In this document: in pieces, positions 1 through 60,238 of the stretch
Numbering within the stretch: the first letter of the stretch is position 1
How the letters are laid out: each line of letters begins with the position of its first letter
Assembly (NCBI GenBank): GCA_044225155.1
Contig: JBGAJB010000001.1
Coordinates: 1 to 60,238 of the forward strand
Source of the DNA: Phycisphaerae bacterium
GTDB taxonomy: Bacteria; Planctomycetota; Phycisphaerae; UBA1845; Fen-1342
Length of the DNA: 60,238 nucleotides
Reading direction: 5' to 3'
Made by a program: the position numbers and the translations under genes
Notes under the pieces: generated by a model
Databases searched by the model: none
The model's input: only the letters and a program-made list of their open reading frames with translations
Told to the model about the DNA's origin: nothing

Positions 1-1
1 T

Positions 2-1045
2 CGGCGCTGGGTGGCGCTCTGCGCCGCGGCACAGGCCGCGTCGTTTCTCCCGCTCGTCATCAGCGCTCTGCTGAATGCGGGCAGCACCTGGCTGATCTTC
101 GCGCTGGCCACGCTCTATTGGGCGACGGGGCTGGCGACGGGCGCCGCGTGGACGACGTGGATCAGCACGCTCATCCCGGTCGAGCGGCGAAAGCGATTCT
201 TTTCGCTGCGTTCGCGCTTCCTGCATGTCGGAACTCTCGTGGGCATGATCGGGTCCGGCGTTGCGTTGCAGGAAAGCAAAGGCCACGTGCCCGAGCTGAC
301 GCTCTTCGCCATTCTGTTCACGATCGCGGGATGCAGTCGCGCGGCTTCGTCATGGTTTCTCGCGCGCCACAGCGAGCATACGCCGATTCCCCCCGGCCTG
401 CGGGAAGTGCACATCGCCGACTTCCTGAAACGATTGCGGAGCGGAGCGGACGGCCGGCTGATTCTTTTCATGCTCTCGATGCAGGCGGGCGTGCAGATGG
501 CCCAGCCTTACATGACGCCCTACATGCTGAAGACGCTCGCTCTGCCTTACCTGCAATACACGATCATTCTGGCGGCTCCCTACATCGCGCGTATTTTCGC
601 GCTCTATGTCGCGGCCCGGCTCGCGTCGCGCTGGCAGCCGCTGCGATTGCTCTGGATCGGCGGACTCAGTCTTTGCCCGATGGCGGCGCTCTGGCTGACC
701 ACGACCGATTGGAAGCTATTGCTCGGCGCAAACATGCTGCTCGGCATGGCCTTCGCCTGTTATGAACTCGCGACGCTGCTGCTCTTTTTCGAGCACATCC
801 CCATTCACGAACGCACCAGCATCGTCTCGTACTACCAGGCGTTTCAATCGGCCGCGATTTTCGGCGGATCGCTGGCCGGCGGCGCGCTGCTGGGCGCATT
901 CCACTCTTCGCCGAGCGGCTATCAGGCCGTCTTTATTGGCTCGACCCTCGCCCGGGCGGCGGCGCTGGTGCTGCTCGTTCGATTTACGCAGGCAGCGCGG
1001 CGCACGCCGGCGATCGAATCCCATGCCAACCCGCCGACCGGCTAG
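2..1045 (+). CDS. Polytopic membrane transporter, MFS-like; 5' end cut by window edge
   Basis: The frame is open from the window edge to TAG 1043-1045. The product has many hydrophobic helices separated by short basic loops (e.g. PVERRKRFFSLRSR). The family assignment is by general pattern only. Confidence 0.55.
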   Translation, partial: RRWVALCAAAQAASFLPLVISALLNAGSTWLIFALATLYWATGLATGAAWTTWISTLIPVERRKRFFSLRSRFLHVGTLVGMIGSGVALQESKGHVPELTLFAILFTIAGCSRAASSWFLARHSEHTPIPPGLREVHIADFLKRLRSGADGRLILFMLSMQAGVQMAQPYMTPYMLKTLALPYLQYTIILAAPYIARIFALYVAARLASRWQPLRLLWIGGLSLCPMAALWLTTTDWKLLLGANMLLGMAFACYELATLLLFFEHIPIHERTSIVSYYQAFQSAAIFGGSLAGGALLGAFHSSPSGYQAVFIGSTLARAAALVLLVRFTQAARRTPAIESHANPPTG

Positions 1046-1083
1046 AATTGCGCCGCAACTCCATTCATCCGGGAGAAAAACGC

Positions 1084-1398
1084 ATGATCGTGGTGAACAC
1101 GGAGACCGTGCCGGGCAAGCAGATCGTGGAGCTGAAGGGTCTTGTGCAGGGCAACACCGTGCGCGCGAAGCACGCCGGACGCGACATCGCCGCGAGCTTC
1201 AAAAATCTCGTCGGCGGCGAACTAAAGGGCTACACCGAGCTGCTGACCGAGTCGCGCCGCGAAGCGCTGATGCGCATGATGCAACAGGCTGAGCAGCTTC
1301 AGGCCAACGCCGTTGTGAATGTGCGTTTCACGACCGGCGCGATCACCGCCGGCGCGGCCGAATTGTTCGCTTACGGCACAGCCGTCGTGGTGGCGTGA
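1084..1398 (+). CDS. YbjQ/UPF0145 family protein (putative heavy-metal-binding domain)
   Basis: MIVVNTETVPGK...GGELKGYTELL...VVNVRF...AELFAYGTAV follows the YbjQ family pattern. ATG 1084 fits the family N-terminus better than the upstream alternative start. Confidence 0.85.
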   Translation: MIVVNTETVPGKQIVELKGLVQGNTVRAKHAGRDIAASFKNLVGGELKGYTELLTESRREALMRMMQQAEQLQANAVVNVRFTTGAITAGAAELFAYGTAVVVA

Positions 1399-1859
1399 TG
1401 GAAGCCCTTATCTCCCTGATTGCGGCGGTGTTTTTCCTGATCCTGGGCGTCTCTTTTGGGCGCTGGCGCGAGCAGGCGCACCTGGCGAGCCTGGATCAGC
1501 GCGAAGCCGCATTTCGCGGGATGCTGGTGACGAACCTGCGGACGCCGACTGATCCCGAAACCATCACAAGCGCGACGCTCGTCGGCGGAGACGTCGTGAT
1601 TGCGTCGGACTATTTCAAGACCTTCGTCTCGAGCTATCGAAAACTGATCGGCGGCGAGATGAAGGCTTATGAAACGCTGGTACGCCGCGCGCGGCGCGAA
1701 GTGACGCTGCGCGTGATCGAGCAGGCGCGGGCTCTCGGCGCGACCGAAGTTTGGAACGTGCGCATCGAGTTGGCGCGCGTCGGCGAGCACGATGCACGCG
1801 GAAACGGCGTCATGTGCGAGGCGTTTGCATATGGCACCGCAATCACGCGCAAGCGATAA
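1398..1859 (+). CDS. Membrane-anchored YbjQ-like domain protein
   Basis: An N-terminal TM helix (LISLIAAVFFLILGVSF) is followed by a YbjQ-like core (GGEMKAYETL...VWNVRIE...CEAFAYGTAI). The ATG overlaps the stop of the previous gene (TGATG). Confidence 0.75.
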   Translation: MEALISLIAAVFFLILGVSFGRWREQAHLASLDQREAAFRGMLVTNLRTPTDPETITSATLVGGDVVIASDYFKTFVSSYRKLIGGEMKAYETLVRRARREVTLRVIEQARALGATEVWNVRIELARVGEHDARGNGVMCEAFAYGTAITRKR

Positions 1860-1864
1860 GCACC

Positions 1865-2863
1865 ATGACGCGCCGTGACGATTCCGTCTTTCATGAACCG
1901 CATCTGCGGCCGCGGCCACGGTCTGACTCTGATCCCGCTCAACCCCGCGTCGATCCGCACGACGTGCGACACGAGGCGCACCTGACCGGCGGCGGGCCCA
2001 TCGGGCGCGATCTCGCCTGTCCGTGCTGTGGCTACAACCTGCGCGGGATGCCCGTCGGCGCTCCCTGCCCCGAATGCGGCGACAGACCAGCCCATCCGCC
2101 CGGGGCCGAGCCGGTCGCGCTGCACAGCGTTTATGACGAAGTACACGTGCTTCCCGCCGGCGCGCCGCGGCTCGTCGAACAGGACTGGTCGTGCAGTCAT
2201 TGCGGCTACAACCAGCGCGGGCTGCTTCAGGGGCATCCGTGCCCCGAGTGTGGGAAGGTCGAGCTTTATCGACCTCCGCCCGGCGGGGCGGAGAGCTATG
2301 GCACCTGGCTCGCGACCAACATGGCGGCTGTCTCGCCGCGGCGCTCTTGGCAAATTGCCATTCTGCTCGCACTGGCGGCGGGCGTTGTGGGTGTGCCGGC
2401 CACGTTTCTGCAGACTTTTTCAGGCGGAGTCGGCGCCGGCATCATGGGCATCTTCGGGGCGGTGCTCGTCGCGCCGCCGATCGAAGAACTCATGAAAGTG
2501 CTCGTGCCGCTGGTGGCGGTCGAGACGCGGCCCTATTGGTTTCGTTCGCCACTGCAGGTCATGGTGGCGGCCACCGCCGGCGGCCTGGGCTTCGCGATTC
2601 TCGAAAACACTCTTTATCTGACGGTCTACATCTCGAATCCGGGAACCAAATTAATCCTTTGGCGCTGGATCGTCTGCACATCGATGCACACCGGATGCTC
2701 GTTCTGGGCCAGTCGCGGACTTTGTCGCATCTGGGATCGGACCGTGCGCGAGGGCCGGCCGCCGAGGCTTGAACTGGGCTATTCGGCGCTGCTGACGGCG
2801 ATGATCATTCACGGCGGGTACAATCTGGCCGCGATCGCATTGGAAATGCTGCACATCCTTTGA
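1865..2863 (+). CDS. PrsW-family intramembrane protease with two N-terminal zinc ribbons
   Basis: Two zinc ribbons, CPCCGYNLRG..CPECG (2018-2080) and CSHCGYNQRG..CPECG (2192-2254), precede a multi-TM domain. That domain carries the PrsW-type motifs EELMK and HGGYN. Confidence 0.75.
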   Translation: MTRRDDSVFHEPHLRPRPRSDSDPAQPRVDPHDVRHEAHLTGGGPIGRDLACPCCGYNLRGMPVGAPCPECGDRPAHPPGAEPVALHSVYDEVHVLPAGAPRLVEQDWSCSHCGYNQRGLLQGHPCPECGKVELYRPPPGGAESYGTWLATNMAAVSPRRSWQIAILLALAAGVVGVPATFLQTFSGGVGAGIMGIFGAVLVAPPIEELMKVLVPLVAVETRPYWFRSPLQVMVAATAGGLGFAILENTLYLTVYISNPGTKLILWRWIVCTSMHTGCSFWASRGLCRIWDRTVREGRPPRLELGYSALLTAMIIHGGYNLAAIALEMLHIL

Positions 2864-2873
2864 AGTCACACAC

Positions 2874-4265
2874 ATGAGCGACAACCCGCTTCCCGGATAT
2901 CGAGGTAAGACGCGAGAGATTCTTACGGCGGGCGGTGCGGCCGTCTGGACCGAAGTCGAGTTGATGCTGAGTGACCAGTCGCGCGTGCGCGGCGTGGTGC
3001 TGCCGCGGGCCGAGACGGCCGACGACGCGCACATCGTGCTCAAGCTGCCGAGCGGCTACACGGTCGGGATCGCCGCTGCGCGCGTCACCAGTCTTTCCAT
3101 CCTCGGCCAACGCAACGCTCCGTATGAGGCGCGCGAGATTGAGTTCCCGCGGCGGCCCGGTAAGCCGACCGTCGTATTGCTCGGCACAGGCGGCACGATC
3201 GCCAGCCGGCTCGACTATCGCACGGGCGGCGTCAAACCCGCTTTCACGCCCGGCGAACTGTTCAATCTCGTGCCCGAACTCGCGGACGTGTGCAACCTGG
3301 AAAGCGAGAGCCTGTTTTCCGTGTTCAGCGAGAACATGGGCCCGCAGCAATACATCCCGCTGGCCGAGCGCATCGCCGCCGAGATTCGGCGCGGGGTTGA
3401 CGGCATCGTCATCGGCCACGGCACCGACACGATGCAGCACACGGCCGCGATTCTCACCTTCATGCTGCGCGACACGCCGGTGCCGATCGTGATGGTCGGC
3501 TCGCAGCGTTCGGCGGATCGGCCCTCATCGGACGCGCCGCTGAACTTGATCCACGCCGTGAAAGCCGCGGCCGAAGGCGATGTGGCCGAAGTCACGATCT
3601 GCATGTTCGGACCGACGAGCGATGAGTACGGCCTGCTGCATCGCGGCACGCGGGCGCGCAAGATGCACTCGGGCTATCGCTCGGCGTTTCGCACGATCGG
3701 CGATTCGCCGCTGGCGATGATCACGCAGCACGAGATTCGCTACCTGCGTGATGATTACTGTCATCGCGGCGCCAGTCGGGAACAGCTCAAGGTCTGCACG
3801 GCATTCGAGTCGCGCGTGAGCCTCGTTTACTACTACCCGGGCATGCATCCCGACGTGATCGACGCGCTAGTCGAGCGTGGCTATCGCGGAATCGTATTGG
3901 CGGGCACCGGCCTGGGTCACGTGAACAAGCCGCTCTATCCCGCGCTCGCGCGGGCGCGTGCAGCCGGCGTGCACGTGTACATGACGGTGCAGACGCTCTG
4001 GGGCTATTCGCAGATGTACGTCTACGAGACAGGCCGCGAATTAATGGAGCTGGGCGTCGTGTCGTGTGAAAACATGTTGCCGGAGACGGCCTACATGAAG
4101 CTTTGCTGGGCGCTCGGCCAGTCCAACGACGCGGCGGCCGTGCGGCAGCTCATGCTCACGCCGATCAATCACGAGATCACGCCACGCGAGCCCTTTGACG
4201 GCTATCTGATCTATCAGGGCGGGATTCCCGAGGTACAGCGCTTCCTTCGCTCCATTCACCGCTGA
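2874..4265 (+). CDS. gatD: GatD-like protein (Glu-tRNA(Gln) amidotransferase subunit D type: N-terminal beta domain + asparaginase fold)
   Basis: An N-terminal domain of about 90 aa (DDAHIVLKLPSGYTVGIAAARV) is followed by asparaginase-fold motifs (LLGTGGTIASR, GHGTDTM). Confidence 0.7.
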   Translation: MSDNPLPGYRGKTREILTAGGAAVWTEVELMLSDQSRVRGVVLPRAETADDAHIVLKLPSGYTVGIAAARVTSLSILGQRNAPYEAREIEFPRRPGKPTVVLLGTGGTIASRLDYRTGGVKPAFTPGELFNLVPELADVCNLESESLFSVFSENMGPQQYIPLAERIAAEIRRGVDGIVIGHGTDTMQHTAAILTFMLRDTPVPIVMVGSQRSADRPSSDAPLNLIHAVKAAAEGDVAEVTICMFGPTSDEYGLLHRGTRARKMHSGYRSAFRTIGDSPLAMITQHEIRYLRDDYCHRGASREQLKVCTAFESRVSLVYYYPGMHPDVIDALVERGYRGIVLAGTGLGHVNKPLYPALARARAAGVHVYMTVQTLWGYSQMYVYETGRELMELGVVSCENMLPETAYMKLCWALGQSNDAAAVRQLMLTPINHEITPREPFDGYLIYQGGIPEVQRFLRSIHR

Positions 4266-4398
4266 CGTCCGAGTTTGATGGCCGCATTATCAATGCTCCA
4301 CTCGGGAGAGCTTCGGCCGTTGAGTACAATGCGATCACAACAGCCAGATCGGCGCGGCGCGCGACCCGGATCGCGCGGCCCCCAGGGAGAGAGCACGT

Positions 4399-5757
4399 AT
4401 GCGCAAGTGGACGAGCGTTGCAGCGGCGATCCTCGCGGCAATCGCCTGGTCCCCCCTGCTGACCGGGTGCGACTCAGGCGAGCTCGAACCCGACGGTGGA
4501 TTTGATGAGGGGCGTGCGGAGAAACGCCCGAGTGGCGCAGGATTCTCGCCCGATGTGCTCGTCGATCCGGTCCCACTGCGGAGCGCGACGGCGGCCGGCT
4601 TTGATCATGAGCGCGCCATCAGCGGCTTTGACGATTGGGAGCCGTTCGTCGCCGTCGATCCGACCGGACAGTACGTCTATCAGGTTTCCACGCGCCTCAC
4701 GAACATCTCGCGCATCGCGTTCCGCCGTTCGAGCGATGGAGGCGCGACTTGGGAACTCGACGGATACATCCTCGACGTCGGGCGCGATCAGTATGACCCG
4801 CAGATTCGTGTCGCGAACGACGGCACGATCTATGTGCTATGGCTGGATTTCGACACATTTTTGACGAAATCTTATGACCGGGGCGAGACGTGGACCGATC
4901 CCGTGCGCATCCTCTCCGCGCCGCTCTTCGGCTCGGATCATGGCTGGCTGGCGATCTCGCCCGACGGGCGCGACGTCTATGTCGGATTGAATCGCAGCGA
5001 CAGCTACGTCTGCGCATCACACGATTTCGGCGCGACGTTCAGCGCGCCCATCAAGACCAACGACGACACGCGCTACTGGTTCCACACCGGCGCGGCAGTC
5101 GGACCCGAGGGCAACGCCTACATTGGCGTGGTCGATTTCACCCAGAACTATCACGGCGACGCACATATCGGCGTGCTGCGCTCGGCTGACGGAGGCGCGA
5201 CCTGGCAGTACGTGCGCGTCGACTCGGTGCCTGAGCCGCCGGATTGCTCGTGGGCGCGCGGCTGCTCATTCGGTTTCTTCGGATCGGTCACGGGACTCGC
5301 GGTAGATGCGGCCGGAAAGGTGATGCTGGTCTACAACGGTGGCCTGACGGCCGGAGACAATCAACGCGTCTGGGCGTCCACGTCGTCGGACGGCGGCTTG
5401 ACGTGGAGCACGCGAACGCAGGTCTCCGCGCCGCCGCAACAACTGGAAAACGCGTTTCCGGCCGTCGCGGCGGGGCCGGCTGCAAACGATTTCCGCATTG
5501 TGTGGCAAGGCGGACGCCCCAATGCGTTCAACACCTGGTATCGCCGCACCACGGACGGCGGTGCCACGTTCTCCGTGATTCTGAAACTTTCCGATGCGAC
5601 GACCGGTGCGCCGTACAAGTCGGCCCGCGGCTATCGCTTCCCCTACGGCGACTACATGGGCATCGGCGTCGATGCGAGCGGAATGAATCACGTGATCTGG
5701 GGCGAGGGGCCGAGCTACAACGGTCCGGGCGGCACGTGGTACACGCGCGGCCTCTAG
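4399..5757 (+). CDS. BNR/Asp-box repeat lipoprotein (sialidase-like beta-propeller)
   Basis: The signal peptide has a lipobox (LLTGC). Six Asp-box-like motifs are present (SSDGGATW, SYDRGETW, SHDFGATF, SADGGATW, SSDGGLTW, TTDGGATF). GGAGAG lies upstream of the ATG. Confidence 0.8.
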   Translation: MRKWTSVAAAILAAIAWSPLLTGCDSGELEPDGGFDEGRAEKRPSGAGFSPDVLVDPVPLRSATAAGFDHERAISGFDDWEPFVAVDPTGQYVYQVSTRLTNISRIAFRRSSDGGATWELDGYILDVGRDQYDPQIRVANDGTIYVLWLDFDTFLTKSYDRGETWTDPVRILSAPLFGSDHGWLAISPDGRDVYVGLNRSDSYVCASHDFGATFSAPIKTNDDTRYWFHTGAAVGPEGNAYIGVVDFTQNYHGDAHIGVLRSADGGATWQYVRVDSVPEPPDCSWARGCSFGFFGSVTGLAVDAAGKVMLVYNGGLTAGDNQRVWASTSSDGGLTWSTRTQVSAPPQQLENAFPAVAAGPAANDFRIVWQGGRPNAFNTWYRRTTDGGATFSVILKLSDATTGAPYKSARGYRFPYGDYMGIGVDASGMNHVIWGEGPSYNGPGGTWYTRGL

Positions 5758-5937
5758 GCCGCGTAATCGTTACGGCGCATCGGCTCACATGATGTGCGAG
5801 ATTATCGGCGGCCGAACCATCAGCGCGCTTGCGAAAATGAGCGCCGCGCGAAGACCGGTAAAGCTTCGCGTTGATTCCGATGATGCGAGTTCGTAGACTT
5901 GGGTTAGCCGCACAGGATGGCGGCGGGAGGGGATTCT

Positions 5938-8784
5938 GTGCGCACGCTTCCGACATTTCCTGCTTTCATTGCGCTCGGGTTGCTGGCCGCCTCGGCCGCG
6001 GCCCAGACGCCCACGCTCGTCAAAGACATCAACGCCACCTTCACTCCGACCGGATCGCTGCCTTCGAAATTCACGGTCAGCGGCGGCCGGCTGTTCTTCG
6101 TCGCGGATGATGGAGCACACGGCGACGAACTCTGGGTCAGCGACGGCAGCAGCAACGGAACGAATCTGGTCAAGGACATTTTTCCCGGCGCGCTCGGCGC
6201 GGCGCCGAACGCGCTCGTCGACATCAATGGAATTCTCTTCTTTGCGGCGCGCGACGGCGTTACCGGCACGGAATTGTGGCGCTCCGACGGCACGAGCGGT
6301 GGCACGTTCCTCGTGGCGGACATCCTGAATGACGGTGATCCGAATGGCGGCTCTCGGCCGGACAGCCTCACGAACGTCAACGGCCTGCTGATGTTCTCCG
6401 CGACCGACGCCACGAATGGGCGTGAGTTGTGGAAGAGCGACGGCACTTCGCTCGGCACGACCGTCGTCAAGGACATCTTCCCCGGCACGTCGAGCGGCGG
6501 ACCCGAGCAACTCGTGCCGCTCGGCAGCACGCTCTACTTCTGCGCGAACGACGGCACCAACGGCATCGAGCTTTGGAAATCCGACGGAACGCTCGGCGGC
6601 ACGTCGATGGTGAAGAACATCAACCCGGGCAGCGCCAACAGCTCGCCGACGCAGATGACGCCCGTGGGCTCCAAGATCTTCTTCAGCGCGACCGACGGCA
6701 CGAACGGTTTCGAGCTTTGGAGTTCGGACGGGACGTCCGGCGGAACGGGCATGGTGAAGAACATCAGCTCCGGCGCGAACAGCTCCGCTCCAACCGAGCT
6801 GACCGCCTCCGGCACGCGCCTGTATTTTCAGGCGACCGACACGACGAACGGCGCGGAACTCTGGAAGAGCGACGGTACCGATGCGACGACCAGCCGCGTC
6901 AAGGACATTCGCCCCGGAGTGTCCGGCTCCGTGCCCACCGGATTGACCGCGCTGGGAAGCACGCTCTACTTCGCGGCCGACGACGGCACGAATGGCAATG
7001 AACTGTGGAAGAGCGACGGCACGTCGGCCGGCACGGTGCTCGTCCGCGACATCGACCCGAATTCCGCCTCGTTTCCCAGCTCGCTTACGGCGCTGGGTTC
7101 CACGCTCTATTTCGCGGCCGCGGGACCGACGGCAGGGTCGGAGCTTTGGAAGAGCGACGGCACGTCGAACGGCACGCTGCGCGTGAAGGACATCCGCAGC
7201 GGAAGCGCCGGCTCGGGACTGAACAGCTTTGCCGTCTACAACAACAAGCTCTATTTCCAGGCGGATGACGGCGTAAACGGCATGGAACTCTGGAGCAGCG
7301 ACGGCACGGACGCGGGCACGCAGCTCTTGAAGAACATTGCGCCGGAACTCGGTGCGGCCTCCAATCCCGGGCCACCGGTCGAGATCAATGGCACGATCTA
7401 TTTCGCGGCCGACAACGGCATTGCCGGCATGGAGCTCTGGAAGAGCGACGGTTCCGATGGCGGAACGGTGCTGGTGAAGGACATCAATCCGGGCCTTGGC
7501 GCCAGCCTTCCTTCCGCCTTAACACGCGTGGGCAGCACCCTGTTCTTCGTCGCGACGGATGGCACAAGCGGCACTGAGCTTTGGAAGACCGACGGAACGA
7601 CGCTCGGCACTGTCATGGTGGCCGACATCAACCCCGGCAGCGCCAGCGGCGCGCCGGCCAACCTCACCGCCGTAGGCAGCACGCTGTTCTTCACCGCCAA
7701 CAACGGCGTGAACGGCATCGAACTCTGGAAATCCGACGGGACCGGCGCGGGCACGAGCATGGTGCGCGAGATTCGCAGCGGCACGGCGAATCCGTTCTTT
7801 TCCGGCCTGACGGAATGCGGCGGCCTGCTTTTCTTCCGCGCCGACGACGGAACAAATGGCGCGGAACTGTGGAAGAGCGACGGCACCAGCGGCGGAACCG
7901 TGCTGGTCAAGAACATTCATCCGACGCTCGGCTCAAATCCGAGCAGCTTTGTTTCGGTCGGCAGCATTCTCTACTTCAGCGCGAACGACGGCACGAACGG
8001 CAGCGAACTCTGGCGCTCGGACGGCACAACGGCGGGCACGACGCTCGTCAAAGACATCCAGCCCGGCTCCGTCGGATCGAGCATCTCGGCGATGATGACC
8101 GTCGGCGGCGCGCTTTACTTCAGCGCCAACGACGGCACGCACGGCGCGGAGCTCTGGCGCTCGGATGGCACGACGGCCGGTACGACGCTGGTGACGGACC
8201 TCAATCCCGGCATCTCGAATTCCAGCATCACCAGCCTCTCGCCGTTCAACGGCGGCGTGATCTTCTCGGCCGACAACGGCGCGGACGGCGCGGAACCCTA
8301 TATCAGCGACGGCACGCCCGGCGGAACGTTCTTGCTCGGCGATCTGCGCGTCGGTCCGCTCAGTTCGACGTCGGCGCTCTTTACCGACACCGGCTCGGTC
8401 GCCTATTTCCGGGCTGATGACGGCGTGACCGGCCAGGAGCTGTGGGTTACCGACGGCACTCCCGGTGGCACATCACTGGTCACAGATCTCAATCCGGGCG
8501 TGCGGGCGTCGGAGCCGCAGGGACTGATCGTCGTCGGAAATAAGCTCTTCTTTAGCGCCGACGATCGACTCCGCGGCCGCGAACTTTGGTCGATCGACAT
8601 CTCGACGCCCTGCCCAGGCGACTACAACGGCGATCATCAGGTCGACCTGTCCGACTTGGGCGTGGTGCTGGCTGATTTCGGATGTAATGACGGAAATTGC
8701 ATCGGCGATCTGAACGACGACGGGGCGACGAATCTATCCGATCTCGGCATTGTGCTGGCGCAGTTCGGCCAGCCGTGTCCCTAA
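5938..8784 (+). CDS. ELWxxDGT-repeat secreted protein with C-terminal dockerin-like module
   Basis: GTG 5938 follows GGGAGGGG. The signal peptide is RTLPTFPAFIALGLLAASAAAQ. I counted about 18 units containing G.ELW.SDGT..GT in the translation. The tail is CPGDYNGDHQVDLSDLG...GDLNDDGATNLSDLG...QPCP. Confidence 0.85.
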   Translation: MRTLPTFPAFIALGLLAASAAAQTPTLVKDINATFTPTGSLPSKFTVSGGRLFFVADDGAHGDELWVSDGSSNGTNLVKDIFPGALGAAPNALVDINGILFFAARDGVTGTELWRSDGTSGGTFLVADILNDGDPNGGSRPDSLTNVNGLLMFSATDATNGRELWKSDGTSLGTTVVKDIFPGTSSGGPEQLVPLGSTLYFCANDGTNGIELWKSDGTLGGTSMVKNINPGSANSSPTQMTPVGSKIFFSATDGTNGFELWSSDGTSGGTGMVKNISSGANSSAPTELTASGTRLYFQATDTTNGAELWKSDGTDATTSRVKDIRPGVSGSVPTGLTALGSTLYFAADDGTNGNELWKSDGTSAGTVLVRDIDPNSASFPSSLTALGSTLYFAAAGPTAGSELWKSDGTSNGTLRVKDIRSGSAGSGLNSFAVYNNKLYFQADDGVNGMELWSSDGTDAGTQLLKNIAPELGAASNPGPPVEINGTIYFAADNGIAGMELWKSDGSDGGTVLVKDINPGLGASLPSALTRVGSTLFFVATDGTSGTELWKTDGTTLGTVMVADINPGSASGAPANLTAVGSTLFFTANNGVNGIELWKSDGTGAGTSMVREIRSGTANPFFSGLTECGGLLFFRADDGTNGAELWKSDGTSGGTVLVKNIHPTLGSNPSSFVSVGSILYFSANDGTNGSELWRSDGTTAGTTLVKDIQPGSVGSSISAMMTVGGALYFSANDGTHGAELWRSDGTTAGTTLVTDLNPGISNSSITSLSPFNGGVIFSADNGADGAEPYISDGTPGGTFLLGDLRVGPLSSTSALFTDTGSVAYFRADDGVTGQELWVTDGTPGGTSLVTDLNPGVRASEPQGLIVVGNKLFFSADDRLRGRELWSIDISTPCPGDYNGDHQVDLSDLGVVLADFGCNDGNCIGDLNDDGATNLSDLGIVLAQFGQPCP
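6010..8600 (+). repeat. Coding tandem repeat array, ~48-aa ELWxxDGT units (~18 copies)
   Basis: The periodic motif LVKDI.PG..S.P..LT..G..L(Y/F)F.A.DG.NG.ELW.SDGT..GT recurs throughout the translation. Confidence 0.8.
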
Positions 8785-8799
8785 GCACCGGAACGGCGA

Positions 8800-10266
8800 T
8801 CAGGCGAGCAGGGCGGGCACGACGTTGCCGTAGACGTCGGTCAGACGGAAGTCCCGGCCTTGGAAGCGATACGTGAGCCGCTTGTGCTCCAGGCCGAGGC
8901 ATTGCAGGATCGTGGCCTGCAAGTCGTGCACGTGCACCGGATTCTCGACCACGTTGTAGCCCAGTTCGTCGGTTGAGCCGTACGTAAGTCCGGGCTTGAT
9001 TCCGCCGCCGGCCATCCACATCGAGAAGCAATGCGGGTGATGATCGCGCCCGAGGAAGGGCGAACCGGCGCGGCCTTCGTTCATCGGAGTTCGGCCAAAC
9101 TCTCCACCCCACACGATCAGCGTGTCGTCCAGCAGACCGCGCTGCTTCAGATCGTGGATCAGCGCGGCCGATGGGCGGTCCGTCTCCTGGCAGCGCTTGG
9201 GCAAGGCGGTCATTAGATCGTCGCCCGTGCCGGTGCCGTGATTGTCCCAACCCCAGTGATAGAGCTGGATAAAGCGCACGCCGCGCTCGGCCAGTCGCCG
9301 CGCCAGCAGGCAGTTGTTCGCGAACGAAGGGCGTCCGGGCGTCGTACCGTAAAGTTCATGAACCTCGGGCGGTTCGCGCGAGATGTCCATGAGCTCCGGC
9401 ACGCTCGTCTGCATGCGAAACGCCAGTTCGTATTGAGCGATGCGCGTGACGATCTCCGGATCGCCGACGCGCTCGAACTCCATCTCGTTTAGATCGCGGA
9501 TCACGTCCAGCGAGTCGCGGCGCACGCGCGGGCTGATGCCGTCGGGATTGGAGACATACAGCACCGGGTCGCCCTGCGAACGAAACTGCGTGCCTTGATA
9601 GACCGTTGGCAGGAAGCCGCTGCTCCAGAGAGCCGTGCCGCCGTCGGGGTTCGAAATGCCGGAGGTCAGCACGATGAAGCCGGGCAGGTCGCTGTTTTCG
9701 CTGCCGAGGCCATACGCAACCCACGAGCCCATGCTCGGGCGGCCCTGAAGCTGCGAGCCCGTATGAACGAAGAGCTGGGCCGGCGCATGATTGAATTGCT
9801 CCGTGTGCATCGAGCGCACAATGGCGATCTCGTCGGCAACGCCCGCGAGGTGCGGCAGCAACTCGGAAAGTTCGGCACCGCTTTTTCCGTGGCGTGCGAA
9901 CTTGTACGGCGACGCAAGGCACTTCGGTTTGCCCTTGATGAACGCAAAGCGTTCGCCCTTGATCAGCTCTTCGGGCACAGCTTGGCCGTTTAATTCAACG
10001 AGTCTGGGCTTGTTGTCGAACAGATCGAGCTGCGACGGCGCGCCGGCCATGTGCAGGTAGATCACGCGTTTGGCCTTCGCCGGGAAGTGTGGCGCCCGCG
10101 GCGATAGCGGTCCGGGCTTGGGCCCGCTCGGCTCGGGAATTCGCGGCTCGGCCGAAAGTCGCGGGTTTAGGAGCGACGTAAGCGCCAGCGAGCCGAGCCC
10201 AACACCGCAGCGCTGGAAGAAATAGCGGCGCGTCACGCTCTTCAGCAGTTCATCCCGGATGGACAT
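8800..10266 (-). CDS. DUF1501 domain protein (sulfatase-like fold) with Tat signal
   Basis: ATG 10266 gives [33 protein letters not shown], a twin-arginine signal. The body matches the DUF1501 pattern ([13 protein letters not shown]..., [12 protein letters not shown]). The 95-codon upstream extension in the track is Arg/Pro-rich and unlikely to be translated. Confidence 0.9.
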
Positions 10267-10409
10267 TGGACCGGTGCCCCCGTGTGCGGAAGGGGCCATA
10301 ATAACAGGATCGTCGCGCCGCTTCGTCCGGGATTTTCCGCGATTTTCCGCTGCGCTGCCCGGTCTCCCGGACATTGCAGCCCGCGTCCCGGCTGGTCGAT
10401 ACAGCCGAC

Positions 10410-10940
10410 ATGGAGACTCCCGGTACCAGCCTGACAGTTTCCGGCGCGCAGCAGGCCGAAATCGCGCGCCTCCTCCTGGCCGCGCACGCGGAGGGAATGA
10501 ACGACGACTATCGGGCCAAGCGCCGCTGGCCGCGCTATCACCAGGCGACACCGCTCGAAGTGAAGCGGCCGGGCGAGGATGACGCGCACGCCCACGGCGT
10601 CACGATGCACACCATCTCGGGCGGCGGCGTCTCCTTCGTCTCGCGCGAGCGCTTTCAGGCCGAGGACACCATCCGCATCCGTGAATGGACCCCGCAGGGC
10701 GATCGCCTCTGGCTGACGGGGCAGGTGATGTACTGCGCGGACGGTCTCGGCGGCTACCTGATCGGCTTTGCCTGGGACGAGCCGCTTTCCGAGGCGGAGT
10801 GCTTGGCGATCGAGCAGCGCGTGACGGCCATAGCCTCTGCTCCACCGCCGGAGAAATCCGCAGGCGGCGTTGGCTATGCGCTCATGGGCGCTGCAGCGGT
10901 CGTGGGGCTGCTCTGGGTGCTAGTCGAGATGCCGAACTAG
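10410..10940 (+). CDS. PilZ-domain protein with C-terminal TM helix
   Basis: RRWPRY (RxxxR) and TISGGGVSF (D/NxSxxG-like) are spaced as in PilZ domains. The C-terminal hydrophobic segment is [17 protein letters not shown]. The start codon is uncertain (10374 or 10410). Confidence 0.65.
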
Positions 10941-10970
10941 CACGAAATGGGCCGAGGCCCGAACTCTGCG

Positions 10971-11834
10971 TTACGGCCCAAGATTGCGATACTCGTAATC
11001 AGGATCTTCCGGGTCATCGTACCAGGGTCCCGAACACGTTTTCCAACCTGGACCGTAGTTCCCTTCGGTAGTGTTCGCGAGCGTATTCGCGGAATGTCCG
11101 TCGAGAAACAAGAACGAGTGGCGGTTGTATTGCCGGTGCCAGCCGAGTCGCGGGATGAAATTCCACTGAGCCGAGTCGAACGGATCCTCGTACAAAACGA
11201 CAAACCGACTAACGTGTTTTTCTCGTTGCTTTGAAAGAAAATGGTTGCTGCGCTGAAGATATTTCATGCCATCGGAGCCCTGAGTGGCCCATTGCGAGAC
11301 AAAGTGATAGTTCAGATCGTAGCTGCTGCCCGTATCACGATAGATGGGGCGAAGTGACTCGATGTCGTCAGTTTGCGTGTTCCAGTATCCGCCCGTGTCA
11401 GACGGGCATGCGAATACGGGAAGATTTCGATTCATCTCAAATTCAGGGGATCCATTCTCCGTCGTGCTCTCGATCCGAAGTGTAAGACCGGGATAGATGT
11501 ATTTATTAAACGGTCGTCCGCCCGGTGAATCACGATAGGTCGAGTTCGAGAATCCCCACCACACAGGTCTTCCAGGGTGCCCACCGTAATAAAAGCCGTG
11601 GACAGGAGAGGCGACCGAGATGTTTCGCTTTTCAAAAGGAAACCATTCACGCGCATCCGAAAAGTACATCAGCATCGCATTCCCGATCGTCCGGAGGTTG
11701 GCGATGCACTTAACCATGCGCGCTTGTTCGCGAGCCCGCCCCATGTGCGGCAGTAGGATCGACATGAGCAAGCCGATGATCGCGACCACGACGAGCAATT
11801 CAATCAAAGTGAACGCACGTGATTTCGACCGCAT
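10971..11834 (-). CDS. DUF1559-type protein with prepilin-type N-terminal cleavage/methylation segment
   Basis: ATG 11834 gives MRSKSRAFTLIELLVVVAIIGLLMSILLP. A C-terminal FLFLDGHS motif is present. Confidence 0.85.
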   Translation of the reverse strand: MRSKSRAFTLIELLVVVAIIGLLMSILLPHMGRAREQARMVKCIANLRTIGNAMLMYFSDAREWFPFEKRNISVASPVHGFYYGGHPGRPVWWGFSNSTYRDSPGGRPFNKYIYPGLTLRIESTTENGSPEFEMNRNLPVFACPSDTGGYWNTQTDDIESLRPIYRDTGSSYDLNYHFVSQWATQGSDGMKYLQRSNHFLSKQREKHVSRFVVLYEDPFDSAQWNFIPRLGWHRQYNRHSFLFLDGHSANTLANTTEGNYGPGWKTCSGPWYDDPEDPDYEYRNLGP

Positions 11835-11916
11835 TTCTGAACGCCTCCCGATCTGCTGATGTGCGTCAGACGGACCCAATCAGCGTAACGCGAATTGGGA
11901 CGATATCCAAGCAAAA

Positions 11917-12237
11917 TTACGGCGGCGGGGCCGCAATCGGCTTGGGTTTGGGGATGCGAGACGCTTTCATCTGCTTACAGGCGGGGCAGCGAAAGGCCAT
12001 CGTTTTTCCGTCCTCCAGCGTGCCTACCAAGCCCGAGCGGAGTCCGCGCTCCAGCTCGCGGCCGTTCAGATGAAACTCAGTTTTGCACGACTGACAGCGA
12101 CAATAAACCCACGTAGATTCATCCGTTGGAATCGAACTAAGATCGTCCGAAGCGTGAAGGTAGTACGCTACGCCGAAGCCCAACAAGGCGAGCGAGATTA
12201 TCGCCAAGGATATGTTCTTAATTGTTCCAGTGGCCAT
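11917..12237 (-). CDS. Small membrane-anchored zinc-ribbon protein (hypothetical)
   Basis: An N-terminal TM helix (ISLAIISLALLGFGVAYYL) is followed by CRCQSC ... CPAC cysteine pairs and a Pro/Lys tail. It lies 82 nt upstream of the DUF1559 gene on the same strand. Confidence 0.6.
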   Translation of the reverse strand: MATGTIKNISLAIISLALLGFGVAYYLHASDDLSSIPTDESTWVYCRCQSCKTEFHLNGRELERGLRSGLVGTLEDGKTMAFRCPACKQMKASRIPKPKPIAAPPP

Positions 12238-12373
12238 CCACCTTCTCCGCGATCATCATAACCGAAGGTCACTCAACATCAGCTCGGCGCGGCCTCGCCC
12301 TCCCGGTCTCGCGCGACCGAATTGAAGGGACGTCGAGGCCAGGGCCAGGTCGCGCAGCGGGTCGTGTGTGCCG

Positions 12374-13528
12374 TCAAGCAGCGTTCCGCGGCTTCGACCG
12401 CCGCAATTCGACCAGCAGGCAGATCCCGTACATTCCCGTCTGCACGCCGCTGCGCACCATCATCGTCCACGCCCCGCCGCCCACCGGATTCGCGGGGATC
12501 CACGCCCACGCCGCCAGGCTCGTCGCCGTCAGGACCGCCATCTGCACCGGGACCTGCACCCAGAAGCGCTGCATCTGTGTGACGATCGCGCCGAACATGC
12601 TGCCCAGCAGCAGCACGCACTGCCCGGCGACCAGCAGCAGGAACTCGGGCAGATATTGCACGTATTCCGGCGTGTACATCACGCGCAGCAGCCACGCCCC
12701 GCACAGCCACGTGACGGCAAAAACGCCGGCTCCCAGCAGCACCGTGCCTCCGATCAGCCGCCGCGCCAACCGCCAGAAGCGCGGCCGATCGGTCAGGTGA
12801 TAGGTGGCAAGCCGGTGCGCGGCCGCCAGGGCGAGTTGCACGACGAGGAACTGCCCCGTCAGCGGAATGAGCGCGAGCGCGCCGAAGTAGCCCAGATCGC
12901 GCGGGCCGCCCGGCAGCAGATCGATCACGATACGCGGCGCGTTTTCGCTGAGATTGATGAGCAGTGCGACAATGCCCATCGGTGCGGCCGAGCGCAGCAA
13001 GCGAAAATCATCCGCGCGGCTCGAACGCGAATCGGCGTTGTCGAGGGCGCGCAGCACGGGGGCATCCACAAACGCGGTAATCCCCCACCAGAGCGCGACC
13101 TGCACCGCGACGGAGGCTGCGGCCGCGGTCTGTATTCCCGTCGCACCGGCCGCCAGCGGCAGCGCGATCGCAAACGGCAGAATGCCGGCCACCCCGCGCA
13201 AGGAATTGGAAAGATTGAAACGCGGCCAGTCGCCGCGCTTCTGCATCACGCCCCAATAAAGCTCAGTCCAGGACAGCAGCCAGCGCGTCGCGAAGACGCC
13301 GCCGTAAAGCACAATGAGCGCGGCCGCTCCCAATCGCGTGGCGTGCCAGGCGAGCAGGACGGTCAGGACCAATGCTGCCAGCGTCAGGCCGTAGCGGCGT
13401 AGACGCGTGAACGCCTCGATCGGGAGCGCCTGCCCGGCGTCGGCGACAAATACCGCGCGCAGTTCCATGGCCAGCAAAAGCAGGATCGGCGTGGACCACG
13501 CCATCGCCGCGAGATAGTGCCCCTGCAA
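12374..13528 (-). CDS. Wzx/MOP-type polysaccharide flippase-like membrane protein (N-terminus probably extends upstream)
   Basis: The product has at least 10 hydrophobic helices. The same frame stays open upstream to about 13700 and encodes GNGLFNLCRLGIVVLLAKFAGPELQGHY, a typical flippase N-terminal segment. No in-frame ATG, GTG or TTG occurs there. Confidence 0.6.
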   Translation of the reverse strand: MQGHYLAAMAWSTPILLLLAMELRAVFVADAGQALPIEAFTRLRRYGLTLAALVLTVLLAWHATRLGAAALIVLYGGVFATRWLLSWTELYWGVMQKRGDWPRFNLSNSLRGVAGILPFAIALPLAAGATGIQTAAAASVAVQVALWWGITAFVDAPVLRALDNADSRSSRADDFRLLRSAAPMGIVALLINLSENAPRIVIDLLPGGPRDLGYFGALALIPLTGQFLVVQLALAAAHRLATYHLTDRPRFWRLARRLIGGTVLLGAGVFAVTWLCGAWLLRVMYTPEYVQYLPEFLLLVAGQCVLLLGSMFGAIVTQMQRFWVQVPVQMAVLTATSLAAWAWIPANPVGGGAWTMMVRSGVQTGMYGICLLVELRRSKPRNAA

Positions 13529-13701
13529 CTCAGGCCCGGCGAATTTCGCGAGCAGTACGACGATGCCCAGCCGGCACAGATTGAAGAGGCCGTTTCCGAC
13601 CGCGACATGGCCCAGCGCGTGCCAAAGACGCCCGCGCGGCGGCGCTGGCTGCGGCGGGGTGGCGGTGTGCGATTCGCCCAGAGTTGAGCACCTCGGGCCG
13701 G

Positions 13702-14586
13702 CTACGGCAGCGCGATATTCTCGAGCTTGGCTTCGAGGGTTTTGCGCGTGACGTTCGTGTAGATCTTCAGGACGAGGAATGTGCTGGCGTCGACCTCGCT
13801 GGCCGCGAGCGTGTGCTGCTGATAAGTCGAGCCGTCCTTGGCCTGCTTATCGCGGAACCGCGAGTTCAGGTTGCGCATGTCGGCGTCGGTCAGCGTGGCC
13901 GTCACGAACGCGTCCTGCCCTTGAACGATGCGGAACCCGAGCCCCTTGGTCTCGGGCTTCTCGTCTGTTTCCTCGCCCGGTTTCATGATGTGAATGTCAA
14001 TGCCCGAAGCCTGAAGTCGCGGATCGGGAATCGACTGGCCCTCGTACTGTTTCGGATTGAGAATCGGAATCCACGTCGTGCCGTCCGCCATCACGAGATT
14101 CACCTTGCCATTCAGGTGCTTGACGGACTTCGACTCGCGGCCGGCGCAGGTGGCTTCGATCATCAGCGGCAGGCCGCCCTTGAGGTCGTCCGGGCCGATG
14201 TTCACGGGCGACGTATTCGTCCGCTGGGCGTCTGTGATCGTGGAAGTGTCGAACAGCTTGTTGTCGCGATCGTCGGTCAATTCGTCGATCAGAAATGTTC
14301 CGACGCGAGCGATCCGCGTGCAGCCGTCGCCGACGACGCGGAGTCGCATCCGCAGCGCCGAGCCCGGCGCGTTCTGAGGAACATCACCCTCAAAGCGAAT
14401 CCGCTGCTCGAGGATCGCGTCCATCTCAATCCGCAGGTCGCCGGACGTGCGGTCCGTTACCGGCGGGCGAGGCGCAGGCTGGCGACCGGCACCGGGTCGC
14501 GGCGGACCTCCCGGCACTTCCTGCCACCCAGCGGCAAGAGCCAGAGAACCCGCAAGCACAACCCACAAAGCGATTCGCCCGATCAT
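13702..14586 (-). CDS. Secreted hypothetical protein
   Basis: The signal peptide is MIGRIALWVVLAGSLALAAG, followed by a Pro-rich linker and then a beta-rich sequence. I recognise no family. Confidence 0.6.
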   Translation of the reverse strand: MIGRIALWVVLAGSLALAAGWQEVPGGPPRPGAGRQPAPRPPVTDRTSGDLRIEMDAILEQRIRFEGDVPQNAPGSALRMRLRVVGDGCTRIARVGTFLIDELTDDRDNKLFDTSTITDAQRTNTSPVNIGPDDLKGGLPLMIEATCAGRESKSVKHLNGKVNLVMADGTTWIPILNPKQYEGQSIPDPRLQASGIDIHIMKPGEETDEKPETKGLGFRIVQGQDAFVTATLTDADMRNLNSRFRDKQAKDGSTYQQHTLAASEVDASTFLVLKIYTNVTRKTLEAKLENIALP

Positions 14587-14758
14587 GCTAAGAACTCCTC
14601 AGGGCGCCCCGCGACGTTTGATCGCCGGACGGGGCGCGCAGTCTGGCAAGTGTGGCCCCGCTCACAAGCGGCGTCAACTGCCGTTCCCGACCAGCCCGCG
14701 TCCGTGGCCGTCGCCGGACTGCTATCATTCCAGCACCGGCCAGTGGCGGAGATTCCCG

Positions 14759-16258
14759 ATGTTGAGCATTCCCATTCTGCGGAACGGCCGGCCCTATGAA
14801 AGCGCCGAGCGGGTCGCGCTCTTTCATCATGCCACCGGCGAACCGGTCGCCGAGGTCAGTCAGGCCAATAGCGGCCTGATCGGACGCGATATTGGCCGGA
14901 TGTGCAGCGACGTACTCGAGCGATTTTCGACGCGCGAGCTGATCGCCATCTCCCGCCGGGCGGGCGATCTCTTCCTGAACGCTTCGCTCCCCGTCGGCAA
15001 CGGTTGCCAGACTTTCGACGATTATGTCCGGAGCCTCTCCAGCACAACGGGCATGCCCGTCACCTATTGCCGGGCAAACGCGCGAAAAATTCACAAAGTG
15101 CTGGACGAAGTCGAGGGTGTGCTGGCCGGTCTGACGCGCGGCATGGATCTCACGATTCTTGATCGCGGCTACGGGCAGCATGACGGCCGGATGCTCAGCT
15201 TTTATCGCGCGGGGCGTGTCTTCGGCGCCGTGCTGCCGAGTAACTCGCCGGGCGTGCATTCGCTGTGGACGCCTGCCATCGCGCTCAAGGCTCCGCTGGT
15301 TCTGAAACCCGGACGCGAAGAGCCGTGGACGCCGCTCCGCATCATCGCGGCGTTCATCGCCGCGGGCGCGCCCTGCGAGGCGTTCAGTTTCTACCCCACG
15401 GATCACTCCGGCGCGGCCGAGGTGTTGCGGCGCGCCGATCGGGCCATGCTCTTCGGCGATGCATCCACGACGCGGCCCTGGGCGAACGACCCGCGCGTTG
15501 AGCTGCACGGCCCGGGTTACAGCAAGATCGTCTTCGGCGAAGACTGTGTGGATGAGTGGGAAAAGCACCTCGACGTGCTCGTGACGTCGATCGCCGCCAA
15601 CGGCGGGCGCTCTTGCATCAACGCATCTGCGATCTGGACGCCGCGGCACGGGCGGGCGATTGCCGAGGCGGTGGCGAAGCGCCTGGCGAAAGTGAGAGCG
15701 CTGCCCGCCGACGATCCGCACGCCGAAGTCGCGGCCTTCGCCAATCCGCAGACAGCCGAGGCGATCAATGCGACGATCGACGCGGGGCTGCGCGAGCCGG
15801 GCGCGATCGATCTGACGGAACAATTTCGCGGCACACCGCGGCTCGTGCGGCAGGGGCGCATCGCGCACCTGCTTCCGACCGTGGTCTGGATCGACCCGCG
15901 CGGCGGCGGTTCGCATCCGCTCGGCGATTTCGGCACGAGCCATCCGCTGGCCAACCGAGAATTCCTCTTCCCGTTCGCGTCCGTCATTGAGTGCCCGGCG
16001 GAGCAGATCCCGGAGCGCATCGGCTGGAGCCTGATCGTCTCGACCATCACGCACGACGAGAAATTCGCCGAGAAACTGATGGGCAGCCCGCACGTTGAGC
16101 GTCTGAATATCGGGGCGATTCCGACGTACCAGATCAGTTGGGACCAGCCGCACGAGGGAAACCTGTTCGAACTGCTGTATCGGCAGCGGGCGTTCCGCAG
16201 CGCGCGCCAATGGCATCGAAGAGTCGGCCGCCTGATTCGCGACCGAACAGCGAGATGA
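14759..16258 (+). CDS. Aldehyde dehydrogenase superfamily protein
   Basis: ATG 14759 gives MLSIPILRNGRPY. ALDH-like segments are present (LPSNSPGVHSLW, LVLKPGREEPWTP, NGGRSCINASAIW with a candidate catalytic Cys). Confidence 0.75.
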   Translation: MLSIPILRNGRPYESAERVALFHHATGEPVAEVSQANSGLIGRDIGRMCSDVLERFSTRELIAISRRAGDLFLNASLPVGNGCQTFDDYVRSLSSTTGMPVTYCRANARKIHKVLDEVEGVLAGLTRGMDLTILDRGYGQHDGRMLSFYRAGRVFGAVLPSNSPGVHSLWTPAIALKAPLVLKPGREEPWTPLRIIAAFIAAGAPCEAFSFYPTDHSGAAEVLRRADRAMLFGDASTTRPWANDPRVELHGPGYSKIVFGEDCVDEWEKHLDVLVTSIAANGGRSCINASAIWTPRHGRAIAEAVAKRLAKVRALPADDPHAEVAAFANPQTAEAINATIDAGLREPGAIDLTEQFRGTPRLVRQGRIAHLLPTVVWIDPRGGGSHPLGDFGTSHPLANREFLFPFASVIECPAEQIPERIGWSLIVSTITHDEKFAEKLMGSPHVERLNIGAIPTYQISWDQPHEGNLFELLYRQRAFRSARQWHRRVGRLIRDRTAR

Positions 16259-16358
16259 TCAGCCACTTTTTGGAACACTCCGCGACAGAACACGCGGGCA
16301 ACGCGGAATTGGCGGCAACCCACATGGTGTCGACCACTCGGACCGAGCCAGAGCGCGC

Positions 16359-17519
16359 ATGAGTTTTCCAGCCTGCCTCGCCGTATCGCCGGTCGCACTC
16401 GTCTTTGCCGAGCACGCGCTCGCGCAGCTTGGCGCCATCGCCGCCAAGCTCGGCGCGACGAGTGCGCTGCTCGTCACCGACCCCGCCATCCGGGCAGCCG
16501 GGCATGTCGACGTCGCGCTGCGAAGCCTCGCCGCTGAGCAGTTTCAAACGTACGTCTTTGACGACGTGGTCGAGAATCCAACAACGGACACCGTCGCCGC
16601 CGGGCTGGACGCCCTGCACAACGGGCGACCCGGCGGACCGGACCTGATCATCGGACTCGGCGGCGGCAGCGTGATGGACTGCGCGAAGGGCATCAACCTC
16701 CTGCACCGTTGCGGCGGCAATGCGGCGGATTACCGCGGCGATCCGTCCCCCGAAATCCTCGCCCGGCGGCCGGCGCTGCTCCCGATGATCCTGATCCCCA
16801 CGACCGCGGGCACCGGTAGCGAAGCGCAGTCCTTTGCGCTGATCAGCGATGCCGCCACGCACATGAAAATGCCCTGCGGCGACCGACGACCGCCGCGGCA
16901 GGGCGGTCTGCGGCCACACGTCGCGCTACTGGATCCCGCCCTGACCCGCACAGTGCCGCCCGGAGTCGCGGCCGTGACCGGCATGGACGCGCTGACGCAC
17001 GCGGTGGAGACGGCCGGCTGCCGCGTGCGCACGGACGAGTCGAGAGCGCTGTCGCGCGAGGCGTGGCTGCGGCTCGAAGCGAATTTCGAGACCGCGCTGC
17101 AGAACCCTAGCGATACACACGCCCGCGGCGCGATGTTGCTCGGAGCGCACCTGGCCGGCGCGGCGATCGAGCAGTCGATGCTGGGCGCGGCGCACGCCTG
17201 CGCGAATCCGCTGACAGCGCGCTTCGGAATTACCCACGGAGCAGCGGTCGGACTCATGATGCCGCACGTCGTGCGGTTCAATTGTGCGCGCGGTGAAAAT
17301 CCGTATTACGACCTTTCGCGCGAGCCCGAAGCGCTTGTGCGACGGCTGACGGGACTTCTGACCGCCGCAGCCCTGCCGACGACACTCAGCGCGTATGGAG
17401 TGGCCGCCGACGACCTGCCGCTGCTGGCTTCGCAGGCGGCGCAGCAATGGACGGCGGGCTTCAATCCGCGTGCGCTGGACGCGGCGGCGATGCTCGATAT
17501 TTATTGCGCGGCGATTTAG
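16359..17519 (+). CDS. Iron-containing (group III) alcohol dehydrogenase
   Basis: Matches the Fe-ADH pattern: GLGGGSVMDCAKGI, IPTTAGTGSE, and His-rich metal-site segments (DALTHAVE, HACANPL). Confidence 0.85.
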   Translation: MSFPACLAVSPVALVFAEHALAQLGAIAAKLGATSALLVTDPAIRAAGHVDVALRSLAAEQFQTYVFDDVVENPTTDTVAAGLDALHNGRPGGPDLIIGLGGGSVMDCAKGINLLHRCGGNAADYRGDPSPEILARRPALLPMILIPTTAGTGSEAQSFALISDAATHMKMPCGDRRPPRQGGLRPHVALLDPALTRTVPPGVAAVTGMDALTHAVETAGCRVRTDESRALSREAWLRLEANFETALQNPSDTHARGAMLLGAHLAGAAIEQSMLGAAHACANPLTARFGITHGAAVGLMMPHVVRFNCARGENPYYDLSREPEALVRRLTGLLTAAALPTTLSAYGVAADDLPLLASQAAQQWTAGFNPRALDAAAMLDIYCAAI

Positions 17520-17631
17520 GGTGGACAGAGAACGACGAATGGCTGATGGCTAATAGAAACCAGGAGTGCGACACTTCCGGCCCAGGAATCGATTCTTCAC
17601 ACGGTTTTCGCAGTTCAACGCAAGCGAATCG

Positions 17632-18945
17632 CTATTGGGCGATCGCCGGCCGCCCGACGCTGTGGTATTCAAATCCGCGCCGCCGCATCGCGGCCAGGTC
17701 GAAAATGTTTCGGCCGTCGAAAATGAGTTTCTGCTTCAGATCAAGGCTGATGCGCTCGAAGTCCGGTGTGCGATATTCCATCCACTCCGTCAGGATCAGC
17801 AGCGCTTCTGCGCCCGGCAGCGCCGCGTAAGCGTCGCGCACATAGGTGATGGAATCACCGAGTTCGCGCCGCGTGCTTTCCAGCGCCTTCGGATCGTGGG
17901 CCACAATCGATGCGCCGGCCTCAAGTAACCGCCGAACGATCGCCAGCGCCGGTGCTTCACGCACGTCGTCCGTCTTTGGTTTGAACGCCAGGCCCCACAC
18001 CGCCAGCTTCTTTCCCCGCAGCGCGGGTCCCAGCCGGCGAATCACGCTGTCCGCCAAACCGACCGCCTGCTGCTGATTGCGCTGATGCACCGCGTCCAGC
18101 AGATCGCCGCCGACGCCGGCCTCACGCGCCTGGTGCGCGAGCGCCTGCACGTCCTTGGGAAAACAACTGCCGCCGTAGCCGATGCCGGGATACATGAAGT
18201 GCTGACCGATCCGCGCGTCGGTGCCGATGCCGCGCCGCACTTCGTCGATGTCCACGCCCAGCGCGCCGCAGAGGGCCGCGATCTCGTTGATGAAACTGAT
18301 CCGCGTCGCAAGATACGCGTTGGCGGCGTATTTCGTCAGCTCGGAAGCCATCCGCGACATGATCAGGATCGGTTTGTTGTTGCGAACAAACGGCTTGTAC
18401 AACTCCGCAACGGCTGCCGCGGCGTCCGGGTCGTCTGCGCCGATCACGACGCGGTCCGGCCGCAGAAAGTCCTCGACGGCCGCGCCTTCCTTCAGAAATT
18501 CCGGATTGCTGACGACGTGAAACGGATGCCGCGCGCTTTCCCGGATGATCGCTTCGACGCGCGCCCCGGTGCCGACGGGAACCGTGCTCTTCACCACGAC
18601 GATCGTGGCGCCGGTCAGCGCGGTGCCGATCGCCCGGGCCACGGCCTCGACACTCGAAAGGTCAGCCGCGCCGTCCGCCTTTGGTGGTGTGCCCACCGCG
18701 ACAAACACCACGTTTTGCCCAGCCACTGCTTCGGCCGTGTTGGTCGTGAAGGTCAGCCGACCGGCCGCGATGTTCTCGCGCAGAATCTCCGCCAGACCGG
18801 GTTCGAAGAGCGGACTTCGTCCGGCACGTAGCTCCTCGATCTTGGCGGGATCGCGATCCGCGCAGACCACGTGATTTCCGCTCTCGGCCAGGCAGGCGCC
18901 CGTCACGAGTCCGACGTATCCCGTTCCGATCACACCCACGCGCAT
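17632..18945 (-). CDS. ugd: UDP-glucose 6-dehydrogenase
   Basis: MRVGVIGTGYVGLVTGACLAE..., FLKEGAAVEDF and GGSCFPKD (catalytic Cys) are present. The product is full length at 437 aa. Confidence 0.92.
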   Translation of the reverse strand: MRVGVIGTGYVGLVTGACLAESGNHVVCADRDPAKIEELRAGRSPLFEPGLAEILRENIAAGRLTFTTNTAEAVAGQNVVFVAVGTPPKADGAADLSSVEAVARAIGTALTGATIVVVKSTVPVGTGARVEAIIRESARHPFHVVSNPEFLKEGAAVEDFLRPDRVVIGADDPDAAAAVAELYKPFVRNNKPILIMSRMASELTKYAANAYLATRISFINEIAALCGALGVDIDEVRRGIGTDARIGQHFMYPGIGYGGSCFPKDVQALAHQAREAGVGGDLLDAVHQRNQQQAVGLADSVIRRLGPALRGKKLAVWGLAFKPKTDDVREAPALAIVRRLLEAGASIVAHDPKALESTRRELGDSITYVRDAYAALPGAEALLILTEWMEYRTPDFERISLDLKQKLIFDGRNIFDLAAMRRRGFEYHSVGRPAIAQ

Positions 18946-19180
18946 TTCGCTGATCTCACCCGATTGGCCTGATCCGCGTGAAAATCGGTCGCTTCGCGAT
19001 TTTCCGCTTCCGGCACAATGATACTCGTACGCTGAAATCCGCTGCTGCGTTCGAGACGCGAATGCAATGACTCCGCGGCCGGAGCGGGCGTATGCTCCAC
19101 ATCACAGCGTGGGAACGGCCGTGGCGGGGAAACACGCGGCCGGCGGAAGTGCGGGCGAATCGCAATCTTGGAGGCGTCAC

Positions 19181-20071
19181 GTGTCCGATCGCATCGGTTT
19201 CATCGGCTTGGGAATCATGGGGCGCCCGATGGCGAGGCATCTCCAGAAGGCCGGTCACGCGCTCCGCATCTTCAGCCGTACCCGCGCTCGAGGAGCGGAA
19301 TTGGAGGCGGCCGGGGCGAAATGGTGCGATTCGCCAGCCGACGTGGCGCGCGAGTGCGACGTGCTTCTCACCATCGTTACGGACACACCGGATGTCGAAG
19401 CCGTCCTCTTCGGCGCGCGCGGCGCGGCGTCGACGCTGCCGCGGGGCGCGACCGTCGTCGATCTCTCGACCATCAGTCCGACCGCGGCGAAATCCATGGC
19501 CGAGCGGCTCGCCAAGCAGGGTGTGGCCCTGATCGACGCGCCGGTGACCGGGGGCGAGACGGGCGCGAAGAACGCGACCCTGACGATCATGGCCGGCGGA
19601 GACGGCGCGGCGCTCGAGCGCGTGCGGCCGATCCTGGAGTGCTTGGGCAAGCGCGTTGTGCATGTCGGCCCGAGCGGCAGCGGCCAGATGCTGAAGGCGT
19701 GCAACCAAGTGCTCTGCGCGGTGAACATGATCGGCGTCTGCGAGGCGCTGACGCTGACGCGCCAGGCCGGATTGAACATGGAAGCCGCGATCGAAGTATT
19801 GGGCAGCGGCGCAGGCGGCTCGTGGGCGTGGACCCAGCTCGCGCCGAAGATCGCGGCCGGCGATTTGGCGCCGATGTTCATGATTCGGCTGGCGCAGAAG
19901 GATTTGCGAATCGCACAGGATGAGGCGAAACGCCTGAGCACGCCGCTGCCGGGCACGACACTCGCGCAGCAACTCTACCGCGCAGTCGAGGCGCTGCCCG
20001 GCGGAGCCGAGCTGGGCACGCAGGGCATGATCCGGGCGTTTGAAACACTGACGAGCGGAACCAAGCCCTGA
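19181..20071 (+). CDS. NAD(P)-dependent 3-hydroxyisobutyrate/2-hydroxy-3-oxopropionate reductase family oxidoreductase
   Basis: GTG 19181 lies 6 nt after GGAGG. The N-terminus is IGFIGLGIMGRPMARHL (Rossmann motif). The remaining HIBADH-family pattern (DAPVTGGETGA, GSGQMLKACNQ) is present. Confidence 0.85.
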   Translation: MSDRIGFIGLGIMGRPMARHLQKAGHALRIFSRTRARGAELEAAGAKWCDSPADVARECDVLLTIVTDTPDVEAVLFGARGAASTLPRGATVVDLSTISPTAAKSMAERLAKQGVALIDAPVTGGETGAKNATLTIMAGGDGAALERVRPILECLGKRVVHVGPSGSGQMLKACNQVLCAVNMIGVCEALTLTRQAGLNMEAAIEVLGSGAGGSWAWTQLAPKIAAGDLAPMFMIRLAQKDLRIAQDEAKRLSTPLPGTTLAQQLYRAVEALPGGAELGTQGMIRAFETLTSGTKP

Positions 20072-20091
20072 CTCGTTTCGAAGGAGGATGC

Positions 20092-20562
20092 GTGGACGTA
20101 TTCGAGCGAATTGTGCAGCTACTCGAAACCGAGCGCGTGGAGTTTCGCCATGTGCGGCACGAACCGACGCGCACGAGCGAGGAGTCCGCGCGGGCGCGCG
20201 GCGAAGAGTTGCGCACCGGCGGCAAGGCGCTCGTCATCCGTGTCGGCGAGGAACTCCGGCTGTTTGTGCTCAGCGCCGCATGCCAGCTTGATACGGCCGC
20301 AATCAAGGCGCATTTCGGCGTGAAGAAGACGCGTTTCGCGACGCCGGAGGAATTGCTGACGCTGACCGGCCTGGTTCCCGGCAGCGTTCCGCCGTTCGGC
20401 ATGCCGATCCTGCCGCTGCCGCTCCACGTCGACGATTCGATTTATGCCAATCCAAAAATCGCGTTCAACGCCGGGCGCTTGACCGACTCGATCATCCTGG
20501 CGACCGAGGATTATTTGCGCGTCGCCAATCCTGCGCGGCTCACGTTCGGCCGGGCCGAGTAG
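20092..20562 (+). CDS. YbaK/EbsC-type aminoacyl-tRNA editing (deacylase) domain protein
   Basis: AAGGAGG lies upstream of GTG 20092. The size is about 156 aa, and the TGGKALV... and GSVPPFG segments are typical of YbaK-like domains. Confidence 0.75.
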   Translation: MDVFERIVQLLETERVEFRHVRHEPTRTSEESARARGEELRTGGKALVIRVGEELRLFVLSAACQLDTAAIKAHFGVKKTRFATPEELLTLTGLVPGSVPPFGMPILPLPLHVDDSIYANPKIAFNAGRLTDSIILATEDYLRVANPARLTFGRAE

Positions 20563-20687
20563 ACCGGCAATTTACGGCTCATTTCACGACGTTGACACAT
20601 CTCGCTCTGCAGGCGGCCGATGAGTTCCGTTATGGGCGCGGGCTGTCGTAAACGGCCGGCGCTCGCTCACTCATGCAAGGAGAAGCA

Positions 20688-21095
20688 ATGTCCAGCATCA
20701 ACAGCGTCGGCGGATTCGATTCCGCGCAGGTCTTGCGCCAGGTGTTGCAGGGGCGCAACCATGAGGGCGGCGCAGTGGGCGGCCGTCAGCACGCCGGCGA
20801 TCGCCGCGCGGCGTTTGAGAGCGCGCTGAAGTCGCTCGGCATCGGCGACGACGACATCAAGAACATTCAGAAGGAAATCGCGGACAAGCTGAAGGAAGCC
20901 CGTCAGGATTCCGGTGGCTTCAGTTCGCCGCAGGACAAGCACCAGCAGGTGCAGGGCATCATCGACGGCGTGCTGCAGTCGCACGGCATCGACGTCGACG
21001 CTTTCCGCCAGGCTCTCGGCCACGGCGCGCCCGAGCCCACGGACATCCAGCAGACCCACGCGGATCCGTCCAACGGCCTGAACCTCACGGCCTAG
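20688..21095 (+). CDS. Hypothetical acidic/Gln-rich protein, probably disordered
   Basis: AAGGAG lies about 8 nt upstream of ATG 20688. I recognise no family. Confidence 0.5.
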   Translation: MSSINSVGGFDSAQVLRQVLQGRNHEGGAVGGRQHAGDRRAAFESALKSLGIGDDDIKNIQKEIADKLKEARQDSGGFSSPQDKHQQVQGIIDGVLQSHGIDVDAFRQALGHGAPEPTDIQQTHADPSNGLNLTA

Positions 21096-21109
21096 TCACA
21101 CCTGTCAAC

Positions 21110-21135
21110 AATAGGATCGGCCCCGACCGGTCGCT
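21110..21135. terminator. Stem-loop between convergent genes (possible bidirectional terminator)
   Basis: GCCCCGACCG-GTCGCT-CGGTCGGGGC forms a perfect 10-bp GC-rich stem. It lies between the 20688-21095 (+) gene and gltA (-). Confidence 0.5.
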
Positions 21136-21178
21136 CGGTCGGGGCGAGTGATCCGCAGTTCTGAGTGGTTCCAATCGC

Positions 21179-22465
<1,287 letters not shown>

Positions 22466-22862
22466 GACATCCCGCCCGTTTCCTTATGAGACGCCGACTA
22501 CGCGCGCTGCCCGCGCAATCGGGCGCTTCGTTTGATATCGACCGTTTCGCCCCGGCTCTTGCCCCTGTCCCCGTCGCCGGACGAGGAATCGCTCACTCTA
22601 CGGAGCCCTCATTCGGCTCGCAACAAAAAAGGGGCGTCGGCCGCCCGCACCGCGCTGTGGAAATACGCGCAACCATATCGCGCCACGGAGCAAGATCAGG
22701 ATGTCGGCGTCAAGTGCGACGGGGCGGTGTGGCACGGCGGTCTCTCAAACCCCTTGTCGGAGAAACCAATACCTGTCAACGCTCGATTATCCCCTCGTTC
22801 CCATGCGCCATCACCGACCGCAACTGCGTGCTCAATCCGCTACGCCTATACTAGCCCGCGAT

Positions 22863-23717
22863 ATGCGTTCCATTGCCGTGATCAACCAGAAAGGCGGCGT
22901 CGGCAAGACGACGACCTCCGTCAATCTCGCCGCCGCCCTGGCGCGCGAGAAGCGAAACGTCTTGCTGGTTGATCTTGACCCTCAGGCGCACGCCTCGCTG
23001 CATCTGGGCGTCGAACTCGCGCCCGGCGAAACGAGCGTATATGACGTGTTCACGCGCGATGCGGCCGTGGCGGAAGTGGCGCGCACGGGCAACGAGCGCC
23101 TGACGATCCTGCCCGCGCACGTCGATCTGGTCGCGACGGAAATGGAACTCGCGGGCGTCGAGCAGCGAGAGGACATCCTGCGGCGAAAGCTGAGCGCCTA
23201 CACCGAGCATTTTGACATCGTGATCTTTGATTGTGCGCCGTCGCTGGGCGTGCTGACGGTGAATGCACTCTCGGCGGCCGACGAAGTTCTGATCCCGCTG
23301 CAGCCGCACTTTCTCGCGCTGCAAGGTCTCGGGAAATTGCTGGAAACGGTGACATTCGCCCGTGAGCGATTGAACCCCGCGCTGCGCGTCTGCGGCGTGG
23401 TGCTCTGCATGTTTGAGCCCGCCACGCGCCTGGCGCAAGAGGTCGCGGGGGATGTGCAGCGCTTTCTGGAATCGGCCAGTCCGGAAATGCCCTGGCACGG
23501 GGCGCGGCTTTTCGAGACGCGCATCCGCCGCAACATCAAGCTGGCCGAAAGCCCGAGCTTCGGCCGCTCGATTTTCGACTATGCGCCGGGGTCGCACGGC
23601 GCGGAGGACTATGCCGCGCTGGCCCGCGAGATTTTCGCGTCGCAGCGCGTCGTCCGAGCGGCCTCGGCACCGGTAAAGGAAGAGCCGGTCGCGAAGCCGG
23701 TGGTTCAAACCGGATAG
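22863..23717 (+). CDS. ParA/Soj-family ATPase
   Basis: ATG 22863 gives MRSIAVINQKGGVGKTTTSVNLAAALA, a deviant Walker A. No parB is adjacent. Confidence 0.88.
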   Translation: MRSIAVINQKGGVGKTTTSVNLAAALAREKRNVLLVDLDPQAHASLHLGVELAPGETSVYDVFTRDAAVAEVARTGNERLTILPAHVDLVATEMELAGVEQREDILRRKLSAYTEHFDIVIFDCAPSLGVLTVNALSAADEVLIPLQPHFLALQGLGKLLETVTFARERLNPALRVCGVVLCMFEPATRLAQEVAGDVQRFLESASPEMPWHGARLFETRIRRNIKLAESPSFGRSIFDYAPGSHGAEDYAALAREIFASQRVVRAASAPVKEEPVAKPVVQTG

Positions 23718-23830
23718 GCGGCCGCTCCTCAGTATGTCGGCCATTCCCTAACAACCACACGAAAACTGTGAGGCCGAGTAGAGCGGGAGGGCGCGGCTCT
23801 GGCCACGGACTTCGATCGCTTGAGTTTTGC

Positions 23831-24883
23831 TTAGGGAAGCAAACGAATCTCGCCCGGGCTGCCGGTGTCGGTGCACTCGCCAACGCGCGCCGCGGCAACC
23901 CCAACCCGTCGCAGACATTCCAGGAGCGCATCCGCCTTTCCGGATTCAAGCGCCAGCAGTAACCCACCCGATGTTTGCGCATCCAGCAGAACACCGGCGA
24001 GCGCCGGCTCGACGCCCGCGTCGACTACCAACCGGTCTCCGACATGCTCGCGCGTCGAGCGATGAGCACGCGTCAGAACGCCCAATCGCGCCATCTCGAT
24101 CGTTTGCGCCATCAAGGGCACGCGCGACGCGTGCAGCGTGATCGTGACGCCGGAACCTGCTGCCATCTCGAACGCATGACCGATCAATCCAAAGCCCGTG
24201 ATGTCAGTGCAGGCGTGAATCTCGAACTCGACGGCCACGTCGCGCGCCGCGCGATTCAGCGTTGTCATCACATCGACAGCCTCGCGCAGCGCCTCCGGCG
24301 GCAACTTGCCCTGCTTCACGGCCGTCGTGAGTACGCCGCTGCCGATCGGCTTCGTCAGGATCAGCGCGTCGCCGGGGCGCGCGCCGGCATTCGTCCAAAC
24401 GCGATCCGGATGGACCAAACCGGTGACGGCCATGCCGTACTTCACTTCGGCGTCGCGCACGCTGTGGCCGCCGACGATCGCGCAGCCGGCCAGCCGGGCC
24501 GTATCGGCGCCGCCGCGCAGGATTTCCGCGAGTACGTCCGATTCCAGCTCTTTGTCAGGGAAGCCGACGATATTCAGCGCGGTCAACGGCGCGCCGCCCA
24601 TCGCGTAAACGTCCGAGAGTGCGTTCGTGGCCGCAATGCGCCCAAAGTCGTACGGATCGTCCACGAGCGGCGGGAAGAAATCGACGGTCTGCACCAGCGC
24701 GGTTTCCGCGTTGAGACGATAGACCCCCGCGTCGTCGTACGTGCTCGTACCGACGATCAGATTGGGGTCCGCGTTAGGTGCGAGCTGACGCAGCACCTGC
24801 GTCAGGCCGGATTGCGGCAGCTTGCCGGCTCAACCCGCACAGTTCGCGTAGTCCGTCAGTCGTTTCTTACGACCTTCGTTCAC
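23831..24883 (-). CDS. selD: Selenide, water dikinase (selenophosphate synthetase), selenocysteine-containing (TGA 24830-24832 read as Sec)
   Basis: The track ORF (23831-24796) lacks the SelD N-terminus. Reading through the in-frame TGA restores VNEGRKKRLTDYANCAG-U-AGKLPQSGLTQVLRQL. The TGA sits at the position of the catalytic Cys/Sec (E. coli GAGCGCK). GTG 24883 is preceded by GGAGGA. Confidence 0.85.
24785..24829 (-). promoter_or_regulatory. Candidate bacterial SECIS element downstream of the selD UGA
   Basis: On the minus strand, just 3' of the UGA, the sequence reads GCCGG-N14-CCGGC and then CUGACGCAG-GUG-CUGCGUCAG. The second element is a perfect 9-bp stem with a G/U-containing apical loop about 33 nt from the UGA. 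Confidence 0.5.
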
Positions 24884-24941
24884 GCTTCCTCCACGATCAA
24901 AGCACGTCACGGCAAACAAGCTACGATTAGAATCGCGGCCG

Positions 24942-25874
24942 ATGGCCGGTCAGACGCTTACGGAAATCCGCGCGGCGCTCGATTCGGCCGGCCTCAGCCC
25001 GCAGCACCGTTTCGGCCAGAATTTCCTGATCGATTTGAATCTTATGCGAAAGGTCGCGGCCACGGCCGAGCTGCGGCCGACCGATCTCGTGCTGGAAGTC
25101 GGCCCCGGAACGGGCTCACTGACCGAACTGTTGCTGGAGAGCGGCGCGCAGGTTGTCGCCGTGGAAATCGATCGCGGCCTCGCCGCGTTATTGCGCGCGC
25201 GCTTTTCCTCCGAGCCGCGTCTTACGCTGATTCACGCCGACGCCTTGGCCGGAAAGCACTCACTGGCGCCCGATCTTCTCGCGGCGCTGAACAGCTCCGC
25301 CGTCGCGCGAACTTCAGACGCGCCGAGTCCGGAAGGACGAGGCTCCGGCCAATCCGGCCCACCGCCCGCATCGCACCGCAAACTGGTCGCCAACTTGCCT
25401 TATCAGATCGCGACTCCACTCATCATTGAATTGCTGCTGCTAAACCCGCCCTTCGAGCGACTGGTCTGCACGATTCAGAAAGAGGTCGGCCAACGGCTCG
25501 CCGCCGCGGAAGACACTGAGGAATACGGCCCGGTTTCGATCATCGCTCAGACGCTGGCGCGCGTCGAAGTTGTCGCACATCTGCCGCCCGAGGCGTTCTG
25601 GCCGCGCCCGAAGATCGATTCCGTTTTGTTGAAGATCACTCCACTCGCGCATCCGGAAATCGCCGCCGGCGACGCGCGTGATTTCGCGTTGCTGGTTCAG
25701 CGCGCATTTCAACAGCGACGCAAAACGCTGCGCCGCACGTTTCGCGATTGGGGGATCAGCGACCCTGCGTCACTGCTTGAGCCGCTCGGGCTGCGTCCGG
25801 AGTCGCGCCCGGAGCAGCTTTCGCCGCGGGACTGGCAGCGTCTGCATGCGGCTGGGCTGCGGGCTCCTGCATGA
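24942..25874 (+). CDS. rsmA: 16S rRNA (adenine1518/1519-N6)-dimethyltransferase
   Basis: RFGQNFLID, VLEVGPGTGSLT and ANLPYQI are KsgA/RsmA motifs. A low-complexity insertion of about 30 aa precedes ANLPY. Confidence 0.9.
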   Translation: MAGQTLTEIRAALDSAGLSPQHRFGQNFLIDLNLMRKVAATAELRPTDLVLEVGPGTGSLTELLLESGAQVVAVEIDRGLAALLRARFSSEPRLTLIHADALAGKHSLAPDLLAALNSSAVARTSDAPSPEGRGSGQSGPPPASHRKLVANLPYQIATPLIIELLLLNPPFERLVCTIQKEVGQRLAAAEDTEEYGPVSIIAQTLARVEVVAHLPPEAFWPRPKIDSVLLKITPLAHPEIAAGDARDFALLVQRAFQQRRKTLRRTFRDWGISDPASLLEPLGLRPESRPEQLSPRDWQRLHAAGLRAPA

Positions 25875-26595
25875 TGTGCGGCGCGAGGAACGTTTTCACA
25901 AATTCCGGACTCGCGCCGTCGGTGTGGCCGCCGTTGTAGCCGTAACGCTGAAACTCCGGCCGCCAGCCGATGTTCACGATCCGCTCGCGCCCGTGCGGCG
26001 ATTGCAGTCCGACGCTGCCGGCCCCGTCCTCGCCGAAGACGCCGTCGATCGAGCCGGCCACCTTCATCGGGACGGCCAACACAGCGTCATTGGCCGAGTA
26101 GTAGCAGTAAATCTTGCCTCGAATGTGCTGCAGGGCTTTCGAAACGTCGTAGCGATACCAAAGGCTCGATCCGAGCAACACAACATTCTCGACCATCACG
26201 CCGGGCTTCAGGTCTTCGATGGCCCAAATCCCGACGCCCGTGCCGGCCGAGAGCCCGACGACATTGATTGGCTTGCCGGGATACTTCTCGGCGTAATCCT
26301 CGATAATTCGAGAAAGCTGTTTGGCGCGCAACTGAGCGTTCAGACGAATCGTCTGATCGATCAGGGGGTTCAGGGAAATCGTCCACAGAAACGTCGCGAT
26401 TTCGCCCTTGTAGCCCGCCGCCTGCAGACCGGAGCGAATACCGCCGTCCGTGAAATCGATGTTGCCCGCGCCCGGGACGTAGTAGGTGATGCCGAGCTTG
26501 GCCTTTTCGCTGTACGACATGGATGAACAGCCGGCGCAGCACGCCGTCAGTGCCGCCGCGGCCACGCACCACCACCCAATTCGCTGATATCGCAT
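25756..26595 (-). CDS. Lipoprotein, alpha/beta-hydrolase-like (GxSxG: GLSAG)
   Basis: The signal peptide has a lipobox (LTACCAGC). A nucleophile-elbow-like VVGLSAGTG is present. The Ala/Pro-rich C-terminal tail overlaps the rsmA 3' end by 119 nt. A paralogue lies at 38513-39242. Confidence 0.7.
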   Translation of the reverse strand: MRYQRIGWWCVAAAALTACCAGCSSMSYSEKAKLGITYYVPGAGNIDFTDGGIRSGLQAAGYKGEIATFLWTISLNPLIDQTIRLNAQLRAKQLSRIIEDYAEKYPGKPINVVGLSAGTGVGIWAIEDLKPGVMVENVVLLGSSLWYRYDVSKALQHIRGKIYCYYSANDAVLAVPMKVAGSIDGVFGEDGAGSVGLQSPHGRERIVNIGWRPEFQRYGYNGGHTDGASPEFVKTFLAPHIMQEPAAQPHADAASPAAKAAPGATPDAARAAQAVTQGR

Positions 26596-26798
26596 GGTTG
26601 CGCCAATCCTCGCCGAAAAACCCGCCTGATCCTAACCGAGGCGGGCGATTTTGTCGGAGGCCCGAAATGCACCGCCCGGGCCCGGCCCGCCGCACGGAAC
26701 CACGGCGCGGCCGCCGCGAAAGTGATTACAATCCCCCGTTCGAAAGGGCGCGGTCGCGGAAACCGCCCAGGGGGGCTCGTCGCCCGGCAGGAGAGTGG

Positions 26799-28667
26799 AT
26801 GGAACTACCCAGACGGCAGCGCGGTGATGAACTATTGCGACCGGGGGCCCTGCGCGACCTGCGCGCCCGGCTTCGCCTACTCGCGGCCCGAAACGACCTG
26901 ACGAGCGTCGTCGTGTGCGCATTTGATCATCGCACCCGCATGCTCCCGTTCATCTACGCGGATCGGCGCATGGTGCCGGCCGGCGTGCGCGCCATCGGTT
27001 CGGCCCTGGTCGACTCCGGCTTTCCCAAGACGCGCATCGTCCTGCAGCAGTGGAATCGGAATTTTCGCCCCTCGCAGATGCGCCTCGACGGGCGCATCCC
27101 CGACCTTTTTCTCGTTTCCAGCATGCAGATGCACTCGGCGCCCGCCGATGAACTGTTGCGCGACGCCTGCCGCATCGACCCGGCCCAGCGGCCGTTGATC
27201 ATCGGTGGCGGGCCGCGCGCGATCTACGAACCCTGGAATTTCTTCAGCAGCGATCCGCAGGATCCGTGGGGCGCGGACGTCGTCGTCACCGGCGAGGAGT
27301 ACGTGCTGCTCAGCCTGCTCGAGATGCTGCTTTCGATCCGATCCGCCGGCGAGTCGATGCGCACGACGTTCATGCGGGCCCGCAACGGCGGCTTACTGGA
27401 TGCGATTCCGGGACTCGTCTATCCGCGCACGGACGAACGGGGTGCGGCCCGCGAACTGGTCGACACCGGCATTCAGCGTTTGCTGGGTGATCTGGATGAA
27501 CTGCCGCACCCGGTCATCGGCTATCGACTCATTGAGCCGCCCAGCAGCGGCGCGACATTGGCGTTCCGCGCGTTGGAGGCGGGCAGGATTCGGAGACTCA
27601 GTCCGATTTCGTCGCTGGTGCTGACATTCTGCTGCAAATTTGCCGGCCCGTATTGCCCGATCCCGGCCTACAACCAGCGGCAGCATCGCGTGAAGAGCGG
27701 CGAGCGCATCGCCGACGAGATGGTTCGTCTGAACGAAGAGTTCGGCCTGGGCCACTTCTTCGGCGCGGACGACAATTTCTTCAATCACAAAGAGCGCACC
27801 CTTCCGATTCTGGAGACTCTCGCACGCACGAAGGTGCGCGGCCTGTCGTTCCGCCGCGCGATCCGCTGGGGCACGGAAGTGACCGTACATGACACGCTAC
27901 AGATGCAGGATCACCTCAAGCTCGCGAATCAGGCCGGCATTCGCTGGCTGTGGCTGGGCGTCGAGGACCTGACGGCGACGCTGGTGAAAAAGGGGCAGAG
28001 CGTGGATCGCACAACGGAAGCGTTCCGCCTGCTGCGCAGCGTGAGCATCTGCCCGATGCCGATGATGATGCACCACGACAGCCAGCCGCTCTACACACCG
28101 GGGAAGCCGTACGGCCTGTTGAACCAGGTGCGCGTTCTGGCGAAGGCCGGCGCGACGAGCCTGCAGGTTCTGATGATGACGCCTTCGACCGGCTCCAAGC
28201 TGTACGTCGAGTCGTTTACGTCGGGTCTGGCTTACGAAAGCGTGGCGGGGAAGCGCGTCGAGCCCTACATGCTGGACGGAAACTATGTCGTGGCGTCAAA
28301 GCATGCGCAGCCGTGGCGAAAGCAGCTCAACATTCTGACGGCGTACGTCTCGTTCTATAACCCGATCCGCATGCTGGCCGTCTGGCTGAAACCTGGCTCG
28401 ACGCGCCGCTACGCCGACGTTTTCTGGCAACTGCTGGGCATGCACGGCGTGCTGCAGAACATTCGCCGGACGATCGGCTGGGCGGTGCGGTTGCGATTCG
28501 GGCGCATCGAGCGCCGCATGACGCCGCCGCGCAGTCGCCTGCCAATGCGCGGCATCGAGGATTTCGACGCGTCCCACGCGCTGCCCGGCACACCGCCTGC
28601 GACGCCGACGACGGCGCCGGGCGCCGCCGAGTCCGTCGGCGTGAGGCTCCCAATCGTCGCTTCCTGA
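26799..28667 (+). CDS. Radical SAM-like protein with N-terminal cobalamin-binding-type domain (class B-like), atypical cluster motif
   Basis: ATG 26799 follows GGAGAG. The N-terminal Rossmann-like region (VVVCAFDH..., LFLVSSMQMHS, LIIGGGPRA) is followed by a core with GADDNFF and WLGVEDL segments. The cluster site reads CCKFAGPYC (27630-27656) instead of CxxxCxxC. Confidence 0.6.
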   Translation: MELPRRQRGDELLRPGALRDLRARLRLLAARNDLTSVVVCAFDHRTRMLPFIYADRRMVPAGVRAIGSALVDSGFPKTRIVLQQWNRNFRPSQMRLDGRIPDLFLVSSMQMHSAPADELLRDACRIDPAQRPLIIGGGPRAIYEPWNFFSSDPQDPWGADVVVTGEEYVLLSLLEMLLSIRSAGESMRTTFMRARNGGLLDAIPGLVYPRTDERGAARELVDTGIQRLLGDLDELPHPVIGYRLIEPPSSGATLAFRALEAGRIRRLSPISSLVLTFCCKFAGPYCPIPAYNQRQHRVKSGERIADEMVRLNEEFGLGHFFGADDNFFNHKERTLPILETLARTKVRGLSFRRAIRWGTEVTVHDTLQMQDHLKLANQAGIRWLWLGVEDLTATLVKKGQSVDRTTEAFRLLRSVSICPMPMMMHHDSQPLYTPGKPYGLLNQVRVLAKAGATSLQVLMMTPSTGSKLYVESFTSGLAYESVAGKRVEPYMLDGNYVVASKHAQPWRKQLNILTAYVSFYNPIRMLAVWLKPGSTRRYADVFWQLLGMHGVLQNIRRTIGWAVRLRFGRIERRMTPPRSRLPMRGIEDFDASHALPGTPPATPTTAPGAAESVGVRLPIVAS

Positions 28668-30047
28668 TCAGCGCCCGCCATCGGCGGGAAGGTCGATGGT
28701 GATCAGCAATCCGCCGGCAGGATGATTCTCTGCCCCAATTCGTCCGCCGTGCAGTCTTACGGCGCGTTCCGCGATCGTCAGTCCGAGGCCCACACCGCCG
28801 GTTTCCCGATCCCGCGCGGATTCGACGCGATAAAAAGGGCGGAACAAGTGCGCGAGCGCCTCAGCCGGTACGCCCGGGCCGTGATCTCGAACGAGGATTT
28901 GCACGCTCGGCGATCCCGAGCCGTTCGTGGCGCGAGAAACGGAAGCCTCGACCGGCGCGGCTTGAGGCGTGAAACGGAGTGCGTTGCGAATGACGTTGTC
29001 GATCGCGCTTCGTAATTGGCCGGAAGAGCCGCGCACTAGGCAATCCGGCGCGAGCTGCTGTTCCACGCGCCGCCCTGTCAGCCCACCCTCAAAATTCGCA
29101 TCGGCGACGACGGACTGCACGAGTTGTCCGATGTCGATGATCTCCAACCGGCCCAGCTCGTCCGCATCCGCCCGAACCGCCGCCAGCGTCTGGCCAATCA
29201 GGTCATCCATGCGGCGCACCTCGATCTCGATGCGCGCGAGCGACGCGGCGGACGGGCTGCTGTCGCGTTTGCTCAATTCCAGCGCGACGACGAGCCGCGC
29301 AAGCGGGGAACGCAGCTCGTGCGAGATGTCTCGCAGCAGCCGCTGCTGCGATTGAACCAGCCCCTCGATCCGCTCCGCCATCAGGTTGAAATCGCGCTGC
29401 AAGGCGGCGATCTCGTCCCGGCCGCGCCCCATCAGCGGCACGCGCGTCGACAATTCGCCTTGGGCGAGATGCTGAGTAGCGGCGCGCAATTCGCGGACCG
29501 GCCGACTCAGGTAGCGGGCCAGCCCGAAACAAATCACGCCCGAAACGGTGACGGCCGCCAGAACGCGTCCCGCCCACGCGAACGGCCGCTGCCATAAGTC
29601 GTAGGGCGGGAAATCATCCATCCGCACCGCGAAGACAAACGGACCGGCCGCACCGACGTCGATACGCGCGGCCGCGAGCGGCGGGCCGCCGCCGCGCTGC
29701 CGGTGTGCCAGGCCGTCCTCGCGTGCCCGTCGCACGATCTCCCGCACGCCCTCGTCCGAAGCGGGCAACAAAAGATCCTGTCCCGCTGCATCGAGCAAAT
29801 ACGAGCTGACGTGCAGCGGGGAGAGCAGACGCGAACGCACGCGTTCCGCCTCGACCGCCCCGCCGTGGACATATGCGAGCGCGATCAGTTGCCCATTGCC
29901 GGCGGCCATGTTTTCGATCGCGGCCTCGAAGCGGGCGAAGCGGTCCGAGTTGTTTTCGAGCAGAAAACCGAGCGAAATGAAGACCGCGGCAACGATCGTC
30001 ATCGTCAGCCAGAACCACGCGAATATCCGAAGCGTCAGGCTCGGCAT
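28668..30047 (-). CDS. Sensor histidine kinase (CpxA/EnvZ-like: 2 TM, HAMP, HisKA, HATPase)
   Basis: The H-box is ISHELRSPLARL, the N-box is IDNVIRNALRFT, and the G-boxes are RDHGPGV and GGVGLGLTIAE. Two TM helices are present. Confidence 0.9.
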   Translation of the reverse strand: MPSLTLRIFAWFWLTMTIVAAVFISLGFLLENNSDRFARFEAAIENMAAGNGQLIALAYVHGGAVEAERVRSRLLSPLHVSSYLLDAAGQDLLLPASDEGVREIVRRAREDGLAHRQRGGGPPLAAARIDVGAAGPFVFAVRMDDFPPYDLWQRPFAWAGRVLAAVTVSGVICFGLARYLSRPVRELRAATQHLAQGELSTRVPLMGRGRDEIAALQRDFNLMAERIEGLVQSQQRLLRDISHELRSPLARLVVALELSKRDSSPSAASLARIEIEVRRMDDLIGQTLAAVRADADELGRLEIIDIGQLVQSVVADANFEGGLTGRRVEQQLAPDCLVRGSSGQLRSAIDNVIRNALRFTPQAAPVEASVSRATNGSGSPSVQILVRDHGPGVPAEALAHLFRPFYRVESARDRETGGVGLGLTIAERAVRLHGGRIGAENHPAGGLLITIDLPADGGR

Positions 30048-30063
30048 GCAGCGCGCTCACAAA

Positions 30064-30787
30064 TCAGGACGGCGGCGACGGGCTCATCCCGGGCTGCGCG
30101 GGCAGGAGATACCCGGTGCCGCGGATGCTGCGAATGCGGTCATGTCCGTCGCGGCGGACCGAGCTTGCGGCGGATGTTGCTGATGTGCATGTCGATGCTG
30201 CGGTCGTACGACTCCACGCGCCGCCCCAGCACGCGCCGACCAATCTCCTCGCGCGAGACAACCCGACCGGCCGAACGCAGCAAAAGCTCCAACACGGCGA
30301 ATTCCGTGCCGGTCAGTTCCAAGTGCTGACCGGCGCGCCAAGCCACGCGCGCCGCCGGTTCGAGCTCGACATCTCCGACCACAATGCGCTCTCCGGGCGT
30401 GGCAGGCGGCTCCTGGCCGCGCGTGCGTCGCAAAACGGCATGGAGTCGAGCGGCCAGCTCGCGGGGATTGAAGGGTTTCGGCAGATAGTCGTCCGCGCCG
30501 AGTTCGAGGCCGACAATACGGTCCACCGATTCGCCGCGCGCCGTCAGCATTACGACGGGCAGCCGCGAGCGGGCTCGGACTCGGCGCACGACTTCGAAGC
30601 CGTCGAAGGGCGGAAGCATCACATCGACTACGGCCGCGTCATGCTCGCCGCTGAGCGCCAACTCGACGCCGCGCAAGGCGTCATGCGCCGTCGCGACCGT
30701 CCAGCCGCTGCCCGTGAAGAACTCCGTCAGGAGTTCGCACAACTGGCGATCGTCATCAATGATGAGCAGTGAATTCGAATCGATCAT
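30064..30787 (-). pseudogene. OmpR-family response regulator, frame-disrupted near the 3' end (or assembly indel)
   Basis: The receiver domain (LLIIDDD...DVMLP...) and winged-helix domain are intact up to HISNIRRKLGPP. A premature TGA follows at 30140-30142. The +1 frame continues RDGHDRIRSIRGTGYLLP..., the expected wing, and stops at 30064, 16 nt before the kinase start. Confidence 0.8.
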
Positions 30788-31026
30788 CTCCCCGCGATCT
30801 CCGAGCCGGCGGCGCCAGCGATGAAAGCGCTTCGATCAAGAAGGTAATACGCTCGACGGTGATTCAGGCCGCACAGAACTTGTAAAGAAGCGTCAGTCCG
30901 CTTTTACGCAGGCTTACCAAAGTCTGACGCACCGCGCACTGGGTGAGACGAATAATGCATGCGTTCCTGGCGACGACTGAAATGTTCGGCTTCGCCCGCG
31001 AACCCTGATTCTCAACGGAGAAACGC

Positions 31027-31194
31027 ATGTCGTATCGCTCGCTGCGCCGCGCGGCGGCCTGGCTCGCCGGTGCCGGGATCCTGCTGCAATCCAGTTGCTC
31101 GTTGGACTACCAATCGCTACTGCTCTCGGTCAGTGAATCGCTGATCAGCGGGCTGCTGGATTACTTCGCTTTGAGCGTCACCACGAGTGCGTGA
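31027..31194 (+). CDS. Small putative lipoprotein (55 aa), below the ORF-track size cutoff
   Basis: GGAGA lies upstream of ATG 31027. The product begins MSYRSLRRAAAWLAGAGILLQSSC (lipobox-like), followed by a 31-aa mature part. Confidence 0.4.
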   Translation: MSYRSLRRAAAWLAGAGILLQSSCSLDYQSLLLSVSESLISGLLDYFALSVTTSA

Positions 31195-31255
31195 TCCGTT
31201 GAAGCGGCGGCGGGGTCGCCGCCGCGGTCCACCCTCACGTTTGGGAGAAAGACAA

Positions 31256-31989
31256 ATGCTTCGATTCTCGTTTCTGTCCGGCGCGGCCCTCGCGGCCGGA
31301 GCACTGGTGCTGAGCGGCTGCACCAGCACGACCGGCAACGCCGCCACGCAAGCGCGTTGACCGATGCGGCCGTCGCCGGCGCCACGGCCACCATTGCCGC
31401 ATCAGCTACATCGTCCGGCACGAGCTTGCTGGAGGGCCCCGGCGCGATTGCCGCAGGCCAATTCGGCGGCACGGATTCGAGAGGAGGAGGGCTGCTCTCC
31501 AATCCTCTCGGCCTGACAGACAATCAGCTCTCGCAGGCGGAGGACATTTTCACCGGGGCCAGAACCGACATCGAGGCGCTCCGCTCGGCCGCCCACGACG
31601 AAATCGCGGCCTTGCTCACGGAGGATCAGGCGGTGACGTTTGACGAACTGCACCCCGGACCGCGCCAGCACATCGCGGGGAATTCCAGTGACAACAGTTC
31701 ATCCTCCGGGCAGGCGGATTTCGCGCTGGCGGGCGGCGACTTCGGGATCGGCGGCTGCGGACTCATCGGAGGAGACGGTGCGCCGGATGCCGCCACGATC
31801 CTCTCGTTCCTGAGCGACGCGCTGAATCTCACCGCCGATCAGCAAACAGCGATTCAGCCGATTCTGGAGAATCTGATTACGGCCGTGAGTGCGCGGCGCG
31901 ACCAGGCCCAGACTGATTTCCGCGCCATCCTGACCGCAGACCAGATTGCGACGCTGGATTCGCTCCAGTCGCAATACGCGAGTTCCTGA
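31256..31989 (+). pseudogene. LTXXQ-motif (CpxP/Spy-like) periplasmic lipoprotein, split by a frame shift after the signal peptide (or assembly indel)
   Basis: GGGAGA precedes ATG 31256, which encodes MLRFSFLSGAALAAGALVLSGC TSTTGNAATQAR and ends at TGA 31358-31360. The overlapping -1 frame (track ORF 31357-31989) carries four LTxxQ motifs (LTDNQ, LTEDQ, LTADQ twice) but no signal peptide. Confidence 0.65.
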
Positions 31990-32045
31990 TTCCGGCCCGC
32001 GGGCGGCGGCTCTGCGCAGATTGCCGCTCGTTCGTGGTTCAGGGC

Positions 32046-32092
32046 GGGGAGGTTCCGGTAGGGTGTCGCCCGCCGGAATCCTCCCATTTTTT
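32046..32092 (+). terminator. Rho-independent terminator downstream of the LTXXQ gene
   Basis: GGGGAGGTTCCGG-loop-CCGGAATCCTCCC has one bulge in the stem and is followed by A+T6. Confidence 0.6.
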
Positions 32093-32118
32093 GTGTGTCT
32101 TTCTGAGGGCGAAACGCT

Positions 32119-33453
32119 CTATGACCGCGGGGCCAGCGTCAGGCCGAAGTCCGCGAGGCGGCTCTTGATCTCATTCAGCGACGTCACGCCGAAGTTTCGC
32201 GTCGCGAGCAATTCCGCTTCGCTGCGCTGGATCAGATCGCCCATGGTCGTGATGTTCAGTCGTTGCAGGCAGCGCCGCGCGCGAACCGACAACTCCATCT
32301 CGCTGACCGGCTTGCCCAGCGACGATTCGCTGCCGGGCGGCACGACTACCTTGGGCGTCGTGACCGGCGGCGGCGCGCTCAGCATGCTCGGATCGATTTC
32401 TTCGGGCTTCTGGCCGAGTCGCAGCCCGCGCTTGGCGAGCAGGGCCTTGATCTCGGTCAGCGACGTCTCGCCGAAGTTCTTGTAGGCCATTAACTCGGGC
32501 TCGCTGAGTTTCAGCAATTCGCCGAGGGTGTTGATCTTCATCTTCTTCAGGCAATTTCGGGCCCGCACCGAAAGCTCAAACTCGGCCACCGGCGTTTCGA
32601 GCAGACGATTGCGCGTCTCGAGCTTCTGCTCGACGTTGTCGTCAATCACCATCGTGCGGCTGCTCTCGACATCCTTCAGGAACAGATTCGCACGGGTGTG
32701 ATTCGGAAAAGCCATCAGCACGCGCAGCAGGCAGTTCGCGGCATGGTCGTAGCGCCCGCGATCCTCGTAAACGACGGCTAGATTGATCAACGCGTTCACC
32801 GCGGCGCGCGGCTGAAGCGCACAGCGCTCGTAGAGCTCGACGGCCGCATCGTCATCGCCCAGCAGGTCGCGGAGCCACGCAAGGCGGAACATCGCCTGCA
32901 CGTAGTCCGGATCAAGCGTCAGCGCTTTTTCGTAGTACTCAATCGCCGCGTCGCGGTCGCCCTGGCGCTCGGCCAATTCGCCCCGCACGCAGAGCCACTC
33001 CGGCCGATCCGCGCCGGCCCGCTCATGCTTCTGGATCAGCTTTTCGGCCCCAGCCAGATTCTCAGCGCGCAGCAGGGCGTCGGCGCTGCGAACATCGCAG
33101 TCGAGCGCATCCCAACCCGCGGAAGCCGCTTTCTTGTATTCGTCCAGCGCTTCGTCGTACCGGCCGAGAGCGACCAGCGTCTCCGCGGTGTAAAAATGCT
33201 TGAACTTGCCCGCGCGACTCTTACCGAACGCGGTCAGCGCGTCGCTGAAGTGACAGAGCAGAAAGTCGGCCACGCCCAGCCGCTGCCAGTCGCCATTTCC
33301 CGCCTCCGTGGCAGTGCGGTAGGCGGCCAGAGTGTCGCCAAAGGAGTCACGGGCCTTGGCGGAAGCAAAGATGCGATCCGCCCAATTCGTAATCGTGGCA
33401 GAGTCGAACTCATCGACCTGGAAAAACGAAGCTAGATCGGTAGTAGCGCTCAT
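32119..33453 (-). CDS. TPR-repeat protein with two C-terminal RNA polymerase alpha-CTD-like domains
   Basis: ATG 33453 follows GGAGA. The N-terminal half is TPR-like ([24 protein letters not shown]...). The C-terminal half has two copies of [18 protein letters not shown]...SE.EL.A..NFG.TSL.EIK..LA..GL, which resembles RpoA alphaCTD. The 1137-aa track ORF is a chimera with antisense metH. Confidence 0.8.
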
Positions 33454-33735
33454 CGCAGGGAGTATCTCCGTCGTGTCGAGCCCTTCCGCTTTCGTCCGGC
33501 GGAATCTCGTTATAATACTCGACTTGCAAAAAGCGGCAAGTCGGGTACTGGCTCTGGCTCGCGGGGGGCTTACCCCGCACGGCGCCCGGCAAGAGTGGGG
33601 TTCACCAGGCTTGGTGATCGTTGCCCGGCAATGCGGCGCCACGGAAACGCCCGCCACCCGATGTGAGCGGCACGCCGAGGCGCGGCCCAGCCGCCGTGGA
33701 GAAACGGCCGACGCACAGGCCGGACAAAGGGTTAC

Positions 33736-36700
33736 GTGAACAGCACGCCCGGCTTCCTCGACCAGCTTCGCCGGCAAGTCATCATTTTCGACGGTGCGAT
33801 GGGAACCGCCATCCACGCGCTCGACTTGCCGCTGCCCGATTACCAAAACCTCGAAAACTGCGTCGAAATTCTGAATCTCACTCGGCCGGACGCGATCGAG
33901 GCCATCCATCGCGGCTACCTCGATCTCGGCTGCGACGTGGTCGAAACCAACACCTTCGGCGGCATGAAACACGTGCTGGCCGAGTTTGGTCTTCAGGATC
34001 GCTGCCGCGAGATCAACATCGCCGCGGCGCAGGTCGCCCGCCGCGCGGCCGACGCGTGTTCGACGCCCCGGCAGCCGCGCTTCGTGGCCGGCGCGATGGG
34101 CCCCGGGACGAAGCTCGTTTCGCTGCGACAGATCGACTACGACATGCTGCTCGACAGCTATGCGACGCAGGCGTGCGCGCTGGTCGAAGGCGGCGTCGAC
34201 CTGCTCATCATCGAGACCTGCCAGGACATCCTGCAATCCAAAGTGGCGATTCAGGCCGCCCGCATCGCGTTCGAGAAATTCGGTCGAAAGCTGCCGCTCA
34301 TCGTGCAGGTCACAATGGAGACGACCGGCACGATGCTGATGGGCACGGATATGGCCGCGGCGCTGGCCGCCATCGAGACGTATCCCGAAGTGGACGTGAT
34401 CGGGATGAACTGCGCCACGGGGCCGCAGGAGATGAGCGAGCATGTGCGCTTTCTCTCGCGCTACTGCTCGCGCCCGATCAGCATTCAGCCGAACGCGGGC
34501 CTGCCGCAGGTCGTCGAGGGTCGCGCGCACTTCCCGCTCGCGCCGAGCGAATTCTCCCGCTGGCTGAAGGAATTCGTGGACGTCGACGGGGTCAGCATCG
34601 TCGGCGGCTGCTGCGGCACCACACCCGCCCATCTGCGCGCGGTCGTTGCGGCACTGCGGCCCGCGCGCAGCGCGTCGCTCGCTGCAAAGCCCGCCGCAAT
34701 GAAGAGCGGGACCACTCGTCCCCCTGAACTCGCTCCGCGCAACTTCACTCACGAACCTTCCGCATCGAGTCTCTATCAATCCGCCTCGTACCGTCAGGAC
34801 AATTCGTTCCTGATCGTCGGCGAACGCTGCAACACGAACGGATCGAAGAAATTCAAGCAGTTGCTGGCCGACGGCGATTTCGACGGCTGCGTGCACATGG
34901 CCGTCGAGCAGGTGAAAGAAGAAGGCGCGCACGTGTTGGACGTTTGCGTCGATTATGTCGGACGCGACGGCGTACCGGACATGCGGCATGTGATCGATCG
35001 CTTTGCCCGCGAGGTCACTGCCCCGCTGATGCTGGACAGCACACAGCTCGACGTGCTGGAGGCCGGGCTGAAGCTGGCCGGCGGAAAGTGCATCATCAAT
35101 TCGGTCAATCTCGAGGACGGCGAAGAGAGACTGGCAAAAGTCGCGCGGCTCTGCCGCCAATACGGCGCGGCCGTCGTGGCGCTGACGATCGACGAAGACC
35201 CGGTCGAAGCGATGGGCAAGACGGCCGATCGCAAGCTGGCGATCGCCGAGCGGATTCACGATCTGCTCGTGCATCGTCATGGTCTGAACGAAGAGGATAT
35301 CTTCTGGGATTGCCTCACATTCCCGATCACGACCGGCAACGAAGCCGACCGGCGCTTGGCGCTGGAGACGCTCGAAGGCATCGAGCGCGTCATGCAGCGC
35401 TTCCCGCGCTGCCAGAGCATTCTGGGCGTGAGTAACGTCAGCTTTGGCCTGCAACCGCTCGCGCGCGTCGTCCTCAATTCGGTCTTCCTGCATGAAGCCC
35501 GACAGCGCGGCCTGACGGCGGCGATCGTGCACCCCGGAAAGATCCTGCCCCGCAACCAGATCACGGACGAACGCTGGAACGCGGCCCTCGCGCTGATCTA
35601 TGACCGTTGGGACGGCGATGCATCGACCAGCCCCCTGGAGCGTTTCATCGCGCTCTTCTCGGCCGACGAAAAAGTCGCGTCGAAAGTGAAGATTCTCGAC
35701 CTGCCGATCGAAGAGCGCCTCAAGCGTCGCATCATCGACGGCAATCGCACCGGCCTCGACACCGACATCGCCGAGGCGCTGCTCAGGTACGACCCGCTAA
35801 CGATTATCAACACGTTCCTGCTCGACGGGATGAAAGTCGTGGGCGAGTTGTTCGGCAGCGGCCAGATGCAGCTTCCGTTCGTGCTTAAGAGCGCCGAGGC
35901 GATGAAGAGCGCCGTCGCGCTGCTCGAACCGCATATGGAGAAGAGCGACGGCGCGAGCCGCGGCAAGATCGTGCTGGCGACGGTGCGCGGCGATGTGCAC
36001 GACATCGGCAAAAACCTGGTCGACATCATCCTGACCAACAACGGCTACACGGTGTACAACCTCGGCATCAAGCAGCCGATCGCCAGCGTGATCGATGCCT
36101 GGCGCGCCCACAACGCCCACGCGATCGGGTTGAGCGGCCTGCTCGTCAAGAGCACGCTGGTGATGCGCGACGATCTGGCCGTGCTCAATGAGCAGGGCAT
36201 CGACGCGCCGGTGATCCTCGGTGGCGCGGCCCTGACGCGCAAGTATGTCGAGGCCGATCTGCGCGAGATCTACGACGGCGCGGTTTTCTACGCGCGCGAC
36301 GCCTTCGACGGCCTGTCGCTGATGGCCGACATTTGCGAGGGGCGCGCTCCGCGCCGGACGCGCGGGCTCACCGGCGCGAAAGGCAGCGTGAATGACGGGA
36401 TTTCCGGCGGCGGGAGCGCCGCCACCGCGACGGTCGATATCGCGAACAGCGAGTCCGCCTCGAGTGCCGCTAGAGAATCGAATCCGGGCAGCGTGCCGTC
36501 CGCAGAGCGCACCACGCGCACGCGAAATGCCGAGCAGCTGAGCGCCGAGCTTGAGCAGCGCTACGGCCTGCGCCCGGTGGATGACGACGGAGCGAAAGAC
36601 TCATCTCTCCCGCCGATCGAGTCGGACGAAAGCAACCGCCGGGAACTACCGAACCGTCAGCCGGTCGCGCCTCAGTCGCCCAAAACCCAAAAGCCATCGT

Positions 36701-37653
36701 TCAAAATTGATCCAATCGACTCCATTCCTGTCCCGCCATTCTGGGGCGCGCGAATCGTCGAACGCATCCCGACCAAGGCGGCGCTCGCTTACGTCAACGA
36801 AACGATGCTGTTCCAGGTGCAGTGGGGCTTCCGCAAGAAGGGGCGCTCGGCCGAGGATTGGAAGCGATTCGTCGATGCCGAGATTCGGCCGATCTATCGC
36901 GGACTGGTGGAGCGCTGCGAACGCGAGGAAATCCTCCAATGCCAGGCGGTGTACGGCTACTGGCCGTGCCATTCGGACGGCGACGAACTGATCATCTACA
37001 GCCCGCCGAGCGCAGCGTGGCAGCAGGAGCGCTACGAAGATTTTGTGAATAACAAGGGTGCGCCCCAGCTCGCGCGCATTCCGGCCGCTTCGGAAGTGCA
37101 GGAGATCGCCCGTTTTCGTTTCCCGCGCCAGGCGAAGAGTCCGCACTTGTGCTTGTCGGATTTCTGGCGCCCGGTCGACGCACCTGTGCCGGCTTCGTAC
37201 ACGCAACACGCGGCCAAAAACGTGGGGGTGTTGCCGACCTGCGACGTGGTCGCCTTCCACATCGTCACGGCCGGCCGGCGCGTCAGCGAAGTGGCGCGTG
37301 AGTGGTTCGCCCGCAACGACTATCAGCAGTACCTCTTCCTGCATGGACTGGGCGTGGAGACGGCCGAGGCGCTGGCTGAGTACATGCACAAGCAGATTCG
37401 CGTCGAGCTCGGCATCGCGGGAAGCGACGCGCGCGAGCTGCAGGCGCTCTTCAAGCAGGGTTATCAAGGCAGCCGTTACAGCTTCGGCTATCCCGCCTGC
37501 CCGCGGCTCGAAGATCAGACGACGCTGATGAAACTGCTCGCGCCCGAGCGGATCGGCATCACGCTCAGTGAAGAGTTTCAGCTTGAGCCGGAGCAGAGCA
37601 CGAGCGCGATCATCGCACACCATCCGGCGGCGCGGTATTTCAATGTGAGGTGA
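33736..37653 (+). CDS. metH: Cobalamin-dependent methionine synthase
   Basis: 1305 aa with the Hcy-binding, pterin-binding, B12-binding (GDVHDIGKN) and AdoMet-activation modules in order. A low-complexity insert of about 125 aa lies at about 36345-36720. Confidence 0.95.
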
Positions 37654-37749
37654 GTCGCATAGGGCGGGCAAGCTGCTCGCTCCGCGCCGACTTCGCTGTC
37701 CCCGTCCGTCTGCGGAAAGGCAAACCGACACGATCAAAGGCGGACGTGC

Positions 37750-38190
37750 GTGTTACCTGACGTCATCTGGAGCGTAGCACTCGGGCTCTTTGGCCTAGTC
37801 TCGATGCTGGGCTCCTTTGCGTTTGGCTATTCGTTGGTTCGAGAGCGACCAGCCGCGCGCTGGATCAGGCTCGGGGCGTTTGCCTTGGGCATGCTCGTGG
37901 TTGCAGCCGGGACCATGCTGTTCGGAGCCGGACTGGCGAGCTGCCAATTTCTGAATCAATCCACCGTCTACTCCAAGGGTTGGTCCGGATTCCCTGGCGT
38001 CGCGATCGGACTGGTGCTGCTTCTCAGCGGCATCGCTCTATGCGGCATCGCGCTGTTCGCCGCCAGACGCCCCCGCGAGAATAGGGCTCCGAACTGCGCG
38101 AACTGTGGCTACGATCTCACAGGCACAATGATCGCTGGGATTGATCGCTGCCCCGAATGCGGCGCGACAATCAGCGTCGATAGGGAATAA
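37750..38190 (+). CDS. Membrane protein (4 TM) with C-terminal CxxCGY..CPECG zinc ribbon
   Basis: Four hydrophobic helices are followed by CANCGYDLTGTMIAGIDRCPECG (38095-38163). Confidence 0.65.
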   Translation: MLPDVIWSVALGLFGLVSMLGSFAFGYSLVRERPAARWIRLGAFALGMLVVAAGTMLFGAGLASCQFLNQSTVYSKGWSGFPGVAIGLVLLLSGIALCGIALFAARRPRENRAPNCANCGYDLTGTMIAGIDRCPECGATISVDRE

Positions 38191-38512
38191 TTCATGAGCA
38201 CACCTCAACACCCGGCGCGCTCGCGAGCCCGGGCGGCTGCCACGATGGGCCCTGGCTGTCCGACTGCGCGATCAAGGCCGCGCAAGGCCCTGGGATTCGT
38301 GGATCGCGTACTGGCCCACATATCTTCTCTCCTGGGTGCCGGAATGCATGGTCAGGCTTGTCGAGATTGAAGCCATCAACACCGATCCCGGTCGCCAGCC
38401 AGCAGTGGTGATGGATTGGCAAGCCCTCTGGCGACAACTTCGCGCACCAAACTCGGCTTGAATAAAAGTTATTCAGCAAGCGGAGCCGCCGCCCCCGACT
38501 ACCGTCAGCGCC

Positions 38513-39242
38513 ATGAACTTGGGCATGCTCTTGATTTTCTCTGTCGGAATGGCCGGCGACATGAGCGCGGCTTCGCCGGCGGCGCCCGCACCCGGCCTGA
38601 TCTATCTTCCCCGGGATCAACGGCGGCGAACTTTCGATCGCATTCGCGCTCGCTGCGATTCGCGATAGCGATTCGCGCGAGATTCGGACGTTTCGCTGGC
38701 CGCACCCGTTCCATCCCTTGCGGAACCTGTCGGACCTCGACGGCAACTGCGCCGCGGCCGGGCGCGTCGCACGCGAGATTGCGACATTTCGCGCGCTTCA
38801 TCCCACCGACACCATCGATCTGGTCGGGTACTCCGGTGGGGGAGGCATCGCGTTGCTCGCGGCGGAGCGTCTTCCGAACGAGGTGCGCGTCCGAAACCTC
38901 ATCCTCGTGCAGGCGGCGATCGATCCGCGGCGCGATCTCGCTCCGTCCCTTCGCCACGTCGCCGGGCGGTTACACAATTTCTACTCCCCGCTCGACGCCG
39001 CGATCCTCGGCCTTGGAACACGCGTGTTCGGCAATATCGACGGCTCGCACGGTGACGCGGCCGGCCGCTGGGGGTTCGTCGGCGGTAACTCGGCCGACGG
39101 GCAAGTGTTGCAACATGGGTGGCGCCCGGAAATGGTGCTGTTCGGCCACTACGGCGGGCACTTTGGCATGCTCGGTTACGCTTGGAATCGCCGCTACGTC
39201 GCGCCCCTGCTGGGCGACGAAATCCGCGCCGGAAGTCGCTGA
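38513..39242 (+). pseudogene. Alpha/beta-hydrolase-like protein (paralogue of 25756-26595), frame shift in a C4 run (or assembly indel)
   Basis: ATG 38513 encodes ...APAPGLIYLP, and the reading frame then breaks at CCCC 38609-38612. The +1 frame continues GINGGELSIAFALAAIRDS...DLVGYSGGGG (GxSxG). This is colinear with GITYYVPGAGNID...VVGLSAGTG of the paralogue. Confidence 0.7.
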
Positions 39243-39350
39243 CCCGCCGGCGACGGGAATATCCGCGCTCGCTTGTTTCCCGCCCTAGAGCGCCGCATAA
39301 TCATGGGCTTCCGGGAAACGGGCGCCGCGCTTGCGTGCGCTGCGGCTCGC

Positions 39351-39425
39351 GGCGGCGTACCCAAGTGGCCTAAGGGGCGGGTTTGCAAAACCCGTATTTC
39401 ATGGGTTCGAATCCCATCGCCGCCT
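39351..39425 (+). tRNA. tRNA-Cys (anticodon GCA)
   Basis: Manual cloverleaf: acceptor GGCGGCG/CGCCGCC, anticodon stem CGGGT/ACCCG with loop TTGCAAA, and T arm ATGGG-TTCGAAT-CCCAT. No CCA is encoded. Confidence 0.85.
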
Positions 39426-39544
39426 GTGCGCGACATATCCGACCGGCCGAAATTTGAGCCATTTCCGGCCGCAGAGCGCGCGTTAAATCGCTGCGCCGCT
39501 TGCCACTTCACGCGGCCGGCGCGAGCGGAGGAGTTGGGTGCCGT

Positions 39545-40249
39545 ATGGTTCGCCCAGAATTCAGGAAGCACGCGTTTACGCTGATCGAATTGCTCGTCGT
39601 GGTCGGCATTATCGCCATCCTGCTGGCAATCCTCCTGCCGGCGCTCTCGGGTGCCCGTGAGCAGGGACTGCGAACGCGCTGCGCGACCAATCATCGGCAG
39701 CTCATCACCGGCGTCATCATGTATACCCAGGAAAACCGCGAGTCGATGCCGATGCCGAACTGGGCTTGGCCCGACGCGAACAAGGAGCCGACCGGCTGGC
39801 TCTACGACCCGCCGTTTCCCTATCCAGCGACAGCGGACTACGTCGAGACGGGGACGCTGTGGAAATACATGCTGCGCGCGGATCTGTATCGCTGCCCATC
39901 GCATTTCAAGCCGTTTATCGGCGTCACCAACGCGCAGCAAAAGACGGTGCAGATGACCAGCTATCTGATGAACGGCGCCGTCGTCGGATTCAATGTGAAC
40001 ACGCCCGCTTTCCGCATCACGCGCTTCCGGCCGAATTCGCTGATCTTCTGGGAGGCGGAAGAGCCGACGTGGAATGACGGATCCAGCTTTCCGACCGAAG
40101 GCCTGACGACGCGGCACGGCAGTGGAGCGACGGTTTCTTACGTCGACGGTCACGAGCGCTGGATCACGCAGGCGTACTATCAGGACCAGCTCAATCGCAC
40201 AATTCCGAGCGATTTGTGGTGTGCTCCCGACACCGAGGATGGTCGCTAA
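39545..40249 (+). CDS. DUF1559-type protein with prepilin-type N-terminal segment and H-X9-DG motif
   Basis: GGAGGAG lies upstream of ATG 39545. The product begins MVRPEFRKHAFTLIELLVVVGIIAILLAILLP and contains HGSGATVSYVDGH. Confidence 0.85.
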   Translation: MVRPEFRKHAFTLIELLVVVGIIAILLAILLPALSGAREQGLRTRCATNHRQLITGVIMYTQENRESMPMPNWAWPDANKEPTGWLYDPPFPYPATADYVETGTLWKYMLRADLYRCPSHFKPFIGVTNAQQKTVQMTSYLMNGAVVGFNVNTPAFRITRFRPNSLIFWEAEEPTWNDGSSFPTEGLTTRHGSGATVSYVDGHERWITQAYYQDQLNRTIPSDLWCAPDTEDGR

Positions 40250-40325
40250 GCAGCGTCAGCGCGTTCCCGGGCCGACTCCCGTGAAATCTCCAGTTCCTTC
40301 GTTACTCCGGTCGTGAAACAAATAC

Positions 40326-40351
40326 GGGCCGGGCGGAAGACCGCCCGGCCC
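40326..40351 (-). terminator. GC-rich stem-loop terminator downstream of the 40384-42612 gene
   Basis: GGGCCGGGCGG-AAGA-CCGCCCGGCCC forms a perfect 11-bp stem. On the minus strand it is followed by the T-rich GTATTTGTTTC. Confidence 0.55.
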
Positions 40352-40383
40352 GCATCATCATTGCCTCCGCAATCACATTCGGG

Positions 40384-42603
40384 CTAGTTACACGGATGCC
40401 CGTACGCGGACAGCAGGACGCCCAGATCGCTCAGGTCGACATCGCCATCCATGTCGAGGTCGCCCGCGCAGTTCGGGCTGTTCGTGCAGCCGAAGTTGGC
40501 GAGCACGATGCCCAAATCGCTGAGGTCCACATCGCCGTCGAGGTCGACGTCGCCCGGACACGTGATTGGCTTGCTGCAATCCGGAATCGTGAAGCAGATC
40601 ACCTCCGAGCAGCACTCGATGAGCGACAACTCGTGGATCGTCACGCGCACGCAGATTTCCTCGCCCGGCATCGCACCCGTCACCGTGATCGGACCGACTG
40701 TGCCGGTCGTGAACGGGGCGGTGGAGATGTCGATGTAGCCCGGCGTGATCGTGATGCCGCTGCCCGGCGGTTCCGGCAGCAGGAACATGTGCTCGGCGGT
40801 GTAGGTCGTCAGCGGCGTGTACATGAACGTGAATGTCGGCGTGCCGTTGACACACTCCGTCGTCAGCGTGCCGAATTGCAGACAGTCGCAATCCGGTAGC
40901 GGAACGCAGTGATCGATCGAGCAGCACTCATTCACGAAACGGTCCGCCAGCAGAACGTGGAAGCAGAATTCATCCGTCGCTGCGTCGGGACAGATCTTCA
41001 CGGTCACGGTCGTCGTGCCGCCCGCGCCGCTCAGCGGCGGATTCAGATAGATCACGTTCGGCGCCACTTCCGTCGATGGGATCAGGATGAAGCTGGCGTC
41101 GATGCCCGAGTTGTTCGTCACCGTAAACGTATAGTCGTAGCAGCCGGTTGTGCCGACCTGGCCCGTGCCGTCCGAACCGATTTCGCACGAGATGTGCTCA
41201 TCCACGACTTCCATGCACTCGCAGGGCGGATTGTAGATCGAGATGTCGCCGATGGTGGTCTTGTCGTCGGAGCCGCCCAACGCATCCAGATCGATGATGT
41301 AGCTCGCAGAAGCCGACGTCGCGAAAGTGTTTCCGCCGGCCGGGATCCACTGCAACCCGTAGAGCACTTCATTCGAGAACTTCAGCGCATCGCCGGTGTT
41401 CCACTCGTTCTCGTCGCAGTCATAGTCTGCCCCGCCGGCCGAGTTCGTGTGCGGATTGATCTCGCCGTTGAAGAAGAGGTTGCCGGAGGGCACCCAATTC
41501 GGGCCGGACTGCACGTATTCCAAGAGCCGCGCGGCGTGTGCATCCCCACCGTATATGCCGTAGTTTGCGTACTTCGTTCGCTCCGCCAGCAGCATCTTGC
41601 CCTTGCTCGAAAAGGCGATACTGGACGTCGGATTCGAGAAGTTCGTCGCATTCCAATCCGGCACGGCGAACTCGCGCTGGGCGGTCGTCGCGTCCGGCAT
41701 GCCGAGCCCATCGAGCCCGACCGACCAGATTTCGTTGCTTTCGGTCGCCGAAGGCGCGCCGGAACTTTCGTTCCATACCGAGTAGTAGAGGCGGTTCTGG
41801 TAGACCTGCACGCCCCAGATTCGGCGGCCAAGCTGCGTGAAATCCTGAATAGGATCGTCCGCGATGGATGAGAGCGCCTCGTTCGGCCGCCCCTGCGTCC
41901 CGTGGTCATAGGCCGGAAGCGCATCGCGCAGCACGCAGCCGGGATTCCCGGCCGAAACCACGTAGATTAGGCCGTCATCCATGTTCGAGATGAACAGATT
42001 GTTGAACTGCGCCTCGTAGCAGATATTTCCCAGCGCCGGCCCCGCATTGTTCACATACGCGTAGTTGCAGATCGCGCCGGTGACGCCGTCGATGCGATAG
42101 ACCGCGCCCGGTCCACCCGGCCCCATCGGAACCTGGCTCAGCGGGCCATACGTGCTCGTCGCCGTGACAAACATATTTGGCGGCGTAGCCCCGTCGAGCG
42201 TGATGCCGAACACGGGACCAAGATTCTTCTGATTCCAAACATCGGCCGCGTTGTTGGTCGGATTCGGCATCTCGTTGTGGTAGCGCGGCGCGCACCAGTT
42301 CGTGCCCAGCACGGGAATTGGAACCGGCGGAATGTACGTCAGCACCGGCGGCACGCGCACGTCAAAAACCGCCAGCGTAAACCCGTTCTGATCGATACCT
42401 GAGTTGGGGTCGCCGTTGAGGAAGCCAGCCGAACAGGTTACACCCGCTTCGCCGAACTCCATCGGGAACTTGGCAACGTTCGTACCGGCGGGACAGAGCA
42501 CCTGGCCGAGCGCGGTCACCGGAAGCAAGCCGAGGGCGCCACTAACGGCTGCGCGGGCCGCCAGGCGCCTGACTGTCATCTGTTGCGACATGTTCACAGA
42601 CAT
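40384..42603 (-). CDS. Large secreted protein of unknown function with C-terminal dockerin-like module
   Basis: The signal peptide is MTVRRLAARAAVSGALGLLPVTALGQ. The start is ambiguous between 42591 and 42612. The tail is CPGDVDLDGDVDLSDLG...GDLDMDGDVDLSDLG..HPCN. Confidence 0.75.
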   Translation of the reverse strand: MSVNMSQQMTVRRLAARAAVSGALGLLPVTALGQVLCPAGTNVAKFPMEFGEAGVTCSAGFLNGDPNSGIDQNGFTLAVFDVRVPPVLTYIPPVPIPVLGTNWCAPRYHNEMPNPTNNAADVWNQKNLGPVFGITLDGATPPNMFVTATSTYGPLSQVPMGPGGPGAVYRIDGVTGAICNYAYVNNAGPALGNICYEAQFNNLFISNMDDGLIYVVSAGNPGCVLRDALPAYDHGTQGRPNEALSSIADDPIQDFTQLGRRIWGVQVYQNRLYYSVWNESSGAPSATESNEIWSVGLDGLGMPDATTAQREFAVPDWNATNFSNPTSSIAFSSKGKMLLAERTKYANYGIYGGDAHAARLLEYVQSGPNWVPSGNLFFNGEINPHTNSAGGADYDCDENEWNTGDALKFSNEVLYGLQWIPAGGNTFATSASASYIIDLDALGGSDDKTTIGDISIYNPPCECMEVVDEHISCEIGSDGTGQVGTTGCYDYTFTVTNNSGIDASFILIPSTEVAPNVIYLNPPLSGAGGTTTVTVKICPDAATDEFCFHVLLADRFVNECCSIDHCVPLPDCDCLQFGTLTTECVNGTPTFTFMYTPLTTYTAEHMFLLPEPPGSGITITPGYIDISTAPFTTGTVGPITVTGAMPGEEICVRVTIHELSLIECCSEVICFTIPDCSKPITCPGDVDLDGDVDLSDLGIVLANFGCTNSPNCAGDLDMDGDVDLSDLGVLLSAYGHPCN

Positions 42604-42879
42604 CTCCTGCAATGGGAGGGAGCTCGGCCACCCGCGGCTCCGGGGACCGCGCGCAACAAGCGCGCAGTGACAGCCGTCGCGGCCTTAATCGTTTCTTCAC
42701 AATTTCGCCGGGTGCGTCGAGCCGCTCCCTTTCGGCCGAACGCGAGACCTGCTGGATGTCAGGGTAGTTAGTCAGCGGCCAAAACTCCATAGCTCGTAGG
42801 CCGATAATGGCGAAAGATTCACATAATCGTTCGCTCAGAATCGAACGCGGGCGGTCGGCAACTGTTTTGACCCCAAGGA

Positions 42880-44536
42880 ATGCGCCGCATAGGCTTTTCG
42901 GCTCATCGGGCGAATCCGCCGCTCCGCGCGGCCGCGACGGACCCCGGGGCCAAGCACGGACGGACGGGCGTGTACGCGAAACCAGTTGCGAGGTCCTTGG
43001 GATCGGCGAATCGCGATGCGCGGCCGGTCAGCGAACCGAAGTTGGCGATGATCGGCGGCTTCGTCGATTTCATCATCCTGCTGCTGGTGCTGCGCAGTTA
43101 CTTTCTGCCGCTGTTCATCATCCCGACCGGTTCGATGGCCGAAACGCTCTGCGGCGAATATTCACCCAACGTCTGCCCGAACTGCGGGAAAGAGTATCAG
43201 GCCGGGTTTCACACTCCGCAGGGTCCTCCGCTCGTGCAGTGTCCGAACTGCCGGTGGCTTCAGGAGACGGCCCCCGGAAAGACGCAGCGCGCCGAGCTTC
43301 ATTCCCGCGCCGGCGACCGCATCGCCGTGCATGGCTGGACCTACGACGTCGGCGGCATGTTCGGCCCGCAGCGCTGGGACGTTGTCGTCTTCAAGAACCC
43401 GAACAATCCCGACGAGAACTACATCAAGCGTTTGCTGGGCCTGCCGGGCGAGACGCTCGAAATCATCGATGGCGATCTCTTTGTGACGCCCAAGGGCGCG
43501 CCGGAAGCGCATGTTGCCCGCAAGACGCGCGCGGCACAGGAATCGCTCTGGTTCCCGTATTACGACCACGACTACATTCCCGCCCACGCCTCGCCGACGT
43601 ACGCGATCGCCCGTCCGGCGCCATCAGCCGCGCTGGGCAGCGCCGGCCGGGACGAAGGCGTGGAAGAATCTGAATCAACGCACGATCGTTTTTGATGGCG
43701 CGGGCGCGGCACGCGAAGAAATCCGATTTGTCACCGGCGCGCCGGATCAACCGCCGATGATCGATGACCTGTACGCCTACAACGGCGCATTTCCGCCTGA
43801 GCTTTGCTCGCGCGTTTCTGATGTGCGCGTCGGCGCGGACGCCACGGTCGGGGCAGGCGCGGGTCCGATCGAACTCTCCGTGAGCAAGGACGATTCCCGG
43901 TTCGTCGCGAGCTTCTTCGCCGACGGCCGGATCATGCTGGAGCGGGCGGCCCGCGATGGATCGAATCGCGAAAAATGGGCCGAGACGAAACTCGACGCGC
44001 CGCTGCGCAGCGCCCGGCTGGCCATCGGACACGCTGACTACCAAGTGGTCGTAGAAGTGGATAACCGCGTCGTCCTCGTTTCGCCGCCTGACAAGTACAC
44101 CATCTCGGCCGACGAAGCGCGCCGCCTCGCGACGGCCGGCCGCGCTCCAGCCGAGATCTCGATCGCCGCGTCGGACTTGCGCGCCGCGTTCTCCCATGTG
44201 CGCGTGGATCGGGACATCTACTACACACAGGCTCAAACGCCGTCGCATCAGCCGGGACACGCCACCATGGGCCACCCGCTGAAGCTGCGCGACGACGCCT
44301 ATTTCGTTTGCGGCGACAACAGCCCGAACAGCCTCGACGGCCGTTGTTGGGAAGAGGGCATGCTGGGCGGGCACCTGCGTGAGAAATACCAGAAGGGCGA
44401 ATACGACCTGGGCACCGTGCCGGCCAACCAACTGCTGGGCCGCGCATTCCTCGTGTATTGGCCGGGATTCATGCCGCTCCTGCCGAATTCGCAGGGCGTG
44501 GTCCCCGACGCGGGCCGTGTGCGATGGATCCACTGA
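42880..44536 (+). pseudogene. Signal peptidase I paralogue 1 with zinc-ribbon and large insertions, frame shift around 43599-43636 (or assembly indel)
   Basis: The N-terminal part is in frame 1 (IIPTGSMAETL, CPNCG..CPNC, NYIKRLLGLPGE). The C-terminal part is in frame 2 (RWAAPAGTKAWKNL...GDNSPNSLDGR...). Together they are colinear with the intact paralogue 44524-46074. The start is uncertain (42880, 42970 or 43048). Confidence 0.75.
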
Positions 44537-46074
44537 CGCCGGTGACGGCTCCGCCTCCCTTGTCGGAAGCCGCCGTCGCGGAAGCATCGGCAGCGCAGGA
44601 AGCGACCGAATCACAGCCGCACCTGCCGCTGCATCAGCATGTCATCGAGTCCGTGCAGACCGTGCTCACGGCCATGATCCTGGCGTTCGTCTTCCGCGCG
44701 TTCTTCATCGAGCCCTTCATCATTCCGACCGGCTCGATGGCCGAGGGGCTTTGCGGCGCGCACCGGGATTACGTTTGCCCAGCGTGCGGCTGGGAGTACG
44801 CCGTCGGCGATGTGCCATCCGGCGGCCCGCCCACCGAGCCGCCGACATGTCCCAATTGCCACCGCCGCGCCGATCCCGAAAAAGAAGCCGGAATTCCAAA
44901 GGCCGGGGATCGCATCCTCGTTCACAAATGGCCGTTCGAGCTGAGCAGTTGGCTGGGGCCGCATCGCTGGGACGTGATCGTTTTTCGCGACCCGGCCAAC
45001 CCGGAAGAGAACTACATCAAGCGGCTGGTCGGGCTGCCGGGGGAATCGGTCGAAATCGTCGACGGCGACGTCTATATCAACGGCGAGATTGCACGCAAGC
45101 CCGCGGCCGCACAGAACGCCCTTTGGTTTGTCGTCTACGACCAGAACCACGCGCGCTCCACACTCGCCGACGACGCTCCGACTCCCTGGATCGCGGCGGA
45201 TGAGTCGCCGCCGTCGCTGGGCTGGTCCGATCTGGATGAGCGCGTAGTTAAGTATCACGGCCCCGACGACGCACCGCGGTCCATCCGCTTCGATCCGATT
45301 CATTCGCGCTATTACTTGCGCGATGTGTACGGCTACAACGTGAACGCCCCTGATACGCTCGTCGGCGATGTGCGCCTTTCCGCCGAAATTCACTGGGACT
45401 CCGGCGAGGGCGAACTCGCGTGGGAATTGGTGCGCGGCGACGATGTGTTTACCCTGCGGCTCGCTGCGGACGGCGCAGTCACGGTCACGCGAATCGCCGG
45501 AGGAGACGACCACCCCTCGCCGCGCTTCTCACTCGTCGGCCGTCTCCCGTATTCGCTTCAAGGGCGCACCACGGCCGTGCGATTCGCACACGTGGACTAT
45601 CGCGTCTGGGTGGAAATTGACGGCCAGATCCTCTTGTCGACGACACCCGGGCAATATGAGCCGGATCTGCAAGCGCTACGACACATGACGCGCAGCGCTC
45701 CGGTCGGGCTGCGCGTGACGGCGCGGAAATTTGACGGCGAACTGCGGGACCTGAGGATCGATCGGGACGTGCATTACACGCGAACGAGCGTATCCTCCCA
45801 GCGGGCGGCGGCCGGCGAGCCGTTCCAGTTGGGGCCGGACTCGTTCTTCGTTTTGGGCGACAACAGCCCCAACAGTCACGATGGCCGAGAGTGGTACAAA
45901 CTGGACACACATTTGATGGCGGAAGAGGCTGCCGGGCGCTATCAGCGCGGGACGGTCAGGCGCGACCAGATTGTCGGGCAGGCGTTCTTCGTTTATCTTC
46001 CGGGGTTGATGCCCAGCGAGGCGGCAAGCGGGCTGCACATTCCGGATCTCGGTAGGCTGCGGTTCATTCGCTGA
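44524..46074 (+). CDS. lepB: Signal peptidase I paralogue 2 (zinc-ribbon insertion, ~250-aa insertion between conserved boxes)
   Basis: The ATG overlaps the stop of paralogue 1 (ATGGATCCACTGA). The catalytic boxes are IIPTGSMAEGL (Ser), NYIKRLVGLPGE (Lys) and GDNSPNSHDGR. The zinc ribbon CPACG...CPNC lies at 44776-44859. Confidence 0.85.
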   Translation: MDPLTPVTAPPPLSEAAVAEASAAQEATESQPHLPLHQHVIESVQTVLTAMILAFVFRAFFIEPFIIPTGSMAEGLCGAHRDYVCPACGWEYAVGDVPSGGPPTEPPTCPNCHRRADPEKEAGIPKAGDRILVHKWPFELSSWLGPHRWDVIVFRDPANPEENYIKRLVGLPGESVEIVDGDVYINGEIARKPAAAQNALWFVVYDQNHARSTLADDAPTPWIAADESPPSLGWSDLDERVVKYHGPDDAPRSIRFDPIHSRYYLRDVYGYNVNAPDTLVGDVRLSAEIHWDSGEGELAWELVRGDDVFTLRLAADGAVTVTRIAGGDDHPSPRFSLVGRLPYSLQGRTTAVRFAHVDYRVWVEIDGQILLSTTPGQYEPDLQALRHMTRSAPVGLRVTARKFDGELRDLRIDRDVHYTRTSVSSQRAAAGEPFQLGPDSFFVLGDNSPNSHDGREWYKLDTHLMAEEAAGRYQRGTVRRDQIVGQAFFVYLPGLMPSEAASGLHIPDLGRLRFIR

Positions 46075-46299
46075 GAGCGCGCTTGTCCACAAAAATCTAC
46101 CGAGAATCCAGATTCACGTTATCACGCTTTCAGAAGCAGAAGGCGCGATTCGGAGCAAGCGGGAACGAGATCGCTGAGGTTGCAACACATTGCGTCCAAA
46201 GGTGTTATGAAAATGCGCTTGCCGCGTTAGGGCGCCATGAAGGATTCGTAAAGGCTGTCGTGGGTGGGGAATTTCGCCAACATCAACAAGTTATCCACA

Positions 46300-47058
46300 A
46301 TGCTGCTTGAAGCCAAAGACCTCGTGAAAAAGTACGGCGACCGAACGGTCGTCGACCGGGTTTCATTCGAAATCCACGAGGGCGAAATCATCGGCTTGCT
46401 CGGCCCCAACGGGGCGGGCAAGACGACCAGCTTCCGCATCACGGTCGGGATGATCACGCCCGAGGGCGGGCGCGTCCGTTTTCTGGGGCGCGACATCACG
46501 TCCATGCCCATGTACAAGCGCGCTCGGTGCGGCATCGGCTATCTTTCGCAGGAACCCAGCATTTTCCGCCGCCTCACCGTCGAACAGAACCTGATGGCCG
46601 TCGCCGAGACTCTCAAGCTCAGCTCTGCGCAGCGCGCGGCGCGCATCGACGAGTTGCTGACGCAATTCGGGCTGCAGGTCGTGCGAAAAAGCATGGCCAG
46701 CCTTGTTTCCGGCGGCGAGCGGCGCAAGCTCGAGATCGCACGCGCCCTGGTAACCAATCCACGCCTGATCCTGCTCGACGAGCCCTTCAGCGGCGTCGAT
46801 CCGAAGGCGGTCGAGGACCTCCGCCACGAGATTCAACGGCTCCGCACGGTGGGCATCACGATTCTCCTCACCGACCACAATGTGCACGAGACGCTGAAAG
46901 TCACTGATCGCAGCTATGTGATTCACGAAGGGCACGTCATCTGCTCCGGCACGCCGCACGAAATCATCAATGATCCGCGCGTGCGCGAGACCTATCTCGG
47001 CAATACCTTCCGCGGCGACGAGTTCGCGGGCGCCGCATCTTCCACGGCCGACAAGTAG
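46300..47058 (+). CDS. lptB: LPS export ABC transporter ATP-binding protein
   Basis: MLLEAKDLVKKYG..., Walker A GPNGAGKTT, YLSQEPSIFR, signature SGGERRKLEIARAL and Walker B LILLDEP match the LptB pattern. Confidence 0.88.
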   Translation: MLLEAKDLVKKYGDRTVVDRVSFEIHEGEIIGLLGPNGAGKTTSFRITVGMITPEGGRVRFLGRDITSMPMYKRARCGIGYLSQEPSIFRRLTVEQNLMAVAETLKLSSAQRAARIDELLTQFGLQVVRKSMASLVSGGERRKLEIARALVTNPRLILLDEPFSGVDPKAVEDLRHEIQRLRTVGITILLTDHNVHETLKVTDRSYVIHEGHVICSGTPHEIINDPRVRETYLGNTFRGDEFAGAASSTADK

Positions 47059-47061
47059 CCC

Positions 47062-47391
47062 ATGTCCGCGCCGCGCGTGGAGCGAGCCGCCGGCGGCGTT
47101 GAAATCAGCGTCGGTGCCGGCTTTATCGAACTCGCACTCGTCGTCGTACCCGGCGCGTCGCGGACGCGCGTCATCGGGGCGCACGGGACCGCGCTGCGCG
47201 TCGCCGTGAGCGCCGCCCCCGAGCGTGGCAAGGCGAATGACGCCGTCTGTGAATTACTGGCCCAATTCCTGGGCGTCCGTTCCGCGGATGTCGATATCGT
47301 CTCCGGCCACTCCGGCCGGTCGAAACGCGCCCGCGTTTCCGGACTGACGGCGTCCGCGGCGATCGCGCGACTGGACCAGGCCGGCCGGTAA
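47062..47391 (+). CDS. DUF167 (YggU-like) family protein
   Basis: 109 aa. ...PGASRTRV...LRVAVSAAPERGKANDAV..LLA..LGV....V.IVSGHSGRSKR matches the DUF167 pattern. Confidence 0.8.
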   Translation: MSAPRVERAAGGVEISVGAGFIELALVVVPGASRTRVIGAHGTALRVAVSAAPERGKANDAVCELLAQFLGVRSADVDIVSGHSGRSKRARVSGLTASAAIARLDQAGR

Positions 47392-47553
47392 CGCCTCGCC
47401 GGAACATCTCGCAGGAACAATCCGCCCAACGATTAGAGGCTGAGCGAAGTGACGCGACTTTTCTTCCGGGCGCAATTCCCGCCGTACACCGCGCGGGCCG
47501 ATGACGCCGTTCGTGTGCGCGGAAACTGACCGGGAACAACGCGAGGATGAATC

Positions 47554-49359
47554 ATGTATTTCGCAACGCGGGTCGCACTGATCGGACTGCCGCTCTGGGG
47601 CCTATATGCCGCCACCGTGCGCGCGGACGAGCTTTCGCCGAATGACGCCCTGGCGCGTCTAACTGAGGGCAATGCTCGTTTTGTGGACGGCCGCATGACG
47701 TTTCCCAACTCCGACGAGCAGCGGCGGGAAGAAACGCTGAAGGCGCAGCATCCCTTTGCGGTAGTTCTCACCTGTTCGGACTCGCGCGTCCCCGTCGAGT
47801 ACGTTTTTGATCAGGGCATCGGCGATGTGTTCACGATCCGCGTGGCCGGCAACGTGTCCGATACCGACGAGATTGGCACGATCGAGTACGGCGTCGAGCA
47901 TCTCGAAGCGCCGCTGCTGGTCGTCATGGGCCATAGCTCCTGCGGCGCGGTAACCGCGGTCGTAAAGGGCACCAAGCTCGGCGGCGAGCTGCCGGGACTG
48001 GTCGACAACATTCGTCCGGCCGTGCGCGCCGTGCGGCAGCGCACGCCGCGCCCCACCGGCGATGCACTCATCGCCGAAGCGATTAAGGCCAATGTCTTTC
48101 AGAGCATGAGCGACCTGTTCCACAACAGCGAGATCGTGCGCGAGCGCGTGCAGCACGATCAGCTTAAAGTCGTCGGCGCGATCTACGATCTCTCCAGCGG
48201 CAAAGTCGAGTGGCTCGGCACGCATCCGGAGCAGAAAGCGCTGCTGAAGCCCGGGAAGGACGAGAGCAAGCCCGCAGCTGCCGCGACTCCCGTCAAGCCG
48301 ATGAGCACGAGCGACGAAAAGCCGGCCGCGAATATGCGCGAAGAGAAGCCGGGCGGCGCGCCCAAGCCCAAGTCGTCGACCGGCCAAGGACACGGCGGCA
48401 CGATGAACGATGACAGCTCAAGCGAGCACGGGCCCTTCATGAGCGATCCGACGGCAATGGACGAGCACGCCCAGCCCGCCAACGACGAGCCAAAGACCGC
48501 GGGCGGTCATGCCAAGAGCAGCGACGACAAGTCGAAGATGGAGCCGGCAGCCGAGAAACACAGCAAGATGGACGACGATGCGAAGACCGGGGAAATGAAG
48601 AAGCCCGCCAAGTCGATGGAAAAACACGACGGGCCGGCGCATGACTCAAACAACAAGCCGGCTGCCGCGAAGAAGTCGACCGGCGCCGACGAGGACAACA
48701 ATGGCCCGACGGCCGGCGAAGCGTTTGCCCGCCTGAAGGACGGCAACATCCGCTATTCGACCGGAGCGCCGCAGCACCCGCACCTCAACGACGCGCGGCG
48801 AAATGAAACCAGCAGCGGCCAGAAGCCGTTCGCGACGGTCCTTTGCTGCAGCGATTCGCGCGTTCCGCCCGAGATCGTCTTCGATCAGGGCATCGGCGAT
48901 CTGTTCATCGTGCGCGTCGCGGGTAACGTGGCGGACGGCGACGAAATCGGCTCCGCCGAATACGCCGTCGGCCATTTGAATACCCCGGTGCTGCTCGTCC
49001 TCGGACATCGCTCCTGCGGGGCGGTGACGGCCGTGGTGAAGAACGCAACCGTCCACGGCAGCATTCCGAAGCTGGTCGACAACATCGGTCCGGCTGTTCA
49101 GCAGGTGAAGTGGACGAACGGCAACCTGGCCGGGCCCGATCTTATCGCGGCCGCGATCAAGTCCAATGTCTGGCGCAGCGTGGAAGACATCCTGCGCCGC
49201 AGCCCTGAAGTGCGCGAGCGCGTGGAAGCCGGAAAGCTGCTGATCGTGGGCGGCGTCTACGATCTCGAATCGGGTCGAGTCGAGTGGCTCGGCACGCACC
49301 CGGAAGAGAAGATGATCGTTGGGGACGAACAGAATCGGTCGGGCGAGCCGAAAAAATAA
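47554..49359 (+). CDS. Secreted tandem beta-carbonic anhydrase fusion (two CA domains joined by a long low-complexity linker)
   Basis: A signal peptide is present. Domain 1 has CSDSRVPVE...GHSSCGAV and domain 2 has CSDSRVPPE...GHRSCGAV. A linker of about 150 aa rich in K/P/D/E/A (about 48230-48700) joins them. Confidence 0.9.
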   Translation: MYFATRVALIGLPLWGLYAATVRADELSPNDALARLTEGNARFVDGRMTFPNSDEQRREETLKAQHPFAVVLTCSDSRVPVEYVFDQGIGDVFTIRVAGNVSDTDEIGTIEYGVEHLEAPLLVVMGHSSCGAVTAVVKGTKLGGELPGLVDNIRPAVRAVRQRTPRPTGDALIAEAIKANVFQSMSDLFHNSEIVRERVQHDQLKVVGAIYDLSSGKVEWLGTHPEQKALLKPGKDESKPAAAATPVKPMSTSDEKPAANMREEKPGGAPKPKSSTGQGHGGTMNDDSSSEHGPFMSDPTAMDEHAQPANDEPKTAGGHAKSSDDKSKMEPAAEKHSKMDDDAKTGEMKKPAKSMEKHDGPAHDSNNKPAAAKKSTGADEDNNGPTAGEAFARLKDGNIRYSTGAPQHPHLNDARRNETSSGQKPFATVLCCSDSRVPPEIVFDQGIGDLFIVRVAGNVADGDEIGSAEYAVGHLNTPVLLVLGHRSCGAVTAVVKNATVHGSIPKLVDNIGPAVQQVKWTNGNLAGPDLIAAAIKSNVWRSVEDILRRSPEVRERVEAGKLLIVGGVYDLESGRVEWLGTHPEEKMIVGDEQNRSGEPKK

Positions 49360-49528
49360 GAGGGCCACGCCGAGCAAGTGCAGTTCCCAGAGCGGCATCG
49401 GTGGGAAACCTGCCGATACTGCTTCTCAAATTTGCGCGTTGCGGCCCTCTAGTAGCCGAGTTTGCTTTCGCGACATGCACCCGCCAATGTCGCGCGAACG
49501 CAATTCGCGCGATCTAGAAAACTGCACC

Positions 49529-49548
49529 GGAAATTCCGACGAATTTCC
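49529..49548. promoter_or_regulatory. Perfect 8-4-8 palindrome (candidate operator) upstream of the MauE-like gene
   Basis: GGAAATTC-CGAC-GAATTTCC is immediately followed by CCTCC, a G9 run (49554-49562) and an AT-rich TATATAGTAT box. Confidence 0.35.
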
Positions 49549-49636
49549 CCTCCGGGGGGGGGTTGTCGTATATAGTATCTGATAGCCTATCCTGTTCTGC
49601 TCGTTGCGCCGTTCCTGGAGCGTTTGGGAATCTGCC

Positions 49637-50074
49637 ATGAAATGGCAGCTAATCCTGCCCTTCCTAGCTTCGGTTGCCACGCGGTCGCTGGTCCCGGGGA
49701 CGGAAGCGAAAACCATTGAGTATCTTCGTGCGTTCTTTCAGATTCCGTCGGAAGATGCCGCAATCCTGGCTGCGGCGAGCCTTCAAATAGAAGCCTTGGC
49801 CGCTGCATTCCTGCTATGGCCGCGCACGTTCTGGCTTGGATGTATCATCGTGACAGGCTTGGCAACAGCCTACGCTATCATGCACGCATTCGCGCTGCTC
49901 GTGGGCGATGCAGCGCCATGTCCATGTGGGGGCTTGAACACTGCTGCTTCGCCCGTTATCGCTCATCTTCTGATGGGAGCTTTTTGCATAACAATGACAG
50001 TAATTGCGACGCGGCTCGCGCTCGCGCCGCCGAGGAAAAATCGATTTCAAGGAGAACCTCCGTGCGTTTCGTGA
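49637..50074 (+). CDS. MauE/DoxX-like redox-associated membrane protein
   Basis: TM helices carry the segment ILAAASLQIEALAAAFLLWP...HAFALLVGDAAPCPCGGL, which resembles the MauE family CGC(F)G region. The composition is AT-richer than the surroundings. Confidence 0.55.
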   Translation: MKWQLILPFLASVATRSLVPGTEAKTIEYLRAFFQIPSEDAAILAAASLQIEALAAAFLLWPRTFWLGCIIVTGLATAYAIMHAFALLVGDAAPCPCGGLNTAASPVIAHLLMGAFCITMTVIATRLALAPPRKNRFQGEPPCVS

Positions 50075-50250
50075 CTCAAATTCTCGCGACAGGTTTATTG
50101 GTTGGTGCCGCTTTTTCTTCAATCATCGCAGATCATGACTGCAAAAAGAATAAGATCTGTTCAACGTCGAGCAAAGTATGTACGGGCGGCGGAATCTGCA
50201 CCTATTGCTCTGGCGTTTGCGTGTACGACGTCTGCCCGTCGTCCTGCTAA
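50062..50250 (+). CDS. Small secreted cysteine-rich peptide (62 aa precursor, 8 Cys in the ~39-aa mature part)
   Basis: AAGGAG (50049-50054) lies 7 nt upstream of GTG 50062. The product is MRFVTQILATGLLVGAAFSSIIA|DHDCKKNKICSTSSKVCTGGGICTYCSGVCVYDVCPSSC. It overlaps the upstream gene by 13 nt and is hidden in the track inside the 144-aa ORF 49816-50250. Confidence 0.5.
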   Translation: MRFVTQILATGLLVGAAFSSIIADHDCKKNKICSTSSKVCTGGGICTYCSGVCVYDVCPSSC

Positions 50251-50259
50251 ATATGGAGC

Positions 50260-51315
50260 ATGTCGATGTTTACTACTCTGACAGCCTTTGTCATCGGCAC
50301 TTCGGGAATCAATCCCTCCGCGATGGCCCAAATCTTCTCACACCGCCTCGCCGTTCTCGATCGCCTTGTTATCCAAGTTGAAATGCACGCCTACATCGCC
50401 CCATTAGACGCCAGTCCGCTGGATCTGTCGAGCTGGGGCGAGGCCTTTGATCCCGGGGAAGGTACTGTCGGGCAACTCGAGATTGTCAGACCTTGCGCGC
50501 GGCTCGACGTGTTCGCTGCGGGAGGCACTGATCCCGCCGTATTTGCGTTTCGCCCATCTGGCGTTATCCTGCAGGCGCGCGGTCGAGGCAGCACCGGCAA
50601 GTCAGTTTATGTATCGTTCGAAAATCCGCCGGAATACGATAGCTTACCTAGCACTCCCCTGTTTCAAGTCTTTGATATTCAGGTTCATGAGAGCTATGCG
50701 GCGGGGCTCAATATCGAGCGCCTCCTCCGCGACCCATCATGCAGATTGAGTGGTGTGAACGAGAACCTAAACACCTACACCGCAGACCTGCGTTTGGAGA
50801 AAGATTACGGTACGTGGCTTGAACAATACGAGTTCGACTTGAGCGACAATGGCACGCCTCAACGATTTCATATGACGCGCCGAGCGGAGGACGGATCCTT
50901 CACGTTTGACCGAGAGATGACGACGGTCGCCACGCTAGAGTTGGGCGGCGCCGAGTTGATCAGCGACGCCGTGTTCTTTACGACGAATTCGGTTGTCGAT
51001 CACTATGGAGTCCATCGAGTGACTGTGTGTGCCGCAAGCGTCAATCCGGCGCTGACGAAAGATGATGTCTCGCTTGTTCCGCCCAAGGTCGACTCTGTGA
51101 TCTGGACGCGAGGAGCTGATTTCTCGGAGTCCAAGGTGGAGTATGGCCCGGACGGAAAACCCATCGCTTCCGCGCGACCGTCCTCGGACTCGCGCCGAAT
51201 GGCGGCGCCCATTGCGGCCCTTGGCGGCGCCGTGGCCGCTCTCGGGTTGGGATTAGCCACTTGGAGAACGCGGCGCGGGAGAGCGACCACAATGCGAGAC
51301 GATGGCGTGCGCTAA
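50260..51315 (+). CDS. Secreted, C-terminally anchored protein of unknown function
   Basis: TGGAG lies upstream of ATG 50260. An N-terminal signal-like segment (..GINPSAMAQ) and a beta-rich body are followed by a C-terminal TM helix plus basic tail (AAPIAALGGAVAALGLGLATWRTRRGR). Confidence 0.6.
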   Translation: MSMFTTLTAFVIGTSGINPSAMAQIFSHRLAVLDRLVIQVEMHAYIAPLDASPLDLSSWGEAFDPGEGTVGQLEIVRPCARLDVFAAGGTDPAVFAFRPSGVILQARGRGSTGKSVYVSFENPPEYDSLPSTPLFQVFDIQVHESYAAGLNIERLLRDPSCRLSGVNENLNTYTADLRLEKDYGTWLEQYEFDLSDNGTPQRFHMTRRAEDGSFTFDREMTTVATLELGGAELISDAVFFTTNSVVDHYGVHRVTVCAASVNPALTKDDVSLVPPKVDSVIWTRGADFSESKVEYGPDGKPIASARPSSDSRRMAAPIAALGGAVAALGLGLATWRTRRGRATTMRDDGVR

Positions 51316-51374
51316 GATCGCATCGGACGTCACTTGGATTGTCAGTTCGCGGGATCTGCCGTAGTTTTCTCGTC

Positions 51375-51785
51375 GTGCCAGCCACGCCGCGCAACTGCTG
51401 GATCGAAAGCCGCGCCCTGCTGGATAATGGTCAGCGCGAATTCCTCATCTTGCGCCGCGGACCGATGGATGAGGCGCTCTGGGATTTTCCGGGCGGAAAG
51501 CTGGAGGGCCGCGAATCCCCCGAAGCCGGGCTCAGGCGCGTGCTGCGCGACGAGCTGCAGATCGAGGTCACTCTTAACGTGGGCCAGCCGCCATTCGTGC
51601 ACAACTATGGCGACCGCTCAATCACGTATCGCTACTACATGTGCGCCGTCGCACGTGGTGCGCCGCGGACGGCGCCGAGTACCGAATTGCGCTGGATTCC
51701 GCTCGGCCAGCTTTGCGAATACGTGTTCGACCCGGCCGCACAGCAGGTGGTACAGTGGCTGCTGCAAAACCGCATGAGCGAATAG
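51375..51785 (+). CDS. NUDIX hydrolase (MutT-like)
   Basis: The Nudix box is GGKLEGRESPEAGLRRVLRDELQI. The start is uncertain; GTG 51375 avoids overlap with the preceding gene. Confidence 0.72.
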   Translation: MPATPRNCWIESRALLDNGQREFLILRRGPMDEALWDFPGGKLEGRESPEAGLRRVLRDELQIEVTLNVGQPPFVHNYGDRSITYRYYMCAVARGAPRTAPSTELRWIPLGQLCEYVFDPAAQQVVQWLLQNRMSE

Positions 51786-52092
51786 CGCCGGCATCGTTCC
51801 AAACATCCTGAAATCCTTGAAAACCGGCAGTGGGTCGGTTTGAACCGAGCCGCGACCGTGTGGGAGCGGGGATCGGAGAACCCTCGCGGGCTAGCTGAAA
51901 ATTGCTCTCCGTTTCTTCCTTTCTGACGGGCACGGCTCGGACAAGCGCAAACTGACCCACGATCGGAAAAACGCCCCCACGCGTCCGGCGGGGGAAACGC
52001 GGATACACTGCGGGATTGGAGATTCCGCGTCGGCCGGTGAGTGCGCGCGACGCGAAACAGACCGGGCAAGCTCGGGCGAGCAAGAGTCACAC

Positions 52093-53304
52093 ATGCGACG
52101 GTACAGCGAATCCGAAATCCTCCAGATGTACGACGAGTTGAGCATCCACGAACTCGGCGCGCTGGCGTTCGAGCGGCTGCAGCAGATGCACCCAGAGCCC
52201 TTTCGCACCTACGTCGTCGACCGCAACATCAACTACAGCAACGTCTGCACCGCCAAGTGCATCTTCTGCAACTTTAAGGCCGATCCGGGCGACAAAGACG
52301 CCTACATCTTGAGCTTCGAGCAGATCGGCAAAAAGATCGAGGAATTGATCGACATCGGCGGCACGCAGATTCTCATGCAGGGCGGCCTCGTGCCGGACGC
52401 CGATGAGCCGCATGGCCACGGCCTGCCGTTTGAGTGGTATCTCGATCTACTGCGCTTCATTCGCAAGAACTACCCGTCGATCCACATCCACGCGTTCAGT
52501 CCGCCGGAGATCTGGGCGATGCACCAGGTCTTCCGCATGCCGCTGCGCGAGGTGCTGCTCCGCCTGCGCGATGCGGGACTCGCCACCATTCCCGGCGGAG
52601 GCGGCGAAATCCTCGTCGATCGCGTGCGAACGAAAATCGCGCAGGGAAAGACGCTCGCGCACGAGTGGATGGCCGTCATGCGCGAGGCCCACCAGATCGG
52701 CATGAAGACCAGCGCCACGATGGTCATCGGCCATATCGAGACGCTCGAAGATCGCATCGCACACATGCGTCTGATTCGCGACCTTCAGGACGAAACCGGC
52801 GGCTTCACGGCCTTTATCCACTGGACCTTCCAGCCCGAAGGCACGCCGCTGGGACGCTGGAAGCGCCTGCCGGAAGGCGACAACGGCCGCCGCCCGCGTC
52901 CCGACGGTCAGCATCTGCTGCTCGCCGACGCCCACGAATATCTGGTTTGGCTCGCGCTGGTTCGGCTCTATTTCGACAACGTGCCGAACATTCAATCGAG
53001 CTGGGTGACCATGGGGCCGAAGGTCGGGCAGCTTGCGCTCTTCTATGGCGCAAACGACATGGGCAGCGTGATGATGGAAGAAAACGTCGTCAGCCAGGCC
53101 GGCGCGTCATTCCGCCTCAGCGAGGACGAGATTCGCCGGCTCATCACGGACGCCGGATGGACACCGCAGCAGCGCGACCAGTATTACCGTCTGATCGACA
53201 CATCCGCCCAACGCCGTGCTCGCCTTCAAACGGCGCCGGTCTCACATGTCGCGCCGCATCAGCCGGCAGCCGTCGTCCCCCTGACCGTCAGCGGGACCGA
53301 GTGA
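52093..53304 (+). CDS. Futalosine-pathway radical SAM enzyme (MqnC/MqnE family, MqnC-like)
   Basis: TYVVDRNINYSNVCTAKCIFCNF provides the CxxxCxxC site. The CofH/MqnC-like core (ILMQGGL, HIHAFSPPEI, GGGGEIL) is present. Confidence 0.82.
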   Translation: MRRYSESEILQMYDELSIHELGALAFERLQQMHPEPFRTYVVDRNINYSNVCTAKCIFCNFKADPGDKDAYILSFEQIGKKIEELIDIGGTQILMQGGLVPDADEPHGHGLPFEWYLDLLRFIRKNYPSIHIHAFSPPEIWAMHQVFRMPLREVLLRLRDAGLATIPGGGGEILVDRVRTKIAQGKTLAHEWMAVMREAHQIGMKTSATMVIGHIETLEDRIAHMRLIRDLQDETGGFTAFIHWTFQPEGTPLGRWKRLPEGDNGRRPRPDGQHLLLADAHEYLVWLALVRLYFDNVPNIQSSWVTMGPKVGQLALFYGANDMGSVMMEENVVSQAGASFRLSEDEIRRLITDAGWTPQQRDQYYRLIDTSAQRRARLQTAPVSHVAPHQPAAVVPLTVSGTE

Positions 53305-53447
53305 GGCGTGTTCATTCCTTGGAAGTAGGTCCGAGAACTCTTGGCGCCTGAAATCTTTGTTTGGAACTGCCTAGATATTCAGCTATATTCGCCGTTGCGG
53401 GCGTGGGAAGCACCCGCGTATTCGTCCTATCCACACTTGGGGGCAAG

Positions 53448-56271
53448 ATGAGAAGGGTCATTTCGTTAGCCGCATTCTCGCTGATTTCGTTCACACCGAT
53501 CGTTGTTGCCGGCGGAAAGTCGCAGAGCAACGAGCTGTCGGGCACGGCTGTAAGTCGGGAACCCGAAGTCACCTACATGTCGGTGAGCAATTCCGCGCAG
53601 CCCGAATGGCAGCTCCTGCCATCGGCCGCACAGTCGCTGCTATCGTCGATTCCCGGGACGCACGCACAGCTCGTCGACGGGCGCGTACGCATCCTGTACG
53701 GCATGCCGATGGGCTCCGCGGACAGCGCGGAAGAGGCCGCCGGCAATTGGCTGGCGCAGCATGCTCAGGCGTTCGGCGCGGGCGAAATTGAACTGCGCGA
53801 GCGCTTCAACGCGATCGCCGGCAATGGAAAGTTCACCGTCTTCGGATACGACCAGTACATCGACGGCCTGCCGGTGGAATACGGCGTGGCCCGCGTGCTC
53901 GTGAACAACGACCTGGGCAACCAGGTGGTATATGCGGCCGCAACTCTGGCGCAGGTTCCCGCTGAAATTCAGCCGGCGGCGATCTCAGCCGAATCGGCGG
54001 TCGACATCGCCCGCACGCAGCGCCCCGACCTGCCGACCTGGTCGGCCGCGAGCGGCGCCTGGTACTTCGGCGACGGAGCGTGGACGACGGCATACCGTGT
54101 CTGGAAGGTCGTCGGCGAGCAGCCTGATCTGACCCGCCGCGAGAAGTACACTTTTTTTGTGGATGCCGTGAACGGCAGCGTCATTCACACTCGTGATGAC
54201 GTGTTGCATGCGAACGTGATCGGCAACGTGCAGGCGAATGCCTCCCCGGGCACTCTGCCTGATATCGCCAGCAATCCGCCCACCCTCCTGCCCGTGACCG
54301 ACCTGTCAGTTGCGGTGACCGGCGGCAGCTCGGCTTACAGCGATCGCACGGGCGCGTTCAACATCACGAACGCGGGCACGACGAATGTGACCGTGACGAC
54401 CAACGCCAGCTCCGGCCACTGGGTGAACGTAAACAACAATTCCACGGGTGGCGAGATTTCCGCCAGCGGCACGTTCACGCCCGGCGTTTCGGGCACGCTG
54501 ACATTGAATCCCGCCATCGGAAAATCTGACGGCCCAGGCCAACGGACTGATCCAGACCGCCGTCGTCCACAACTATGTCAAGGACCGCACGACGTGGACC
54601 GGCATGGATTTCGTCATGACCTGCAACGTCAACATCGCGTCGACTTGCAACGCGTTCTATGACGGCACGATCAACTTCTACTTATCCGGCGGCGGATGCG
54701 TGAACACCGCCTACGCGTCGGTCGTCCACCATGAATATGGCCACGGCATTGTGAATAACCTTGGCCTGCCGCAAGGCGGCTTCGGCGAAGGCTATGGCGA
54801 TGTCACCGGCATGCTGATCAATGACAGCCCGATCGTCGGGCCGAACTTCTTCACGAGCGGCGGCAACATTCGCAATCCGAATACCTCGAATCGCCAATAC
54901 CCCTGCAGCGGAGAAGTACACTTCTGCGGCGAGCTGCTGGGCGGCGTCTGGTGGGATATCCGCGAACAGATGGGAATCAAATACGGAGCCGGCGCGCTGG
55001 AACTGACGCGCCAACTGGAAATTGACTGGTCGCTCATTACGACCGGCGGCACGGGAGCCGATTCCAGCAACTCCGCCCATCCCGGCACGGCCATCGAAGT
55101 CCTCACGGTGAACGATGACGATGGCAACCTGAACAACGGCACTCCGGACTACACAGAGATCTGCAGCGGCTTCTCGCAGCACAGCATCTCGTGCCCGCCA
55201 ATTTCGCCGCTGACGTTTACCTACCCGGAAGGCCTGCCGACCATCCTCGTGCCGAATGCGCCGAATTCGTTCCGCGTGCTCGTCACGACGAATACGGGCG
55301 TGACTCCGACGCCCGGAACCGGGACGCTCAGCTACTCAATCGACGGCAACCCGGCCTACACGACCGTTCCCATGGCGGTGTTGGGTACCAATGACTATCG
55401 CGCGACGATTCCGGCCCTGCCGTGCGGGTCGCACGTTCGTTTCTATGTTTCCTCGGGCTCGAGCGCAGGCTCGGTCAGTGATCCGTTGAACGCCCCCACC
55501 AGTGGGGTCAACATGGCTGACTCGAGCGGCGGCCTGCTCGTTCCGTTCGAGGACGACTTCGAAACAAACAAGGGCTGGACCGTCGGCGGAAGCGGCGATA
55601 CCGCGACGACGGGCATCTGGACGCGCGTTGATCCGGTCGGCACCGCCGCCCAGCCGGAAGACGATGTCGATGCGAACGGCACGCTCTGCTTCGTGACCGG
55701 TCAGGGAGCGGTCGGCGGCGGCCTCGGCGACAACGACGTGGACGGCGGCAAGACCACGCTCACGTCGCCGGTCATCGATCTGAGCGCCGCAATCGCGCCG
55801 CGCGTCGGCTACTGGCGCTGGTATTCGAACGACAAGGGCGCAGCGCCGAACGCCGATACCTTCCGGGTTGAGATCACCAACAACGGGACGACGTGGGTCA
55901 ACGCCGAGACAGTCGGTCCGACCGGTGCGGAAACGAGTGGCGGCTGGATTTACCACGAGTTCGCCGTGAGCACGTTTGTCACGCCGACGGCCACCGTGCG
56001 GGTGCGCTTTATCGCTGAGGACGCCGGCAGCGGCTCGATCGTTGAAGCCGGAGTCGACGACTTCAAGGTGACCGCCTCGGATTGCGCCGTCGCCTGCACC
56101 GGCGACCTCGACGGCGATCACGGCCGCGGTCTGGCGGACCTGGGTATCGTGCTGGCCAATTTCGGCCTGCCGAACCGGACGCCGCAGCAGGGCGACTTTG
56201 ACGGCGACACGGACGTCGACCTCACCGACCTGGGCGTCATGCTCTCGGTTTACGGCATCCCGTGTCCGTAA
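53448..56271 (+). pseudogene. Secreted zinc metalloprotease (thermolysin/fungalysin-like clan MA, HEYGH) with dockerin-like tail, frame shift at an A4 run (or assembly indel)
   Basis: Track ORFs 53361-54662 and 54604-56271 are two halves of one protein. Frame 0 ends ...TLTLNPAIG at AAAA 54521-54524. Frame 1 continues (E)NLTAQANGLIQTAVVHNYVKDRTTW...VVHHEYGHG...GEGYGD. The tail is CTGDLDGD...GDFDGDTDVDLTDLG..IPCP. Confidence 0.8.
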
Positions 56272-56561
56272 GAGCAGCGACCGGAATCTAGCAATCCGGT
56301 CCGGATGAGCACGAACCGGCGGCGGCAGCGCACGACGCTCCGCCGCCGGTACCTTTTTTCTCGATTGCTCGACATCGAATTCTTCACGGCCCGGGCGATA
56401 ACATCTCGCCCGTCTTCGCATAGTCCTCCCATCAGACTCACGGCACATTCGAGCCGCGCTTCTTTTCGGCCGCGACGCGCGAAATGTGCGAAAATCCAGA
56501 CCGATGCGCAAATCCCCGAAATGACCGTTGCGTCGTGTCGCAACGGCGCGGGGAGAACTAT

Positions 56562-58724
56562 GTGCATCGCCCTCAACTCGTATCGTGGCGCACCGGATCC
56601 CTGACTCTCATCGCTATCGCTCTCCTCCACGGGCTCGCAGCCCCAGCGACAGCGCAAACCCCCGTCGTGAGGACGATCGAATCCGGAAATGACGACGAGG
56701 GGAGCTCGATCACGGTTCTGAACGGCCAGTTGGCCGTCAGCTTTGTGGACAACAACACCGGCGACATGAAGCTCTGGTACGACAACGGCGCGGGCGGCGG
56801 AACGGCCGGCGACGCCATCGTGAACGGCAGCGAGATTCGCGTCATCGATTCGACCACGACCGTCGGTCTCGGAGCGACGCGCGGCACGGATATCACCGTT
56901 TCCAACGGACATCTCGCTGTGGCTTACTACGACGGCATCGCTGGATATCTCCTGCTTTGGCTAGACGACACGATCGACGGTTCCGGCGGCGTCGGATACG
57001 AGCCTTCCATTACGGACATGAGTGGGCAGCTCGCGATCAGCTATGTCGACTACGGCAACGCGCAGCTCAAGCTCTGGTACGACGACGGTGCGAGTGGTGG
57101 AACGCCCGGAGACGGTATTGCGAATGGCGGCGAAATCCGCGTCACTGATCCCACGATGGGCGTCGGCTCGAGCTCGTCCATTACCAGTGCCGGTGGATAT
57201 CTTGCCACTTCCTACTGGGACGCAACCAATGTCGATTTGCGCCTCTGGTGGGACGACGGACATGGCGGTGGAACGGCCGGCGATGGCCTCGCCAATGGCG
57301 GCGAAATCCGCGTGATCGATTCGGCCACGCAAACCGGAACGGACGGCGCGCTGACGGTCGTCGGGGGCATGCTCGCGGCCAGCTACTACGACTTTGACTG
57401 CGACTGTGTCATGCTTTGGTACGACGACGGGCGCGGCGGCGGAACGGCCGGCGACGGCATCGCCAACGGCTCAGAGATCCGCACGGTCGTCAGTTCGATT
57501 GCGGGCGGCGGACGGCACACGACCATTGCGTCGTCTTATGGACGCCTCGCAGTCGGCTTCTTCGGCGGCGACGCCGCCCTGCATCTTTGGTATGACGATG
57601 GACGCGGCGGCGGAACGGCCGGCGACGGCATCGCCAACGGCAGCGAAGACCAGGTGCTCGACGCGTCGCCCTACGCGGGCTTGTACGGCGGAATTGTCAC
57701 GTACGGTACGACGATCGCGTACAGCTATTCCGAATTCAATAACTACAGCGTCAAACTCGCCCTGCTGACCAACGCCGTGCCCGGCGCGCCGAGCAGTCTC
57801 GGCCCCACCGACCTCGTCAACGGCTCCACGACGGGGGACACGACTCCGACATTGCAGTTCACGCAGGCGGACGGCAATAGCGGCGACACGCTCGCGTTTC
57901 AGATTCAGATCGATGACACGAGCAACTTCTCCTCGCCGGTCGTCGACTACACGTCGGCCGCGCTCGCGCAAGGCGCTGCGTCGTTCACGGTCGGTCAATC
58001 GGCCGGCAGCGGCAGCTACACCGTCGGCTCGGCTTCGCAGACACTCGCGCGCGGCAGCTTCTACTGGCGCGTCCGTAGCACGGACTACGCCGAAACAGGG
58101 TCGTGGAGCACCGCGAACAGCGGCAGCATCGCGTTCAAGATCGCGGTGGCTCCGACGGTCACGACGGCGAGCATTTCGTCCATCGCTACGACGACCGCGA
58201 GCGGCGGCGGCAACGTCACCGATGACGGCAACGCGACAATCTCGGGCCGCGGCGTCTGCTGGAGCACCTCGCAGAATCCGACGACCGCCAACAGTCATTC
58301 GTCCGACGGCAGCGGCGCGGGCAGCTTTACCAGCGCGATTACCGGCCTCGCTGCCGGCACTCAATACTTCGCACGTGCGTACGCGACCAATGCGATCACG
58401 ACGGTCTACGGCGATGAGATCACCTTCACGACGGCCTCGCCGGAGCCGGATTTGCCTTCCAGCTCGGGTTCCGGCTCTGACCAAACGATGACCCCGGAAC
58501 CGCCGGACGACGGCGCAACCGCGGTCGAGGGAACTACCACCGATGATCCGAGCGGCGGCAATAGCGAGCCGGAATCGGATGGAAATGCCCCGACGACGGG
58601 CGGCGGATTCTGTGGGCTCGGAAGTTTGTTCGGGTTCTTCGGCTGGATGATGGCGCTGCCGCTCCGCACGCGGCGCCCCCGGCCCGAATCGCGAAGGCGC
58701 CCCGCGCGTCAGCGGAGACTGTAG
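56562..58724 (+). CDS. Secreted repeat (beta-propeller-like) protein with C-terminal Gly-rich/TM/Arg-rich sorting-signal-like tail
   Basis: GGGGAGA lies 5 nt before GTG 56562. The signal peptide is ...LIAIALLHGLAAPATAQ. Six to seven units contain LWYDDG.GGGTAGDGIANG.EIR. The tail is TTGGGFCGLGSLFGFFGWMMALPLRTRRPRP. Confidence 0.75.
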   Translation: MHRPQLVSWRTGSLTLIAIALLHGLAAPATAQTPVVRTIESGNDDEGSSITVLNGQLAVSFVDNNTGDMKLWYDNGAGGGTAGDAIVNGSEIRVIDSTTTVGLGATRGTDITVSNGHLAVAYYDGIAGYLLLWLDDTIDGSGGVGYEPSITDMSGQLAISYVDYGNAQLKLWYDDGASGGTPGDGIANGGEIRVTDPTMGVGSSSSITSAGGYLATSYWDATNVDLRLWWDDGHGGGTAGDGLANGGEIRVIDSATQTGTDGALTVVGGMLAASYYDFDCDCVMLWYDDGRGGGTAGDGIANGSEIRTVVSSIAGGGRHTTIASSYGRLAVGFFGGDAALHLWYDDGRGGGTAGDGIANGSEDQVLDASPYAGLYGGIVTYGTTIAYSYSEFNNYSVKLALLTNAVPGAPSSLGPTDLVNGSTTGDTTPTLQFTQADGNSGDTLAFQIQIDDTSNFSSPVVDYTSAALAQGAASFTVGQSAGSGSYTVGSASQTLARGSFYWRVRSTDYAETGSWSTANSGSIAFKIAVAPTVTTASISSIATTTASGGGNVTDDGNATISGRGVCWSTSQNPTTANSHSSDGSGAGSFTSAITGLAAGTQYFARAYATNAITTVYGDEITFTTASPEPDLPSSSGSGSDQTMTPEPPDDGATAVEGTTTDDPSGGNSEPESDGNAPTTGGGFCGLGSLFGFFGWMMALPLRTRRPRPESRRRPARQRRL
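56660..57770 (+). repeat. Coding tandem repeats, ~50-60-aa LWYDDGxGGGTAGDGIANGxEIR units (6-7 copies)
   Basis: Counted in the translation: MKLWYDNGAGGGTAGDAIVNGSEIRVID, LKLWYDDGASGGTPGDGIANGGEIRVTD, LRLWWDDGHGGGTAGDGLANGGEIRVID, VMLWYDDGRGGGTAGDGIANGSEIRTV, LHLWYDDGRGGGTAGDGIANGSEDQV, plus degenerate units. Confidence 0.75.
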
Positions 58725-59284
58725 ACCGTCACCACCAGCGCGACGCCCACGGCCACCCAGGCGCCAATCGTTAGGCGATCGAGCGCCCGCTGTTCCTCGG
58801 CAGCAAGCGAACTGCCCGCAAAGGGAAATTGCGGCCGATGCGCGATCATGAGCCAGAAGCCGGCCGCGAGAAACAGGATCGCCCCGACTTGCACCAAATT
58901 CGGCAAACACAGGGCGACAATCAGGAGTATCACCCAGCCCGGCATCGCCAATGCGTGCCGCCACATCTGGTCGTAGTCGCTGCGCCGGCTCAGCCCGAGA
59001 TCGATCATCGGCCCGATCAGGATCGCGATCATCTCGAATGGAAAACGACGTCGAGAGTTCAATTGCACGCGCGAAACTGCGGCGAGAATCGCCGCCAGTG
59101 CCGCGACTCGAATGACAAACTCGCACTTGCCGCGCCGCACATCGGCATCGATGCCGGCGATATTCCGCACTGCCTCTCGATGGCACTCAAATCCGCATTC
59201 GGGGCAGGCGTGCCAGTTCGTCAGTCCGGTCAGGTTGTAGCCGCACTGCGGACAGAAGATTTCACTCTCGACGGAGTCGCTCAC
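58709..59284 (-). CDS. Membrane protein with N-terminal CxxCGY..CPECG zinc ribbon
   Basis: CPQCGYNLTGLTNWHACPECG (59192-59254) is followed by four hydrophobic helices. The gene overlaps the convergent 56562-58724 gene by 16 nt. Confidence 0.65.
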   Translation of the reverse strand: MSDSVESEIFCPQCGYNLTGLTNWHACPECGFECHREAVRNIAGIDADVRRGKCEFVIRVAALAAILAAVSRVQLNSRRRFPFEMIAILIGPMIDLGLSRRSDYDQMWRHALAMPGWVILLIVALCLPNLVQVGAILFLAAGFWLMIAHRPQFPFAGSSLAAEEQRALDRLTIGAWVAVGVALVVTVYSLR

Positions 59285-59342
59285 CGAGATTGGGCCTCGC
59301 GTCGGCTGAAGATGGGCAAATCGTAGCGGAGCGCGCGCGGCT

Positions 59343-60128
59343 TCAGATCGAAGCGATGCGCCCGCCGTCCACCGGCAAGCTCACGCCCGTGATGTACGAC
59401 GCACCTGGCGAAACCAGGAACGCGACGGCCGCCGCGATCTCTGCCGCGCTGGCGAAGCGCCCCATCGGAGTCTGGGCCTTCATGGCACGCTCGATTTCGG
59501 TCGGCGCGACGCCCTGCTTTTCCGCGCGGCGCTGAATGAGCGATTTCAGGCGGCCCGTTTCCGTGAAGCCGGGTAGCACGTTGTTTACGGTGATCCCGTG
59601 CGGCGCGAGTTCGCCGGCGAGCGTTTTGGCCCAGCCCGCGACGGCCGCCCGCGTCGTGTTCGACACGCCGAGGCCCGGAATCGGCTCGCGCACCGAAGTC
59701 GAGACGATGTTCACGATCCGTCCGTAGCCCAACGAGCGCATGCCCGGCACCAGGGCCTGGGCCAGCACGTGGTTGCACAGCACATGCATCCGCAGCGCCA
59801 TTTCAAACTCGGTGGGCGACGCGTCGAAGATGTTCCCGGCTGACGGACCGCCCGTGTTGTTGATCAGAATGTGCAGCGGTCCGCTCTCGCGGATGTGACT
59901 GGTCGCCCGCTCGCGCAGTCCTTCGGGGTCGGCGAAATCGGCCGCGACAAACGCGTGCTTTTGCCCGCCGGTTCGAGACAGAGCGCGGCAGACTTCGGCC
60001 AGCAAATCGGCGTTCCGCGCTACCAGGACGCATTCCGCGCCGCGCTCCGCGAGCAGCAGCGCGCATGCCTTGCCGATGCCCTGCGTGCTGCCGCAGATCA
60101 GCGCCCGCTTTCCGCCCAGCTCGAGCAT
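59343..60128 (-). CDS. SDR-family oxidoreductase (FabG-like)
   Basis: GGAGGA lies 6 nt upstream of ATG 60128. ALICGSTQGIGKA (TGxxxGIG), NNTG and an SDR active-site region are present. Confidence 0.9.
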   Translation of the reverse strand: MLELGGKRALICGSTQGIGKACALLLAERGAECVLVARNADLLAEVCRALSRTGGQKHAFVAADFADPEGLRERATSHIRESGPLHILINNTGGPSAGNIFDASPTEFEMALRMHVLCNHVLAQALVPGMRSLGYGRIVNIVSTSVREPIPGLGVSNTTRAAVAGWAKTLAGELAPHGITVNNVLPGFTETGRLKSLIQRRAEKQGVAPTEIERAMKAQTPMGRFASAAEIAAAVAFLVSPGASYITGVSLPVDGGRIASI

Positions 60129-60149
60129 CTTCACTCCTCCGCGTCGCGA

Positions 60150-60238
60150 CTAGCCTCGCCCACACGTGAGAATGTTGTACAGATCATCCGGCAGCAGCGT
60201 CGGGCGCCCGTCCCGGCCCACCAGCGCTAGCGTCGAGC
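60150..60238 (-). CDS. 3' end of an unidentified gene running off the window edge
   Basis: The minus-strand frame is open from the window edge and encodes ...STLALVGRDGRPTLLPDDLYNILTCGRG, ending at TAG (60150-60152), 15 nt before the SDR RBS. The fragment is too short to assign. Confidence 0.35.
   Translation of the reverse strand, partial: STLALVGRDGRPTLLPDDLYNILTCGRG

What the first reader, a model, noticed from the sequence alone, without database searches (positions are those of the whole stretch)
49604..51315. AT-richer three-gene islet: MauE-like membrane protein, hidden 8-Cys secreted peptide and anchored secreted protein
This block is visibly more AT-rich than its flanks (low to mid 50s % GC by eye against mid to upper 60s) and uses codons such as TTA, AAA and AAT that are rare elsewhere. 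It holds three tightly packed same-strand genes.

- Gene 1 (49637-50074) is a membrane protein. Its helices and APCPCGG segment resemble the MauE/DoxX redox family. In methylamine dehydrogenase systems MauE is needed to mature a small, heavily disulfide-bonded subunit.
- Gene 2 (50062-50250) is a 62-aa ORF not listed separately in the track. It has a strong AAGGAG RBS, overlaps gene 1 by 13 nt, and has a clear signal peptide. The 39-aa mature peptide DHDCKKNKICSTSSKVCTGGGICTYCSGVCVYDVCPSSC contains 8 cysteines.
- Gene 3 (50260-51315) is a 351-aa secreted protein with a C-terminal TM anchor and no family I recognise.

I do not know this combination as a described system. It looks like a dedicated oxidative-folding, handling or immunity module for a disulfide-rich (bacteriocin- or knottin-like) peptide, possibly acquired horizontally.
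Basis: partly seen in the sequence, partly recalled or inferred. Interest (0 to 1): 0.8.

Follow-up and report, generated by a model that had tools for sequence, protein, structure and literature searches.

The report
MauE, cysteine-rich mini-protein, LolA-fold partner operon
A small AT-richer islet in a planctomycete chromosome carries a conserved, undescribed three-gene operon: a membrane disulfide-forming enzyme (MauE type), an exported cysteine-rich mini-protein that is probably its client, and a membrane-anchored protein with a LolA-like fold that almost always accompanies the mini-protein.

Summary

- **Composition:** GC is 0.51-0.58 in the islet against 0.62-0.66 in the flanks. GC3 is 0.56-0.64 against a host mean of 0.795 (z -5 to -8).
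- **Gene 1:** passes the Pfam MauE threshold. It has a periplasmic CPC motif and the conserved TM2 glutamate.
- **Gene 2:** the 62-aa ORF is real. Its homologues sit in the same position in other metagenomic loci. Its mature part is the most conserved stretch of the module.
- **Gene 3:** has no sequence family. With a 60-sequence alignment it folds at pLDDT 90 into a LolA/LolB-superfamily fold, followed by a C-terminal membrane anchor.

An exhaustive search found 72 clusters of gene 3 relatives. I examined 11 other members. Eight have a cysteine-rich ORF directly upstream and one more has a decayed remnant. Five of these also have a MauE with a CXC motif.

The family's usual mini-protein has 12 conserved cysteines. 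The window's copy is a shortened form: the N-terminal six-cysteine half plus two extra cysteines.

The module has lower GC3 than its neighbours in most host genomes examined and sits in a different context each time. It is best read as a self-contained accessory envelope operon. MauE oxidises its co-encoded client, and the client pairs with the tethered LolA-fold protein. The biological role is unknown.

The parts
49364..49396 (.). Left copy of an imperfect 33-nt direct repeat that brackets the islet. It lies just after the carbonic anhydrase stop codon.
   Evidence: Family D1 (24 of 33 identical). Between the two intergenic flanks, this score was reached in 4 of 500 mononucleotide shuffles. 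The independent contig L002 begins at 49363.
49637..50074 (+). Gene 1: a divergent MauE-family membrane protein (145 aa). It is a putative DsbB-like, quinone-linked thiol oxidase.
   Evidence: Pfam PF07291 at 35.0 bits against a gathering score of 27. Three strong hydrophobic segments plus a weaker N-terminal one; loop charges place the CPC loop outside and the basic C-tail inside. Conserved with 4 module-linked homologues.
49919..49927 (+). [quoted passage not shown]
   Evidence: Translates to CPC. C95 and C97 are invariant in alignment A7. The CXC is required for DsbB-replacing activity in two MauE proteins (bioRxiv 10.64898/2026.03.05.709764).
50049..50054 (+). AAGGAG ribosome-binding site of gene 2, lying inside the 3' end of gene 1.
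   Evidence: Sequence. It lies 7 nt before the GTG at 50062.
50062..50130 (+). Gene 2, predicted Sec signal peptide (residues 1-23, MRFVTQILATGLLVGAAFSSIIA).
   Evidence: Hydrophobic segment at residues 1-19. The start aligns with the ATG start of the L001 homologue. The cleavage site is inferred from the small residues at positions -3 and -1 (I and A); no predictor was run.
50131..50250 (+). Gene 2, mature 39-aa mini-protein with 8 Cys, plus the stop codon. It is the N-terminal half of a family with 12 conserved Cys, with two clade-specific Cys added.
50255..50258 (+). GGAG ribosome-binding site of gene 3.
   Evidence: Sequence. It lies 7 nt before the ATG at 50266.
50266..51315 (+). Gene 3: a 349-aa protein with a short N-terminal hydrophobic segment, a LolA-superfamily beta-rich domain of about 290 aa, and a C-terminal transmembrane anchor with a basic tail.
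   Evidence: AF2 with 60 sequences gives pLDDT 90.3 and pTM 0.82. Foldseek top hits are 3buu, 8cgm, 4z48, 8cm1 and 3wjt, at E 1.5e-6 to 4e-4. The family has 72 clusters. No Pfam hit.
51199..51261 (+). C-terminal membrane anchor of gene 3 (MAAPIAALGGAVAALGLGLAT), followed by WRTRRGR.
   Evidence: The segment is conserved in position across the family.
51381..51413 (.). Right copy of the imperfect 33-nt direct repeat, 66 nt after the gene 3 stop codon.

Best explanation
This is a self-contained accessory envelope operon of Planctomycetota-type bacteria.

**Shown:**
- The three genes are tightly packed on one strand. Gene 2 starts inside the end of gene 1.
- Gene 1 is a MauE-family membrane protein with its CPC motif in an outward-facing loop.
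- Gene 2 encodes a conserved, signal-peptide-bearing, cysteine-rich mini-protein.
- Gene 3 encodes a LolA-fold domain with a C-terminal membrane anchor.
- The mini-protein gene and gene 3 are linked in almost every relative examined, usually with MauE.

**Inferred:**
- The mini-protein is exported by Sec.
- Its 8 cysteines (12 in typical family members) are paired into disulfides by the co-produced MauE, which passes the electrons to a quinone. This may happen directly or through a DsbA-like protein encoded elsewhere.
- The folded mini-protein then binds the LolA-fold domain of gene 3. That domain is held on the outer face of the cytoplasmic membrane by its C-terminal anchor, so the two form a tethered pair.

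What the pair does is not known. The options are handling a hydrophobic ligand, acting as a ligand-receptor pair, or protection. The window's copy is a shortened version of the mini-protein, probably made by an in-frame deletion.
For: **Gene 1 as MauE**
- It passes the Pfam threshold.
- CXC, Glu52 and His83 are invariant in the 5 module MauEs.
- The loop carrying CPC has no Lys or Arg, while the C-tail has 4.
- Two MauE proteins replace DsbB in E. coli, and both need the CXC motif (bioRxiv 10.64898/2026.03.05.709764).

**Gene 2 as a real, constrained gene**
- Homologous ORFs lie in the same position in L001, L083-85, L086, L088, L090/91, L092/93, L094/95 and L097.
- Six N-module Cys are invariant in all 8 aligned sequences. 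Five of the six C-module Cys are conserved in all 7 full-length members; the sixth (C10) is missing in L090.
- Mature-part dN is 0.105 with dS saturated. dN is 0.51 for MauE and 0.41 for gene 3.

**Coupling**
- Gene 2 overlaps the end of gene 1 by 13-16 nt in the window, L001, L085 and L088.

**Gene 3**
- High-confidence LolA-superfamily fold.
- C-terminal anchor plus basic tail across the family.

**Linkage**
- Of 11 other gene 3 relatives examined, 8 have an intact or contig-cut Cys-rich ORF directly upstream and 1 has a decayed remnant. For 1 there is no DNA, and 1 has nothing upstream.
- The peptide and gene 3 persist where MauE has decayed (L092) or is replaced by an unrelated 4-TM protein (L094).
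- No fourth gene is shared between loci.
Against: - No experiment supports any step.
- No thioredoxin-fold partner is in the module. The preprint argues that MauE normally works through one.
- The residues after CXC are GG here, not the usual FG. TM1 has Arg where relatives have Lys.
- Binding between the mini-protein and gene 3 rests on gene linkage only. No complex model could be run.
- The N-terminal export signal of gene 3 is short and uncharged, so its outward-facing topology is inferred mainly from the basic tail after the C-terminal anchor.
- The window's mini-protein lacks the C-terminal half of the family domain and could be impaired.
- MauE is dispensable in at least two lineages.
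Confidence: 0.5

Rival explanations
1. Secreted antimicrobial peptide plus immunity. The mini-protein would be a disulfide-stabilised bacteriocin-like toxin released from the cell. MauE would fold it, and the anchored LolA-fold protein would protect the producer by capturing the toxin at its own membrane.
For: - The module behaves like an accessory cassette. It sits in a different context in each genome, GC3 is below the flanks in most hosts examined, and it shows frequent decay.
- The product is small, exported and disulfide-rich.
- MauE genes beside small precursor-like ORFs were flagged as candidate peptide natural-product clusters in Streptomyces (PMC7794033).
Against: - The module has no exporter or outer-membrane component, and a Sec signal alone only reaches the periplasm of a diderm.
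- There is no double-glycine leader.
- No bacteriocin, toxin or defence family hit was found in Pfam, NCBIfam or PADLOC.
- A 340-aa LolA-fold protein is not a known immunity type (my knowledge).
- The mature part of the mini-protein is the most conserved stretch of the module in the one pair measured.
Confidence: 0.2
2. Metal handling. The cysteines would be ligands for a soft metal such as Cu(I) or Zn. They would be kept or cycled in the thiol state, with MauE acting as a redox partner rather than forming structural disulfides.
For: - The family has a conserved CxxC (C4-x2-C5) and a C-terminal Cx4C (Cx3C in L085), plus a conserved His or Tyr before C1.
- One earlier study read MauE as a possible reductase, as cited in the preprint.
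Against: - The experimental evidence is that MauE replaces DsbB as an oxidase.
- No metal transporter, chaperone or regulator is linked in any locus.
- The Cys count is even in most members (12, or 8 here), as expected for full pairing into disulfides.
Confidence: 0.1
3. Decaying remnant in this genome. The family is functional elsewhere, but the window's copy, having lost the C-terminal half of the mini-protein, would be on its way to loss.
For: - The window's peptide lacks C7-C12 relative to all 7 full-length relatives.
- Other loci show decay of module parts.
Against: - All three ORFs are intact, with ribosome-binding sites.
- The deletion is in frame and leaves an even number of Cys.
- The retained part differs from L001 by dN of only 0.105.
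- The same sequence was assembled from a second sequencing run without any difference.
Confidence: 0.15
4. Coincidental neighbours. Gene 1 would be a general housekeeping MauE for the whole envelope, and the other two genes would be unrelated to it.
For: - MauE is proposed to be a generalist oxidase.
- Some relatives lack it.
Against: - The gene order and the start-stop overlap are conserved across relatives down to about 24% gene 3 identity, in unrelated contexts.
- The module MauE has the same atypical composition as its two partners.
- The word-indexed search of the 5.8-billion-sequence collection found no closer MauE.
Confidence: 0.05

Closest known systems
mauE-mauD-mauA of methylamine dehydrogenase clusters
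   Same: A MauE membrane protein is encoded next to a small exported protein with six disulfides that depends on it for maturation (bioRxiv 10.64898/2026.03.05.709764; van der Palen 1997 as cited in PMC7794033). The typical module mini-protein also has 12 Cys.
   Different: - There is no MauD (thioredoxin fold), MauB, MauG or other mau gene.
- The mini-protein has no match to any Pfam family. Trp is absent from the window and L001 peptides and is not conserved across the family, so a Trp-derived cofactor is unlikely (my inference).
- The partner is a LolA-fold anchored protein, not a beta-propeller heavy chain.
Substrate-dedicated Dsb operons, for example assT-dsbL-dsbI of uropathogenic E. coli (from my knowledge; not checked here)
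   Same: A membrane disulfide-generating enzyme is encoded in one operon with its specific periplasmic client.
   Different: That system has a DsbB paralogue plus a DsbA paralogue. Here the oxidase is a MauE and there is no thioredoxin-fold protein. The client is a mini-protein rather than an enzyme.
LolA/LolB superfamily (LolA, LolB, NE2245-type LolA-like proteins, DUF1329, RseB/MucB)
   Same: The predicted fold of gene 3 matches these structures: 3buu at E 1.5e-6 with target-normalised TM-score 0.59; 8cgm, 4z48, 8cm1 and 3wjt at E 3e-6 to 4e-4.
   Different: - There is no sequence-level match to any LolA-type Pfam model or PDB sequence.
- The domain is about 290 aa, against 180-220 aa in those proteins.
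- It is tethered by a C-terminal transmembrane helix rather than being soluble or lipid-anchored.
- It is linked to a cysteine-rich protein rather than to LolCDE.
Candidate peptide clusters with mauE in Streptomyces (decRiPPter, PMC7794033)
   Same: MauE homologues sit next to small precursor-like ORFs outside any mau cluster. That study suggested they modify the peptide.
   Different: These are a different phylum with different accompanying genes, and they are uncharacterised. No LolA-fold partner was reported in the passages read.

Membership tests
MauE (Pfam PF07291; DsbB-like disulfide-forming membrane protein) | Profile match above the curated threshold over most of the model | tested here: met
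   35.0 bits against a gathering score of 27, covering profile positions 10-124 of 128. Precomputed MauE hits are also recorded for the module homologues in L085, L088 and L090.
MauE (Pfam PF07291; DsbB-like disulfide-forming membrane protein) | CXC motif in the periplasmic loop between TM3 and TM4 | tested here: met
   C95-P-C97. The loop at residues 89-99 has no Lys or Arg, whereas the C-tail has 4, which places the loop outside. The topology comes from hydropathy and charge only.
MauE (Pfam PF07291; DsbB-like disulfide-forming membrane protein) | Conserved Glu in TM2 and Lys in TM1, proposed to hold the quinone | tested here: inconclusive
   Glu52 is invariant. At the TM1 position, 4 module homologues have Lys and the window has Arg16. 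Equivalence to the residues named in the preprint was judged by position, not by alignment to its proteins.
MauE (Pfam PF07291; DsbB-like disulfide-forming membrane protein) | Phe-Gly directly after CXC (highly conserved in 15,413 MauE sequences) | tested here: not met
   The window has CPC-GG, L001 CPC-LG and L085 CPC-LA. Only L088 has CRC-FG. The preprint describes this as typical, not as required for activity.
MauE (Pfam PF07291; DsbB-like disulfide-forming membrane protein) | Ability to replace DsbB, or to oxidise a client | not testable with these tools
   This needs complementation of E. coli lacking dsbB, as in the preprint.
LolA/LolB superfamily | Fold: an incomplete beta-barrel with helices | tested here: met
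   AF2 gives pLDDT 90.3 and pTM 0.82. The 8 PDB hits with E <= 0.001 are all LolA, LolB, LolA-like or DUF1329. The match is to a predicted model.
LolA/LolB superfamily | Sequence membership in a LolA-type family model | tested here: not met
   No Pfam or NCBIfam hit for gene 3. No LolA-type family appears among the hits of 60 family members at E <= 1. No PDB sequence hit.
LolA/LolB superfamily | Binding of acyl chains or another hydrophobic ligand | not testable with these tools
Methylamine dehydrogenase light chain (MauA) | Sequence match to the light-chain family | tested here: not met
   No Pfam family at E <= 1 for the window peptide. The longer homologues gave only chance-level hits to unrelated families, at E 0.16 and 0.4.
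Class II bacteriocins and known toxin or defence families | Double-glycine leader with a dedicated exporter, or a match to a known toxin, immunity or defence model | tested here: not met
   The leader is of the Sec type. No transporter is in any locus. No PADLOC, NCBIfam or Pfam hits.

The most novel reading that the evidence does not exclude
The module would be a new kind of periplasmic two-protein system restricted to planctomycete-like bacteria. A MauE oxidase would work directly on one co-translated client, with no thioredoxin-fold intermediary. The resulting six-disulfide mini-protein would be the specific ligand of a membrane-tethered LolA-fold receptor. This would be a use of the LolA fold for protein capture, as toxin-immunity or ligand-receptor, rather than lipid transport.
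Probability: 0.15. Interest if true: 0.75.

Novelty: new variant of a known kind. Interest (0 to 1): 0.55.

Why it matters
MauE was shown only in a 2026 preprint to act like DsbB, and its natural clients outside methylamine dehydrogenase are unknown. This module offers a compact natural test case: a MauE, one obvious client with 4-6 disulfides, and no thioredoxin-fold partner.

- It would let one ask directly whether a MauE can oxidise a substrate on its own.
- It defines two unnamed protein families: a 12-Cys exported mini-protein, and a C-terminally anchored LolA-fold protein.
- It gives both families a genomic association that can guide experiments in a phylum whose envelope biology is poorly known.

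The family is rare (72 clusters at 50% identity among about 15 billion proteins) and is known only from uncultured organisms. That limits its immediate reach.

Tried and rejected
- **Word-indexed protein searches.** For gene 3, the peptide and MauE these found only the window itself and one relative. The family appeared only with the exhaustive HMMER search.
- **Collection scans for gene 3.** Scans of species-representative genomes, JGI metagenomes (twice) and viral contigs all found nothing. One attempt failed because the alignment was too diverse.
- **Empty-site test.** I fetched 80 loci around the neighbouring MqnC gene from related genomes. None shares the carbonic anhydrase / NUDIX arrangement, so the test was impossible.
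- **AF2 of gene 3 with two sequences.** This failed, with pLDDT 32.
- **Solved structures.** No match to the sequence of the peptide or of gene 3.
- **Known families for the peptides.** None in Pfam, NCBIfam or PADLOC.
- **Kazal-like spacing.** The N-module Cys spacing loosely recalls Kazal inhibitors (from memory), but no Pfam family of any kind, Kazal included, matched, so I dropped the idea.
- **Lipoprotein reading.** Rejected. Lipobox-like LVAC and IGAC occur in two signal peptides only, and in the middle of the hydrophobic core.
- **PEP-CTERM reading of the gene 3 tail.** Rejected. There is no PEP motif and no NCBIfam hit.
- **Conserved Cys near the MauE C-terminus.** This is a by-product of the overlapping start codon of gene 2 (ccR-TGc), not a functional residue.
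- **Promoter, terminator and RNA scans.** The promoter and terminator scan gave nothing above chance. There is no Rfam match in 45-56 kb.
- **Literature.** Searches for MauE with Planctomycetes, DoxX, LolA-like or cysteine-rich terms found no description of this combination.
Full report
**1.

The block 49.3-51.1 kb has a GC fraction of 0.51-0.58 in 300-nt windows. The flanks are 0.62-0.66. Third-position GC of the three genes is 0.568, 0.556 and 0.637. For 28 other ORFs of the window the mean is 0.795 and the sd 0.031, so the three genes lie 5 to 8 sd below the host.

- TTA makes up 7.7% of Leu codons against 0.9% in host genes.
- AAA makes up 62% of Lys codons against 28%.
- AAT makes up 67% of Asn codons against 33%.

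Gene 3 more probably starts at 50266, because GGAG lies 7 nt upstream of that ATG and a public gene call gives 349 aa. An independent assembly from another sequencing run (L002) is identical to window 49363-51860 and lists the 62-aa ORF as a gene.

**2. Host and setting**

- The neighbouring MqnC-type radical SAM protein is 79% identical to that of a Planctomycetota MAG. Nearly all of the 80 best matches are titled Planctomycetota, Planctomycetales or Phycisphaerae.
- The rest of the window is ordinary chromosome: DUF1501, citrate synthase, ParA, three signal peptidase I paralogues, an ABC ATPase and others.
- The islet lies between a double beta-carbonic anhydrase and a NUDIX hydrolase.
- Gene order around MqnC is not conserved in any of the 80 related loci, so no empty site could be found.
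- An imperfect 33-nt direct repeat brackets the islet (49364-49396 and 51381-51413; 24 of 33 identical). This score was reached in 4 of 500 shuffles of the two intergenic flanks. It is suggestive of an insertion scar and no more.

**3. Gene 1 is a MauE**

It scores 35.0 bits on Pfam MauE, where the gathering score is 27, over nearly the whole model.

A 2026 preprint reports the following (bioRxiv 10.64898/2026.03.05.709764):
- MauE from two phyla restores motility and alkaline phosphatase activity to E. coli lacking dsbB.
- Both cysteines of a CXC motif in the periplasmic loop between TM3 and TM4 are required.
- A Glu and a Lys in the first two helices are conserved near a docked quinone.
- MauE is expected to act through a thioredoxin-fold partner.

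In gene 1 the motif is C95-P-C97, in a loop with no basic residues, while the C-terminal tail has four. Cys95, Cys97, Glu52 and His83 are invariant among the five module-linked MauEs. The TM1 Lys is Arg in the window. The usual Phe-Gly after CXC is not kept here (GG).

This clade is remote from mainstream MauE. The word-indexed search found no other MauE at E <= 0.001.

**4. Gene 2 is a real, constrained gene, and a shortened one**

The closest relative (L001) has the same arrangement. Its 112-aa product aligns from the start codon through 58 residues at 69% identity.

| Comparison with L001 | dN | dS |
|---|---|---|
| Mature part of the peptide | 0.105 | saturated |
| MauE | 0.51 | 1.6 |
| Gene 3 | 0.41 | 2.4 |

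(All values.)

Cys-rich ORFs from seven further loci align with it.
- A signal peptide comes first, then a conserved His or Tyr one or two residues before C1.
- Six Cys form an N-terminal half: C-x5-C-x6-9-C-x5-13-C-x2-C-x8-C.
- Six more Cys form a C-terminal half that ends in a Cx4C (CxVPxC in most members).

The window's product stops after the N-terminal half. It has two extra Cys, which it shares with L001. Its tail PSSC matches L001's terminal PFGC.

In L001 the codons GTGTGT occur at both edges of the missing segment. This suggests an in-frame deletion at a short repeat (inference). There is no room for the missing part, because gene 3 starts 15 nt after the stop codon.

No known family matches these peptides.

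**5. Gene 3 is a membrane-anchored LolA-fold protein of an unnamed family**

- Word-indexed search found one relative. The exhaustive HMMER search found 72 clusters with E <= 0.001, mostly 320-370 aa and matching end to end.
- With 60 of them as the alignment, AF2 gave pLDDT 90.3 and pTM 0.82. With two sequences it had given 32.
- All eight PDB matches with E <= 0.001 are LolA, LolB, LolA-like or DUF1329 proteins. The best is 3buu, at E 1.5e-6 and target-normalised TM-score 0.59.
- There is no sequence-level match to any LolA-type family.
- The family shares three features: a short uncharged hydrophobic N-terminus; a conserved helix (RLxxLD) that opens the fold; and a C-terminal hydrophobic segment followed by Arg-rich residues. 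The basic tail argues that the domain faces the periplasm.

**6. The genes travel together**

| Gene 3 relative | Locus | What lies upstream |
|---|---|---|
| P0002 | L001 | MauE (CPC) + peptide |
| P0006 | L083/84/85 | MauE (CPC) + peptide, uncalled in two of three records |
| P0040 | L088 | MauE (CRC) + peptide |
| P0024 | L090/91 | MauE (CGC) + peptide |
| P0010 | no DNA held | MauE called next to gene 3 |
| P0016 | L086 | peptide; contig ends upstream |
| P0008 | L097 | C-terminal half of a peptide at the contig edge |
| P0047 | L092/93 | peptide + 66-aa MauE remnant without CXC |
| P0060 | L094/95 | peptide + 4-TM protein with no detectable MauE relationship |
| P0020 | L087 | only a start-less remnant of the peptide's C-terminal half |
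| P0068 | L096 (most distant examined, profile E 8e-7) | nothing |

- Gene 2 overlaps the end of gene 1 by 13-16 nt in four lineages.
- Flanking genes differ in every lineage, and no fourth gene recurs.
- The peptide and gene 3 therefore form the stable core, and MauE is a frequent but dispensable companion.

**7. The composition anomaly is seen in most hosts**

GC3 of the module lies below that of flanking genes in most other hosts examined.

| Locus | Module GC3 | Flank GC3 |
|---|---|---|
| L083 | 0.65-0.74 | 0.88-0.94 |
| L088 | 0.74-0.81 | 0.88-0.91 |
| L092 | 0.74-0.79 | 0.70-0.95 (six of seven flanking genes at 0.83 or more) |
| L094 | 0.55-0.60 | 0.77-0.79 |
| L001 | 0.69-0.77 | 0.75-0.89 |

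L090 and L086 show little or no difference. The pattern fits an accessory cassette that moves between genomes or stays weakly adapted in codon usage. On its own it does not date a transfer into this genome.

**8. Mechanism**

*Shown:* operon-like packing with start-stop overlap; MauE identity with an outward CXC; a conserved exported Cys-rich product; a LolA-fold anchored partner; conserved linkage.

*Inferred:*
- Sec export of the mini-protein.
- Formation of its four disulfides (six in typical relatives) by the co-produced MauE, with electrons passing to a quinone. This may be direct or through a DsbA-like protein encoded elsewhere.
- Docking of the folded mini-protein on the tethered LolA-fold domain.

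I put about 0.5 on this chain as a whole. Within it, I put about 0.65 on MauE serving this client and about 0.7 on a functional peptide-gene 3 pair.

The biological role is open. Rivals are toxin plus immunity (0.2), a decaying copy in this genome (0.15), metal handling (0.1) and coincidental neighbours (0.05). These are judged separately and overlap; for example, a decaying copy is compatible with the main reading for the family. No module protein matches a known toxin, inhibitor or defence family, and no exporter is linked.

**9. Comparison with what is known**

- The nearest analogue in logic is mauE-mauD-mauA, where MauE and MauD mature a small six-disulfide subunit. Here there is no MauD, no other mau gene, and the client is unrelated.
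- Dedicated Dsb operons such as assT-dsbL-dsbI (my knowledge) share the idea of an oxidase encoded with its client.
- MauE genes beside small ORFs were listed as uncharacterised candidate peptide clusters in Streptomyces (PMC7794033).
- I found no description of MauE with a LolA-fold protein and a Cys-rich mini-protein.

**10. Verdict**

This is a real and conserved module that I did not find described in the searched literature. It is a new variant of the substrate-dedicated oxidative-folding theme, built from a divergent MauE and two unnamed families. Interest is moderate to high for envelope and disulfide biology. It is limited by the family's rarity, by its occurrence only in uncultured organisms, and by the unknown role.

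Noticed in passing
window 49364-49396 and 51381-51413: An imperfect 33-nt direct repeat (24 of 33 identical) brackets the islet. Between the two intergenic flanks, this score was reached in 4 of 500 mononucleotide shuffles. It is a possible insertion scar.
   Followed up: partly
L002 (= window 49363-51860): A contig assembled from another sequencing run (SRR28480388) is identical to the window. It is only 2498 bp long, and its left end falls at the left repeat copy. This could reflect strain variation at the islet border.
   Followed up: partly
L083, L088, L092, L094, L001 (module against flanking genes): The module has lower third-position GC than its neighbours in most host genomes examined, not only in this window. 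L090 and L086 show little or no difference.
   Followed up: yes
L092 4393-4593; L087 1341-1502: Decay products of the module. L092 has a 66-aa MauE remnant that keeps only the first helix and lacks the CXC. L087 has a start-less remnant of the C-terminal half of the mini-protein, upstream of an intact gene 3 homologue.
   Followed up: yes
window 50056-50074 and the same site in L001, L085, L088: The MauE proteins end with a conserved Cys (PPCVS, APCAT, LPCSSN, TRCES). The TG of its TGC codon forms the last two bases of the ATG or GTG start codon of gene 2 in the other frame, so the conservation is a by-product of the overlap.
   Followed up: yes
window 50833-51027 (gene 3 residues about 190-254): This stretch (YEFDLSDNGTP...) matches six repeated stretches in an unrelated 1503-aa protein (P0075). 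Three family members give weak RHS-repeat hits in Pfam. It may be a YD-like beta-hairpin motif inside the LolA-like sheet.
   Followed up: no
window 47554-49359: A tandem double beta-carbonic anhydrase. Its two catalytic domains are joined by a low-complexity linker rich in Lys, Pro, Ala and Glu, of roughly 170 aa by my estimate. AT skew reaches 0.6 at 48.2-48.8 kb.
   Followed up: no
window 42880-46074: Three consecutive ORFs all hit signal peptidase I (Peptidase_S26), and the first two overlap. This may be a paralogue array or one mis-split gene.
   Followed up: no
window 51261-51785: The NUDIX ORF, as listed, overlaps the end of gene 3 by 55 nt. The NUDIX domain starts only at residue 52, so the true start is probably downstream, and the right repeat copy is probably intergenic.
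   Followed up: no
window 46100-46400 and 53300-53600: Two further short GC dips (0.52 and 0.54) lie at gene boundaries. Neither was examined.
   Followed up: no
L097 1425-1676: The gene downstream of the module in this AT-richer contig carries CFKCHGPD. From my knowledge this is a planctomycete-type cytochrome motif, which hints that this relative is also from the Planctomycetota-Verrucomicrobiota group.
   Followed up: no
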